In this document: in pieces, positions 1-64,000 of the stretch | Position numbering within the stretch: position 1 is the stretch's first letter | Layout: the number at the start of each line of letters is the position of its first letter | Source: Nostoc sp. DedSLP01 | GTDB lineage: Bacteria; Cyanobacteriota; Cyanobacteriia; Cyanobacteriales; Nostocaceae | Direction: 5' to 3' | Assembly: GCA_034530875.2 (NCBI GenBank) | Contig: JAVRCJ020000007.1 | Coordinates: 216,827-280,826 of the forward strand | Length of the DNA: 64,000 nt | The notes under the pieces: generated by a model | What the model saw: only the letters and a program-made list of their open reading frames with translations | Told to the model about the DNA's origin: nothing | The model's database searches: none | Program-made: the position numbers and the translations under genes

Positions 1-578
1 TAGGACAGGATTTAACTAAACTATCGCGTCAAGAAATTCGTTCTTCACGGCGACAAATACAAATGGTTTTTCAAGATCCTCATGCTTGTCTGAATCCAGC
101 GATGACGGTAGGACAAAGCATAGCCGATCCTTTATTTATTCACAATCTTGCCGATGCTGCCAAGGCAAAAGAACAAGTTTTATGGATGTTGGAAAAAGTT
201 GGCTTAACACCGACACAAGTGTATTATGAACGCTATCCATCAGATTTATCTGGAGGACAACAGCAAAGAGTAGCGATCGCTCGTGCTTTGATTACTCACC
301 CAAAACTTTTGATTTGCGACGAACCGGTGAGTATGTTAGATGCTAGCGTGCAGTCACAAGTCCTCGATTTGATGTTGCAATTAAAAGAAGAATTTGAGTT
401 AACTTATCTGTTCATTACCCATGACCTTTGGTTAGCCAGATTTTTGTGCGATCGTATTGCCGTGATGAACGGCGGTAAAATTGTTGAACTCGGCGATACA
501 AAAAAGATTTTTGCCAATCCTCAACATCCGTATACCAAAACCTTACTAGCTGCTGCTCCCTTATTAGCACGCGCTTAA
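1..578 (+). CDS. Peptide/nickel-type ABC transporter ATP-binding protein, 3' part (5' end outside window)
   Basis: Q-loop VFQDP, signature LSGGQQQR, Walker B LICDEP, H-loop ITHD, C-terminal NPQHPYT motif. Confidence 0.9.
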   Translation, partial: GQDLTKLSRQEIRSSRRQIQMVFQDPHACLNPAMTVGQSIADPLFIHNLADAAKAKEQVLWMLEKVGLTPTQVYYERYPSDLSGGQQQRVAIARALITHPKLLICDEPVSMLDASVQSQVLDLMLQLKEEFELTYLFITHDLWLARFLCDRIAVMNGGKIVELGDTKKIFANPQHPYTKTLLAAAPLLARA

Positions 579-601
579 AAATTAGGATACCTCCTGTCTC
601 T

Positions 602-628
602 TGTACAGACGCGATTCATCGCGTCTCT
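602..628. repeat. REP-like palindromic small dispersed repeat (GTAGAGACG...CGTCTCTAC family)
   Basis: tgtacagacgcgattcatcgcgtctct hairpin; relative at 47720-47749. Confidence 0.7.
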
Positions 629-645
629 CCTCCTCCCTCTTTTAA

Positions 646-1551
646 CTATTTCCCCTCTGCAATTAATTTCATTACTTCTCCACTCGAACCATATAACTCA
701 ACAAATCTCTTAAATAACAATGCAGTTTCGTGAGTTGAAGCTCGATTTGAATTGAATAAACGCTCTATTTTTCTCTCAGCTAAAGTTCTTAAATATGGTA
801 AGTCTTCAAACAGCGTTAAACAAGCAGCAAAATGTAAAATTATTTGCAATAATGGCTTTGGCCATTCTAGGTCGCTATAAATATCTATAAAAAACTGGTG
901 TTCTGAGTCACTTAATGGGAAAACGTGAAAAATCACAATGATTCTTTTGTTATTGTAGACTGGGATACTCAGTTCAACTGTATAGGGGCTATGCAATATT
1001 AAATCAACTTCCACTATTGGTTGTCGCCAAATTCTCAGAGGATTAGCTGGCGAATCTAATATAGTTTGGAATTTGATTATCCCACCGATATTTGTATTTT
1101 GAAATTTGCTAACACTGAGAATTTTCAGGTTATTCAGGCTAAATTTATGAATTGTTTCCAAGTGCTTTAAGCTCAAAAGATGATAAATTTGGCATATATA
1201 AGGAAAAGGTAAAATATATTCTTGGCTAATCATGTGTAGCTTTTTTATCTTCAGCTTTTCCGCTTGAATCCGAGAGAGATATTCTTGATATTGACTTGGA
1301 GTAAAATCCTTGCTAGTAAAGCTTTCCTCTGGTTTGAGATATATCCAACTGAAAAAAAAGAAAGAAGCTGTAAATAGTTGAAATACTTCTACACTCGATA
1401 CATAGCCATCAGCAAATGCAGCTACACTTCTATCAGTTATGCCAAAAAGCCAAGAGTGAATGCCAAATATCCATATTAGATTTTTTATTTTATCTATAAA
1501 AATAGCACTTTCAACTTCTATAGATACGTTGCTAGGTCGAATCTCGCTCAT
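646..1551 (-). CDS. Hypothetical protein: N-terminal hydrophobic segments plus a C-terminal region resembling a Rieske-oxygenase catalytic domain
   Basis: Long ORF; ATG at 1551 preferred over 1596; HLLSLKHLETIH and TLFEDLPYL motifs. Confidence 0.55.
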   Translation of the reverse strand: MSEIRPSNVSIEVESAIFIDKIKNLIWIFGIHSWLFGITDRSVAAFADGYVSSVEVFQLFTASFFFFSWIYLKPEESFTSKDFTPSQYQEYLSRIQAEKLKIKKLHMISQEYILPFPYICQIYHLLSLKHLETIHKFSLNNLKILSVSKFQNTNIGGIIKFQTILDSPANPLRIWRQPIVEVDLILHSPYTVELSIPVYNNKRIIVIFHVFPLSDSEHQFFIDIYSDLEWPKPLLQIILHFAACLTLFEDLPYLRTLAERKIERLFNSNRASTHETALLFKRFVELYGSSGEVMKLIAEGK

Positions 1552-2298
1552 AAAATCATCATTTTTATCAAATAAATTATTAACATAACAACTCAACTTT
1601 TTAAGCTTAAAAAGTCTAATATTTGTTATGAAACTTATAGTTACATTAATTTCATCCTAAACATAACTAATATGAACTACCCTCTATCTTTAGCTGGAGA
1701 TGCAAGTTATATTTATGAGAATTGAGAAAATCAAACTTTCCATAACTGAGCTTAAAAATACAAAATTTTTATATGCATATTTCTGCTTGATGGAAAGCTT
1801 CAGAAATTATGTTGTGAGATATTGTAGTCTGTATCTTATGATGCATATATTGAAAATATTCATGTGTTATGATAGTAAAATCAAGCGTAAATAAAAAAAT
1901 AAGCTATCTAAATCTAACCAAATATATATACATTAAAATCGAGAAATTTATTCTTACTGACATTAGTGAAGTTAACAAGAAAGAATACATACGCTCATCT
2001 TTTCTTTTAAAGACGCTACGCAAACGATAAGGGTGCAAAACAATTAGTGGCTGATTTGAATCCTCAACTAATTGATATTTAATTTCCCAATTTCCCAATT
2101 CTGAGTTCTTCTTCAATATGTTTCTATGAATTAATACTCAATGAACTGCTTGTTAATTTAAAAATGAGTAAATTAGCGTTTCAGAGGATCTTTATTTCGT
2201 TAATATCTGTGAGAATTAGACTATAAGCCGTATAATTGCTACTGTTTAGGCTGTATTATTTTTGAATATTTGCTGACGATTTTCTCTGAGACTTAGCA

Positions 2299-2802
2299 AT
2301 GATTATTCGCCATGCGACTGAAACCGACTTAGCCACAATTGTGGCAATTTACAACGCTGCAATTCCCAGCCGTATGGCGACTGCTGATTTAGAACCAGTA
2401 TCTGTGGAAAGTCGGCTTGCTTGGTTCAGGGCGCGATCGCCTTTACAACGTCCACTCTGGGTAATTGAAGTAGAAGGAGTAACTGCTGGGTGGCTGAGTT
2501 TTCAATCCTTTTATGGGCGGCCTGCCTATAGTAATACAGCTGAGATTAGTATTTACATAGCGCCTGCCTTTCATCGGCGCGGTTTGGGAAAACAACTTTT
2601 AGCACAAGCAATCCACAAAAGTTGTAGTTTAGGTATCAAAACTTTAGTATCCTTGATTTTTGCCCACAATCAACCCAGTTTAAAATTATTTGAAAAATTT
2701 GGGTTTCAACAATGGGGATATTTGCCTAAAGTTGCAGAACTCGACGGTGTTGAACGAGACTTAATTATTATGGGATTCCGAATTAATCAACCTGTTGCCT
2801 AA
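2299..2802 (+). CDS. GNAT N-acetyltransferase (phosphinothricin/methionine-sulfoximine acetyltransferase-like)
   Basis: IYNAAI, RPAY..TAEISIY, HRRGLGKQLL, HNQPSLKLFEKFGF motifs. Confidence 0.9.
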   Translation: MIIRHATETDLATIVAIYNAAIPSRMATADLEPVSVESRLAWFRARSPLQRPLWVIEVEGVTAGWLSFQSFYGRPAYSNTAEISIYIAPAFHRRGLGKQLLAQAIHKSCSLGIKTLVSLIFAHNQPSLKLFEKFGFQQWGYLPKVAELDGVERDLIIMGFRINQPVA

Positions 2803-2843
2803 TTTCAATATTCTTGTATATGTACGACCAATCCAAAATATTA

Positions 2844-3056
2844 TTAGATGTACATAGAACGCGGTCTAGGATCGGGAATTGGACGGCCTAAATCCTTAGC
2901 CGTTTCTACCCACTCCTGCATCACGAGTTCTACATTATGTAAAGCTTCTTGATAAGTCTCACCATCAGCAGCACAGCCTGGTAATTCTGGTACTTCAGCA
3001 ATAAAAGCTTCATTTTCCCTACTCCAGTAGAGAATGATTTCATAGCGAAACGTCAT
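2844..3056 (-). CDS. hicB: HicB-family antitoxin
   Basis: FIAEVPELPGCAADGETYQEAL motif; overlaps upstream hicA. Confidence 0.9.
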   Translation of the reverse strand: MTFRYEIILYWSRENEAFIAEVPELPGCAADGETYQEALHNVELVMQEWVETAKDLGRPIPDPRPRSMYI

Positions 3057-3306
3057 TTTTATTTCCTAGCTGATACTTAAGAATTACTGCACGAACTTGT
3101 TTAACTTGATAGATTTTGGCTTTTCCTCTTTTGTGTTGTAAGTTTAATATTTCCTCAATACCATCTTTGACAAAAATCCGATGATCGCCACGAATCCGTT
3201 CTTTAAAACCCAGTCTGTATAAAAGTTGCCACAATTGCGCAAAAGGGATGTCTGTATCAGAAGTCCCAGAGAGGATTTTTTCTAAGATTTTGTCTTGCTG
3301 ACTCAC
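3040..3306 (-). CDS. hicA: HicA-family toxin (mRNA interferase)
   Basis: LGFKERIRGDHRIF, LNLQ, KAKIYQVKQVR motifs; paired with hicB. Confidence 0.85.
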   Translation of the reverse strand: MSQQDKILEKILSGTSDTDIPFAQLWQLLYRLGFKERIRGDHRIFVKDGIEEILNLQHKRGKAKIYQVKQVRAVILKYQLGNKNDVSL

Positions 3307-3417
3307 GTTTTTCTGACTGCCTGACTACTTCTATAGTCTCATATTTTTGGAAAAATTTGTTGATGCAAAGAAAAAGTGAGTTTTATTTGGATAATATGGG
3401 GTGATGTTTGCGAGGAG

Positions 3418-3660
3418 TTAAGCTATATACTTGGTATTTTGTAGAATTAAGCAAATATCAAGCATTATCTTCCAATTATAAAGTTGAGCAGTTAAATTGG
3501 CATTGCGGATACTGGTTAACCCTCCAACCAGAGGTATTACTACTATTGTGCCATCAGCATTACGTTCAAATCTGATTAATTCGTTTATTTGATATAGCTG
3601 AAAAAATTGCTCATCTGTTAGTTGAATAACAAGAGCAAAGTTAATTTTTAAGGCATCCAT
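3418..3660 (-). pseudogene. Truncated Uma2 (DUF820) endonuclease-family gene, N-terminal third only
   Basis: LTDEQFFQL..RFERNADG..GGLTSIRNANL aligns with the intact Uma2 at 8017-8592; similarity ends after QLYNW. Confidence 0.8.
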
Positions 3661-3804
3661 AAGATAATTTGTATAATAACAAAGTTTATATTTAGTAAAA
3701 TATTACTAGAAAAAATAAAAGCGAAGTTTTTAGCGATCGCTTTTAGATAAAATATCGCTATCTATATTTGACTTGGAATACACAAAAGTAGAAATGTAAA
3801 TTCT

Positions 3805-4026
3805 ATGTCTAATTATCAAGAAGTACTACTGCAAGCTCAAAGCCTAACTCCTGAAGAGCAAATACGCTTAATTGAAGACTTGTCAAGCTTAATTCGTCAA
3901 CAGGTAACGATGACACCTAAGCCAAAGCGTAGTATCCTCGAATTACGTGGGTTAGGTAAAAAAATCTGGAATGGCGTTGATGCTCAAGAATACGTTAATC
4001 GAGAACGTGATTCATGGAATGGCTAG
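3805..4026 (+). CDS. Putative VapB-type antitoxin
   Basis: 73 aa; SILELRGLGK..W...DAQEYVNRERDSW tail; overlaps downstream PIN gene. Confidence 0.75.
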   Translation: MSNYQEVLLQAQSLTPEEQIRLIEDLSSLIRQQVTMTPKPKRSILELRGLGKKIWNGVDAQEYVNRERDSWNG

Positions 4027-4457
4027 TTCAGCTACAGGGGCAAATTGTGGGTTTGGATACTGCTCCACTAATTTACTTTATTGAAGAAAATCCTAATTAT
4101 TTGAATGTTACAGATGCTTTTTTTGAAGCAATGTTTCGTAGCGAGTTTAGCGTTGTAACATCAGTTTTGACTATAACGGAAGTGTTAGTCTATCCCTTGC
4201 GACAAGGAAACACAGCATTAGCTCAAGAATATCGTGAAATTTTATTTAATTCGCAAGGTTTGACTACTATCGAACTTTTTCCTGACATTGCTGAAAATGC
4301 AGCACAATTAAGGGCAGATTATAACTTAAGAACCCCAGATGCTATTCAGATCGCTACCGCTATTCATGGAGGTGCATCATTTTTTTTGACAAACGATGTG
4401 CGGTTGCCATCTTTACCAGGGTTATCAGTGTTAGTTTTGGATAGACTGATAGTTTGA
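4014..4457 (+). CDS. vapC: PIN-domain (VapC) toxin
   Basis: LDTAPLIY, TITEVL, LRTPDAIQIATA, FLTND acidic PIN motifs. Confidence 0.9.
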   Translation: MEWLVQLQGQIVGLDTAPLIYFIEENPNYLNVTDAFFEAMFRSEFSVVTSVLTITEVLVYPLRQGNTALAQEYREILFNSQGLTTIELFPDIAENAAQLRADYNLRTPDAIQIATAIHGGASFFLTNDVRLPSLPGLSVLVLDRLIV

Positions 4458-4472
4458 GTCTTTTTGTATGCT

Positions 4473-4502
4473 GCGATCGCTTGTTATAAAAGAGTGAGTG
4501 CG
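4473..4502 (+). repeat. HIP1-anchored 30-bp direct repeat, copy 1
   Basis: gcgatcgcttgttataaaagagtgagtgcg; 28/30 identical to 5895-5924. Confidence 0.9.
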
Positions 4503-4531
4503 AAAGCTTTGCAGAAAACCTCACCAATAAA

Positions 4532-4566
4532 GCGTAGACACGTAGCGGCTTGTCGTTAGACATCGC
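4532..4566. repeat. HIP1 site split by a 27-nt small dispersed repeat (SDR5-like)
   Basis: GCG|tagacacgtagcggcttgtcgttagac|ATCGC. Confidence 0.75.
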
Positions 4567-4586
4567 CCCGCTATAATAATCATTTA

Positions 4587-4928
4587 TTAAGCTGTTGCAA
4601 ATTCTGTAAATTTTCTCACATCTGGAGGCTGAAAAGCTAACACAATCTCGCTGCTATTTACACCTAAGTTCATTAATTCAGTTGCTATTCCCTCTTCTGT
4701 CCAGTCTTCTTCTATAAAAATTTTTTCATTCTTAATCCGAATATGAACGTGAGTATATTTAAGTCTTTTGCTACCTTGCCAATCTACAGTTAACCAAAGA
4801 TAATGATCGTGATTTTCATCAAATACTAAACAATTTTCAGTAATTCGATCGGGTGATTGACGAGATAAATTATCATATTCAGTTAGCACCTGTTTAATTA
4901 ACTTTCGATATGTTGTTAATTTATCCAT
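4587..4928 (-). CDS. xisI: XisI-family protein
   Basis: [52 protein letters not shown]. Confidence 0.92.
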
Positions 4929-5332
4929 AAAGTAATTTCCTCCCTTTCATTGTTAAAAACAATAAATTCAATTTGCTGAAGTTTTACCACGGCTTGAATA
5001 GATTTTCTTTGAAAGAAAGTATCAAATACTGTATCTCTGATTGCTAGATAAATGTTATAGTTTTTACTGGCTAGTCGTAAAATATCGCGGTATAAAATAT
5101 ATTGACCCAGAGCATTTTCAAAATCTCTCATAGGAGAAGGACTGAGAAAACTTTTGATTTCTACAACTATTTTCCGTCCTTATTGTTCTGCTAACAAGGC
5201 TTTTTCTACAAATAAATCAGCATAAAGCTCTGCATCTTCATACTGCAAAAAATAAGGGTCAGCTATAATTGTCCAGCCATCTTTAATTAAGGGATTTTTA
5301 ACAGCATCATGGTAAATGTCTTTTGCTGGCAT
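4916..5332 (-). pseudogene. xisH: XisH-family gene with in-frame stop (TAA at 5180-5182, codon 51)
   Basis: Reads MPAKDIYHDAVKNPLIKDGWTIIADPY...LAEQ*GRKIVVEIKSFLSPSPMRDFENALGQYILY in one frame. Confidence 0.88.
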
Positions 5333-5352
5333 TTTCTTTATTGTAGTCTTGG

Positions 5353-5808
5353 CTAGATATTAAATTGCCGCCCCTTAATTGACGCTTTGATTTCTTCCCA
5401 AGTCAGCACATTGTCTGGATTTGAATCGTAATCAGCAATTCGGCGATCGAGTTCTTGTTGCTGCAAATCAGTTTCCCGATTAATAAATTGCTCGAATAAT
5501 TCAAAAAAGGTATTTAATGCATCTTTCTCATCCGCAGAATGAAAAAGAATAATACTATCCCAGCTATGAGAAGAACTGATTTTAAATCGTCGCTGTATCC
5601 AATCTTGAAATTGATTAAATTCTAGCTCTTGTTGAGTTGGTGATAACCCTAAATCTTCCCTACAAGCCATATATCCATCTAAAAAAGCTCTCAATCTGGT
5701 AATTGAACATCGGCCTAAAAACATTCCTGGCTTTTGTTTAATTCTTTCGAGCATTTCATACAGATATTCATTTGTAATGATAGGAAGATGATGAGAATTG
5801 TTTTCCAT
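5353..5808 (-). CDS. Hypothetical protein with a C-terminal addiction-module antitoxin-like tail
   Basis: N-terminal IKQKPGMFLG..SITRLRAFLDGY domain; tail QQQELDRRIADYDSNPDNVLTWEEIKASI. Confidence 0.6.
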   Translation of the reverse strand: MENNSHHLPIITNEYLYEMLERIKQKPGMFLGRCSITRLRAFLDGYMACREDLGLSPTQQELEFNQFQDWIQRRFKISSSHSWDSIILFHSADEKDALNTFFELFEQFINRETDLQQQELDRRIADYDSNPDNVLTWEEIKASIKGRQFNI

Positions 5809-5894
5809 AGTTTTGAAGTATTAAAAACTTTCTTCTCTAACTTGGAATTGTTGTGCATTAAAAAGCGATCGCTAATTTTATGGTTGTACTGTAG

Positions 5895-5924
5895 GCGATC
5901 GCTTGCTATGAAAGAGTGAGTGCG
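5895..5924 (+). repeat. HIP1-anchored 30-bp direct repeat, copy 2
   Basis: gcgatcgcttgctatgaaagagtgagtgcg. Confidence 0.9.
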
Positions 5925-6026
5925 GTTACCTCTTAGGCTTACAAAATTGCGCTTCGTTGCATGTACAACCATATTTTGTATATATCTACCTTTTAAAATT
6001 AGTAAATATTTATGTAATTGCTATAT

Positions 6027-7247
6027 TTATCCACGATTCTTATTAGTTCTTTTCTCTTTATACTGAATACCCATAACTTTGTCTTCTTGCTTAATGAAAT
6101 AATCATGATTAAAAGAGTAAATTTCTAATCTATCTTCATAGATAACGTGAAGATGATTTTCATATCTAATTGAACGAGGGTAAACTCTCCAACGAACTAC
6201 AGGCTCATAAAAATTTATAATTTTTTGATCGCTACATAAAACAGTTAATGACTCATCATATTCTAAAATCACCCCAAAATAAGCAGTACCAGCACTAATT
6301 ACTCTACCTGGAATTGAATCGTTTAAAAAAGTTTCCACCAATGAAAAAGCATTTTTATTCTCATTAGAGACTTTTGACTGAGTATAGTTAACAACATCAA
6401 TACTATTAGAATTAGCCATATAGATTTTCTCTTGGCAACCCCAGCTAAAACCTGATTTTTGAAATACTTCTGTATCAGGAATGATTCTTCTAAAACCCCT
6501 ATTTTGGCTTTGAGTATTACTGTTTTTATTGTTATCCCAGCCAAAAGCTGCAAGAAAGCCTGAGGAAACATAAGAGGAAATATATAAACTTGCAAAAGCC
6601 CAATTTACTAAAGAAGAATGCCTATTGCTAACTCTGTAAACTTTGTTATCAACTTCTTCAAGACCAAGTGATTCAATTCCATAGTTATAGTTATTAAGAT
6701 GTAATTCAAAAGCACCTTCATCTCCTGCCGCCATACCTATAGTATTTTTTGATGCGCTAATTGATAAAAGCGGACAATCCCACAGTTTTTGAGAACGTGT
6801 ACTAACACCATATTTCGTGTGCTGGCGGTGAATAGCACTAGCAATTAAGCCAGAATCAGTAATCACAAACAAGGTGTTATTATAAATTTCTGTATCAGTA
6901 GGTAAATCATTAGCAATATTATCCTGCCTAGAATATTCAAAATTTTTTAATTTTTTATTTGAAATTAACAAATTTTTAGCGGATAATTTTTTAATTTTTT
7001 TTAAAAGTAGATTCTTAATTTCTGAATCATTTAATATCGGCTGGTTATTCAATTTGTATAAATAATCACCTTCTATAAAAGCACTTTTTACAAGAATATC
7101 ATCTATTTTATCCTTAAAAATTGAACTGATGATGTCATCCCAACGATATACACCTACAGAACCATCCATGTACCACAAGTAAAGCCGATTTCTATATATT
7201 TGACAATCCCAAAAGTCACCTTCAATTATGAGCTTTAAAGGTTGCAT
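6027..7247 (-). CDS. Hypothetical 406-aa beta-rich protein
   Basis: Long AT-rich ORF whose start overlaps the upstream 143-aa ORF by 13 nt. Confidence 0.75.
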   Translation of the reverse strand: MQPLKLIIEGDFWDCQIYRNRLYLWYMDGSVGVYRWDDIISSIFKDKIDDILVKSAFIEGDYLYKLNNQPILNDSEIKNLLLKKIKKLSAKNLLISNKKLKNFEYSRQDNIANDLPTDTEIYNNTLFVITDSGLIASAIHRQHTKYGVSTRSQKLWDCPLLSISASKNTIGMAAGDEGAFELHLNNYNYGIESLGLEEVDNKVYRVSNRHSSLVNWAFASLYISSYVSSGFLAAFGWDNNKNSNTQSQNRGFRRIIPDTEVFQKSGFSWGCQEKIYMANSNSIDVVNYTQSKVSNENKNAFSLVETFLNDSIPGRVISAGTAYFGVILEYDESLTVLCSDQKIINFYEPVVRWRVYPRSIRYENHLHVIYEDRLEIYSFNHDYFIKQEDKVMGIQYKEKRTNKNRG

Positions 7248-7666
7248 TGTTTACCACTCCGTATTTTTGTGATATGATGCTTGGCAATTATTCCGTCGTT
7301 TCTCCAAATTTGCAAAATTTTTGTAGAAGGTCTATCTTGTTGATTGTTCTGGTAATCAGCAGGATGACCATGCCACTCATTAGTTTGACTATCATCTCTA
7401 AATTTGGCTATTTTTAAAGGTTCTTGTAATGGCGATAAACCAACTTGTTCTAATTTACCTATTTGATTCTGCTTAATTCCCCAACCTGTTTTTTCCTCTA
7501 ACCAACCTTTTGAAAGAGCTAATTGAAAACAAGTAATTTCTTCATCTTGTGTAATAGTCCATATAGATTTGTTAGGATTTCCAGTTCTTCTATGAGAAGG
7601 ATTGATTTTATAGGATATTTCCTTATTGTTATTTGTTTTCAAAGAAGCATTACCATTAAAAGTCAT
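7235..7666 (-). CDS. Hypothetical 143-aa protein, possible small nuclease/toxin
   Basis: PSHR, KSIW, AKF and WHGHP motifs; operonic with 6027-7247. Confidence 0.7.
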   Translation of the reverse strand: MTFNGNASLKTNNNKEISYKINPSHRRTGNPNKSIWTITQDEEITCFQLALSKGWLEEKTGWGIKQNQIGKLEQVGLSPLQEPLKIAKFRDDSQTNEWHGHPADYQNNQQDRPSTKILQIWRNDGIIAKHHITKIRSGKQCNL

Positions 7667-7747
7667 TGAGAATTACACTCTATTAATTAAATGGTGTGCA
7701 TCAAACTACTATATAATTGCTTTTTATAACGTATAAGTTATTATAAA

Positions 7748-7987
7748 TTAAAAAAAAGAGCAAGCTAATGCTTTATGTCCTAAAGCTTTACCAAGACGTA
7801 TTGCTATATCTACTATAATTGCTCTTTGACGATTAATAATTTCCTGAATTGTTTGATTAGATACTCCTAAAATTTCTGCAATTTTTTCAGTATTAATATC
7901 TAATTCATCTAAAATATCTGCAATTATTTCACCAGGATGTATTGGTCTTACTAATCTATCATTACTCACGTCTTGCCAATTATTCAT
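7748..7987 (-). pseudogene. higA: HigA-family HTH antitoxin, C-terminally truncated, no adjacent higB
   Basis: RPIHPGEII...AEILGVSNQTI..IIN..RAI..DIAIRLGKALG; the usual WLNLQ segment is missing. Confidence 0.75.
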
Positions 7988-8016
7988 AATTAATAACTAA
8001 CTTCAGCTATAAAATA

Positions 8017-8592
8017 TTACCAAATCGCTTCTAGATTCAAAATAAACCCTTGTAAAACATCCTCTCCTGATAGCGTAGTAGGAGAATCCAGCACCTCAAC
8101 TTCTTGTCCTTGTCTATAAATTTCAACTTGCCGAGATTTGCGGTTAATTAACCAACCCAAACGCGCACCATTATCTCGGTATTCTCTCATCTTTTCTTGA
8201 GCAACTTTCAAACTATCACTTGGTGAAAGTAACTCAACTACAAAATCAGGACAAAGCGGGAGAAATTTTGTTTGTTGTTCTTGATTTAGTGTATTCCAGC
8301 GTTCCAGTTTTATCCAAGAAGCATCGGGAGAACGATCCGCACCATTAGGAAGTTTAAAACCACCTGAAGAATCAAAGGCTATACCAGTTCCATCTGCGTC
8401 TGACCAATTAAATAACTGTTGATTTAGCCTACCATTACGGTTACTGGTTTCTCCTCCAGTAGGTGACATAATAATTAATTCTCCCGTTGCAGTACGTTCA
8501 AATCTCAAGTCACGGTTTGCCTGACATAGATTAAAAAATTGTTCATCTGTCAGTTCCAATACTGATTTAAGGTTTACTTTTAAAGCATTCAT
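8017..8592 (-). CDS. Uma2 (DUF820) family endonuclease-like protein
   Basis: RSPDASWI, CPDFVVELLSPSD, KMREYRDNGARLGWLI. Confidence 0.93.
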   Translation of the reverse strand: MNALKVNLKSVLELTDEQFFNLCQANRDLRFERTATGELIIMSPTGGETSNRNGRLNQQLFNWSDADGTGIAFDSSGGFKLPNGADRSPDASWIKLERWNTLNQEQQTKFLPLCPDFVVELLSPSDSLKVAQEKMREYRDNGARLGWLINRKSRQVEIYRQGQEVEVLDSPTTLSGEDVLQGFILNLEAIW

Positions 8593-8625
8593 AGATGTAT
8601 TGGCTATTCCAGATTGAAAGATTAA

Positions 8626-8644
8626 GGCAGGCGTGTTGCCTGCC
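8626..8644 (-). terminator. GC-rich hairpin just after the chlH stop
   Basis: ggcaggc-gtgtt-gcctgcc; weak U tract. Confidence 0.5.
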
Positions 8645-8653
8645 CTATAATGA

Positions 8654-11600
8654 CTATTCTATTCCTTCAATCCGGTCTTCAACTTCTTGGTACAACTCGC
8701 GCAGCAAGTCTAAATTACTCTCGCTAGTTTCCCAATAACCGCGTCCATTCACTTCCAACAAAGTTGACACAACCTTGCGGAAAGAATGAGGATTAAGATT
8801 CATCAACCGGTTCCGCATTGCTTCATCTTTGATGAACGTTTCGTTAGTATCTTCGTAAATCCAGTTATCCACAGCGCCGGCTGTCGCACTCCAACCCATT
8901 GTATTTACTAATCGTTTGGAGAGTTCGCGCACACCTTCGTAGCCGTGAGACAACATCCCCTCGTACCACTTGGGATTTAATAATTTGGTACGCGCATCCA
9001 AGCGGACGGTTTCTGATAATGTCCGCACCTGTGCGTTGGCTGTGGTCGTGTCTGCAATGTAAGATGCTGGTGTCTTACCATCGCCACGCAGACTTGCGAC
9101 TAACTTGGTGGGATCGGAGTCGAAGTAGTGAGAAACATCCGTCAAGCTGATTTCGGAAGAATCCAAATTTTGGAAAGTTGCATCAGCAGTTTTCAATGTA
9201 CTTTCAAAAATCTGCCGCGATTCGTCCATTATTCCAGGGTTATCGGAATTGAAGGCGAAAGATTTTCTATTGAGATACATTTCTTGCAACTCGGCTTCGC
9301 TTTCCCAAGTGCTGTTTTCCACTGCCAAGTTAATATTTGACGAGTAGGAACCGGAAGCGTTGGAGAAAACGCGAGTTGCTGCTTGACGCAAGTTAACCCC
9401 CATTTCTTCGGCTTGTTGCAAAGCGTGTTTGCGAACAAAGTTCATTTCCAAGGGTTCATTCGCTTCAGCAGCCATTTTCACTGCTTGGTCTAGCAGGTTC
9501 ATTTGGTTGATGAACAAGTCGCGGAATACACCAGAACAGTTAATTACGACATCAATTCTAGGGCGTCCCAATTCTTCTAAGGGTATCAATTCTAACTTGT
9601 TCACCCGTCCCAAAGTATCGGGAACCGGACGCACGCCTACCATCCACATAATTTGGGCTAGGGATTCACCATAAGTTTTGATGTTATCGGTTCCCCAAAG
9701 TACGCAGGCGATGGTTTCCGGCCATTTGCCACCGTTTTCGGACTTGTTACGTGCCAAAAGCCTATCCACGACGATTTTGGCTGATTGGACTGCTGCTGTT
9801 GTTGGGATGGATTGCGGATCTAGAGCGTGAATGTTTTTACCTGTAGGCAAGACATCTGGGTTGCGGATGGGATCGCCGCCAGGGCCGGGTAGGACGTACT
9901 CGCCTTCTAAGCCTTTGAGTAATGCTCCGAGTTCGTTATCTGCACAAACTTGTTGGAGGCAGAATTCTAAGTACTCAAACAATGGTTTGAGTGTGGCTGT
10001 GTCAACTTTGGGATAGCCTGCTTTATGCAACGCTTCTACCCAAGGTTCTTTTTTGCCCATGTTGAAGAAATTCAACCGAGAAACTAGAGAAACTCGACCT
10101 TCGGCATCGGTTTTCTCTTGGACAAGGGCGCTAACAGCTGCACGGGTGGCTAAGGTGATGTCTTGCAATAGCTGGACATCTTCTAAAATGCCTTTGTCGC
10201 TATTTTGGTAAATTTCGTCAATATTGCGCCCGATGCTGTTAGCGATAATTCGCGGTAAGCTGAGAATTTCTTCTTCTGGACGGTCTAGGTTGGCGATGTT
10301 AACTAGAGTTGCTACGGCTTCTTCTGCACTTGGCGGTTTACCAATGACGTGCAAACCACAAGGCAACAACCGAGACTCAATTTCCATCAACTTGCGGTAG
10401 ACGATACCAACAATATTATCCCGTTCTTCGGCGCTCATCTCTTTGGCGTCGGTTTCAGGCAGGTTAATATCCTTATCCAAGTTGACGATGCGGCATTTAT
10501 CCATTATCGAGTTGACAATTGGAATACCGCGTCCAGTATCTTTTAAGGTTTGGTACGAAGCAATTAATTCGCTGAGTTCCTTCAAACCTTTATACAAACC
10601 AGCGTTTTCTGCCGGCGGTGTCAAGTAAGAAATTGTTTCGGCATAACCCCGACGTTTGGCAATTGTCGCTTCGCTAGGATTATTGGCTGCGTAATAATAC
10701 AGGTTGGGTATGGAACCAATTAAGTTATCTGGATAACATTCTCCAGACATACCCATTTGCTTACCCGGCATGAATTCTAAGGAACCGTGAGTGCCAAAGT
10801 GCAACACGGCGTCAGCTTGCCAAACTTGCTCTAGGTAGGTGTAGTATGCAGCAAAACCATGATGGGGACTAGCGGAACGAGAGAACAGCAGCCGCATCGG
10901 GTCGCCTTCGTAACCAAAGGTGGGTTGCACGCCGATGAAGACGTTACCGAAGTGCTTACCATAAATCAACAGGTTTTGTCCGTCGCTGTTGAGGTGTCCG
11001 GGAGGTGGCCCCCAGTTTTCTTCGAGGCGTTGGGAATAGGGGGTGAGTGCCTCATATTCTGGCACTGACATTTTGTAGGCGATGTTCAGTTCCGGGCTGG
11101 CGTACTGTGCTTGGGCGTCGTGGATGACTTCCTGCATCAGTGCTTCGGCTGATTCTGGCAACTCTGGAAGGTCGTAGCCGTTATTTTTTAGGGCTTTCAT
11201 CACTTCGTAGATGGAACCGAACACATCTAAGTAAGCGGCGGTTCCGACGTTGCCTTTATCTGGCGGGAAGCTGAAAACAGTGATGGCAACTTTTTTATCT
11301 AGCTTGGGTTTGCGGCGGAGGTTAGCCCATTTTAATGCTCTTTGGGCGACGGCTTCCATTCGGTCTTGGAGAGCGATCGCTTTTCCTGTTGCCCCGTCTC
11401 TACCCGACAATATAATCGGCTCAATTGCCCCATCCAATTCCGGAATCGCAATTTGCAAAGCTACTTGAATCGGATGCAAGCCCAAATCGCTATCCATCCA
11501 CTCTTCTGTGGTTTGGAACACCAAAGGCAACGCTACCATGTAAGGACGGTTTAAGCGCTTGAGCGATTCAATCGCCTTGGGATGGTCTTGTCTAGCCGGG

Positions 11601-12637
11601 CCGCCCACTAAGGCAAAACCAGTCAGCGATATCACCGCATCTACTAACTGTGTGTTGGTAGTTGGTTCGTAGAAGTAAGCATCCACAGGCTTAGAGAAAT
11701 CCAAACCACCAGCAAACACTGGTAATACGCGTGCCCCTAGTGCTTCCAACTCCTGCACCATTGCGACATAATGAGCGTCATCCCCTGTAACCAGGTGAGT
11801 GCGTTGCAATACCAATCCAATACAGGGAGCTAGGGGATCTTTGAGATCTTTAGAGATATCCTTACGGGTTGTGTACCAATTTAGGTACTCTCTGACATCC
11901 TCAAACATATTGGGAGCCAAGGGGTGCCAAATCCCCATATCGGGATAAACCACTGGCTCTTGATATGTAGCAGGTGCAATGTTTTTCTCTAAACCTTTAA
12001 ATACGTATTTATCAGCTAGCATCAGCAAGAAGTTTTCCAGGTTTTCTGGAGAACCGCCTAACCAATACTGAAAGCTGAGCATGAAATTTCGTGCGTCCTG
12101 TGCCTTGTCCATTGGTAGGAACTTCAGCACTTGCGGTAGCGTTCGCAAAAGCTTGAGCATCCCATCTTGGAATCCCGCACCGGATTTTTCTTTGCGTTTC
12201 CGCATGAATTGGGCGATCGCACTTTTGGACTGACCCAACTGTGCCAGAGAAAAGCTGCCCATTTTATTCAGGCGCATAACTTCTGGCATGGAGGGAAAGA
12301 CAACGGCAACATCTAGGCGATCGCGATGTGGTTCAACTGCTGTTACTACTTTCTGTGCTAAGTCTTCGATAAAAATCAGGGAGGCGATAAATATATTGGC
12401 ACTCTCCATATCCCTTTGGAACTCCTTATAGTTCTCTGGATCTCGGAGTTCCTCAATTAAGTAACCGCTGATTTCAATCGCCAGTTCTTCGTGAAGCGCG
12501 TTAATCGACCGCACCGCTTGCGATAATGCACTCTGGTACTGGGACTCAAGCACGACATAGACCACCTTGATTAAATTACGTCCGCGTAAGTTATCAGGCG
12601 CAATATGTCTAATGGTGGACTTGACGTGGGTGAACAT
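8654..12637 (-). CDS. chlH: Magnesium chelatase subunit H
   Basis: Start [11 protein letters not shown] (ATG 12637); [54 protein letters not shown]. Confidence 0.97.
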
Positions 12638-13597
12638 GCTTCCTCGGCTCCTTTGATGCGTGTTCTCTACTAGAAGTTCAAAGCGGCTGATGACACCACA
12701 GTTAACTTCGTTTTTATTGGGCAATATGAGTTTTTTATCAGAAAATGCTTGCCCAGTGGGCATTTTATCGCCTATCTGACACAAATCGATAAATATATTG
12801 AAATATTTCTTTGCAGATTTTGATTTTTTATAAGAGCATACGCTCTTATTTATGTTAAATAATGTAAAATATAAATTTAGGTACTTGTAATTTTGGCAAA
12901 AATATGAATTTAATATACTGAGATAAAAATAATTAAAATACTAAAACTAGTGATTTTTAATACGAAAAAATTTTCAATATAGAAATATCAGGTATGGACT
13001 AGATAGCTCTACTTTAGTCATTGCAATTGATAATCTAGTATTTACCTTGATGCCAAATAAGCCATTAATTAGCCTGGAATCGCCACCTCAAGAAAGATTG
13101 AACTTTCTTACAAGCATAACCAGTCATTTATCGGCAGTGAGATTAATTGGTATTTACAGAAGGTAGACGATAAGCAACTACCTCAGATAATCTGGGCTTG
13201 AATCTACCAACAGCAAGTACCGCAGAGTTTTTTTGCACAAAGCTTGGATTGCAGAACGGCGATCGCTGCTTACATAGCATATCAATATAGATACAAAAAT
13301 TTAGATAGTTTAAGCAATTCTCAAACTCTCCAACATACTCCCGCACTGTGGGAGTGTACGCTTCTGTTAGAACCCCCCTAAGCCAATGGCTACCAACTCT
13401 GAGAGCCTCACAACAGCATCAGTATAATTAATTATCATGTTATCAGCATGTTTTTACGTAATATCAGGTAAACTTTAGAAACTCTTCAAAGGATTTCCAG
13501 CAAAAATTACCTGGCAAGAGTTGATTTGAGCCTAAATAATTGAGAGAGAGTATAAAACTCTCTATGATTCTTCCTTCGCGCAGCGAGTTGACAGTGC

Positions 13598-15196
13598 ATG
13601 AGCTACTGCTTAAATCCTACCTGTCGCAATCCAGAAAATTTGGTAAATAGCCAAAGGTGTCAGTCTTGTGGCTCGCCACTACTGTTGCGCGATCGCTATC
13701 AAGTGGTAAAACCATTAGGTCAAGGCGGCTTTGGAGCAACCTTCTTAGCCCAGGATCGAGTTTTACCAGGAGAACCAAGTTGCGTCATCAAGCAACTACG
13801 CCCCTCTGGAAACGCGCCACATGTTTTACAGATGGCTAGAGAACTCTTTGAGCGAGAAGCCAAGACTCTAGGTAAAATTGGCAATCATCCACAAGTACCA
13901 CGATTGCTTGACTATTTTGAAGATTGCGAACAATTCTACTTAGTTCAAGAATACATCAGCGGTGATACCTTGCAAGAGGAAGTTAAACTTAACGGTGTCT
14001 TAAGCGAAACCGGAGTCAAACAATTCTTGAGTGAGATTTTGCCATTGCTGCAATACATTCACGAACAAAAGGTAATTCACCGAGATATTAAGCCAGCTAA
14101 CTTAATTCGCCGCAGTCAAGATGCCAGAATGGTACTCATAGACTTTGGCGCGGTTAAAAATCAAGTCACCCAAGGCGCGGCGAATCAATCCGGACAGACA
14201 GCATTAACTGCTTATGCTATCGGTACTCCTGGTTTTGCCCCTCCAGAACAAATGGCTATGCGTCCAGTTTACGCCAGCGATATCTACGCATTAGGCGTGA
14301 CGTGTATTTATTTATTAACTAGTAAAACTCCTAAAGATTTAGATTATAATCCCACAACTGGTGAGATGATGTGGGAGCAGCTTGTGCAAGTGAGCGACCA
14401 CTTGACCAATGTACTGCGGAAAATGTTAGAGGTATCAGTACGTAATCGCTATCAGTCAGCAGCAGACGTTCTCAGAGCCTTAGAAATAGAGCCATACTTG
14501 GACACCTTAGCGCAGGGTTTGTTGGTCAAATCTCCTGATTCTGGAGTTAAAGGGCGAACACACAACCGTATAGAAGATTCTGCTATTTTATGCAGTAACA
14601 GTAACCCTTCCGCAGCTGTTACCAGTGCAGGAGGAATGGCGCAAGTAGCAGCCGCAATACGCGCCAGACGAGCCAAAGCTGCGGAAGCTTCTGGTATGGG
14701 CAAATCAACAACTTTCACGAGTAGCAGCAGTAATGGTTCTCAAATTCAAAATTCTAAAGTTGAGCGCAAGTTAGATACCCAAGGTTTACTAACAGCGTAT
14801 ATGAAAGGGAGACGAGATTTTGCCCTACACAATTTAAATTTGCTGAACCTGCAAGGTGCTGACTTATCAGGAACAAATTTCCATTCTGCTCAATTACAAA
14901 AAACTAATTTCCAAGGAGCCGATCTCCACAACAGCGATTTTGGTAGAGCCAGTCTGACTCGAGCAAATCTCAAAGATGCTAATTTGAGTAAAGCGTACTT
15001 TAACCATACCGATCTAGAAGGGGCAGACCTGCGAGGCGCAGACCTCAGTCATGCTTATCTTACCAATGCCAACCTCCGAGGAGCTAATCTCTGTGGTGCT
15101 AATCTCACCAACGCCAAAGTTTCTGATGAGCAGCTAGCACTAGCAAAAACAAATTGGATGACTGTGCGCCCCAATGGTAAAAGAGGCTTATTGTGA
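13598..15196 (+). CDS. Ser/Thr protein kinase with N-terminal 4-Cys motif and C-terminal pentapeptide repeats (SpkB-like)
   Basis: YCLNPTC...CQSCG, GQGGFG, HRDIKPAN, DFG, GTPGFAPPEQ, A(D/N)LxG repeats. Confidence 0.92.
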   Translation: MSYCLNPTCRNPENLVNSQRCQSCGSPLLLRDRYQVVKPLGQGGFGATFLAQDRVLPGEPSCVIKQLRPSGNAPHVLQMARELFEREAKTLGKIGNHPQVPRLLDYFEDCEQFYLVQEYISGDTLQEEVKLNGVLSETGVKQFLSEILPLLQYIHEQKVIHRDIKPANLIRRSQDARMVLIDFGAVKNQVTQGAANQSGQTALTAYAIGTPGFAPPEQMAMRPVYASDIYALGVTCIYLLTSKTPKDLDYNPTTGEMMWEQLVQVSDHLTNVLRKMLEVSVRNRYQSAADVLRALEIEPYLDTLAQGLLVKSPDSGVKGRTHNRIEDSAILCSNSNPSAAVTSAGGMAQVAAAIRARRAKAAEASGMGKSTTFTSSSSNGSQIQNSKVERKLDTQGLLTAYMKGRRDFALHNLNLLNLQGADLSGTNFHSAQLQKTNFQGADLHNSDFGRASLTRANLKDANLSKAYFNHTDLEGADLRGADLSHAYLTNANLRGANLCGANLTNAKVSDEQLALAKTNWMTVRPNGKRGLL

Positions 15197-15978
15197 TTAG
15201 AGATTTTTAGAGGATGTCTGCGTAATATCCGAGCTAAAAACTCTCCACATCCCTGTAGAGAGCGTTCAAAAGTAAGTAATTATCTGAAGTTAATAGAGTA
15301 ATCAAATCGAATTTTTAAACTTATTTACGTGGTACGCAAAGCCTAGCACAAATGCAATAAGTATCAATACTATTCGCTTTGTGAATTTTAAACTCATAAT
15401 TTGGTTTTGGGAAAAGCTTAAAGGGTAGGATTGAACGTTTTTCGTTGCCAATTTACCTTTAACAGACAAGTATTGCTATAGGTAGAGATTAGGGAATAAG
15501 AAATCAGCAGTTTCGAGCGCACACAGTTTTTTCAAAAATCAAATACAGTCATATATATATCTAAACAGTATTCGCAGATGAGTGCCAAAAATGGTGCGAT
15601 CGCATGTCTCCCAACAATGTGGAAATAATAGTTTTTTAACTAATTTATAACAGGATTTTTACCGCCCGATCGCATAGTAAAAATACGGGTCATACTTCCT
15701 AATCTTCATAAAATCTTCATGGTTTTTATCTGTTACAAATAACAAAGGATTATTTACAATAAAAAATAAACTATCACATAATTTTTTATTAAAGATAGCC
15801 ATAATTTTTATGGTTATAAACAACAGGGAATTTCTTACGTAAAAGTTGTAAAATTTAACCTTCCTAAGCAAGCTAACTTCTGAGATGGCAGGCTTAGAAA
15901 ATTAAAAAAACAATTATCCTTGATTGTAGGCTGAAATAGAATATTCATAACCGAAATCAGGTCGTACAAGGTTTATAT

Positions 15979-16716
15979 ATGATGGCTGACTTTTCACAAA
16001 CGGAAATAGAACGAAGATTAACTTTATATCAGGTATTCCTCAAGTTGTACGAACACCATAGCGGTCTTTTAGATGAGATTCTTCAGCTAGAAAACCTATA
16101 TCAGCCTTCGTTAACAAAGCTGAAACTATTTTATGTACATGGGGTAGTGGATGCTGCTGGTGTTTATTTAATAACTAACTTGTGCGACAATCAAACCCAG
16201 AGTTTACGACAATCACAGGGGATTTGGACTATAGGTCGTAATCGCAGTAGTGGCATTTGTATTCCTGATAGTTATATGTCTCGTCGCCATGCTGCGATTC
16301 AACATATTGAAGATCGAGGTTTCTACTTAATTGATTTTAACAGTACTAATGGTTCCTTTGTGAACGAGCAACGTGCTGTTGAGCCGATCGAACTTAAAGA
16401 TGGCGATCGCATTCGTTTAGGTAATTTGACATTTAACTTTTTTGTGGACAACAAGTGTTGTATTCTGCCAACTGTAGCAATGGAGTTGTTGATGCAACTG
16501 AAGCATCGCAAGATTGAAAGCAAAGCAGAAATACTTACTTATCCTCGTGACAGACAAAAACCTTTAATTGAGCAGCCAAGTGATAATTTAGAAATTTTGA
16601 GAAATTTCGGAATAACTGATAAAATTGACCATTGGTACGAACACTTCAGTTCCGAACAAAAATCAGAAATTTTAGACCGTTTTTTTAGCAAACAAAAACC
16701 GTATAACCCCAGCTAG
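15979..16716 (+). CDS. FHA-domain protein
   Basis: WTIGRN, MSRRHA, DFNSTNGSFVN, LKDGDRIRLG. Confidence 0.9.
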   Translation: MMADFSQTEIERRLTLYQVFLKLYEHHSGLLDEILQLENLYQPSLTKLKLFYVHGVVDAAGVYLITNLCDNQTQSLRQSQGIWTIGRNRSSGICIPDSYMSRRHAAIQHIEDRGFYLIDFNSTNGSFVNEQRAVEPIELKDGDRIRLGNLTFNFFVDNKCCILPTVAMELLMQLKHRKIESKAEILTYPRDRQKPLIEQPSDNLEILRNFGITDKIDHWYEHFSSEQKSEILDRFFSKQKPYNPS

Positions 16717-16793
16717 GAAATTAAAAATCAAACAGTAAGCTTAACGCATCTTTTTTATGAAAAAGGTGCGTTAAATGTTTTAATAACGCACCA

Positions 16794-16927
16794 TACTGGC
16801 GTGGCAAGCCTAAATTGATGTATTAAAATTTTCTTTTGGGATGGGGCGTCTTGCCCGTCTGCTAGGAGAAGATGCCCAAACCACAAGACAGAGATTTTAT
16901 GCACTATTTAGCTGTGCCACGCCAATA
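16794..16927. mobile_element. MITE-like element with ~22-bp imperfect terminal inverted repeats
   Basis: tactggcgtggcaagcctaaat ... atttagctgtgccacgccaata; internal palindromic repeat; related right end near 30190-30249. Confidence 0.65.
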
Positions 16928-16944
16928 CCATTAAAAATTCCTAA

Positions 16945-18021
16945 TTATTCTTCATCTAATTCGATGTCTTCTTCTTCTTCGTCTTCACTAGACTTTGATA
17001 CAGAGTTAGCAGAAACAACAGCACCTTTATCTAGCTTTTCTCGTACCAGTTGCTTAATTTGTTCGGCAAATTCTGGCTTTTCTTCGAGATATTTAATGGC
17101 ATTGTCTCGCCCTTGAGAGATGTTATCGCCGTTGTAACTGTACCAGGCTCCTTTACGGATAATGATCCCAGTTTCTTCTGCCAAATCCACGAGACAGCCC
17201 AAGATAGAAACACCTTTACCAAAAATAATGTCAAATTCGGCAACTCTAAAAGGTGGCGCTACTTTATTTTTGGCAACTTTGACTTTGACGCGATTACCAA
17301 ATTCATCTGTACCTTTTTTCAAGGTTTGAATGCGACGAATATCTAAGCGCACGGAAGCATAAAACTTCAATGCGTTACCGCCAGTTGTGGTTTCTGGACT
17401 TCCGTAGGTAACACCGATTTTTTGCCGCAATTGGTTAATAAAAATTACTGTGCAACCAGATTTACCAATGTTACCAGTAATTTTACGTAAAGCTTGGCTC
17501 ATCAATCTTGCTTGCAGACCAACGTGAGCATCACCCATGTCGCCTTCAATTTCAGCGCGGGGAACTAATGCTGCTACTGAGTCAATAACTACAATATCAA
17601 CCGCAGCAGAACGAACCAGCTGATCGACAATTTCTAAAGCAGCTTCTCCGGTATCAGGTTGGGAAACCAGCAAATTGTCAATATCTACACCCAATGCCGC
17701 AGCGTAGGTGGGGTCAAGGGCATGTTCTGCATCAACAAACGCAGCAATGCCACCTTCTTTTTGTACTTCCGCGAGCGCATGTAATGCTACTGTGGTTTTA
17801 CCGGAACTTTCCGGGCCATAAATCTCAATTACCCGCCCCTTGGGTAAACCGCCTCCCAACGCCAAATCCAAGGTCAGCGCCCCACTGGAAATTGTCTCTA
17901 CCCGCATCCGGGTAGCATCTCCCAGGCGCATGATTGCTCCTTTACCGAAGCTGCGCTCAATCTGGTTGAGTACTATATTTAACGCTTTTTGCTTGCCAGA
18001 AGTATCGGTATTGATAGCCAT
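16945..18021 (-). CDS. recA: Recombinase A
   Basis: [45 protein letters not shown]. Confidence 0.99.
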
Positions 18022-18072
18022 TAGAGCCTCTAAGTATAGGGATTTTCAGGAGTGTGGATTTAGATTGTGAGT

Positions 18073-18092
18073 AGAACAGATATACTATTTTA
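18073..18092 (-). promoter_or_regulatory. recA promoter: -10 hexamer TAAAAT immediately followed by a cyanobacterial LexA box
   Basis: Minus strand reads TGGT-TAAAAT-AGTATATCTGTTCT; one mismatch to the RGTACN3DGTWCB consensus. Confidence 0.8.
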
Positions 18093-18422
18093 ACCAGAAA
18101 ATCCTGGAATCGGACTTCTCGAATTAAAAATCAACTGTGACAAGATCGTAACTCGATCGCCATCTGATTAGGGTAGTCCTGCACAATAATACCAACTTGG
18201 ATTCAGAGATGGCTGTCGCTCGTCACCACTGGTATTTTTCAGAACTTAAATTAGGATTGCTGTAAAGCTACATTGAGGCAATTCTAGCAGAGCGATCGCA
18301 TTCAACCTGTTTTAACAATTAGTTACATAGATGGTGATATGGCGAGAACCTGAAGCTAAGTTCGTAAGTAAGATTGAGTATGTTAGCCTGACAGTAGTAA
18401 AAACCAAAGGTCAGTCTTAGCA

Positions 18423-19229
18423 ATGACAGCCACGACATCCCAGAATTTATCAGATGAATTAGCTGAACGGGGCTGGCGAACTGAAATTGTCACCCAGCCT
18501 GATGGTAGTATTGATTACGTAAAAATTCCCTTAACTTCGGAAGAGTTTCTCCATCCACAAGAAGGATATCACTTGCCTAATAGTACCTTTCATGACGATG
18601 CGGCCGGTGATGCCAAAGATATGCTGACTCGTCGTTATGCCAATGATTCCACCGCAGGAGTCTTCCGCGATTTGATTATTCAATGGGGGATTCCCAATTT
18701 GAAAAATCATTGTCCAGATACTTTTGTCGTTTTTGGAATTCAAAATAAAGAACAGAACCGTACTGAGTTTGTTGTATCTGAAGAAGGGGCGCGTCCTTCG
18801 TTGATTATTGAAGTAGTTTCTCCTCGTTATCGTAAGGAAGACCGACAAACAAAAGTCAAGCACTATGCCGAAGCTGGCGTGCAGGAGTATTTAATTATCG
18901 ACCGACGCAAGCAACGCCAGCAAGTGATTGACGAAGTTCTGGGTTATCGTTTAGTTGATGGGCAATACTTGCCACTGACTCCAGATGAGGATGGACGCAT
19001 TTTGTGTGAGACAGTTGGGCTGTTGATTGGACTTCAGGATGGGCGAGTCGTCATGGAAGATGTTGAGACTGGCGAACGACTTCTGACTTCCCTGGAGTTG
19101 GAACAACGCGCCATCCAAACCGAACAACGCGCTATCCAAGCCGAACAACGCGCTATCCAAGCCGAACAACGGGCGGCAAGATTAGCAGAATTATTACAGG
19201 CACAAGGGATCGATCCTAATCAAATTTGA
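18423..19229 (+). CDS. Uma2-family protein with coiled-coil EQRAIQA tail
   Basis: CPDTFVVFG, PSLIIEVVSP, YAEAGVQEYLIID; 21-nt repeats 19101-19172; LAELLQAQGIDP end. Confidence 0.88.
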   Translation: MTATTSQNLSDELAERGWRTEIVTQPDGSIDYVKIPLTSEEFLHPQEGYHLPNSTFHDDAAGDAKDMLTRRYANDSTAGVFRDLIIQWGIPNLKNHCPDTFVVFGIQNKEQNRTEFVVSEEGARPSLIIEVVSPRYRKEDRQTKVKHYAEAGVQEYLIIDRRKQRQQVIDEVLGYRLVDGQYLPLTPDEDGRILCETVGLLIGLQDGRVVMEDVETGERLLTSLELEQRAIQTEQRAIQAEQRAIQAEQRAARLAELLQAQGIDPNQI

Positions 19230-19427
19230 CCGAATACTGAGTCTATACATAGCTTAGGCTGGTTGGTGATTGTTCGTTGAATTCCCTTGCCCATAATAAA
19301 AGCTGCGATAATCCTCTAGATTAATAAGTTTAGTAAAGTTCGCGTTATCGTTGAACCCAGCCTATTGGCATCAAGATTTTGTACTGATAGATTAGTAATA
19401 TATTTTACACAAGTATGTAGAGCCAAC

Positions 19428-19946
19428 GTGAATAAGTCACAGAGTATTAAGCTGCTTGAAAGTGAGGGATGGACAAAAGCAGATGCTATGCGTGCATTAG
19501 AGGTAATTGACTTTAGTGCCAATCCTGATGAGATTACCATTCGCAGAGGTATTTCGCTTTTTGCTGGTTCTGAGCTAATTAAGCGTCAACGTCTTCAAGC
19601 TGCACAGAAAGGTTTGGTAACAAAGAAAACCAATGAGATTCAGAAAAATAATCAGGAATATGCTGCCAAGATTGAACAACTGAAGAAATCTCAAAAATAT
19701 GAAACTGAAATTCAAAATTTATCTGACACCAACAAATTGTTAGAAATGAAACTGAAAACTATAAATACTCAAAATAACGAGCTAACGCAAGCAAATGAGC
19801 AACTAAAAAAAGATAATAAATTATTAAAAAATTTAATAGATGAAATCAAGTTGAAATTGGCTATGAATACCAAAAAGCTTCTTCAGTATGAAGATAGCGA
19901 AATCCGTCAAGCTTTAATTATGATGTTCAAATCGACACTAGGCTAA
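19428..19946 (+). CDS. Hypothetical protein: small helical N-domain plus long coiled coil
   Basis: Probable GTG start at 19428; LESEGWTKADAMRAL; heptad-rich C-terminal half. Confidence 0.7.
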   Translation: MNKSQSIKLLESEGWTKADAMRALEVIDFSANPDEITIRRGISLFAGSELIKRQRLQAAQKGLVTKKTNEIQKNNQEYAAKIEQLKKSQKYETEIQNLSDTNKLLEMKLKTINTQNNELTQANEQLKKDNKLLKNLIDEIKLKLAMNTKKLLQYEDSEIRQALIMMFKSTLG

Positions 19947-19958
19947 TTGAGTGGATTT

Positions 19959-20354
19959 ATGACTAACCAAAAGAAAGTTTTTCAAAGCATGAGTTACCGC
20001 GATCTTCAACGTGCTAACTCCAAGAATAGAATTCAGCTGCGTAAGGAAGACCAAGTTTGGCTAAAAGAAAATTTTTATAAAAATCTTGGTTGGATTAATG
20101 TTATTAATCTTTATGAAAAAATTCAAGACTTTTTCAATAAATATGGTGTTGAAGAATTAACGCTTGAGGAATTGTTTTTAGAAGCTGACCGTATTGGCAA
20201 TAAATATCTGACAATCCAAGAGATACAAGACTTTAATCAAAGCTTATCTAGAGAAGTCAACGATATTGCAGAAGAAATAGATAAGCAGTTTCCAAATACA
20301 GAAATAGAATTTATTGATTTCAGTAAAAAAACTAAAAACAGATATTGGAATTAA
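19959..20354 (+). CDS. Hypothetical protein
   Basis: ORF abutting the previous gene; ATG 19959 likely. Confidence 0.7.
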   Translation: MTNQKKVFQSMSYRDLQRANSKNRIQLRKEDQVWLKENFYKNLGWINVINLYEKIQDFFNKYGVEELTLEELFLEADRIGNKYLTIQEIQDFNQSLSREVNDIAEEIDKQFPNTEIEFIDFSKKTKNRYWN

Positions 20355-20384
20355 GTAAATTAAAAACTTTATTTTTGGATAAAT

Positions 20385-20837
20385 ATGATGAATTTTCCAG
20401 ATAAAAGCTTAAAAGAATTATTCGATCTGGCAAATAAAATTGGTAATAAGCGATATCACAAACTAACTCCTCAAGATTTTGAAAATTACAGAAAATTCGA
20501 TTATTGGCGCTATATTAATGGTGATTATGAATGTGGAACAACGCAAGAAAGTAAAGATTGGGTCAAAGCACATTCAAGCTGGTACTGTCCGATTTGTGGC
20601 GATCGCTACTCTGAGAAAGGTGGTAAGACGGTAGACCACAAACTACCTCGATCGCAATATCCCTGGTTATCAATAGAATTTCAGAATTTATGGGTTATTT
20701 GCCAGGTTTGCAACCAAGAAAAGAGCGAAATGCATTGGTACGAGTACGAACACTATGTATTTGTTCGCTATCCTCATCTTTATATTTCTGTAAAAGCTGC
20801 ACGTCCTAGCTCGTTGCTCCAGTCTTTAAAAGATTAA
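20385..20837 (+). CDS. HNH endonuclease
   Basis: CPICG...TVDHKLPRS..P...NLWVICQVCNQEK. Confidence 0.88.
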   Translation: MMNFPDKSLKELFDLANKIGNKRYHKLTPQDFENYRKFDYWRYINGDYECGTTQESKDWVKAHSSWYCPICGDRYSEKGGKTVDHKLPRSQYPWLSIEFQNLWVICQVCNQEKSEMHWYEYEHYVFVRYPHLYISVKAARPSSLLQSLKD

Positions 20838-20915
20838 AGCGTTTATTGTGATGAGCTTTGATTTGGGTCAAAAATGCTAGAATCGCTTCAGCACAAATGC
20901 TTTCAGGCATCTTTG

Positions 20916-22148
20916 ATGACTTTCGACCTTCCCGACTCCCTGATTCTCGATACGGCACTTTCGGTATCTGGTTTAACTGACTATATCCGCTTGCTGCTAG
21001 AGCAAGATGAACAACTGCGGCAAGTTTGGGTGACTGGGGAAGTCTCCAGCGCTAACCACCATCGCAGCGGCTTATTTTTCACGTTGCAAGATACAGATGG
21101 CACCGCAGGAATTAAGTGTGTGGTATGGAATAGTCAATTGGCAAAACTCGCGCAATTACCGGTTCCTGGGGAACAGATAATTATTTTGGGTAGTATTCGA
21201 GTTTACCCACAACGCGGAGAATATCAGCTGTCAGTTTGGCAGACTTTACCTGCTGGTGTTGGTTTACAGGCGCTACGCTATCAACAACTCAAAAATCGCT
21301 TGCTCGCTGAAGGCTTATTCGATCCACAAAGGAAGCGATCGCTCCCCATTCATCCCCAAACCATTGCCGTAGTCACTTCACCAACTGCGGCGGCTTGGGG
21401 TGATATTCAAAAAACTCTCAAGCAAAGATATCCAGGCTTACACGTTTTATTTTCTCCAGCCACAGTACAAGGCGAACAAGCACCAGAATCTATAGTTAAA
21501 GCAATTGAGCGAGTTGACTGGGATGGCCGTGCCGAAGTGCTAATTTTATCGCGTGGTGGTGGTGCGGTTGAGGAATTGGCTTGTTTTAATGACGAACGAG
21601 TAGTAAGGGCTGTTGCTAGTTGTTCGATTCCAGTAATTACTGGCATTGGGCATCAACGAGATGAATCTTTAGTAGATTTAGTTGCAGATGTATGCGTGCA
21701 TACACCAACGGCGGCAGCGGAAAGAGTTGTGCCGGCAATTGCAGAGTTATATGCCGAACATCGGCAGCGAGTTCTGGCTTTGCATGAGGTGGTGTATGAC
21801 TCGTGGGAAGCTGCTGAAAATAAACTGCAAGCATTGCGAAACCGTTTGCGACGTTTGCGGTTAGATCGGCAAGTGCAGCAGGAAGCGCAGAAGCTAGTTT
21901 GGAAGCGTCAGCAATTGGTGCAAGTGACGATCGCGCGATCGCACCAAGCAAAGCAGCATTTGGAATTATTGCGGCAAAAGTTGGCAACTCTCGATCCGAA
22001 AGCTGTGTTGCAGCGTGGTTATGCAGTGGTGAGACAGGAAAATGGTGCGATCGCTCGTAGTGCGGCTGAGTTAGAAGTAGGGCAAGATTTATCGATTCAG
22101 TTGGGACAGGGTGAGGTGAAAGTGAAAGTTACGGAAGTAAAAAAGTAG
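20916..22148 (+). CDS. xseA: Exodeoxyribonuclease VII large subunit
   Basis: VWVTGEVSS, VVTSPTAAA, RGGG, GIGHQRD, TPTAAAE, VLQRGYAVV. Confidence 0.96.
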   Translation: MTFDLPDSLILDTALSVSGLTDYIRLLLEQDEQLRQVWVTGEVSSANHHRSGLFFTLQDTDGTAGIKCVVWNSQLAKLAQLPVPGEQIIILGSIRVYPQRGEYQLSVWQTLPAGVGLQALRYQQLKNRLLAEGLFDPQRKRSLPIHPQTIAVVTSPTAAAWGDIQKTLKQRYPGLHVLFSPATVQGEQAPESIVKAIERVDWDGRAEVLILSRGGGAVEELACFNDERVVRAVASCSIPVITGIGHQRDESLVDLVADVCVHTPTAAAERVVPAIAELYAEHRQRVLALHEVVYDSWEAAENKLQALRNRLRRLRLDRQVQQEAQKLVWKRQQLVQVTIARSHQAKQHLELLRQKLATLDPKAVLQRGYAVVRQENGAIARSAAELEVGQDLSIQLGQGEVKVKVTEVKK

Positions 22149-22294
22149 TTTAGATATATAGCGACTTACAACAGATTAGTGTCAGGAATGCGATCGCTCG
22201 ATTTTGTAAACAATGCCAAAAATTGAGCGCAGGTATAATGACAGAGATAGCTAGAAACCAAATTTAGATATGTGCGATCGCCACATCTCAAGGC

Positions 22295-22323
22295 GCGATG
22301 TCTGCGACGGGCTACGCCTACGC
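22295..22323 (+). repeat. HIP1 site split by a 21-nt SDR5-like element
   Basis: GCGAT|gtctgcgacgggctacgccta|CGC. Confidence 0.8.
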
Positions 22324-22398
22324 TAAAAGCAGTGTAATTCATTTTGAGACTGATTCGTTATAATATTGACGATAAACTTTGCTAAAGAGGGCAAATAT

Positions 22399-22608
22399 AT
22401 GACTAGCCGCGAGCAGCTTATCCAAGAAATTGCAGAGCTTCCAGATGAGTTAGTCAAAGTAATGTTAGATTTTTTGCATCGGGTTCAGGCAACGCATAGT
22501 CATCATCCTCTAGCAAAATTTGCGGGTATTTTGAGTGATGATGAAGCGGCTGATTTACAGAAAGCAATTCAAACTGATTGTCGTCAGGTTGATTTAAATG
22601 AGTGGTGA
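22399..22608 (+). CDS. Putative antitoxin (DUF2281-like)
   Basis: EQLIQEIAELPDELVKVMLDFL; PLAKFAGILSDDEA; overlaps PIN gene. Confidence 0.75.
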   Translation: MTSREQLIQEIAELPDELVKVMLDFLHRVQATHSHHPLAKFAGILSDDEAADLQKAIQTDCRQVDLNEW

Positions 22609-22987
22609 AATTGCGTTAGATACTTCTGTTGCAGTACGTTTTCTAAATGGCGATCCTAATGTTGTTTCAAGGGTATTAGCGTTACCAGAAATATTTTTGT
22701 CGGTGGTAGTAGTGGGAGAGTTACTATTTGGGGCTGAGAACTCGACTCGACCGTTGAAAAATCTTCCTCGATATTTGGAGTTTATAGAAGTTTGTGCGGT
22801 TGTGCCTGTGGAAAAGCGAACGGCAGTTATCTATGCTCAGACTCGTTTGGCTTTGAAGCGCAAAGGGCGACCAATTCCTATGAATGATGTTTGGATTGCA
22901 GCACACTGTCTAGAACATGGTTGGGTGCTTGTTACCAATGATTCAGATTTTGATTATGTGGATGGATTGGTTATAGAGCATTGGTAA
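22598..22987 (+). CDS. vapC: PIN-domain (VapC) toxin
   Basis: LDTSV, VVGELLFG, GRPIPMNDVWIAA, LVTNDSDF. Confidence 0.92.
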   Translation: MSGEIALDTSVAVRFLNGDPNVVSRVLALPEIFLSVVVVGELLFGAENSTRPLKNLPRYLEFIEVCAVVPVEKRTAVIYAQTRLALKRKGRPIPMNDVWIAAHCLEHGWVLVTNDSDFDYVDGLVIEHW

Positions 22988-23033
22988 TGATAGCTATTAT
23001 GTTTTGAGATCGCTTTTCCCATCATTTCAAAGC

Positions 23034-23062
23034 GCGTTAGCGTAGCCCGCCGCAGGCATCGC
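23034..23062 (-). repeat. HIP1 site split by a 21-nt SDR5-like element (opposite orientation to 22295)
   Basis: GCG|ttagcgtagcccgccgcaggc|ATCGC. Confidence 0.8.
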
Positions 23063-23148
23063 CAACAAGTGATAATGTAGCATTTTTCACTAATCAGTTA
23101 AGATAATCTTCATCAATCTTCTTTCCTTTTACCCTTTTCCTTGGAATT

Positions 23149-26100
23149 ATGACGCAGGATGAGTTATTGGTACTGATAGATCGCGCCGTGGCTGAGGGTT
23201 GGCGAGAGTTAGACTTGTCGGGACAAGAGTTGACACAGTTACCTGTAGAAATTGGTAAATTGCAGCAGCTTGAGTCTTTGATTTTGGGAAAGAAGGTTGA
23301 AGGTTATGAAGAAGTAGGAAACCGCTATTTCCAGAAGGTTTCAGGCAACAATTTCAAAACGCTTCCACTTGAACTATTGAATTTGCCTAATTTGCGGAAG
23401 TTGGATATTAGTGGCAATCCTTTAGAGAGCATTCTCGATGTGGTAACGCAAATACTACTATATTTAGAGGAACTTATCTTAATTCGAGTAGAGCTAACTG
23501 AAATACCTGATGCGATCGCGCAATTAACCAATCTGACGCAGCTTCACCTTGATAGCAACCAAATAACCGAGATTCCAGAGGCGATCGCGAAATTAACCAA
23601 TCTGACGCAGCTTCACCTCAGTGACAACCAAATAACCGAGATTCCAGAGGCGATCGCTAATTTAACCAATCTGACGCAGCTTCACCTCAGTAGCAACCAA
23701 ATAACCCAAATACCGGAGGGGATCGCTAAATTAACCAATCTGACGCAGCTTGACCTCAGTAGCAACCAAATAACCCAAATACCGGAGGCGATCGCTAAAT
23801 TAACCAATCTGACGCAGCTTGACCTGGATGGCAACCAAATAACCCAGATACCAGAGGCGATCGCGCAATTAACCAATCTGACGCAGCTTTACCTTAGTTT
23901 CAACCAAATAACCCAGATACCAGAGGCGATCGCGCAATTAACCTATCTGACGCAGCTTTTCCTCAGTGACAACCAAATAACCCAGATACCAGAGACGATC
24001 GCGCAATTAACCAATCTGACGCAGCTTTTCCTCAGTGACAACCAAATAACCCAGATACCAGAGACGATTGCGCAATTAACCAATCTGACGCAGCTTTTCC
24101 TCAGTAACAACCAAATAACCGAGATACCAGAGACGATCGCGCAATTAACCAATCTGACGCAGCTTGTTCTCTATAACAACCAAATAACCGAGATACCAGA
24201 GACGATCGGTAAATTAACCAATCTGACGCAGCTTGACCTGGATGGCAACCAAATAACCGAGATACCAGAGACGATCACGCAATTAACCAATCTGACGCAG
24301 CTTGACCTCCGTAACAACCAAATAACCGAGATACCAGAGACGATCGGTAAATTAACCAATCTGACGCAGCTTTTCCTCAATAACAACCAAATAACCCAGA
24401 TACCAGAGGCGATCGCGCAATTAACCAATCTGAGGGAGCTTTACCTCAGTAGCAACCAAATAACCCAGATACCAGAGGCGATCGAAAGTTTGCCGAAATT
24501 GGAAAAACTAGATTTACGGGGAAATCCGCTTCCTATTTCACCAGAGATTTTAGGATCTTCTAATGATGTTGGTTCAGTTGAAGACATTTTCAATTACTTG
24601 CGATTACTCCGAAGCGGTGAAGTGCGTCCACTCAACGAAGCCAAACTCTTGCTCATCGGACAAGGTAGCGTCGGCAAAACATCCCTCATCCAGCGACTAA
24701 TCCGCGATAAATACGATCAAAATCAACCCCAAACCGACGGACTCAATGTGGAAACTTGGAACGTGCAGGTCAATAGCAAAGACATCCGCCTGAATGTTTG
24801 GGACTTTGGCGGACAGGAAATTTATCATGCCACCCATCAGTTTTTTCTGACTAAGCGCAGCCTCTATCTCCTCGTTTGTAATTGTCGCACCAGCGAAGAA
24901 GAAAACCGCATCGAATATTGGCTGAAACTAATCGAAAGCTTCGGCGGACAGTCCCCCGTGATTATCGTTGGCAACAAAAAAGACGAACAACCCCTCGACA
25001 TCAACCGCAAAGCATTACGCGAAAAATATCCTAACATCCAAGCGATTATCGAAACCTCCTGCCAAGACAATATCGGCATTGATGAACTTCGCACCGCAAT
25101 TTTGCAGCAAATCGCCAAACTCAAAGAAGTCTACGACCTTTTACCCCTCTCATGGTTTGAGGTTAAACAAAAACTCGAATCCATGACTGAAGACTTCATC
25201 AGCTACAACAGCTACATCGGCATCTGCCACCAAAAAGAGATTCCCGAAGAACAAAACCAAGAGCAACTAATCGATTTGCTGCATCGACTCGGCTTAGTTC
25301 TCAACTTCCGCGATCATCCCATCCTCAAAGATACCAACGTCCTCAAACCCAACTGGGTGACAGAAGGCATTTACACGCTCCTGAGCGATGAAAACCTCAA
25401 AACTAAAACCAAAGGCATTTTCACCCCCGCCGATCTCACCCGCATCCTCAATCCAGAGCGATACCCCACTAAGCGTCACGACTATCTGATCGGGCTGATG
25501 AAAGAATTTGAGCTTTGCTTTGCACTAGAATGTTACCCACCACAATTTCTGATTGCGGGACTTCTGCCTAAAGACGAACCAGACGAAACAGAACTCGACG
25601 GCGAAACCCTGGAATTTCAATACCATTACAAAGTTCTCCCCGAAAGCATCATCTCCCGCTTCATCGTCATTACCCACGAAAAAATTCATAACCAAATCTA
25701 TTGGCGCAGTGGCGTAATGCTGCAATATCAAGAAAACAACGAAATCTACAATATTGCTCGCATCAAAGCGGATCCCGAAGACAAAAAAATCTTCATCACC
25801 ATTAGCGAACGTAAAGAAACCCGCCGCTTATTTCTCGGTATTCTCCGCGATGTCTTCCAAAAAATCCACAAAAGTCTTCCCAATCTCGAAATCACCGAAT
25901 GGGTTCCTGTCCCCAACTATCCCAAACATCCGCCCCTCGACTACCAAGAACTACTTGGACTCGAATCAATGGGTGAAAGCACAATCACCATCGGCAAACT
26001 AAAATTAAAACTCGATTTGCGTCAACTACTTGATGGGTATGAAGATATAAGAACTCGACAAAGACAACAAATAGACAAAGGAATTATTGAACCAGCCCCG

Positions 26101-26568
26101 ATTAAGGAACCAATTATGTCAGAAAGCATCAGAAACCAAATATTTGTTAGCTACAGTCATCAAGATGCAGAATGGTTAACAGAACTACAAATACAACTAA
26201 AACCCTATATTCGTGCAGAAAATTTTATCGTTTGGGATGACACCAAAATCAAACCTGGCGCAAAATGGAAAGCCGAGATTGAAAAAGCATTAGCCACAGC
26301 TAAGGTTGCTATCCTGCTAGTCAGCCCTAACTTTATAGGCTCTGATTTCATCGACAGACATGAGCTACCCCCCTTACTCAACGCAGCCGAACAAGAGGGA
26401 TTAACCATTATCTGGATTCCAATTAGTGCAAGCTCATACAGAAAAACCGACATCCAAGAATACCAAGCTGCTCACCCTCCAGATAAACCCCTCGACAGTC
26501 TAAATAAGGCAGAACGTAACCAAGCTTGGGTAAAAATTTGCGAAGAAGTCGAAAAGGCAATGAAATAG
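23149..26568 (+). CDS. Roco-family protein: LRR - Roc GTPase - COR - TIR
   Basis: 23-aa LRRs; G1 GQGSVGKT, G3 WDFGGQ, G4 [53 protein letters not shown]. Confidence 0.93.
23521..24486 (+). repeat. 14 tandem near-identical 69-nt LRR-coding repeats
   Basis: Consensus (c/a)aattaaccaatctgacgcagcttNNCctBNNTNNCaaccaaataacc(c/g)agataccagag(g/a)cgatcgc(g/t); 14 x 69 = 966 nt. Confidence 0.95.
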
Positions 26569-26598
26569 AACCTATGTCAACATTAACCATAACAAATG

Positions 26599-26770
26599 AT
26601 ATTATGTCCGGTTAATTAGTTATCATTGCGAGCGAAGCGTTCGCGGAGCGTCTCGTTCGCTGAAAGCGTCTCGTAGAGAAGAAAAGCAATCCCAGAGTCC
26701 TTGCGGTTGCTTCGCTCCACTTCGTTGCGCTCGCAATGACATATTATAAGTAATTTAGCGGACTTGATAT
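26599..26770. mobile_element. 172-bp MITE-like element with 25-bp TIRs and nested palindromic repeats
   Basis: atattatgtccggttaattagttat ... ataagtaatttagcggacttgatat; internal tcattgcgagcg ... cgctcgcaatga stem. Confidence 0.75.
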
Positions 26771-26777
26771 GAGTTCG

Positions 26778-27080
26778 CCAAAATAACAAATGCGCTGCCA
26801 AAATTATAAATGCGCTCGCCAAAATCATAAATGCGCTCGCCAAAATCATAAATGCGCTCGCCAAAATCATAAATGCGCTCACAAAATTATAAATACGCTC
26901 ACAAAAATCATAAATGCGTCGCCAAAATTATAAATGCGCTCACAAAATTATAAATGCGCTCACAAAATTATAAATGCGCTCGCCAAAATTATAAATGCGC
27001 TCACAAAATTATAAATGCGCTCGCCAAAATCATAAATGTGTCACCAAAATCATAAATGCGTCGTCAAAATCATAAATGCT
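26778..27080. repeat. Tandem array of ~15 units of 20-21 nt
   Basis: (c)caaaat(t/c)ataaatgcgctc(g/a) repeated without spacers. Confidence 0.92.
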
Positions 27081-27119
27081 GAATCGCTATGTTTTGATAG
27101 GTGTGCAAGTGTCAATAAA

Positions 27120-27827
27120 TCAGCCATTGTTCAACTGCTGAGCAAACGCTTGATGTTCAGCTGAATTTAGCCCTGTTTGCAACACTGTCAAAACCTGTTG
27201 CATATTATCACTAACTAATGCTGAGACATCCAGCCATAATCCAGGAAATATTTGACTTTCAATGATGCCTGAGGCATTTAATAGTAATGGGACGTATTCA
27301 CCATTTTGTAAGCTGAACCAGCTTACAGTCTGCTCAAAAACCTGCCAAACAATATATTCTTGAATGCCATTGCGACGATAGGCGCGTTTTTTATCATACA
27401 AATCCTTGGTAGCACTGCTAGCGGCTACTTCTGCTACTAATTCTGGCGCACCTTCGACGTAACCATCACTACCTATATGAGACTGTCCGCCACAGGCTGC
27501 ATCGATTAACAAAATGGCGTCAGGCTGGGGTTCGTTATCTAAATCTAGGCGCACAGTTGGATTATCGCCCAATCTGACACCAGGCGTCGCTAACTTATAA
27601 TTTCCCAGCCAAATCATCAAATTACCATGTGGTTCGGCATGTGATTCAAAGCGCAAAGGTGATGCCACGTAAACGACTCCTTCGATCAATTCAGCTTTCT
27701 TAAGGTTGGGCATGGCATTGTAGCGACGCTCAAATTCTGGGCAAGTCAGGCGATCGCCACTTTCAAGAGGCGGAATAAAAGAGGGAGAATGAATTGGAGT
27801 CGAATGTTGTGGAGATGTATTGACCAC
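27120..27827 (-). CDS. Uma2-family endonuclease-like protein
   Basis: PPLESGDRL, KAELIEGVVY, EPQPD, GAPELVAEVAASS, YRRNGIQEY. Confidence 0.93.
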   Translation of the reverse strand: MVNTSPQHSTPIHSPSFIPPLESGDRLTCPEFERRYNAMPNLKKAELIEGVVYVASPLRFESHAEPHGNLMIWLGNYKLATPGVRLGDNPTVRLDLDNEPQPDAILLIDAACGGQSHIGSDGYVEGAPELVAEVAASSATKDLYDKKRAYRRNGIQEYIVWQVFEQTVSWFSLQNGEYVPLLLNASGIIESQIFPGLWLDVSALVSDNMQQVLTVLQTGLNSAEHQAFAQQLNNG

Positions 27828-27909
27828 GAATAGAAGACGGTAGAGGTGGTTAAATTGATTGTATCGTAGTGTATTGTGCCGCTAAAATACGACAAACACA
27901 GAGAAATTA

Positions 27910-28143
27910 ATGGTTAAACGCAAGAGTGCTTCTAGTTCTGATTCGATGGAAGGGTGGAACTATGAGGCAAAAGTTATTGAAATTGAGGGAATTATCGCCC
28001 GCATTGAGGCGGGTGAGTTGGAATTGGAAGAGGTTTTTGACCAATTTGGCAAGGCTGTTGAGTATTTGCGTCAGTGCGAAAATTTTTTGCAAAAGCGGCA
28101 GCAGCAGGTGGATTTGTTAATTGAAACTTTAAGCGATGAATAA
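27910..28143 (+). CDS. xseB: Exodeoxyribonuclease VII small subunit
   Basis: [24 protein letters not shown]...LRQCENFL. Confidence 0.9.
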
Positions 28144-28485
28144 AATCAAAGCCGCAATTGGTGAGTTAGGAGTCAGAATTAGTGAATTCTAGTTTATAAC
28201 AGAATCTACAAATTTCTAGTGCGTTATGTTTAAGGTCATTGAATGTGGCGATCGCTAGCTGATAAACTGCATTACCTAACTCTATTTTTTACTATAAATT
28301 TCAGCACAATGGCATATTGACAAAGAGATAATTTCTGTCAATTTTTCATACATAAAAGTGACGACAGCAGATTTTTTCTTGCATCTGCTCTATTGTGTCA
28401 ATCTAATGGTTTAATTTTAAGTGGCTGGATAAATTTACAGTCATTACCGATATACTGAGTACTTATTATTGCAGTTTGTGCTTTT

Positions 28486-29241
28486 ATGAAACCGTTTCTT
28501 TTTGTAACCGATTTGGATAATACCCTAGTAGGGGAAGACAAAGCGTTAAAGGAACTAAATGACGAGCTAGAAAGGCATAGACAACAACACGGTACAAAGA
28601 TAGTTTATGCAACAGGGCGATCGATTACACTCTATAAGCAATTAGCTTCAGAAAAATCGCTTTTAGAACCCGATGCGCTCATAAGTTCTGTAGGTACTGA
28701 AGTATCTTTAGACAAAGAGTATCAAACTCCCGATCCAGAATGGTCGAGAAAATTGTCGGTCGGTTGGAACCGTGAATTAATTGTAGATATTGCTGCAAAT
28801 TTTAGTAATAAACTAACTCTCCAACAAGAATCTGAACAACGCCCTTTTAAGGTTAGTTATATAATCGAAGAAGCCGCAGCAAAAGAAGTTTTACCTCAGT
28901 TGAAGTTATTATTAGAAAGCCAGAATCTCAAGTTCAATCTAATATACAGTGGCAGCCAAGATTTAGATATTTTACCGCTTTATGCAGATAAAGGTTTAGC
29001 TGTGAAGTATATACAGGAAAAATTGGAATTTTTCCCTGATACAACAGTTGTTTGTGGAGATTCGGGTAATGATATTGCTTTATTTAGTGTTGGAGAAGAA
29101 CGCGGTATTATTGTAGGCAATGCTCGTTCTGAATTACTTGAATGGTATAACGAGAATCAAACTGATTATCGATATTTAGCTAAGGCTTTCTATGCGAATG
29201 GTATTTTGGAAGGCTTGCGTTATTTTGAATTTATTAATTAA
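28486..29241 (+). CDS. spp: Sucrose-phosphate phosphatase (HAD IIB)
   Basis: FVTDLDNTL, YATGRS, EQRPFKVSY, DKGLA, CGDSGNDIALF. Confidence 0.88.
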   Translation: MKPFLFVTDLDNTLVGEDKALKELNDELERHRQQHGTKIVYATGRSITLYKQLASEKSLLEPDALISSVGTEVSLDKEYQTPDPEWSRKLSVGWNRELIVDIAANFSNKLTLQQESEQRPFKVSYIIEEAAAKEVLPQLKLLLESQNLKFNLIYSGSQDLDILPLYADKGLAVKYIQEKLEFFPDTTVVCGDSGNDIALFSVGEERGIIVGNARSELLEWYNENQTDYRYLAKAFYANGILEGLRYFEFIN

Positions 29242-29371
29242 GGATTTGGTAAACAGTCGAATTTATAATTTTGTAGATTGCGATACTAATGTAAATTATG
29301 GCAACCAATATTTAAGAGTTGCCAAAAAAACAACTAAATCTGTCTGAAAAAATCAAGCTATGTAAAAATAA

Positions 29372-29881
29372 GTGAATATAGGAGAAATTTCGATGGACTC
29401 ACTTTTACCAAAAGAATTGAATAATTTAGAAAATCAAAAAAAGGAAGAGAACGAAGAAACTGAGAGGATTGAAACAGGAAATAAACAGAAGCCATTGAAA
29501 TCGATTTTGAGTAATACTAATCCCGATAAGTTGGAAGTTAATGACATTATTAATGCTGTTAAAACAGCAATAGTTGATATTACTGAATTAGAAATTACTA
29601 CTTGGGTTGCAGAGTCAAATACTCGAGTTGGTGAAGAACAAGAAAATCGTGTAGAAACAGCGAAACCAGGAAATCGCATATATACAATGATTAATCTTGT
29701 AGATGGTAATATATCAAATGAAATCGGCAGTCAATTTGTTGGTAATGGCCCTTATGCAGAACTGCTTGAGTTTCATTTAAGCCAAGTCAAAGAAAGCCGA
29801 GAAATTATACAAAAGAATATAGAAACTGTGCATAAAATATATGGGATTTTGATGGAGTTGTATAAATCTCGTAAAAATTAA
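29372..29881 (+). CDS. Hypothetical protein
   Basis: 169-aa ORF; GGAGA RBS-like motif before ATG near 29393. Confidence 0.7.
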   Translation: MNIGEISMDSLLPKELNNLENQKKEENEETERIETGNKQKPLKSILSNTNPDKLEVNDIINAVKTAIVDITELEITTWVAESNTRVGEEQENRVETAKPGNRIYTMINLVDGNISNEIGSQFVGNGPYAELLEFHLSQVKESREIIQKNIETVHKIYGILMELYKSRKN

Positions 29882-29921
29882 AACGAGACACTTTATTTTT
29901 TAAAAGGTCAAATTTAATCGG

Positions 29922-30336
29922 TACGAGTCCGATTTGATTGATGAAAAAATTTAAGTATCTGTAGTGGACTCACACAGCTAATTTGGTGCATTAGCAAAAC
30001 TCAAAAACGTTGCTTTCTATCAATACATCAAAAATCTATTGGATCATTTTAGTCGTGTCAGTCCACTAGATATCCCCAAAATTTTTAGTCTACTGAAGTA
30101 GACTTGAGCTAAAAGCCTGTGAAATTTATTTCTTGGCGGGTGAGGAAGCCAACAGTTAAGCCATTTCTACCTTCAGTTGACACCAATGGCGAGACGCCCA
30201 TCCCACAAGAGCCAAACTAATACACTATTTTAGTCTTGACACGCTAGTAGCCTAACGTACCTAAATCGTTAACTGGTGCGCTAGCCTTTGGCGTAACGCA
30301 CCTTACGTGTATTTCAGAAATCAGATATGAGTCCTA
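29922..30336. mobile_element. Nested, decayed MITE/SDR cluster
   Basis: Outer imperfect TIRs tacgagtccgatttgattgatgaaa / tttcagaaatcagatatgagtccta; inner TIR pair tagtggactcacacagctaa (29962) / ttagtcgtgtcagtccacta (30068); further palindromes inside. Confidence 0.55.
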
Positions 30337-30404
30337 AAGAATATTAGCTAAGTAGGCAGGAAAATTTATAAGTTTTGGTTTTTCACGCCGATTGACTAAC
30401 ATAC

Positions 30405-30750
30405 ATACCACAACTTGAGACGGAGTTGCAGAGATTTAAATTAAATGTAAAGTTAATCTACAGTTGCGAAATAGACCTTGACATTGTACCCCTAACCAGC
30501 GATAAAGGTCAAGCGATGCAATTTCTGCACCAAAATGTCGAGATTTGCAACGGAACCAACAGTTGTCTGTGGTAATTAGTGATATTGCTTTATTTGCTGT
30601 AGGCAACCAAGAGGGAATCATTAATGGAGAATCCCAAAAGGGTTACTCCGATCGCACGATGAGTATCCCGCCGATCGCTGCTACCTCATAAAAGGTTTTT
30701 GTTGAGGTGGAATTCTTGCAAAATTAAATTATTATGGTCTGTTGAAATGA
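30405..30750 (+). pseudogene. spp: Decayed 3' half of a second sucrose-phosphate phosphatase gene
   Basis: Across frameshifts reads IPQLETELQRFKLNVKLIYSCEIDLDIVPLTSDKGQAMQFL...TVVCG...DIALFAVGNQEGII...EYPADRCYL...[13 protein letters not shown]; its TGA overlaps the ruvA ATG. Confidence 0.85.
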
Positions 30751-31388
30751 TTAGTTATCTAAAAGGTATAGTCGCAGGTATCCAAACAATAGGCGCTAAT
30801 CGCGTTATCCTAACTTTGGAAGTCAATGGTATGGGGTATGACTTGCAAGTTCCCCAACGTTTAGCGCAGCATTTACCCGATTCCGGAGGAGTGGCGCAAA
30901 TTTTTACCCATTTGCAAATTCGCGAAGAAGTGCCATTTTTATATGGCTTTGCTTCTCCAGCCGAACGCGATTTATTTCGCCACTTGCTAACGGTTAGCGG
31001 TATTGGTGCAGCCTTAGCGATCGCTCTATTAGACACTTTAGAACTACCAGACTTAGTTCAAGCCATTATCGCTGGCAATACCCAAATCTTAATTCAAGCC
31101 CCCGGTGTCGGCAAAAAAATTGCCGAACGCATCTGTTTAGAACTGAAAAGCAAATTGATTGAGTGGCGCAAGTCAGCCGGCTTTTTCGTCGCCACTGGCG
31201 GCCCGGCACCCGGAATCCTCGAAGAAGTCCAAATGACACTGTTTGCTTTAGGGTATACTGCTCATGAAGTCAGTCACGCCTTACATGTGGTCAGTGAAGA
31301 CATCGGACTCCCAAAAGATGCATACGTCGAGGATTGGATTAAACAAGCGATCGCTCATCTCAGTAGTAGCGAACAAGTTGGTTATTAG
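30747..31388 (+). CDS. ruvA: Holliday junction branch migration protein RuvA
   Basis: [47 protein letters not shown]. Confidence 0.96.
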
Positions 31389-31480
31389 TCATTAGTCATT
31401 GGTCATTGGTCATTAGTTATTCCCCCACACCTCCCACACCCCCCACACCTCCCACACCTCCCACACCCCCCACACCCCCC
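31383..31480. repeat. Heptamer STRR (tcatt(a/g)g) followed by nonamer (c/t)cccacacc tandem repeats
   Basis: Directly visible between ruvA and bioF. Confidence 0.9.
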
Positions 31481-31483
31481 TCT

Positions 31484-32674
31484 ATGCCCCATGACCCTTA
31501 TGCTTGGATAGAAAAATCTCTGGCAACAATTCATCGGGCAGACTGGTATCGTTCAGTACAAAGTATTGAGGGACGGGCTGGTGCAACGGTGATTTTAGGC
31601 GGGCAAGAGGTGATTAATTTTGCCAGTAATGATTATTTGGGATTGGCTGGGGATGAACGTTTGATGGCAGCGGCGATCGCTGCTATTGAGGAATTTGGTA
31701 CTGGTAGTACTGGTTCTAGATTGCTCAGTGGGCATCGAGAATTACACAGGGAGTTAGAAAAGGCGATCGCATCTACCAAACAAACTGAAGATGCCTTAGT
31801 ATTTAGTTCCGGCTATCTAGCTAATTTGGGTACAATTACCGCCCTTGTAGGCAAACGAGACTTAATTTTATCTGACCAATACAATCATTCCAGTCTGAAA
31901 AATGGGGCGATTCTCAGCGGTGCAACAGTTTTAGAATATCCCCATTGTGATGTTGTAGCTCTCAAAACCCAGCTGAGTCAGCAACGACAAAATTACCGAC
32001 GCTGTTTGATTGTGACTGATAGCGTCTTCAGTATGGATGGAGATTTATGTCCAATGCCAGCACTGTTGGAGCTAGCTGATGAATTTGGCTGTATGCTGCT
32101 AGTTGATGAAGCTCATGCTACTGGCGTACTAGGAAAAACTGGTGCTGGGTGTGTCGAACATTTCGGATGTACGGGAAGACAATTAATTCAAATTGGCACC
32201 TTGAGTAAAGCTTTGGGTAGTTTAGGCGGGTATGTAGCAGGAAGTAACGCCTTAATTGACTTTTTGCGAAACCGCGCACCTAGTTGGATATACACCACTG
32301 GGCTTTCACCTGCTGATACAGCCGCAGCCTTAGCAGCGATCGAGATAGTGCAACAAGAACCGCAACGCCGCGTCCAATTGTGGGAAAATGTGCGTTACTT
32401 AAAAACTTTGCTCGAACAGCTACCCAACCTCAAATTACTGCCTTCAGAATCACCTATATTATGTTTTCAATTGCCTAATGCTACAGATGCACTCAAGGCT
32501 GGAAAGCGCCTCAAAGATGCTGGCATTTTTGCCCCAGCCATTCGTCCGCCTACAGTGCCCACAAGTCGCATCAGAATATCTGTGATGGCAACTCATAAAG
32601 CAGCGCATATTGAAAAATTGGTAGCAGTGGTAAAAGAATGGCATGGGGCATGGGGCATGGAGGCAGAGAATTAA
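31484..32674 (+). CDS. bioF: 8-amino-7-oxononanoate synthase
   Basis: [45 protein letters not shown]. Confidence 0.95.
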
Positions 32675-32878
32675 AGTTCAAGGTTTCATTCACGAATATC
32701 AAATACTCGTCGGCGAGTATCAAAGACTCGTTCGCGAATATCAAAGACTCGTCGGCGAGTATCAAAGACTCGTTCGCGAGTAAAAAAGACTGAACCCCTA
32801 TTCCCCATGCCCTATTCCCGATGCCCCATGCCCCATGCCCCATGCCCAATGCCCAATGCCCAATGCCCCATATCCAAT
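32640..32878. repeat. Composite repeat: ggcatgg heptamers, five 21-nt units, inverted ccccatg/cccaatg heptamers
   Basis: 21-nt unit cga(a/g)tatcaaagactcgt(tcg/cgg) at ~32692-32790. Confidence 0.88.
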
Positions 32879-32890
32879 GTTCACTTCCTT

Positions 32891-33370
32891 CTAAAAAACT
32901 GGCAATTGGTTAAACAAGACCCAATAAAAACCAAGTTGTTGGACTGTTTGAAAAAATTGTTCAAAATCGACCGGTTTGACGATGTAGCTATTCACCCCAA
33001 GCTGGTAACTCTCAATTAAGTCTCGTTCTTCGGCGGAAGAGGTCAGCATGACAACGGGAATTATTTGTGTGCGGGAATCGGACTTGAGTTGCCGTAAAAC
33101 TTCTAATCCGCTGACCTTTGGTAGTTTCAAATCCAGCAAGATTACTTTGGGCTGATTTGTCATGGTGCGGTGGGCATAGTCTCCCTGACAAAAAATAAAA
33201 TCTAGGGCTGCTGCTCCGTCCTCAAGGACTTGAATTTTATTGGCAATTCTGCTGCGGCGTAATGCCCGAATAGTTAGTTCGGCATCAGCCGAATTATCTT
33301 CGACTAAAAGTATGGCAATTGGTTCTTCGGAAGATGGATCGGTGGTTCGATCGCTTAGTTGGTCAATCAT
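32891..33370 (-). CDS. Single-domain response regulator (Rcp1-like)
   Basis: ILLVEDN, ILLDLKLPKVSG, MLTSS, NSYIVKP. Confidence 0.93.
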   Translation of the reverse strand: MIDQLSDRTTDPSSEEPIAILLVEDNSADAELTIRALRRSRIANKIQVLEDGAAALDFIFCQGDYAHRTMTNQPKVILLDLKLPKVSGLEVLRQLKSDSRTQIIPVVMLTSSAEERDLIESYQLGVNSYIVKPVDFEQFFQTVQQLGFYWVLFNQLPVF

Positions 33371-33454
33371 ATCAAGTCCGGTTAATCACTTATGATTAAT
33401 GCATCTTTGAAAAAACCGCAAAAGCCTTTTTTATCCTGCCTCCTGCCTCCTGCC

Positions 33455-36400
33455 TTAGTTATTGGGAATAGTGAAGTAAAAAGTCGCACCTCGATCGCTT
33501 GCTGCTTCTGCCCAGATGCGCCCACCGTGGCGTTGAATAATCCGCTGCACGATCGCCAGTCCGATCCCCGTACCTTCAAATTCGTCTTCTCGATGCAGAC
33601 GTTGGAAAACTCCAAACAGATTATCGGCATACCGCATATCAAATCCTGCACCATTATCTCTGATAAAGTACGCTCCTTCACTATTGATCGCCTGATAGCC
33701 CACTTCAATGCGGGCATGGGGTTTGTAGCGGGTATACTTGATGGCATTGGATAACAGGTTAATCCAAACTTGTTTGAGTAATGAAGGGTCAGCTTGACAT
33801 ACAGGTAAATTGGCGATCGCAAATTCAATCTCACGACCAGACCGATCCGGGGCTAAATCATTGAGCGCCATTTTCACAATCTCATTGGGAAAAACGGTCT
33901 GCCGCGACATTTCCTTACGATCCAAACGGGATAAGGTCAACAAATCATCGATCAGCTCGCCCATGCGTTTGGCATTATCGCGGATAACTTTCAAGTAACG
34001 ATTGGCTTCCGTATCGAGAAGGTGGCCGTAATCTTCCTGCATGATTCTTGAAAAGCCATCGATCGCCCGCAGCGGTGCCCGCAAATCATGGGAAACTGAA
34101 TAGGAAAAGGATTCTAATGCTTTGTTAGCAGTTTCTAGTTCGGCTGTTCGTTGTTTGACCCTGATTTCCAAAGACTGATTGAGTTGATGCAGGGCTTCGA
34201 TCGCTCTCTTGCGCTCTAATTCTGCTGCTGCCCGGGCTGCAAATACGTCTAAAATGATCTCTGTTCGGCGTCGATCTGACAGCGGTCGCGTGTCGAGAAT
34301 GCAAAGATTGCCAATGGGATCGCCGCTGGCATTTTTTAAAGAAATACCGAGATAACTTTCTGCTTGCATTGCCACCAAGTCTAAGTCTTCAGGGAAAGTT
34401 TGCTGAACATTGCTCTCGCAGTAAAACAATCCTTCTCTCAAGGCAAATTCGCATGGTGTACGCGCCGGAAAGTAGAATATTTGTGGTTGCAATGCCCCAT
34501 GCGCCCAAAAAGCTAGAGCTTTCAATTTCCCTTCTACTAGTTCGGTGACAAGGGCATAGGGGACGTGCAAGGCTTCGGCAATATGATGAACCAAAGCTGG
34601 GAAAAAATCTTGTCCTGTAACCGCAGCCGTTCCCATAACCAAATTTTGCAGCGTTGTTTCTGCTGTTTTTAGTTCTGCTTCTCGGTGTTTGGCCTCAGTG
34701 ATATCCCGAAGGATGGTAGAAAAATATTCCACATTGCCATCTGGTGCCTTGTGAGCAACGATCAATTGGGAAACTGGAATTTCTCTGCCATCGCTGCTTA
34801 ACAAAGCATTTTCACCAACCCAAATACCATCTCGAATTGCTGTTGGAATGCCTTGGTTTTGAACGATATCTAGCGCCCACTGGGGATGGTAGTTAGCGAT
34901 TCTCAAAGTGGAAAGGTCTGCATCTAAGGACAGACCAAGGAGTTTGCGACACTGAGCATTGTTCCAGAGGATATTGCCTTGGGAGTCTGCCATCCCAACA
35001 TAGTCAGTGGTGGCTTGTAGCATAGCAATTAAGCGATCGCGGTCTTTTTGTGCCTGTTGGCGTTCGGCAATTTCAGCCCGCAAAGATTCATTGAGCTGTG
35101 TTTGTTGCTTTAACAAACGGGCATTATCAATGGAAATAGCTGCCTGAGTAGAAAGTAGGCAAAGAATTTCAATTCGCTCTGGGGTAAATGCTTTAGTGCT
35201 GAGATTGTTTTCTAAAAGCACAATTGCTGTGAGTTTTCCCTGATTCAACAAGGGGGTACAAAGAAGTGATTTCGATTGACGCCGCACAATCCAGGGTTCG
35301 GACTGAAAGTTGCCTTCAGCAGCAGCATTATCCAAGACTACACTTTCCTGGGTGCGAACCACGTAATTGATGAGGGCGTTTGGTAAATCACAATTGCTGT
35401 CTTTTAATATCGATTCTTGGGGAACTGATTCTAAAATGGCTTGCCGATTGTCAATCGACTTCATCGCCTCAATCCGCCATTGGTCTTGTGTTGGCAAAAT
35501 TAGATAGCCTGTTTGCGCCCCAGCATTTTCAATTAAAATGTTCATTAATTTTGCCAGGAGTTTATCTAAGACAATTTCACTGGCCATCGCCTGGGAGGCT
35601 TTCAACACCGTCTCTAGGTCGAGCGTTTCTAACTTCCTGGAAGCCAATTGTATTGTGTCCAGTTGAGGTATTTCAGTTTTGAGAGACGGCACCTCTAAAA
35701 GCTGGGGATAGTGTTTTTCTAAATTTTGGACTTTAGCAGTTGCTCCCCACCGCAGGTAGCCGTACCTCGCTTCTTGGAAATAAGCTTTGGCAATCGTAAT
35801 GCGGTTGTTTGCCAGATGGAATTTTGCCGCTAGTTCGTTAGCCAAAGCTTCTTCTTGCAGGTATCGATTTTCCCTCGCTAAGGCAATGGCGCGATCGTAG
35901 GCGTCCATTGCTGCCACTACCTCACCCAATACCCGATACCGTTCTGCCTCTACTAAATACCACTTGTGTAGATAGTTCATTGGCGCATGGTGCGCCCAAA
36001 GTTGCATTTTTGCCTGATTTTCTGCTACCTTTTCCAGCAATTGAGATTGTTTGCTGACCTCTGTATCGGAATATATTGCCAGTCGGCATAGAGAATCGTA
36101 GAAATTAAAGATGGCAACAAAAGCTGCCCCGGTCATGGCTGGTAAATATTCTTGGGCGAGTAAGGCATTGGCAATTGCCCGATCTGCATCGCCAAACAAA
36201 TAACAGAGAAATAATTTATTGAGGTAGAAATAGAACAAACCCGCGTGAAAATTGGTTTGTTGCATCTGGGATAGTTGATTTGCTTCATCGTAAGCTTTAC
36301 CCGATAACATCCCTGGATCGGCTACTTCCTCAACCAAGTTCAAAACAGTCTGCCAGGAAATATCTATGAAATCAATGGCAGCCGAATGCTTGATTTGTTT

Positions 36401-39400
36401 GACTGCTTGAGCGTAATTAATTAAATGTAGTTGGAGTTCAGTCAGAGGTTGACCGCTGGCCAATGAATAAGCACAAAAATACATAGCTGCATAGCCAGCA
36501 AACTCTAAATCCCCTTGTTCTAAACCAATTTGATAGCAGTTCTGGAGTGGCTTGAGGCTTTCTTTGAGGTATGTATTCCAAACGTTAATCTGGTTGCTAA
36601 CCGCAAATAAGGTTCTAGCTTGGATGGGTTTGGCATCTGGGCGATCGAGCAGAATTAAAGCCAGTTGACCAAATTGATACCCGGCTTCAATGTCAAAAAC
36701 AACTCCACAGAGAATAATTCCATAGGCGGCATAAGCAAAGGGAGCCAACGTCATGTTTCCGTACTCAACGAGCAAATCCACCATCTTGAGTACAATTAGC
36801 AAAAATAAAGAAGGTACTGCTAAATAAGCCGAGGCACACATTCTTGCTAAAACCTGCATTGCCGCCAGGATCTCTGGCTGGGACATCATTGGCAAATTAA
36901 CCAAATCTTCAATACGTCTGTTTGCCAGTTTGCAGGCAGTTTGTGCAAGTGCTTCTCGAACATCTTCACTGCTTGGCTCAATGGGGAGGTGAATTCCTAA
37001 TTCTTCAAGCAACTCTAAAGCAATTTGAATCGCCTCTAGTAATTTATTTTCAGCCACATAAGTCTGAATTTTGACATCGTAGACTTTTAAGCTAGCTAGT
37101 AGGGTTGTGGCGCGATCGAGTACCTCTTGGAATAGTGGCTCTACTTGCTCGAAATTACCGCTGAGATAGGCTGCTTCTGTTGCTGCATTATACAAATCCA
37201 AAGTGAAATCGTAATTCGTTTGCCAGCTATTAGTTGCTAGGAGATCCAAACCAATTTGTAAATATCGCCAAGCAGCGTCATAGGCGGCTGATGCCTTGGC
37301 TTTTTCTCCTGCCATCAGGTTTAACCGAGACAAACGATCGCGATCTAACTGAGTTGTGGCGGCTTTGATGCCGAGGTTTAGCTGGTTGGTGATATCAAAA
37401 ATTTTCGATTCTAACTGTTGTGCGGGAGTTATTTGCAACAAGCACTGTCCCAGTCGCCAATGGATGTCGCTTTGTTGGCTTGGGGGAATTAGGGAATAGG
37501 CAGCTTGCTGGATGCGATCGTGGGCAAATTTGTATTCTATTGGCGGCAAATCAGCTGTGAGTGGCACGTCCAAGACTAGGGATTTGTGGGCGTTACTCGT
37601 GGGTATAATCAACCCTTGGGCGATCGCAACTCCTAAAGCTCGGGCCGCTTCTTGCTGTTCGATTTGGGCGGTACATGCTAGCGTTTGGAGATCGAAACAG
37701 TTGCCAATGCAGGCAGCTAGCTGTAAAACTTGCTGTGTCTGTTTGTTAAGCTTTTGAATTTTTACAGCCATCAAATGTACGACATTATCTGTAATTTGCC
37801 GCTGCTGAATTTGCTCTATCGACCATTGCCATTTGTTAGTTTGGCGATCGAATTCTAATAAACCTTCACTAGACAAAGATTTTAAAAATTCATTCATGAA
37901 AAACGGATTGCCGCCAGTTTTGAGCTTTACTAGTTCTGCTAATGACAGAGAATCTGACAGGTGGCAGTGCAATGTATCGGCGATTAACTGATTGATGTCA
38001 GGTAAGCTTAAGGGAGAGAGAAAAAGTTGATTTATCGCTCCTCCACTCTCGCGGATTTCCTTTACCATCTGCATCAAGGGATGCGTTGGATTTACCTCAT
38101 TATCTCGATATGCCCCGATTAACAACAAAGACTCCACTGTGGTGGCGGTAGCTAGCAATTGAATCAGCTTTAAGGAGGCATTATCTACCCACTGAAGATC
38201 GTCCAAAAAAACTACCAGGGGGTGTTCTGGCTGAGTAAAGACGCCAATGAAATTTTGGAAAACTTGGTGAAACCGATTTTGGGCTTCTGTTGGCGGTAGA
38301 ATAGGTACATCTGGTTGGTTGCCGACAATCAACTCCAATGCCGGAATTACCTGAGTAATGACTTTACCGTTTCCACCAAGGGCAGCCAAAAGATGCTTGC
38401 GCCACACAGATAATTGCACTTCGTCTTCAGTCAGCAATTGTTCGATCAGCGAGTCAAAAGCTTGGGCGATCGCAAAATAAGGGATATTGCGCTGATACTG
38501 GTCAAATTTACCCGCAATAAAATAGCCTCGTTGTTGCGTAATCGGTCGATAAATTTCCTGCACCAAAACTGATTTTCCAATACCGGAATACCCTGCAATC
38601 AGCATCAGTTCAGCTTGGCGGGAAGACGCGTCTTTATTTCCTTTACCTGCTACTCTTTGAAATCCTGCTAATAATGTCTTTACCTCCCTTTCTCTGCCAT
38701 AGAGTTTTTCCGAGATTTGAAATTTATCAGAAATATCCTGTTGTCCTAGTAAAAAAGTCTCAATTTTTCCTGTGCTTTCTAGCTGGTTGAGGCACTTTTC
38801 TAGATCGGTTTTAATTCCCCAAGCACTTTGATATCGTTCCTCTGCGGTTTTAGCTAACAGTTTCATAACAATTTCTGAAACCATTACAGGAACTCGCAGA
38901 TCGATTAAATGAGGTGCAACAGGTTCTAAAGCCAGGTGATAATGAATTAACTCCAGGGCATCGTTGGATTCAAAGGGCAATCGATTCGTCAACAGTTGAT
39001 AGAAGGTAGCACCTAGACAATAAAAATCAGTGCGATAGTCCAGAGAACGATTCATTCTACCTGTTTGCTCTGGAGATATGTAAGCTAGCGTTCCCTCTAA
39101 TACTTTCGGACTTTTAATAGTTAACGTCTCGCGGGATAAGTCGGTTGAAATTCCAAAGTCAATAATTTTGAGTTGTTGTGTTTCAGGATTAAAAACAATA
39201 TTGGATGGATTAATATCTTTATGAATAATATTTGCACTATGAATTTCACTTAAACTTTGAGTTATTTGAATCGCTAACTTCAGAAACTCTGTTAATGTAA
39301 ATCTTCTGGTCGTAATGATTTTTGTTAAAGATTCTCCGCCAAAATCTTCCAAAAGCAATACAAAAGTATTTTGATATTGTTGGAAACTATAAGCTTGGAT

Positions 39401-39598
39401 CGTGCCTGCTAATGATAAGCTACGTGTAATTTCATATTCGAGCTTATAGCGGGTGATTTCTTCCGGGGTGGGGTACTCTTTTTTTAAAACTTTGAAGATT
39501 ACAGGCAAACCATCAGGTTCGTGAATTCCTCTATAAACCCGTGAATTAACGCTTTCATGGATTTTCGTCCGAATTTGATATTCAGGAATTTCCAGCAT
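33455..39598 (-). CDS. Multidomain kinase: Ser/Thr kinase - AAA/P-loop ATPase - GAF - PAS - GAF - HisKA - HATPase
   Basis: HKDINPSN/DFG/GTLAYISPEQTGR, AGYSGIGKS, FLDDLQW, SVSHDLRAPL, NLLSNAIKY, DNGAG, GTGIGL. Confidence 0.93.
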   Translation of the reverse strand: MLEIPEYQIRTKIHESVNSRVYRGIHEPDGLPVIFKVLKKEYPTPEEITRYKLEYEITRSLSLAGTIQAYSFQQYQNTFVLLLEDFGGESLTKIITTRRFTLTEFLKLAIQITQSLSEIHSANIIHKDINPSNIVFNPETQQLKIIDFGISTDLSRETLTIKSPKVLEGTLAYISPEQTGRMNRSLDYRTDFYCLGATFYQLLTNRLPFESNDALELIHYHLALEPVAPHLIDLRVPVMVSEIVMKLLAKTAEERYQSAWGIKTDLEKCLNQLESTGKIETFLLGQQDISDKFQISEKLYGREREVKTLLAGFQRVAGKGNKDASSRQAELMLIAGYSGIGKSVLVQEIYRPITQQRGYFIAGKFDQYQRNIPYFAIAQAFDSLIEQLLTEDEVQLSVWRKHLLAALGGNGKVITQVIPALELIVGNQPDVPILPPTEAQNRFHQVFQNFIGVFTQPEHPLVVFLDDLQWVDNASLKLIQLLATATTVESLLLIGAYRDNEVNPTHPLMQMVKEIRESGGAINQLFLSPLSLPDINQLIADTLHCHLSDSLSLAELVKLKTGGNPFFMNEFLKSLSSEGLLEFDRQTNKWQWSIEQIQQRQITDNVVHLMAVKIQKLNKQTQQVLQLAACIGNCFDLQTLACTAQIEQQEAARALGVAIAQGLIIPTSNAHKSLVLDVPLTADLPPIEYKFAHDRIQQAAYSLIPPSQQSDIHWRLGQCLLQITPAQQLESKIFDITNQLNLGIKAATTQLDRDRLSRLNLMAGEKAKASAAYDAAWRYLQIGLDLLATNSWQTNYDFTLDLYNAATEAAYLSGNFEQVEPLFQEVLDRATTLLASLKVYDVKIQTYVAENKLLEAIQIALELLEELGIHLPIEPSSEDVREALAQTACKLANRRIEDLVNLPMMSQPEILAAMQVLARMCASAYLAVPSLFLLIVLKMVDLLVEYGNMTLAPFAYAAYGIILCGVVFDIEAGYQFGQLALILLDRPDAKPIQARTLFAVSNQINVWNTYLKESLKPLQNCYQIGLEQGDLEFAGYAAMYFCAYSLASGQPLTELQLHLINYAQAVKQIKHSAAIDFIDISWQTVLNLVEEVADPGMLSGKAYDEANQLSQMQQTNFHAGLFYFYLNKLFLCYLFGDADRAIANALLAQEYLPAMTGAAFVAIFNFYDSLCRLAIYSDTEVSKQSQLLEKVAENQAKMQLWAHHAPMNYLHKWYLVEAERYRVLGEVVAAMDAYDRAIALARENRYLQEEALANELAAKFHLANNRITIAKAYFQEARYGYLRWGATAKVQNLEKHYPQLLEVPSLKTEIPQLDTIQLASRKLETLDLETVLKASQAMASEIVLDKLLAKLMNILIENAGAQTGYLILPTQDQWRIEAMKSIDNRQAILESVPQESILKDSNCDLPNALINYVVRTQESVVLDNAAAEGNFQSEPWIVRRQSKSLLCTPLLNQGKLTAIVLLENNLSTKAFTPERIEILCLLSTQAAISIDNARLLKQQTQLNESLRAEIAERQQAQKDRDRLIAMLQATTDYVGMADSQGNILWNNAQCRKLLGLSLDADLSTLRIANYHPQWALDIVQNQGIPTAIRDGIWVGENALLSSDGREIPVSQLIVAHKAPDGNVEYFSTILRDITEAKHREAELKTAETTLQNLVMGTAAVTGQDFFPALVHHIAEALHVPYALVTELVEGKLKALAFWAHGALQPQIFYFPARTPCEFALREGLFYCESNVQQTFPEDLDLVAMQAESYLGISLKNASGDPIGNLCILDTRPLSDRRRTEIILDVFAARAAAELERKRAIEALHQLNQSLEIRVKQRTAELETANKALESFSYSVSHDLRAPLRAIDGFSRIMQEDYGHLLDTEANRYLKVIRDNAKRMGELIDDLLTLSRLDRKEMSRQTVFPNEIVKMALNDLAPDRSGREIEFAIANLPVCQADPSLLKQVWINLLSNAIKYTRYKPHARIEVGYQAINSEGAYFIRDNGAGFDMRYADNLFGVFQRLHREDEFEGTGIGLAIVQRIIQRHGGRIWAEAASDRGATFYFTIPNN

Positions 39599-39985
39599 AG
39601 TTCAACTGCCTGCAATTAGTAGACAAAAAGCACAAAGCCGGGTTGACCGAATTTTAAATTTTACGCAAAGTCAAAAGCTACAGCTTCATGAAGGCGTAAC
39701 TTTACAAGACAAATTTGGAATTTTTTATTAAATAATTCTCTATCCAATATTTAAAACTGGTTTGAGATTAAGTGAATAGAAAGGCAAGAACAAATGTCAA
39801 ATTTTAAATGTAACATTCTGTACTCACAGCCACCGCCTTGAGACCTTGAGTCAATCTAAAATTCAAAATTGATTGAGTAATAAAGCCGATTATACAATAG
39901 ACCTGCCTTGAAAATAGGGACTGGGGATTGGGGACTGGTGACTAGGAAAGACATATTTTCATTCCTTCGTTGTGAATTGTATTCA

Positions 39986-40136
39986 TGGAGTCTCTTGCAA
40001 AACTATTTTTACAAGCAAAGAGAAAAGCGGAAAGGTTAAAAGGAAAAGTAAAGATTTTCCTTTCCCTTTTCCCCTTTGCCCTTTTTCCTTCCAGAAGTTG
40101 CACTTTGCCTTTTTCCTCACTTCTGCAAGAAGTCTA
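39986..40136. mobile_element. MITE-like element with internal purine/pyrimidine heptamer-like inverted tracts
   Basis: ggagtctcttgcaaaact ... acttctgcaagaagtcta imperfect TIRs. Confidence 0.55.
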
Positions 40137-40244
40137 ATAGCCAAATCCCCGATTAACCCATTTTTCAATACTGGAGGCATTTTCAAAAAATTGGCATGAA
40201 AAGATTACCAGATTGGTCAATGGTTACCAAGGAGATTCTAGGGT

Positions 40245-42371
40245 ATGAGTGAAACCTTGAATGTGCTGATTGTTGAAGATTACGAGCCTGATGCTATCCT
40301 AGTGATTGCCCAATTGCGTCGTGGTGGTTTCAATCCAATTTGGCAGCGGGTGCAAACAGCCGAGGAGCTAGGCAAAGCACTCAATAGCGGTAGCTGGGAT
40401 GCGATAATTTCAGATTACCGATTGCCTGGATTCGATGCTTGTGCGGCTTTAGAAATAGCAAAACAAAGCCAGAAAGATATTCCCTTCATTTTAGTTTCTG
40501 GCACTATCGGCGAAGTATTGGCTGTGGAAATGATGAAAGCTGGCGCTCATGATTATGTGATGAAGGATAACTTAAATCGCTTGCCAGAGGCAGTGCGGCG
40601 AGAACTCCGGGATGCACGGGTGCGAGCAGAGCGCAAACAAGCCCAAAAGCTACTAGAAACATTAGCATCTAATATACCCGGAATGATTTACAGCTTTGTA
40701 CGTTATTCTGGCGGTTCTTTTGCTTTTGAATACATCAGTTTGGGCTGTTTGGATCTTTTAGAGTTAACACCAGATCGAATTTTAGAAAATCCGTCTCTTT
40801 GCTTTGGACAAATTCATCCTCACGATCGCGCTGCATTTTATATGGCTGCTTTAAAAAGCGCTCGCACTTTAAAGCCATTTTCTTACGAGTGGCGATTAAT
40901 TACACCCTCCGGCAAACTCAAGTGGGTACAGACAAATGCTCGTCCAGAGTCCCGCCAGAATGGCAATATTGTCTGGTACGGTGTTTTATTGGATGTCAGC
41001 GACAAAAAACAAGTACAAGAGTTGATCGTCCACAACGCCTTGCACGATCCATTGACGGGTTTACCAAATCGGACCCTGTTGTTGAAGCGGTTGGAATTAG
41101 CCATTAACCGAGCTAAACGTGTAGAAACTTATCGTTATGCTGTTTTGTTTCTCGACCTAGATCGGTTCAAAGTCATCAATGACAGCCTCGGACATTTAAC
41201 TGGAGACCAACTACTCAAAGATATTGCTCAAAAACTCAAAAATCATTTGCGAGAGGTTGATTTAGTCGCTCGTATTGGTGGCGACGAATTCGTAATTTTG
41301 CTCGAAGATATTCCTGGTATTGAAAAAGCGATTCAAATTACCGAGCGTATCCTCGCAGATTTTCAAACACCGCTGCTACTGAATGATACAGAGGTAGCAA
41401 TAGGTACAAGCATCGGCATTGTCTTAGGAACGAAAGATTATTGTCAAGCCTCGGATTTACTGCGAGATGCGGATATTGCCATGTATCGAGCCAAAGCTCA
41501 CAAAAGAAGTTCCTATAAAATTTTTGATGTCAAAATGCACGCTCAAGCTGTACATCGGCTGACTTTAGAAAACGATATTCGCAAAGCTCTAGAAAGAGAA
41601 GAATTTGCCATCTACTACCAGCCGATTGTTGACATCCTGGGCAATACTTACAACGGGCAAAGCCAACCCCAAGTAGGTCGGCTGATTGGATTTGAAGCAT
41701 TGGTGCGCTGGGAACATCCGACTCGCGGGTTTGTTTTGCCCAAGGAATTTATTGCGATCGCCGAAGAAACCGGACTAATCGTGCAAATCGATCGCTGGAT
41801 GCTCTACACAGCTTGCCAACAACTAGCAAACTGGAAAACAAAGTTTACTACTCACTGGCCGCTGAAGGTAAGTATTAACCTTTCTGCTCAAGATATTCGC
41901 CAAGGCAGCTTAATTGAAGACATCGATAAAATCCTCGCCCAAACAAATTTAATTGGCGATTCCATAGTCCTAGAAATTACTGAAAGTATGCTCATTGAAA
42001 ATACTAGTAAGACTATAGATTTATTAACCGAATTAAAGACCAGGAAAATTCAAATTAGTATTGATGACTTTGGTACTGGTTATTCATCGCTCAATTACCT
42101 CCATCGGTTACCCACTGATAATTTGAAAATCGATCGCTCATTTGTCAGCCAGATGCGAGAAGGCAACCGTAATTACCAAGTTATTAGTACCATTATTGCT
42201 TTGAGCGATCGACTGGGATTAGGCGTTGTTGCAGAAGGTATTGAAACACCACAGCAACTTCAATGGTTACAGCAGCTTGGATGCGAATTGGGTCAAGGTT
42301 ACCTGTTCTCTAAACCCCTCAGCCACGAAACTTTAGAAGCGCTTCTAGCAAGTAAAAATTTTATCCTCTAG
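40245..42371 (+). CDS. REC-PAS-GGDEF-EAL diguanylate cyclase/phosphodiesterase
   Basis: LIVED/ISDY REC, HDPLTGLPNR, RxxD (REVD) plus GGDEF, FEALVRW, DDFGTGYSSL. Confidence 0.95.
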   Translation: MSETLNVLIVEDYEPDAILVIAQLRRGGFNPIWQRVQTAEELGKALNSGSWDAIISDYRLPGFDACAALEIAKQSQKDIPFILVSGTIGEVLAVEMMKAGAHDYVMKDNLNRLPEAVRRELRDARVRAERKQAQKLLETLASNIPGMIYSFVRYSGGSFAFEYISLGCLDLLELTPDRILENPSLCFGQIHPHDRAAFYMAALKSARTLKPFSYEWRLITPSGKLKWVQTNARPESRQNGNIVWYGVLLDVSDKKQVQELIVHNALHDPLTGLPNRTLLLKRLELAINRAKRVETYRYAVLFLDLDRFKVINDSLGHLTGDQLLKDIAQKLKNHLREVDLVARIGGDEFVILLEDIPGIEKAIQITERILADFQTPLLLNDTEVAIGTSIGIVLGTKDYCQASDLLRDADIAMYRAKAHKRSSYKIFDVKMHAQAVHRLTLENDIRKALEREEFAIYYQPIVDILGNTYNGQSQPQVGRLIGFEALVRWEHPTRGFVLPKEFIAIAEETGLIVQIDRWMLYTACQQLANWKTKFTTHWPLKVSINLSAQDIRQGSLIEDIDKILAQTNLIGDSIVLEITESMLIENTSKTIDLLTELKTRKIQISIDDFGTGYSSLNYLHRLPTDNLKIDRSFVSQMREGNRNYQVISTIIALSDRLGLGVVAEGIETPQQLQWLQQLGCELGQGYLFSKPLSHETLEALLASKNFIL

Positions 42372-42632
42372 TTATTGTGGCTAAATAACAAACAACCAAA
42401 GCACAAGCATATTTAATACCATAAATTTTGCGCTTAACTGTGGTGACTAACTTGGGAAAAATTGAGTATTTATTGCATTAAAATCAATATAGTTTTTAGA
42501 AAAAATTAATCGTTGTTTCTAACATTGGCTACTACATAACTTGATAATTAACTTTTAAGAAAATAAGTTTTAAAAATTTACAAAAAATCTATCTAGAGAT
42601 AAATTACTAAAACTAGTAAACTAGCTTAGGGT

Positions 42633-45600
42633 ATGTACAGCCTGTGCAATAAGTATTGGTTAGTCCCAAACATTTTAATGCTCCACATTCCTTATTCCCA
42701 ATTACTGCGTTACGGCATTGCTGTATTAAATGTCGCACTTGCCTTAGCACTCATGCTGTTGCTAGATCCTTGGCTGAGCATGAGTAAAACTCCTTTTTTG
42801 CTGTTTTTTAGCGCTGTAATGGTGAGTGCGTGGTATGGTGGTTTCAAATCAGGACTATTAGCAACCTTTTTGTCTGGGCTACTGAGCAATTACTTTTTCC
42901 TTTTGCCAGCCGATGGGCTGAGTTTTGATTTATCGAATACTGTGCGGCTGGGGTTATTCGTATTACAGGGATTGCTCTTTAGTATCCTCTGTGAAGCATT
43001 AAAGAATGCGAAAAAAGGGACTGAAATAAATTTACAAAAGCTGAAAGTCTCTGAAGAAAGATTTCGCTTAGCCTTAAGCAGTTCGGATATTCTGGTATTT
43101 CAGCAAGATGGCAATTTGCGATATCAGTGGATTCATAACCCTCAAGCTGGAGACAAAATACTAGAAATCTTAGGTAAATCTGATGCAGAATTATTTCCCG
43201 CCTCAGTGGCAGAACACTTAACAGCAATCAAGCAAAAAGTATTAACAACTGGTGTTGCAACTCGTGAAGAAGTTTGTTTGCCAGTAAGCGGAGAAAACTT
43301 TTATTACGACCTGCTGATCGAACCGTTAAAAGATGCAGACAATACCATTCATGGTATTACTTGTGTGGCTGTGAATATTACCCAGCGATACCAAGCAGAA
43401 CTAGAAAAATCCAGATTGCAGAGACAACTTCAGCAAGCCGTTCAGCAAAAAGATGAATCTTTAGCCTTGCAGAATGCTTGGCTGACTGCTTCACCAGTGG
43501 GGTTGGCTTTCTTCGATCGCGAACTTCGCTACGTTTACGTAAATGAAGCCCTAGCAGCCACAAATGGCGTACCGCTAAGTCAACATCTCGGTCGCACCTT
43601 TGGGGAAGTTCTACCAGAATGGCAAGACCGAATTGAGCCTATCTTTCGGCAAGTGATGGCAACTGGGCAGCCCTTATTTAACCAGGAAATCAGCGGTGAA
43701 ACTTATCCGCCTGGGGTGTATCGTTATGCTCTAGTCAGCTACTATCCAGTGTGTTTGCCAGACGGACAAGTACTAGGAGTAGGTGTCACATCCATTGATA
43801 TCACTCACCAAAAGCAATCCGAGCAAACATTACGGCAAAGTGAAGCGAAGTTTCGCAGCGTAGTCGAATCAAACATGATTGGCATTGGCTTCTGGGAGAA
43901 AAGCGGCAAAATTACAGAAGCTAACGATGCCTTGTTAGATATGTTGGGTTATTCTCGTGCAGAATTAATTTCTGGCCAACTCAACTGGCAAAACCTGACT
44001 CCAAAAGAGTATTTGCCACTCGATGACCAAGCACTAATGCAACTGCAAACCAGCCCCTCTTGCACGCCTTACGAAAAAGAATATATTTGTAAAGACGGCT
44101 CCCGCTTGCCAGTTTTGATAGGTAGCAGTCACTTTGAGGGGACTGTTGAGCGAGGAGCTTTCTTTGTTCTCGATATTACAGAGCGCAAACAGGCTGAAGA
44201 AAGACTCCGCTACATTGCCCAAGTTAGTAGTTTACTCTCTACTTCCCTCGATTACGAACAAACTTTAGAACAAATTGCCAAAATTTCAGTTCCCCAATTA
44301 GCAGATTGGTGTAGCGTCAATATTCTCAATGAAGATGGTTCCATTCGCAGCTTAGGTATTGCTCATGCAGACCCAGCAAAAGCAGAATTGGCAGCTAAAC
44401 ATCCAGGCTATGTGCCAGATTCCAACAGCGCAATTACTAAAGTCCTACAAACAGGACAAAGCGAATTAATCGCTGAAGTATCTGATTCCTTCTTAGTAGC
44501 AAATATTTCAAATCAAGAACACTTAGAACTCGTTCGACAATTGGGGATTAAATCGATAATGATTGTGCCGTTAATCGCCAGAGGACGAGTACTCGGCAGC
44601 ATCAGCTTTGTCAGCACCCAATCGGAACGTCGCTACGATCGCTCTGACTTGACTTTAGCAACAGATGTCGCCTATCGTGCCGCCTTAGCAGTGGAAAATG
44701 CCCAACTTTATCAAGATATCCACCAAGCTTTAATTCATTATGCCGAATCTCTATCTCTTTTGGATGCGCTCTTAGCAGCGGCTCCTGTTGCTGTATGCTT
44801 TTTAGATCGGCAACTGCGATATCTCCGCATCAATCAAGTGTTTGCTGACATTAACGGTTTAACTATAGAAGAACACTTAGGACGGAAATTTCAAGAATTA
44901 CTTCCAGAGATGGCGGCTGAGTTAGAAGCACAGTTACAGCAGGTGTTGGAGACTGGAGAACCTCTGGTGAATGTAGAAATGGGCATCGAGACACCAGGGC
45001 AACCCGGAAATTATCAATACTGGCTGGGCAACTATTACCCAGTCAACAATCGTATGGGCGAAACCTTGGGAATTGGCATGATTCTGGCAGATGTGACAGC
45101 AGCAAAACAAACCGAAGTTGCCTTGCGAGAAAGCGAAGAAAGATTCCGAGCAATGTTCGATCAAGCCGCTGTCGGCATTGCTTTGGTAGCCTTGGATGGA
45201 CGATTTCTTCAGGTTAATCCGGCGCTATGCGAAATTACCGGATACAGCTATGAAGAGTTAATGCAGATGAACTTTCAGGAAATTACCCATCCTGGCGACT
45301 TAGAAGCCGATATAGAGAATGCTCGGCGAGTTTTGGCACAAGAAATTAACGGTTATTCTTTAGAGAAGCGCTACATCCGCAAAGATGGTTCCATCCTTTG
45401 GATAAACCTGACTTCATCAGCAGTTTGGAATAATCAAGGGCAACTCAAGTATGCGTTAGGTATTATCGAAGATATCAGCGAGCGCAAACGAATTGAAGCT
45501 ACACAACAGTTTTTAGTCGAAGCCAGCACCCTACTAGCCGCCTCATTGGATTACGAAATCACCTTGGCTAATGTGGCTCATTTAGCAGTTCCTACCCTAG

Positions 45601-47723
45601 CAGATTGGTGTATTGTAGATGTTTTCCAGGAAGATTGGTCGAGCAAACAAATTGCGATCGCAATTGCCGACCCAACGAAAAAGAATATATTAGACGAAAT
45701 CCAACGACGTTATCCACCCAAAAGCGGCACACAACAGCTTGTACAGCAGCTACAGCTGGGAATATCTGTTTTTTATCCCCAATTAGCTAACTCTCATCTT
45801 TTACAGATGGCTCAAAATGAGGAACATCTGCAATTGCTGCAAAGTTTGGATATTCATTCTTTAATGGTGATTCCAGTCCGTTCCCGCGGGCAATTATTCG
45901 GCGCCATCTCTTTTTTTACAGCCGAGTCTGGTCGGCACTATCAACAGACAGACTTAGCTTTAGCAGAAGACATTGCTCGTCGTGCTGCTACAGCCATTGA
46001 CAATGCCAGACTCTACCAAGAAACTCAACAAGCAAAACAAGCTGCCGAGCGTTCTGTCAATCGTACCGTACTTTTACAAAGTATCACCGCTGCCCTCTCG
46101 GAAGCCCTAACTCCCCAACAAGTAGCTGATGTGGTGATGAATCAAGGAATTACTGCCTTGGGAGCATCTGCTGGTTCCGTTGTCTTAGTAGCTGAAGAAA
46201 ATAATACCTTGAAAGTTGTGCAAGCAACTGGCTATCCACGATCGCTAATAGATATCTGGGAAAGTTTTCCGATTAGCGCACCTAACCAAATTGCAGAAAC
46301 AATCAGAACTAAAAAGCCAATTTTTTGCCAAAATTTAGCAGCCTTCACCGCCAGCTATCCCAGCTTAGCCGATGCTGCGGCCCTGACTGGAAATAATGCT
46401 TGGGCTTCCATACCGATGATGGCAGAAGGTAAAGCTATTGGCGCATTGGGATTTAGCTTTGCTACTGCCCAAGTATTTAATGAAGAAGACCGGAGATTTA
46501 TGCTGACATTGGGGCAGCAATGCGGTCAAGCCATCGCCCGCGCTCAACTTTACGAAGCCGAAAAGACAGCACGGGCGCAAGCTGAAAAAGCCAACCGCAT
46601 CAAAGATGAATTTCTGGCGGTGCTTTCTCACGAATTGCGAACTCCGCTAAATCCGATTTTAGGCTGGGCCAAGTTACTTAGAACCCGGAAGTTTGACGAT
46701 GCAACTAAAGCCCGTGCCTTGGAGACTATCGAACGCAACGCCCAGTTACAAACCCAACTCATTGAAGATTTGCTTGATGTGTCGCGGATTTTACAAGGTA
46801 AGCTGAGTTTAAATCTTCATGCAGTCGATTTAAAAGTTGCGATCGCCGCCGCCCAAGAAACGGTACGTTTAGCAGCAGAAGCCAAATCAATTGAGATTCA
46901 GACGTTTCTTGGCAACGATGTAGGAAAAGTTTTAGGCGATGGCGATCGCTTGCAACAAGTTATGTGGAATTTACTATCAAATGCTGTAAAATTTACACCA
47001 TCTGGAGGACGGGTAGAAGTACATTTAGAACAAGTTAACTCGGACGCTCAAATCAAGGTAACTGATACGGGTAAAGGAATTAGTCCAGAATTTTTGCCTC
47101 ATGTCTTTGACTACTTCCGCCAAGCAGATGCCAAGACAACGAGAGTATTTGGCGGCTTGGGATTGGGGCTAGCAATTGTGCGTCATTTAGTTGAACTTCA
47201 CGGTGGTACAGTTGAAGCAGACAGTCCAGGAGAAGGACAAGGAGCAACCTTTATAGTCAAGCTACCTTTGCTCAAAAGTTCTGAGTCACGAGTTTCTAGC
47301 CCGGAATCTTCTAATTCAGACCTGAGTACTGAAGACTCATTACTTTTGGGAGTCGAAGTTTTGCTTGTGGACGACCAACCAGATGTACGCGAGTTTTTTA
47401 GCTTCGCCTTAGAACAGTATGGAGCCATTGTAACCGCTGTTGAATCCGCAACCGAAGCATTAGAAGCACTGGCTAACTCCAAGCCAGATATTTTATTAAG
47501 CGACATTGGAATGCCGTTCATGGATGGCTACATGCTGCTACGCGAAATCAGAAAATTGCCACCAGAACAAAACGGACAAATTCCAGCCATCGCTTTGACT
47601 GCTTATGCTGGAGAAATCAACTACGATCGAGCGCTAGCAGCCGGATTTCAAAAACACCTACCCAAACCCGTTGAACCGATTGATTTAGCAACTGCGATCG
47701 TCAATTTAATTAATCAGATGTAG
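42633..47723 (+). CDS. Membrane-anchored hybrid histidine kinase (DUF4118-like TM, multiple PAS and GAF, HisKA, HATPase, REC)
   Basis: TM segments with SAWYGG; PAS motifs; QLADWC GAFs; LSHELRTPL; DTGKG; GGLGLGL; LLSDIGMP; start may be 42678. Confidence 0.93.
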   Translation: MYSLCNKYWLVPNILMLHIPYSQLLRYGIAVLNVALALALMLLLDPWLSMSKTPFLLFFSAVMVSAWYGGFKSGLLATFLSGLLSNYFFLLPADGLSFDLSNTVRLGLFVLQGLLFSILCEALKNAKKGTEINLQKLKVSEERFRLALSSSDILVFQQDGNLRYQWIHNPQAGDKILEILGKSDAELFPASVAEHLTAIKQKVLTTGVATREEVCLPVSGENFYYDLLIEPLKDADNTIHGITCVAVNITQRYQAELEKSRLQRQLQQAVQQKDESLALQNAWLTASPVGLAFFDRELRYVYVNEALAATNGVPLSQHLGRTFGEVLPEWQDRIEPIFRQVMATGQPLFNQEISGETYPPGVYRYALVSYYPVCLPDGQVLGVGVTSIDITHQKQSEQTLRQSEAKFRSVVESNMIGIGFWEKSGKITEANDALLDMLGYSRAELISGQLNWQNLTPKEYLPLDDQALMQLQTSPSCTPYEKEYICKDGSRLPVLIGSSHFEGTVERGAFFVLDITERKQAEERLRYIAQVSSLLSTSLDYEQTLEQIAKISVPQLADWCSVNILNEDGSIRSLGIAHADPAKAELAAKHPGYVPDSNSAITKVLQTGQSELIAEVSDSFLVANISNQEHLELVRQLGIKSIMIVPLIARGRVLGSISFVSTQSERRYDRSDLTLATDVAYRAALAVENAQLYQDIHQALIHYAESLSLLDALLAAAPVAVCFLDRQLRYLRINQVFADINGLTIEEHLGRKFQELLPEMAAELEAQLQQVLETGEPLVNVEMGIETPGQPGNYQYWLGNYYPVNNRMGETLGIGMILADVTAAKQTEVALRESEERFRAMFDQAAVGIALVALDGRFLQVNPALCEITGYSYEELMQMNFQEITHPGDLEADIENARRVLAQEINGYSLEKRYIRKDGSILWINLTSSAVWNNQGQLKYALGIIEDISERKRIEATQQFLVEASTLLAASLDYEITLANVAHLAVPTLADWCIVDVFQEDWSSKQIAIAIADPTKKNILDEIQRRYPPKSGTQQLVQQLQLGISVFYPQLANSHLLQMAQNEEHLQLLQSLDIHSLMVIPVRSRGQLFGAISFFTAESGRHYQQTDLALAEDIARRAATAIDNARLYQETQQAKQAAERSVNRTVLLQSITAALSEALTPQQVADVVMNQGITALGASAGSVVLVAEENNTLKVVQATGYPRSLIDIWESFPISAPNQIAETIRTKKPIFCQNLAAFTASYPSLADAAALTGNNAWASIPMMAEGKAIGALGFSFATAQVFNEEDRRFMLTLGQQCGQAIARAQLYEAEKTARAQAEKANRIKDEFLAVLSHELRTPLNPILGWAKLLRTRKFDDATKARALETIERNAQLQTQLIEDLLDVSRILQGKLSLNLHAVDLKVAIAAAQETVRLAAEAKSIEIQTFLGNDVGKVLGDGDRLQQVMWNLLSNAVKFTPSGGRVEVHLEQVNSDAQIKVTDTGKGISPEFLPHVFDYFRQADAKTTRVFGGLGLGLAIVRHLVELHGGTVEADSPGEGQGATFIVKLPLLKSSESRVSSPESSNSDLSTEDSLLLGVEVLLVDDQPDVREFFSFALEQYGAIVTAVESATEALEALANSKPDILLSDIGMPFMDGYMLLREIRKLPPEQNGQIPAIALTAYAGEINYDRALAAGFQKHLPKPVEPIDLATAIVNLINQM

Positions 47724-47749
47724 AGACGTTGCATTGCAACGTCTCTACA
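47720..47749. repeat. REP-like palindrome overlapping the kinase stop codon
   Basis: gtagagacgttgcattgcaacgtctctac. Confidence 0.8.
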
Positions 47750-47857
47750 AGGATTTTGATATCATGCACAATCTTTTTCATACATGAAATCAGCAACATA
47801 ATTTTGCAAAAATTTTTCTCAAATTGCAAATCTAAAATCGAAAAAGCGATTAACTTT

Positions 47858-48106
47858 TCAAGTTGGTACTAATTCACCAGGACGCAACTTCGACCATTTA
47901 CCGGTTTCGCGCTTAAAGCTCAAACAACCAACAACATCCCATTCCATTTCAATGATTTCGCCTTTAGTGCGGATGTTGACGTTGATAGAAGGTTCGTTCG
48001 GGTCGAAATCTGGTGTTTCAGTTAAATGGGGTTGTTGGTGCTGCGTTTCTACAGCGTGATAGGTGAGACAGCGGTCTACGTAGTGGCAGTTGACGCAAAT
48101 ACACAT
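47858..48106 (-). CDS. ycf34: Ycf34 Fe-S protein
   Basis: MCICVNCHYVDRCLTYHAVE...EWDVVGC. Confidence 0.93.
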   Translation of the reverse strand: MCICVNCHYVDRCLTYHAVETQHQQPHLTETPDFDPNEPSINVNIRTKGEIIEMEWDVVGCLSFKRETGKWSKLRPGELVPT

Positions 48107-48192
48107 AATAGAACCAACTCCTGATGCCTTTATTGTTAATCTAGCTTAAGCTCGACTGTTATTCATTAGTTGCTGGGTTGATTTTTATTACA

Positions 48193-49518
48193 ATGCATTC
48201 TTTTGTTGCTTCTACCCTAGCTCCCGAAAATTGGCCTTTTAGCTTGGCATTATTGCCAGAACCCGCTTATATGGTGGGTGGTGCTGTACGCGATGCCATC
48301 CTGGGCAGAACCCGCGAATACTTGGATCTCGATTTTGTAATATCATCAAATGCTGTAAATGTGGCCAGAGCGATCGCTCGTCATTATAATGCTGGCTTTG
48401 TCTTACTCGATGCCGAAAGACAAATTGCCCGTGTAGTTTTTCCCCACGCCACGGCTGATTTTGCCCAACAAGAAGGAGATAGTTTAGCAGTTGACTTGCA
48501 CAGGCGGGACTTTACAATAAATGCGATCGCTTATAATCCCCACACCCAAGAAATCATCGATCCCTTGCAAGGTTACGCAGACTTACAACAAGGCATTTTG
48601 CGAATGATATCACCTGCTAACCTCGAAGACGACCCTTTACGGTTAATGCGAGCTTATCGCCAAGCTGCCCAACTCAATTTTACTATTGAGCCAGTTACCC
48701 AAGGCACAATTCGTTCTTTGGCATCGCATCTGGCCAAAGTTGCACCGGAAAGATTTCGTGTCGAAATCGGTTATTTATTGGCATCTCAAGGTACTTCCTG
48801 GATAACAACTGCTTGGGAAGATGGTTTACTTACCGCTTTCTTCAAAAATGCCACCCGTGAAAGCTTAAACAAACTCGCAGCAGTTGACAAGGCAGCAGTT
48901 TTTCTCGCCCAAAATTGGCAACAACTAGGAGTACAACTGCAACTATATGTCCGAGATACTGTCAAAACTACTTGGCTAGGCATTGCCAAACTTGCTTGCC
49001 TGGTAAATCCAAATCCAGAATTAGCAGAAATAGAATTACAAGAACTTACCTATAGTCGTGCCGAAATTCGCGGTGTAACCACAGCTTTGAGATTATCGCC
49101 GCAGCTGAAAGCAGCAAATATGTCCTTGCGAGAACAATACTTTTTGTTTCAAGACGCAGATATTATTTTTCCCGCCACGGTAGCGTTAGCCGTAGCATCA
49201 GATAATTTGGTAGAGGCGATATCTGGCGACAAGCAGCTCGACACAGCAGTTGCTACAACAGAAGAAACATATACAACGCGTTGCCTGGTCTTTGCACCTT
49301 TAATCAACCGCTACCTGAACCCTGACGATCTGGTTGCTCATCCCACTCCATTAGTTAGCGGGAAGGAGTTGATTATAGCACTAGATATTCCAGCTTCGCC
49401 AATTGTCGGCAAACTGTTGACAGAGATTGCCATCGCCCAAGCCGAAGGAAAAATTTCAACAGCAACAGATGCGATCGCATTTGCGCGTGAGTTAGTTGAG
49501 GCAAATGGGGATTGGTAA
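48193..49518 (+). CDS. Class II tRNA nucleotidyltransferase, probably CC-adding
   Basis: VGGAVRDA..DLDF, RRDFTINA, DDPLRLMR; short segment before motif B. Confidence 0.88.
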   Translation: MHSFVASTLAPENWPFSLALLPEPAYMVGGAVRDAILGRTREYLDLDFVISSNAVNVARAIARHYNAGFVLLDAERQIARVVFPHATADFAQQEGDSLAVDLHRRDFTINAIAYNPHTQEIIDPLQGYADLQQGILRMISPANLEDDPLRLMRAYRQAAQLNFTIEPVTQGTIRSLASHLAKVAPERFRVEIGYLLASQGTSWITTAWEDGLLTAFFKNATRESLNKLAAVDKAAVFLAQNWQQLGVQLQLYVRDTVKTTWLGIAKLACLVNPNPELAEIELQELTYSRAEIRGVTTALRLSPQLKAANMSLREQYFLFQDADIIFPATVALAVASDNLVEAISGDKQLDTAVATTEETYTTRCLVFAPLINRYLNPDDLVAHPTPLVSGKELIIALDIPASPIVGKLLTEIAIAQAEGKISTATDAIAFARELVEANGDW

Positions 49519-50453
49519 TGGATAACCTAACCTTCTTTTCTGATTACCTGGCAGCAAGTCTGCGTTTAACTGTGCCGCTAGCATTTGCCGCACTCGGAGG
49601 ATTGTACTCGGAACGTTCGGGAGTACTAAATATTGCCCTGGAAGGCATGTTGCTGACTGGAGCTTTTACTAGTGCTGTTGCTACTTTTTACACGGGCAAT
49701 GTTTGGATTGGTCTGTTTGCAACTTTGATTGCAGGAGCTTTAGTAGGTCTACTTCATGCTTTTTTATGCGTGACTTTACGTGTTGACCAGTTAGTATCAG
49801 GGTTAGCAATTAATCTAGTAGCATCTGGGATGACATCGTTTTTGGCACGGTTGGTATTTAGCGGCGGTAGCACCCAAAGATTACCGGGAATTGAGGCTAT
49901 AGTTATCCCTGGTCTTGCCAATATTCCGCTGTTGGGGTCGCTGCTATTTCAACAACATATTTTAGTATATTTACTTATTTTATTAGTTGTTATAACTACG
50001 TATATTTTATTTCGTACAAACTTTGGTCTGACTTTACGCGCAGTCGGAGAACATCCCCAAGCGGCAAAAACGGCTGGAATATCTGTAGAATTAGTGAGGT
50101 ATTTGTCAGTGGCGATCGCTGGCTGTCTTGCCAGTTTGGGAGGAGCCGATCTTGCTTTAGTACAGGTAAGATTTTTTACTGAAAACATGAGTGCTGGCAA
50201 AGGATTTATTGCGATCGCTGCTTTAATTTTTGGCAGGTGGCATCCTGTAGGCACTGCTTTAGCTTGTTTGTTATTTGGAGCTACAGAAGCCTTACAGCTA
50301 CGAATTCAGGCGTTAGGTGCAAATATACCTTATCAATTTCTGGTGATGCTACCTTATGCGATCGCAATTTTGGCACTGGTGAGTAAACCTGGTAAATCTG
50401 CAACCCCAAAAGCATTAGGTGTTTCTTATTGGGAAGAAAATCGCGATCGTTAG
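49512..50453 (+). CDS. ABC transporter permease (nucleoside/sugar type)
   Basis: SERSGVLNIALEG, LRAVGEHP, GKGFIAIAALIFGRW. Confidence 0.92.
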   Translation: MVMDNLTFFSDYLAASLRLTVPLAFAALGGLYSERSGVLNIALEGMLLTGAFTSAVATFYTGNVWIGLFATLIAGALVGLLHAFLCVTLRVDQLVSGLAINLVASGMTSFLARLVFSGGSTQRLPGIEAIVIPGLANIPLLGSLLFQQHILVYLLILLVVITTYILFRTNFGLTLRAVGEHPQAAKTAGISVELVRYLSVAIAGCLASLGGADLALVQVRFFTENMSAGKGFIAIAALIFGRWHPVGTALACLLFGATEALQLRIQALGANIPYQFLVMLPYAIAILALVSKPGKSATPKALGVSYWEENRDR

Positions 50454-50812
50454 ATCCTCAACAGCGATGGGTTAAGCTGTTCTTTGTTTATCAACGAGTT
50501 ATGCAGTGTCCATTTAATTAATGTTCCGTGTTTAGTTTGTGCTGAATCAATGGATGTTGAATTAATGTTACTTGGTTGTGCATATTTTGTAGAACTTTTA
50601 GATGAATATTCAGAACTTATGCAAAATTATGAAGAAATGAACCGCAAATGACACAAATAAATAAGAGTTTCAGAGAGTATTTGCGTAAATCTTAATATTG
50701 ATTAGTGTAATTTCAATGAGTGTAGAAAACAGTTACGGAATTCAGTAATAATTCTCCTTTACTTTCGTAATTATTAATACATATTAGATACAGCTTTTTA
50801 AGGATAACCTCT

Positions 50813-51615
50813 GTGCGTATAAAAACAAAGAAATCTGTATCTAGATTAGTAGGAATTTGGACATTTCTTGTACTTTTAATATTTAAAGGAATTTTTCCTC
50901 AACCTGCTTATGCATTCCTATCATCGCTAGACGCTTGCGCTGCTAATCCTGAATGTGCTGCTGTTGTAGGTTCTGAAGTAGCTCCGGCTGTTGCTGCTCC
51001 TTCGTCTGCTGGTGTTGGTGCGTCAACTCTTAGCACTACCACAGCCGCCGGAACAACTACTTTTTCACTTGGGTTGGAAGACCTGATTTTGATTTTGATA
51101 AAGATGGAACCCCTGATTCTGCTGACCCACAGCCGCAAAATCCCAACGTTCCAATAGCAAGTAGCGACCCACCAGAACCGCCACCAGAAAATGCGCCCGA
51201 ACCATACGTAAATAATAATCCCAGAGCAACCCCTGATGAAGTGAGGGTTGGTGAGTTTTTAGATGAAGAAGCGCAAGCTGGCAGACTTCCAAGAACAGCT
51301 AGGGTGGAAGGTGCAGCCGAAATATCTCGTACAAGAAGTGGAGACTATCGCTTCGTTGAACCAGACAGTAACCAAAGATCAGGTGATTTGCTACAGCCTG
51401 AAAGTGCTAGTACTCGTAGCATTGAGACAAAGATTATGGACAAAGGCAATCAAGCTGAGATTGTAGTGGTTGAATTAGGTTTAGGAGAGAGCGGTCTGCT
51501 TGGAGTTGACGAAGCTAGAACCATAGCTGAAAATGTCCTCAACACCCCAGACCACGGAGTCAACCGAGTTATTTTCATCAAAAATGGTCAAATTATTCTC
51601 GATTATTCCCGCTAG
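50813..51615 (+). pseudogene. Secreted polymorphic-toxin-like gene with CdiA-CT-like PD-(D/E)xK nuclease tip, split by a frameshift near 51061
   Basis: Frame 2: signal peptide ending AYA. Frame 1 from ~51061: FFTWVGRPDFDFDKDGTPDS, Pro-rich linker, SGDYRF...GDLLQP...IMDKGNQAEIVVVEL. Confidence 0.65.
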
Positions 51616-51626
51616 GAGGAATTTCC

Positions 51627-51989
51627 ATGCCTAAGATCAGATGTTTATGTGATGAAGTTATCAATTTATCCGTGATTCCAAATAAGCAAGAGTTTAAGCT
51701 TATTTGGGAACCACTAATTGAAAAACTTATTGGCTCTTTGGTAAATGCACATCGACAAGCTAAATCTGATGAAGAATTTGAAAAGCAAGCCTATGACCTT
51801 TTTTATCTAAAAAAACCAAAATTTATTCAAGTTTATGAATGCCCTAATTGTGGACGAATAATTGTATTTGGCAGTGCATCTGATGCCAAGCCTGCATTCT
51901 GGTTTCAGCGAGAAATTGTAGAGGGAGAAGCAAATTCACTGCGTTCTTTAGTTGAAAAAATAATCGATAATAAGGCTGATGCAACTTGA
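51627..51989 (+). CDS. Putative immunity protein, copy 1 (CxC...CxxC)
   Basis: AGGAGG RBS overlapping the toxin stop; CLC and YECPNC motifs. Confidence 0.7.
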   Translation: MPKIRCLCDEVINLSVIPNKQEFKLIWEPLIEKLIGSLVNAHRQAKSDEEFEKQAYDLFYLKKPKFIQVYECPNCGRIIVFGSASDAKPAFWFQREIVEGEANSLRSLVEKIIDNKADAT

Positions 51990-51999
51990 TAAAATTCTT

Positions 52000-52368
52000 A
52001 TGCCCAAAATTAGTTGTTTATGCGGTGAAATCATTAACTTATCCCCAATTCCAAATAGGCAAGGTTTTAATCTTGTGTGGGAACCGTTAATTGAAAAATT
52101 AGCCGATAATTTAGTAACTGCATATCAGCAAGCTGAATCTAATGAAGAGTTTGAAAAACAAGTCTATAAACTTTTAATTCCTACAAGACCAAAGCCAGAA
52201 TTTCCACAAGTTTATGAATGTTCTCACTGTAAAAGACTAGCTGTGTTAGCACGCGCTTCCGATCGTGAAATTACGTTTTGGTATCAGCAAGAGCGGGCAA
52301 ACACAGATGCAGATTCATTGCGTTCCTTAGTTGAAAAAACAATAGATAATCAAGTTCCAGAAGCTTGA
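52000..52368 (+). CDS. Putative immunity protein, copy 2
   Basis: Paralog of copy 1; true start MPKISCLC at 52000. Confidence 0.7.
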   Translation: MPKISCLCGEIINLSPIPNRQGFNLVWEPLIEKLADNLVTAYQQAESNEEFEKQVYKLLIPTRPKPEFPQVYECSHCKRLAVLARASDREITFWYQQERANTDADSLRSLVEKTIDNQVPEA

Positions 52369-52570
52369 TTATCTAGCTTTGGTTAGAGGTAATCGGAGCT
52401 TGTCGATTACCTCTGGCTACTCACGATAAAGTATATCAAGCAATATCAAGCTACAAAAATTGAACATCAAAAATTTTTTCTGTACTAATGGTTTTAATGA
52501 CTATTAATAAAAAGATTAAGTAGATAGTTATTGCTATTGTTGTTTATTACTCTCATTCCCAAAGATTGTT

Positions 52571-52924
52571 ATGCCCAAAATCAGATGTTTATGTGGTGAA
52601 AGTATTAACTTTTCTGTAATTCCAAATCCGCAAGGTTTTAAGCTTGTTTGGGAACCGCTAATTGACAAACTAGCTGAGAATTTAGTCGCTGCACATCAGC
52701 AAGCTGAATCTCATGAAGATTTTGAAAAACAAGTCTATAAACTTTTATATCCAAGGAAACCAGAGCCGCCATTTTTGCAAGTTTATGAGTGTTCTAATTG
52801 TAAACGGTTGGTTGTGTTTGCTCGTGCTTCCGATAACATACCTGCATTCTGGTTCCAGCAAGAACGGTTAAATACAGATGCAGATTCATTGCGTTCCTTA
52901 GTTGAGAAAACAATAGATAATTAG
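52571..52924 (+). CDS. Putative immunity protein, copy 3
   Basis: Paralog; MPKIRCLC...YECSNC...SLRSLVEK. Confidence 0.7.
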   Translation: MPKIRCLCGESINFSVIPNPQGFKLVWEPLIDKLAENLVAAHQQAESHEDFEKQVYKLLYPRKPEPPFLQVYECSNCKRLVVFARASDNIPAFWFQQERLNTDADSLRSLVEKTIDN

Positions 52925-52991
52925 TCTGTTGAGACTTGGCATCTGAACTCTAGCTAGAGGTAATTCTAGCTACTTAGTTAATAAAATTAAA

Positions 52992-53068
52992 GTAGGGTAC
53001 GTTGTTGTGCAGCGTAACGCACGTGAAATTAATGAAGGTGCGTTAGCCTACGGCATAACACACCCTAC
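52992..53068. repeat. REP/BIME-like paired palindromes (GTAGGGT(G/A)CGTT...TAACGCACC family)
   Basis: Related copies at ~16742-16796 and ~30251-30306. Confidence 0.6.
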
Positions 53069-53139
53069 TACTGGAATTTGATTTTCACTTTATCAACAAT
53101 GTGCAAGCTGAGTACACACTATCCTAAATCTTCTAAATT

Positions 53140-53802
53140 TTAGGAATGGAAAGGGCAACCACCACTGGTTAATTTTTGCAGAAAAACATTGTTATCAAAA
53201 TAATGCTCTAAAGACTCAATTTTCAAATCATCAGTGACGCGAGCAATACTAACTCCTACGATTTCTACTGTTTCGCCAGTAGGCGCATAATCTTTATAAG
53301 AACCGCTAAATGTTCCCCAATGTCGCCACTTAAAGGTAACAGTAGGCGGGCCCGAAAGTACTTCTGCTAATTCCCAAAAAAAGCCATTGGGAAAGGCTGT
53401 ATGAAATAGGTCAAAGGAAGATTCAAAGGTTTCGGATTTGGAGCTATACTGCTCGCTTTCACCCAAAAATAAGTTATAAGTACCTTCTTGTGCAACTTCT
53501 TGAGCAGTGTATTGTTCGCCGCCATTGGTACTCATTTTAAATTTATCAGTAACAATGGAAATCCACTGTTGGGGATTAGATTTATGAGAAGCTTCCATTT
53601 CAAAAGTGCGGACTAAATTTTCAGCGATCGCTTCTAAAGAACCTCCAGGATGGTGATATTTTTTCTCTCGTTCGAGAATTTCATTGCTTAGCGAATAATC
53701 TGGACGTTTCCCTTCTCGCCACTGTACTTGTTCATCATTAGCAATGACTATATCTCTATCTTGTACCCAAAGCGGTAATTGTGTAGTTTTCTCGCTAACC
53801 AT
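53140..53802 (-). CDS. SnoaL/NTF2-like protein of the plant 'pathogen-related protein' type
   Basis: WREGKRPDY, LVRTFEMEASHK, FPNGFFWE, SGPPTVTFKWRHWG, PTGETVE. Confidence 0.8.
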   Translation of the reverse strand: MVSEKTTQLPLWVQDRDIVIANDEQVQWREGKRPDYSLSNEILEREKKYHHPGGSLEAIAENLVRTFEMEASHKSNPQQWISIVTDKFKMSTNGGEQYTAQEVAQEGTYNLFLGESEQYSSKSETFESSFDLFHTAFPNGFFWELAEVLSGPPTVTFKWRHWGTFSGSYKDYAPTGETVEIVGVSIARVTDDLKIESLEHYFDNNVFLQKLTSGGCPFHS

Positions 53803-53965
53803 ACAAGTTGATTGATTATAAACATCGTTTTTCAGAATAAAAGCTTCTGAATATTACGTAACTGACAAAATATAAAAAGCCAAAAATATTCATACTTAAC
53901 TAAATATACTTAACTTTTTGCAAAAATTACGAATACGTACAAAAGCAACTGAACCGCAAATGAAA

Positions 53966-53991
53966 TAGGGTAGCACAGCGGTGCTACCCTA
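53966..53991 (-). terminator. Intrinsic terminator of leuA
   Basis: tagggtagcac-agcg-gtgctacccta perfect stem; U-rich tails on both strands. Confidence 0.8.
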
Positions 53992-54033
53992 GTTTTGCTT
54001 CTAAATTAACTGCAAATCAAAACAGAAATGTTT

Positions 54034-55638
54034 TTAGACTTTCTGTGCAGATACGCCTTCTGATTTTTCTTGACTTTGCAATGCTGCGTACAATCTATTG
54101 AGGGCGTTTACATAAGCTTGCGCTGATGCCACGATGATATCTGTATTCGCCGCATGACCGGAAAAGACTCTCGATTCATAACGCAAACGAATTGTCACTT
54201 CGCCAATAGCATCAATACCTGCTGTGACTGATTGCACAGAAAACTCAATCAATTGGTTGGGTACATTCACCACGCGGTTGATTGCTTTGTAAACTGCATC
54301 TACCGGCCCGGTACCAATTGCAGCATCAGTTAATTCTTCACCTTCCGGGGTACGTAAAGTAACTGTAGCGGTGGGACGGGCGTTGCTACCGCAGGAAACT
54401 TGCACTAATTCTACCCGGAATAAATCGGGTGCTTGTTGGATTTCGTCGTTAACGATCGCTTCTAAGTCGCGATCGGATATTTCTTTCTTTTTATCTGCGA
54501 CTTCTTTGAATCTAACGAATGCTTTATTTAATTCGCTATCCGATAATTCAAAACCCAATTCTTTTAACCGGGTGCGAAAAGCATTTCTGCCTGAATGTTT
54601 GCCCAAAACTATTTGATTGTCTGTCAAGCCAATCAATTGGGCATCCATGATTTCGTAGGTGAGTTTATTTTTTAATACCCCATCTTGGTGAATGCCAGAT
54701 TCATGGGCAAAGGCATTTGCCCCGACGATCGCTTTATTTGGTTGCACTAGCATTCCTGTCAAATTAGAAACCAAACGTGAGGTGCGATAAATCTCACGGG
54801 TGTCAATATTCGTCAGGGGTTCTTGAGATTCTTCCGCCCTTCCCAAATATGGATTAAAATATTGCCGCCGCACGTGTAACGCCATTACTAATTCTTCTAA
54901 TGAGGCATTTCCTGCACGTTCGCCAATGCCATTAATCGTACATTCTAGTTGGCGCGCGCCATTTTTTACGGCTTCTAAAAAGTTAGCAACTGCCAAGCCT
55001 AAATCGTTATGACCGTGAACGGAAATAATCGCTTGGTCGATGTTGGGAACGTTTTCTTTAATGCCTTTAATGATGGCTCCAAATTCGCTAGGTGTGGTGT
55101 AACCTACTGTATCGGGAATGTTAATTGTCGTTGCACCAGCTCTAATTGCTGCTTCTAATACTTGATACAAATATTCCGGATCGGAACGGGCTGCATCCAT
55201 TGGCGAAAATTCGACATCTGCCATGAAGGATTTAGCATAAGCTACCATTTCTTCGGCGATCGCTAATACTTCTGCCCTTGTCTTTCGCAGTTGATATTCT
55301 AAGTGAATATCTGATGTCGAAATAAAGGTGTGAATTCTACCTTTTGCTGCTGGTTTTAATGCTTCGGCAGCTGCTTTAATATCTGCTTTAATCGCCCTTG
55401 CCAAACTACAAATTACAGGCCCATTTTCTGTGCCGACAATTTCGGCAATCTTAGTAACTGCTTCAAAATCTCCGGGACTGGCAAAGGCAAACCCCGCCTC
55501 AATGATATCTACGCCTAGCCTTGCCAATTGCTTAGCGATGGTTAATTTTTCGTCTATATTCAGCGTTGCTCCAGGGCACTGCTCTCCATCTCGCAGTGTA
55601 GTATCAAAAATTAAGATTCGATCGGTTTGAGTTGTCAT
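54034..55638 (-). CDS. leuA: 2-isopropylmalate synthase
   Basis: [35 protein letters not shown]-terminal regulatory domain with GTGPVDA. Confidence 0.97.
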
Positions 55639-55705
55639 TTCCAGTTTCTTGTTTAGTTTTAACTTTTGGGTCAAAATATAAGAATTCACAAAGTCAGGAC
55701 TCAGA

Positions 55706-55731
55706 ATGGGCTACGCCCCGCTGCGCTAACA
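55706..55731. repeat. Small dispersed repeat upstream of leuA
   Basis: aatgggctacgccccgctgcgctaac; shares the gggctacgc core with the SDR5-like inserts. Confidence 0.55.
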
Positions 55732-55895
55732 GAATGATTGTCAAAACATGGTTTTCATAACTTGTTAATTTTCTTCAAATTATTAAGCTTAGGTTTCAAA
55801 CTGTTCTCAATTCTGGATTCTGAATTCTTACGTCAAAATATCTTCAAACTTAGTTTTTCTTTTACTCGTACCTTTGTAAATAATTGTTAAATATA

Positions 55896-56417
55896 TTAAG
55901 CATCTGTTTTTTCTATTTGATCTCTGATATCATTTAAATCTATATATCTATCCGTAGCGTTCCGGAGTTCTCGAGCAATCATTCCTTCTGTTGATACTAC
56001 TGTAATATGTGTATTTTTAGAACGTAATAGTTCGATTGCTCTTTCAAAATCTCCATCACCACTAAATAATACCACTCGATCGTACTGATCTACTGTATTA
56101 AACATATCTACAACAATTTCAATATCTAAATTTGCTTTTTGTGAGTAACGACCAGAAGTATCATCATAGTATTCTTTAAGAATTTTAGTTCGCACTGTAT
56201 ATCCCAGACTAATTAGAGCATCTCTAAAACCTCGTTGATCTTGTGGGTCTTTTAAGCCAGTGTACCAGAATGCATTGATTAATGTTGTTTCTGACTGCTC
56301 ATGTTTGAAGTATTCTAAGACTCGTCGGGGGTCAAAAAACCACCCATTTTTTTGTTGAGCATAGAACATATTGTTTCCGTCTACAAAAATAGACAGACGA
56401 TTCATTGGAGAACCCAT
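55896..56417 (-). CDS. labA: LabA / NYN (DUF88) domain protein
   Basis: IFVDGNNMFYAQQKNGWFFDPR, QKANLDIEI, FSGDGDF. Confidence 0.9.
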   Translation of the reverse strand: MGSPMNRLSIFVDGNNMFYAQQKNGWFFDPRRVLEYFKHEQSETTLINAFWYTGLKDPQDQRGFRDALISLGYTVRTKILKEYYDDTSGRYSQKANLDIEIVVDMFNTVDQYDRVVLFSGDGDFERAIELLRSKNTHITVVSTEGMIARELRNATDRYIDLNDIRDQIEKTDA

Positions 56418-57160
56418 ACAAATTTACACCTAATAATATAAATGAATTTAGATGGAACAATAGATTATAGCAATTTTCAAATGTCTTGTTTGCTAATATC
56501 TATAAAGTAGTACTTCATCGTATAGCTTTGATGCTAGGTCTTTCAAGGCATTAAAACCGCCGCAAGATTCGAGTTGAGATCGTGGGTGCTAAACCTCATT
56601 CACCTCCGGTACTACAAGAGCCACCCTGTAATCAAAATCTACCAATAAAATTGACCCGGTAACAGTATTCATAGCTGTATAACACTAAAGTTTACTCCCA
56701 AAGAGGTATGGCATAAGCTCAAAAGAGAATATAATTTCATGCCTATCTATAAGTAAAGCTTTGGCGATCGCGACAGACTTTGTGGAGAATAGCAATATTT
56801 TGCCTAAAGATAGAAGACTTACTTAGAACAGCTTCTGGGAAATTACCCAGTGAAGGATGCACATTTGGTTAAGTTAGAGTAAAATTTTGCAATAAACAAG
56901 TGCAAAGCCTGAGTATATTCGCTGCGATCTGTGGGAGAATCACTAATTGTAACTCTCTCAACACAGAAGCAAGAAGTTAGGTAGTACCTGAGAAATAATT
57001 TCTTGGGGCTGGCTTTGCAATACAAAAGTTTCTTGATGAATAAAAGTTACTTTACAAATGTATAAGATTAGCATTTTTAAGTCTTATTTCAATGTGGTTG
57101 TAGTTATAAGGAGGTCTAAATAAATAAAAATGTTGGACTTAAATCAATCAGTAACACAAT

Positions 57161-59518
57161 ATGGCAGAAGAATCTACATCTACCTTAACCAAAAATAGTG
57201 TCTCTGCTGCCAATAGAATCTCAACTAAACCGACAAAAGTCACCTCTACAACGGCGGCGGTACGTCAGTCTAAGTGGATAGTTCGCTTAGGTCATCTACT
57301 GGCTGGAACTTGGGCAATGGGGGCAGCACTATTAACTGCTTCTAATTTGGATTTAGCTAATTCGATGGAAAATCAGGCACTTTCGCACTTTTTTCAAGTG
57401 CGCGGAGCGATTGTGCCTCCAGAAGACATCATAATTTTAGCAATAGACGATCAATCAATCTCAGTCCCCGAACAGTACTATAAAACAAATCCGCAACAAT
57501 ACGCCTACCTAGAACCACTGAAATCTTTTCCTTACAAACGGGCTGCTTATGCTCAGGTAATTACAAAATTAATGAAAGCAGGGGTGCGGGCTGTAGCTAT
57601 AGGTCTTGTTTTTGATACACCGAGTAGCTACGGCCCTAGCGACGATCGCCAACTGCAAGCAGCATTAAAAAAATATGGCAGTAAAGTTACCTTAGCGGCA
57701 CTGTACGAAAATTTTCAGACGCATCAAGGCTCGTTTATGCAACTAACAGAGCCACAACAGATGTTTAACACGGGGTCAGTATTTATTGGCTCGGTTAATT
57801 TTCCTGTGGAGGTTGATGGTAAGGTTCATCGATTAGCAAGTGAGTTTCCCAAGCTGTTAGGTGAAGATAATTTATTTACTAAGAAGCTACCGTCATTTGA
57901 TGAAGCAGTACTGTTAGCAGCAAAAGTAAAGTATCCCCGGCTAAAAGGCGATCGCATTCATTTTTGGGGGCCTCCAGATACATTCGAGCAAATACCATTT
58001 TGGCACGTACTCGACCCGGAAAACTGGAACACTTATTTACAGCGGGGAAAAGTTTTCAAAGACAAGATAGTTTTGATTGGTTCAACAGATAACTTAAATA
58101 ATGATTATTATCCAGTAGCAGCTAGTAAAAGTCCCGAACCGATGTCGGGGATAGAAATTCATGCCAATGCCATCGCAACTTTGATGACAGGTAAAGCGAT
58201 CGCTCAAGATATTTCAAATCCACCATTGCGTGGTTTGTTTGTGTTGATTTTAGTTGGCGGTACAGCCTTTATTCTCAGTAGAAGCAAGCACGGTATCAAT
58301 AGATTTTTGTATAGTTTGGTTTTATCTGGTAGTTGGTTAGTCATCAGTTATGGATTATTTATCCATGAGGGATTAATTTTTCCTACTACCGTACCAATGG
58401 TAGCGATCGCTTTTTGTGGACTGAGCTATTTGGGAACCTCAGTAGCTAGAGAAAACCTCAGAAAACGCCAATTAGTAGATATATTTCAAAAATATAAAAC
58501 TTCTCCCGTTGTCCAAGAGATTATCAGCCAACAAGATGACTTGCAAGAGCTAATCCGAGAACGAGACTTAGCTTTATCAGGTAAAATGTTGGCTCAACGC
58601 TACAAAATTGTCAAAGTTCTGGGTGCAGGTGGATTCAGCGAAACTTACATTGCCGAAGATACCCAACGTCCTGGTAACCCGCGATGTGTTGTCAAACAAC
58701 TAAAACCCAGCAACACCAAACCTGGAGGCTTGCAACTTGCCAGGCGCTTATTTCACTCAGAAGCGCAAACACTCGAAAAATTGGGAAATCATCGTCAAAT
58801 TCCCCAACTTTTAGCGTATTTTGAAGAAGATGAAGAATTTTATTTAGTACAAGAACACATCCTTGGTCATCCTCTGAGTAACGAACTGCCACCAGGCAGA
58901 ACAATTGATGAAATAGCAACAATTAAAATTATCAAAGACTTATTGCAAACATTAAAATTTGTCCATGAAAACAACGTGATTCATCGGGATATTAAACCTA
59001 GCAATATCATCCGGCGACATTCAGACGGTAAGCTCGTATTAATTGACTTTGGGGCAGTTAAAGAAGTCAGTGCCAAACAGCTAGAACCTCAAGAACAAAC
59101 TGCCTTCACTATTGGTATTGGAACTCAGGGTTACGCGCCAACCGAGCAATGCTTGGGACGTCCGCACTACACTAGCGATATCTATGCAGTGGGTATGGTT
59201 GGTATAAAAGCCTTAACTGGGATAACACCGCGCGACTTAGATAGAGATGCTGACGGACAAATTAAATGGAGCGATGGCGTCCAAGTAAGCAACTCCTTAG
59301 CTGAGATTCTCAATAAAATGGTACAAGATGACTTCAAAGCGCGATATCAGTCTGCATCCAAGGCACTTGAAGCTATTGAAGCACTTGAAACTGTTGAAAA
59401 TTTAGCAAATTCCCAAAACAGCTACCTCATATCACAAAATGAATCATCGATGAGTACTTTAGACGAATTAAACGCTCCTACAAAATCTTATCCCGAAACC
59501 TCGTCAGAAACGACTTGA
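57161..59518 (+). CDS. CHASE2-domain membrane Ser/Thr kinase
   Basis: IIILAIDD, DKIVLIG, MSGIEIHANAI, three TM helices, HRDIKPSN, DFG. Confidence 0.92.
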   Translation: MAEESTSTLTKNSVSAANRISTKPTKVTSTTAAVRQSKWIVRLGHLLAGTWAMGAALLTASNLDLANSMENQALSHFFQVRGAIVPPEDIIILAIDDQSISVPEQYYKTNPQQYAYLEPLKSFPYKRAAYAQVITKLMKAGVRAVAIGLVFDTPSSYGPSDDRQLQAALKKYGSKVTLAALYENFQTHQGSFMQLTEPQQMFNTGSVFIGSVNFPVEVDGKVHRLASEFPKLLGEDNLFTKKLPSFDEAVLLAAKVKYPRLKGDRIHFWGPPDTFEQIPFWHVLDPENWNTYLQRGKVFKDKIVLIGSTDNLNNDYYPVAASKSPEPMSGIEIHANAIATLMTGKAIAQDISNPPLRGLFVLILVGGTAFILSRSKHGINRFLYSLVLSGSWLVISYGLFIHEGLIFPTTVPMVAIAFCGLSYLGTSVARENLRKRQLVDIFQKYKTSPVVQEIISQQDDLQELIRERDLALSGKMLAQRYKIVKVLGAGGFSETYIAEDTQRPGNPRCVVKQLKPSNTKPGGLQLARRLFHSEAQTLEKLGNHRQIPQLLAYFEEDEEFYLVQEHILGHPLSNELPPGRTIDEIATIKIIKDLLQTLKFVHENNVIHRDIKPSNIIRRHSDGKLVLIDFGAVKEVSAKQLEPQEQTAFTIGIGTQGYAPTEQCLGRPHYTSDIYAVGMVGIKALTGITPRDLDRDADGQIKWSDGVQVSNSLAEILNKMVQDDFKARYQSASKALEAIEALETVENLANSQNSYLISQNESSMSTLDELNAPTKSYPETSSETT

Positions 59519-59522
59519 ACGA

Positions 59523-59572
59523 ATTTTAGATTTTAAATTTTGGATTTTGGATTGCAAAATCCAAAATCCAAG
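59523..59572. repeat. Inverted heptamer STRR (attttgg/ccaaaat) hairpin between convergent genes
   Basis: attttagattttaaattttggattttggattgcaaaatccaaaatccaa. Confidence 0.75.
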
Positions 59573-59632
59573 CAGGACTTACGCAAAGGATAACGAAAGT
59601 AGCCGTAATACCTTGTGGGAAGCTGCTGAGTG

Positions 59633-62600
59633 TTAGGCGATCGCAGTAATATTTGTACTAGCGAGCATTACTTGATTGGAGAATTGGGCGATTTGAACTT
59701 GTGCTGCACCACCAACTCCATCTTCATCAAAGAATAAATTACCCGTAGTTCGATCGTAGATGAAGCGATCGCCTGCTGTTGTCGCACTAGTCCCAAGTCG
59801 GAACAACCCAGAATCGAGTGTCGTATCTTGAGATTGGGTCAGTGCAAATTCCGCCTTAGAAATGAAGATAGTATCATCCCCAACAGTAAAATCAGTAATA
59901 GTATCATACCCACCAGTGCGGGTATCAGTCAGGTATAAACTATCTCGCCCAGTTCCACCAGTCAGGAAATCTCGACCAATTCCCCCGGTGAGTACATCGT
60001 CACCTGCATCGCCCAACAAGGTGTCATTGCCATTTCCACCATTTAAAGTGTCATTGCCAGAACCACCATTTAAGTAGTCATCGTCATCTCCACCATTTAA
60101 GGTATCACTACCAGAACCACTATTTAAGGTGTCATTACCAGAACCACCATCTAAGGTGTCACTACCAGAACCACTATCTAAGATGTCACGATCATCTCCA
60201 CCACTTAAATAGTCATCGTCATCTCCACCATTTAAAGTGTCATTGCCAGAACCACCATTTAAAGCGTCATTGTCAAAACCACCATTTAAGTAATCATTGT
60301 CATCTCCACCATTTAAAGTGTCATTGCCAGAACCACCATCTAAGCTGTCATTGCCAGAACCACCATCTAAGATGTCACGATCGTCTCCACCATTTAAAGC
60401 GTCATTGCCAGAACCACCATCTAAGCTGTCATTGCCAGAACCACCATCTAAGCTGTCATTACCAGAACCACCATCTAAGCTGTCATTACCAGAACCACCA
60501 TCTAAGCTGTCATTGCCATTTTCTCCTTTTAAGGTATTATTACCAATGTTTCCACTGATAACATTGTTTAAAGAATTACCAGTGCCATTGATGGACTCTG
60601 TTGCAATCAGGGTCAAATTCTCTAGATTAGCTCCCAACACCCAACTTACGGAAGATACGACTAAATCTTGACCTGCATTGAAATCTTCAATAATCGTATC
60701 GCCGATGCTGTCCACAATATAAGTGTCATTATTTACACCACCAACGAGAATATCATCTCCTGTACCACCATCTAAGGAATCATCTCCAGAACTGCCATTA
60801 AGGGTATCATTATCACCTAATCCTTTGAGGTTGTCATTACCGCCGAATCCGGAGATCAGATCTTCATTTTCTGTACCAGTTAGGTTGTTTGCACCGTCAG
60901 TGCCATTAATTACATTCAATCTTTTCACTACAAGTACAAAAACATCGCTGACAGTTGCTATTCCATCACTGGCAATAACTTTGATATTGAGGCGATCGAC
61001 GTTGTTATTAGCGGGAGTACCACTGAAGGTAGTGCCGTTAAAGGTCAACCAAGCAGGAAGCGGGTCACCATTTTCCAGGGTAGCGCTGTAAGTGAGGTTA
61101 CCTTTTACATCTACATCTGTGAAAGTATTTGCTGGTAAGGCGAACCTGAAGGTGTTATCTATGGGGGCTATTTGGTCGGCAATGGGGTTGGCAACAACTG
61201 GGTCATCGTTAACTGCCGTAATATTAATATTGCGGATAGCAGCGATACTATAAGCAGTACCATCATTAACGACAAAGCTGAAAGAACGAGTTGCGGTACT
61301 AGGGTTGTTACTGTTGTTGGTATAAGTAATGGATTGCAGTGCGGTTTGATAATCAGCAACAGTGGCAGTGCCAGTTAATTTTAAAACGCCTGTGCTACTG
61401 GTATAGCTGCCAGTAATTCCATTTTGGTTGCTGAAGGCGATAATATCTTGACCAGAGACGAAGCCATTGGTAATGCTGACGGTGGCACTAGAGAGGTTAG
61501 CGGAGTCTAAATCACTCAAGGAAATAGCAGAGTCAATAACTGTAGTAGTATTCTCGGTGTAGACTAAGCCAGAGCTAGTAGCAATAGCAACAGGCACATC
61601 ATTGACTGCCGTCAGATTAATATTGCGGATAGCAGCGATACTATTAGCAATACCATCATTGACGACAAAGCTAACTTGACGAGGTGTAATAGTGGGGTTG
61701 TCGCTGCTGTTGGTATAAGTAATCGAACGTAGTGCGGTTTGATAATCAGCAACAGTGGCAGTGCCAGTTAAGGTTAAGACACCTGTGCTGCTGTTATAGC
61801 TGCTGCTAATTCCATTTTGGTTAGTGAACTTAAGGATGTCTTCACTAGAGACAAAACCACTAGTAATGCTGATGGTGGCACCAAAGAGGTAGGGGGAGTC
61901 TGCATCAGTGAGGATAATGCCTGAGTCAATGGCTGTAGTGGCGTTTTCGCTGTATGCCACAGCAGAGCTGTTGACAGTAGCAATCGGTGGATTATTCACT
62001 GGCGTAGTATTAAGATTGCGAGTCACAGCAGTACTATTGGCAACCCCATCATTGACAACAAAGCTGATGGTACGAGATACACTACTAGGGTTGTCGCTGC
62101 TATTGCTATAAGTAACTGAACGTAGTGCAGTTTGATAATCAGCAACAGTGGCAGTGCCAGTTAAGGTTAAGACGCCTGTGCTGCTGTTATAGCTGCTGCT
62201 AATTCCATTTTGATTAGTGAAGTTGAGGGTGTCTTGAGTAGAGACGAAACCACTAGCAATCTTCACAGTGGCACTAGCTAAGTTAGCCGAGTCTACATCG
62301 CTGAGGATAATGCCTGAGTCAATGGCTGTAGCGGCGTTCTTGGTGGTGTATGCCAAAGCAGATTTCGTGACAGTAGCAATGGGCGCATCATTGATTGCTG
62401 TAATATTCAGATTGCGGGTAGCAGTGATACTATTGGCAACCCCATCATTGACAACAAAGCTGATGGTACGAGTTGCAGTACTGGGGTTGTCGCTGCTGTT
62501 GGTATAAGTAATTGAACGGAGTGCAGTTTGATACTCAGCAACTGAGGCATTGCCTGTTAAGGTTAAGACACCTGTGCTGCTGTTGTAGCTGCTGCTAATT

Positions 62601-64000
62601 CCATTTTTGTTGGTGAAGTTGAGGGTGTCTTCAGTAGAGACGAAACCACTGCTAATGCTGACAGTGGCACTAACTAAGTTGAGCGAGTCATCGGTGAGGA
62701 TGATGCCTGGGTCAATGGCTGTAGTGGCGTTTTCGCTGTATGCCGCAGCAGAGTTGGTAACACTAGCAATGGGGGCATCATTGACTGCCGTAATATTTAT
62801 ATTGCGAGTCACAGCAGTACTATTAGCATCCCCATTATTGACGACAAAGCTGATGGTACGAGTTATGAGAGTGGGGTTGTCGCTGCTGTTGGCATAAGTA
62901 ATCGATTGCAGTGCGGTTTGATAATTCGCAATTGTGGCAGTGCCGATTAGGGTTAAGACACCTGTGCCGCGGTTGTAGCTGCCAGTAATTCCATTTTGGT
63001 TGGTGAAGTTGAGGATGTCTTCACTATATTTGAAACCACTGCTAATGCTGACGGTGGCACCAGATAGGTTGAGTGAGTCTACATTACTTAAGATGATGCC
63101 TGAGTCGATGGCTGTAGTGGTGTTTTCAATGTATTCCACAACAGAGTTAGTAGAAATAGCAACAGGCGGATCGTTGACTGCCTTAATATCAATATTGCGG
63201 GTAACGGGGGTACTATCGGCAATCCCATCATTGATGACAAAGCTGATAGTACGAGTTGTGATACTGGGGTTGTTGCTGCTGTTGGTATAAGTAATCGAAC
63301 GTAGTGCGGCTTGATAATCAGCAACGGTGGCAGTGCCAGTTAAGGTTAAGACCCCTGTGCTACTGCTGTAGCTGCCAGTAATTCCATTTTGGTTGGTGAA
63401 GTTGAGGATGTCTTCATTAGAGACGAAACCATTGGTAATTCTGACGCTAGCACCAAAGAGGTTGGGCAAATCTACATCGCTGAGAATGATACCTGAGTCG
63501 ATGGCTGTAGTGGCGTTCTCAGTGTAGGCTAAGGCAGAGTTGGTGGCAACAACAACAAGCGGATCGTTGACTGCCGTAACATTAATATTGCGAGTAACGG
63601 CAGTACTATTGGCAGTGCCATCATTGACGATAAAGCTGATGCTACGAGGTGTGGTAGTGGGGTTCTCACTGCTATTGTTATAAGTAATCGAACGCAGTGC
63701 GGTTTGATAATTCGCAACTGTGGCAGTGCCTGTTAAGGTTAAAACACCTGTGCTGCTGTTGTAGTTGCCAATAATTCCATTTTGGTTGGTGAACTTAAGG
63801 ATGTCTTCACTAGAAACGAAACCACTGCTAATGCTGACGGTGGCACTAACTAGGTTGGCGGAGTCTACATCACTGAGGATAATGCCTGAGTCGATGGCTG
63901 TAGTGGCGTTCTCAGTGTATGTTAAGGGAGAGTTGGTAGCAGTAGCAACAGGCGCATCATTGACTGGCGTAATATTAATATTGCGGGTAACGGCGTTACT
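59633..64000 (-). CDS. Giant RTX adhesin-like surface protein (5' end outside window): ~130-aa tandem Ig/cadherin-like repeats, dystroglycan-type cadherin domain, RTX Ca-binding nonapeptides, T1SS-type C-terminus
   Basis: Frame reads on upstream of the 63469 TTG ([19 protein letters not shown]); repeats ~390-396 nt; LPAWLTF motif; GGSGNDSLD repeats. Confidence 0.9.
59940..60550 (-). repeat. 27-nt tandem repeats encoding RTX nonapeptides
   Basis: ccagaaccaccatctaagctgtcatt(g/a) units. Confidence 0.9.

Follow-up and report, generated by a model that had tools for sequence, protein, structure and literature searches.

Evidence for selection and repeat recombination at concave-face codons of a leucine-rich repeat array in a Nostoc LRR-Roc-COR-TIR protein, a predicted intracellular sensor

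Prokaryotic AP-GTPase systems combine leucine-rich repeats (LRRs) described as 'rapidly evolving' with an AP-GTPase, a COR domain and a variable C-terminal effector position, for which at least 24 domains including TIR were catalogued, and they were predicted to counter invaders (Kaur et al., 2021, PMC8195603). Several paralogues occur in one genome, and the accessible text of that work gives the LRRs one sentence, with neither an experiment nor an analysis at the level of codons, repeats or strains. The best-studied relative in structural terms, the Roco protein of Chlorobium tepidum (PDB 6HLU, 8R4B), has the same LRR-Roc-COR layout and serves as a model of LRRK2; its C-terminal 150 residues are unresolved, and no immune role or repeat variation was found in the accessible part of its account (PMC11052575). 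Within the open-access literature we found neither a codon-level study or defence assay of a bacterial Roco nor a report of anti-phage activity, and the accessible portion of one further source (PMC7159879) held nothing on Roco.

The evolutionary regime considered below is already known from eukaryotes. In the fungal NLRs het-d/het-e and their relatives with HNWD, TPR and ANK repeats, near-identical repeats are polymorphic in number and shuffled, positive selection falls on a few binding-face positions per repeat, and effectors are swappable; these proteins differ from the one described here in having a STAND ATPase instead of a Roc-COR GTPase, WD, TPR or ANK units instead of LRRs, an N-terminal effector and a eukaryotic host (Dyrka et al., 2014, PMC4986451). 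Brown-algal LRR-ROCO proteins share the LRR-Roc-COR core, a changing repeat number and positive selection on three to four concave-face residues per repeat, but each repeat is one exon, subject to exon shuffling and splicing, whereas the present array is an intron-less tandem fused, unlike theirs, to a TIR domain (Zambounis, 2012, PMC3341825; PMC11378527). Lamprey VLRs likewise consist of LRR modules variable in number and on the concave face (PMC3341825). Diversity-generating retroelements (DGRs) also change codon positions 1 and 2, leave NNY codons and act on putative sensors of multicellular bacteria, their target being a C-type lectin (PMC10907252).

The stretch of DNA analysed here, hereafter the window, comprises 64,000 nucleotides of Nostoc sp. 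DedSLP01, from a draft genome of 113 contigs (99.8% complete). It contains an ORF of 1139 aa (23149-26568, + strand) without internal stop, encoding an LRR-Roc-COR-TIR protein (prokaryotic Roco, or AP-GTPase) in which no obvious signal peptide or membrane segment was discerned by eye. An N-terminal cap with degenerate LRRs (residues 1-125; 23149-23523, +), whose start is conserved in close homologues and whose model confidence is low, precedes the LRR array, which is followed by a capping LRR and linker (24490-24642, +), the Roc GTPase (24643-25116, +; PF08477, E 2.6e-33), COR-A and COR-B (residues 666-806 and 819-963; 25144-26037, +; PF16095, E 1.9e-42, and PF25497, E 8.7e-35) and the TIR domain (26140-26565, +; PF13676, TIR_2, E 2e-12). 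LRRs were recognised by Pfam as well. The Roc motifs are all intact (P-loop at residue 504 with K510, DFGGQ at 552, NKKD at 609), and Roc is directly followed by COR-A and COR-B, all above the Pfam cut-off, which by sequence places the protein among the Roco proteins. C. tepidum Roco is its best solved relative (E 7.5e-127), and the named close homologues belong to Nostoc and related filamentous cyanobacteria. Glu1072 of the TIR domain (nt 26362) is aligned to the Glu conserved in the bacterial TIRs 3h16 and 7uxr, and its equivalent was kept in all 11 TIR-bearing homologues; we take this Glu of bacterial TIRs to be the catalytic residue, and the fold together with the putative catalytic glutamate would make the domain a predicted TIR NADase effector. 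PADLOC matched the TIR part alone. A promoter and terminator scan gave no excess over shuffled sequence.

With its N-terminal, rapidly evolving LRRs and a variable C-terminal effector position, the predicted protein corresponds to the AP-GTPase systems of Kaur et al. (2021), and four of the six accessions looked up, all of them close homologues, are listed in that paper: WP_012407958 (+TIR), AVH71003 and WP_011318314 (+DUF4404), and WP_015203756. The architecture and the immune reading are already published predictions, and the window gene joins a catalogued family; the first-pass annotation of this DNA had recognised the array, leaving the Roc-COR-TIR fusion that carries it unmentioned. Three more Roc-COR genes in the same genome (G000:C4, 333.1-336.1 kb; C23, 124.0-127.4 kb; C12, 28.5-32.4 kb) match the multiplicity of paralogues described for the family. 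In the C23 paralogue the TIR is 67% identical to that of the window and the Roc-COR only 34%, which suggests TIR exchange between paralogues, and the C12 paralogue has two Roc-COR-like stretches.

Tandem Repeats Finder located a period-69 tandem of 14.2 copies at 23503-24484, which in codon phase is an array of 14 units of 69 nt (23 aa) at 23524-24489 (+; residues 126-447). The number and length of the units agree with the earlier annotation, whose codon lists for the three variable positions (X1, X2, X3) were also correct to the letter. These codons are unit positions 8, 10 and 11 (in the first unit 23545-23547, 23551-23553 and 23554-23556, +, and every 69 nt thereafter). The accompanying claim that the repeats were nearly invariant elsewhere stands in part: the three focal codons are the most variable, but codons 16 (E/Q), 20 (A/T/G), 22 (A/G/T/E) and 23 (K/Q/N/S) vary too. 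At minimum, 13 non-silent changes are needed in the three focal codons of the window array, as against 12 in the other 20, and units differ from one another by a mean of 8.7 per 69 nt (87% identical). Repeats 5 and 11 do share one 12-nt variable block, D-L-D-G (23821-23832 and 24235-24246, +), including a silent CTG present in no other unit of the array, and such sharing had a chance of 0.011 when codon columns were shuffled.

The location of the variable codons on the concave strand, proposed previously, agrees with an AlphaFold model built for residues 1-499 from the single sequence (mean pLDDT 76; mostly >90 over the array, <50 in the cap), the fold of which matches LRR solenoids. Modelled strands at residues 131-135, 154-158 and so on correspond to unit positions 6-10; positions 6, 8 and 10 face outward, alternating with core leucines, and position 11 lies at the strand end. 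The concave strand face is the ligand-binding face of LRR proteins.

Homologues were collected by searching 150 relatives, for which 46 near-full Roc-COR matches were listed at ≥89%. Forty loci were taken, namely 35 of these 46, an additional copy in one genome and four distant homologues; the remaining 11 close matches had arrays at contig ends and were left out. The distant loci (L064-L067) were kept apart, and L069, with masked bases and one repeat, was excluded from repeat counts, resulting in 36 arrays and 423 canonical repeats. The repeat pattern required the canonical L, N, I and P, so that invariance at these residues is by construction and irregular repeats were missed. Four homologues (L060, L061, L067 and L070) are broken or shortened, with in-frame stops or a split TIR, consistent with birth-and-death turnover.

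The C-terminal domain is swapped among homologues. On the 38-row Roc-COR tree the ends comprise 11 TIR, 18 helical, 5 tails with a GDN motif and 4 other short ends (L052 being relabelled by hand as a short tail), and the labels change at least 14 times on this partly unresolved tree, with at least three changes of TIR on well-supported branches. The helical domain had no Pfam match; in close homologues it is named DUF4404 in the supplement of PMC8195603. Downstream of the short-tail homologues with the motif N-Q-H-G-E-G-D-N-x-G-G-D (L051:5400-6767, L059:5400-6626, and also L038, L058 and L064) come first a DUF6883 gene and next a DUF4926 gene; the latter has a glycine/aspartate repeat motif resembling that of the tail, followed by the helical domain found fused to COR in other homologues. 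This looks like either a DUF6883-DUF4926 insertion or a link, possibly of the amyloid type, through matching motifs between sensor and separate effector.

The neighbourhoods of the Roco genes are many, often beside toxin-antitoxin-like pairs. In the window, a small ORF (22366-22608, +) and a PIN-domain gene (22598-22987, +) form a vapBC-like module (22366-22987) upstream of the Roco gene; this module lies upstream of only some homologues and is not a fixed part of the locus. Fixed synteny was rejected, with xseA flanking just 4 of the 40 other loci, the upstream flank being short in some of them. Between xseA (20874-22148) and an xseB-like ORF (27910-28143) the window has the vapBC-like module and the Roco gene, together with short repeats and a Uma2 gene. 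Three other loci (L044, L052 and L069) have xseB on the upstream side of their Roco gene, and these arrangements suggest an insertion hotspot. The short repeats are some 15 copies of a 20-21-nt unit (26777-27079) downstream of the Roco gene, and similar arrays lie upstream or downstream near 10 of the 40 homologous loci. A two-gene pair, which we take to be XisH/XisI, is downstream in 10 of the 40 loci (L035, L039, L041, L042, L050, L055, L057, L059, L062 and L067). The many neighbourhoods and the presence of two-repeat DNA in 56 of 90 genus genomes are typical of accessory conflict genes.

Taken as a whole, the protein is probably an intracellular sensor, switch and effector of the counter-invader type, with an array diversified by mutation, selection and recombination. 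The array would be its variable part and, as predicted, would bind the ligand, for which a cytoplasmic protein of phage or other foreign origin is the most likely candidate; ordinary point mutations at three to four concave-face codons would be kept by diversifying selection, and recombination among near-identical repeats would spread the variants. By analogy with C. tepidum Roco, the protein may have GTPase activity and a nucleotide-driven cycle between dimer and monomer, the resting dimer holding the LRR folded back on COR and GTP binding opening and monomerising it (PMC11052575), so that ligand binding would shift the switch. The switch could then rearrange the TIR domain, leading to NAD+ cleavage or a nucleotide signal by which the infected cell would be stopped or killed and the filament protected. 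The sensor function of the array is what we infer here, and defence against an invader is a prediction for the window gene, as it is in PMC8195603.

The same LRR and switch might instead serve self/non-self or partner recognition, or general signalling, such as filament contact or the perception inside the cell of signals from a host plant or a fungal symbiosis. The fungal HIC receptors het-d/het-e serve allorecognition (PMC4986451), the best DNA matches come from the root metagenomes of one study, and most homologues end not in TIR but in a helical domain that looks non-enzymatic or in a short tail. Such a role is nevertheless unlikely in our judgement: by its sequence the protein seems to be cytoplasmic, and a conflict with a fast-evolving invader is what its turnover (which resembles an arms race), its patchy presence, its changing neighbourhood and a TIR with a putative catalytic Glu would fit. 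The subfamily offers a tractable test of what prokaryotic Roco proteins, the bacterial models of LRRK2, do: on a near-constant Roc-COR chassis (89-96% identical), nature provides LRR codes by the dozen together with three exchangeable outputs, and specificity could therefore be mapped by array swaps.

The excess of non-silent change foreseen at the focal codons was checked codon by codon. In pairwise comparisons of the window units, pN was 0.449 at the focal codons and 0.068 elsewhere, and pS over all codons was 0.136; the three focal codons change at roughly three times the silent rate. When each column was scored by its distinct alleles, so that shuffling weighs less, the ratio was 2.96 (binomial p=0.010). 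Across the 36 arrays the three focal columns had the highest entropies (2.7-3.0 bits) and ratios of 2.9-3.9, as compared with 0.9-1.4 for the exposed convex codons 16, 20, 22 and 23, while the fourth strand position, 6, was variable in relatives with a ratio of 2.0. By the distinct-allele count the focal ratio exceeded 1 in 36/36 arrays and reached p<0.05 in 30/36, the arrays being kin and not independent. All 36 array codes differ, so that identity of arrays across relatives, which would have spoken against a diversifying sensor, is not seen; 170 distinct triplets occur, and S, D, Y, N, H and G make up 80% of the 1269 focal residues. These counting methods are simple and do not include a codon model with recombination.

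The variability would have a different meaning if the surface merely tolerated change, gene conversion homogenised the array and the apparent excess were an artefact of counting under recombination or misassembly. The focal positions are indeed solvent-exposed, shuffling inflates pairwise counts, and short-read assemblies are unreliable for such arrays. Relaxation, however, would yield a ratio near 1, as at the convex codons, whereas the focal ratio is near 3 by distinct alleles also, and all ten arrays from assemblies of ≤20 contigs gave p<0.05; we consider the absence of adaptive diversification very unlikely.

Repeat shuffling, the other component suggested at the outset, left recombination signals of several kinds. 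Framework sites break the four-gamete rule in 31 of the 33 arrays with at least eight units, neighbouring units are more alike than distant ones, and 15 of 36 arrays contain an identical 12-nt block in units that lie far apart and differ in framework. Among framework-identical unit pairs the focal base differences are bimodal (none in 52 pairs, 1-2 in 14, 3-6 in 45), which block exchange fits better than stepwise change. Framework pS is 0.148 within arrays and 0.198 between them, with 0.196 for Roc-COR, and homogenisation of the repeats is genome-specific in part only. In two paralogues of the window genome the LRR units are about twice as diverged (15.6 and 17.0 differences per unit vs 8.7). 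Selection and recombination together are very likely the source of the array diversity. The units of the window array resemble those of the fungal HIC NLRs in being more than 85% identical, shuffled and under site-specific positive selection, and the protein works like them without being a member, since the STAND core (NACHT/NB-ARC) is absent and Roc-COR stands in its place. The concerted-evolution-plus-selection regime is hereby extended to bacteria, at codon level.

Arrays also differ in repeat number and order among relatives, as the first-pass annotation had anticipated, although some of these differences may come from misassembly. The largest cluster is near-clonal, with Roc-COR identical in 10 of 11 members; its six full-length proteins have 8, 8, 12, 12, 13 and 17 strands (capping repeat counted), two records on chromosome-length contigs having 13 and 8, and one member's nine unit types suffice to build all six arrays. 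The same units in different number and order in near-clonal strains point to shuffling rather than to new codons. In three other pairs with identical Roc-COR, unit types were missing from the partner, and the nearest homologue of the window gene (L033; same xseA site, Roc-COR pS 0.07) has no triplet in common with it. Two records bearing one strain name (P0010 and P0011) are three repeats apart, and misassembly of short reads may contribute to length and order differences among records. A cross-species pool of cassettes is not supported, between-genome sharing of 12-nt blocks (47 vs 42±4 with shuffled columns, p=0.14) not being above chance; five whole units were common to different arrays, one pair being the two copies in one genome (G013). 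Unlike lamprey VLRs, the window array is intracellular and fused to a GTPase, and no donor LRR cassettes of the kind that flank VLR genes were found outside it in its own genome. In relatives, among the 150 of 500 DNA matches listed, those in near-complete genomes sit at Roco genes.

Whether recombination is fast enough to act within a clone bears on a further idea, that RT-independent reshuffling within clonal filaments maintains a standing LRR repertoire on a TIR death switch. We regard this as decidedly speculative; if true, it would make the protein a bacterial anticipatory immune receptor of the VLR type and would give a prokaryotic LRRK2 homologue its first physiological role. Reads bear on it at one point: in three runs of one study (X1-X3) both window flanks were matched exactly with a break inside the array, and run X1 carried a low-frequency change in the X3 codon of repeat 4 (depth 48/682).

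That minor variant could also speak for a targeted, RT-independent process that rewrites codon positions 1 and 2, or for shuffling so rapid within a clone that it generates an anticipatory repertoire. The third base is strikingly stable: 1240 of the 1269 focal codons end in C or T, the majority third base is kept in 273 of 280 focal codons of four-fold boxes, and transversions are about seven-fold rarer at third positions than at positions 1 and 2 (33 vs 279 and 190). Young alleles, however, inherit their third base; in Roc-COR, too, invariance over 35 rows holds for 65% of the two-fold codons and 27% of the four-fold codons, and adenine is involved in similar shares of focal (63%) and other (59%) differences. 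Against that Roc-COR figure for four-fold codons, the conservation of the leucine codon ahead of X1 (421 of 423 repeats) is by itself nothing exceptional, although the 23-codon unit has six near-invariant third bases of this kind. Near-clonal records of the largest cluster show no new codons, a second full-length record of the window protein has the same code with one framework change, and the variant of run X1 may be a second strain or an error. A targeted process is accordingly highly improbable. The 29 of 1269 focal codons ending in A or G compare with 21 of 144 in the four distant homologues (the latter counted by eye), and we assume that this scarcity reflects selection for a surface rich in S, D, Y, N, H and G and against K, E, Q, M and W.

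The earlier annotation had also remarked that the NNY pattern resembles DGR mutagenesis. Cyanobacteria do carry DGRs (PMC10907252), and the focal alphabet is near the 15 residues reachable from AAY. DGRs mutate template adenines (PMC10907252), so silent adenines of the target should vary, yet of the 423 repeats 421 keep that of codon 1, 420 that of codon 13 and 420 that of codon 18, and codon 13, four bases past the neighbour of X3, has no A-to-G change. The template must carry A wherever the target does. No template outside the array was found in the genome with up to six mismatches, and an X1 codon starting with A occurs in 0/14 window units. Codon 6 varies as NNG, with the G kept in 389 of 423 repeats, so that a fixed third base is what young non-silent alleles generally show when repeats are homogenised. 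No Avd was found in the genome, although the profile control itself scored below the cut-off, and its only two reverse transcriptases (RTs), one being a group II intron maturase and the other a DRT/Abi-like enzyme of 600 aa, are not of the DGR type. Mutagenic retrohoming from an adenine-rich template is thereby largely refuted and has next to no probability as the source of the diversity.

The 600-aa RT (L002:994-2796, on G000:C5) has weak DRT/Abi-type matches, all below cut-off, and lies towards the end of a contig beside a helicase-like fragment; it is possibly a defence RT. At the far end of the window (59633-64000, minus strand) lies a gene for an RTX/calcium-binding repeat protein with a further repeat array, of seven 393-nt units.
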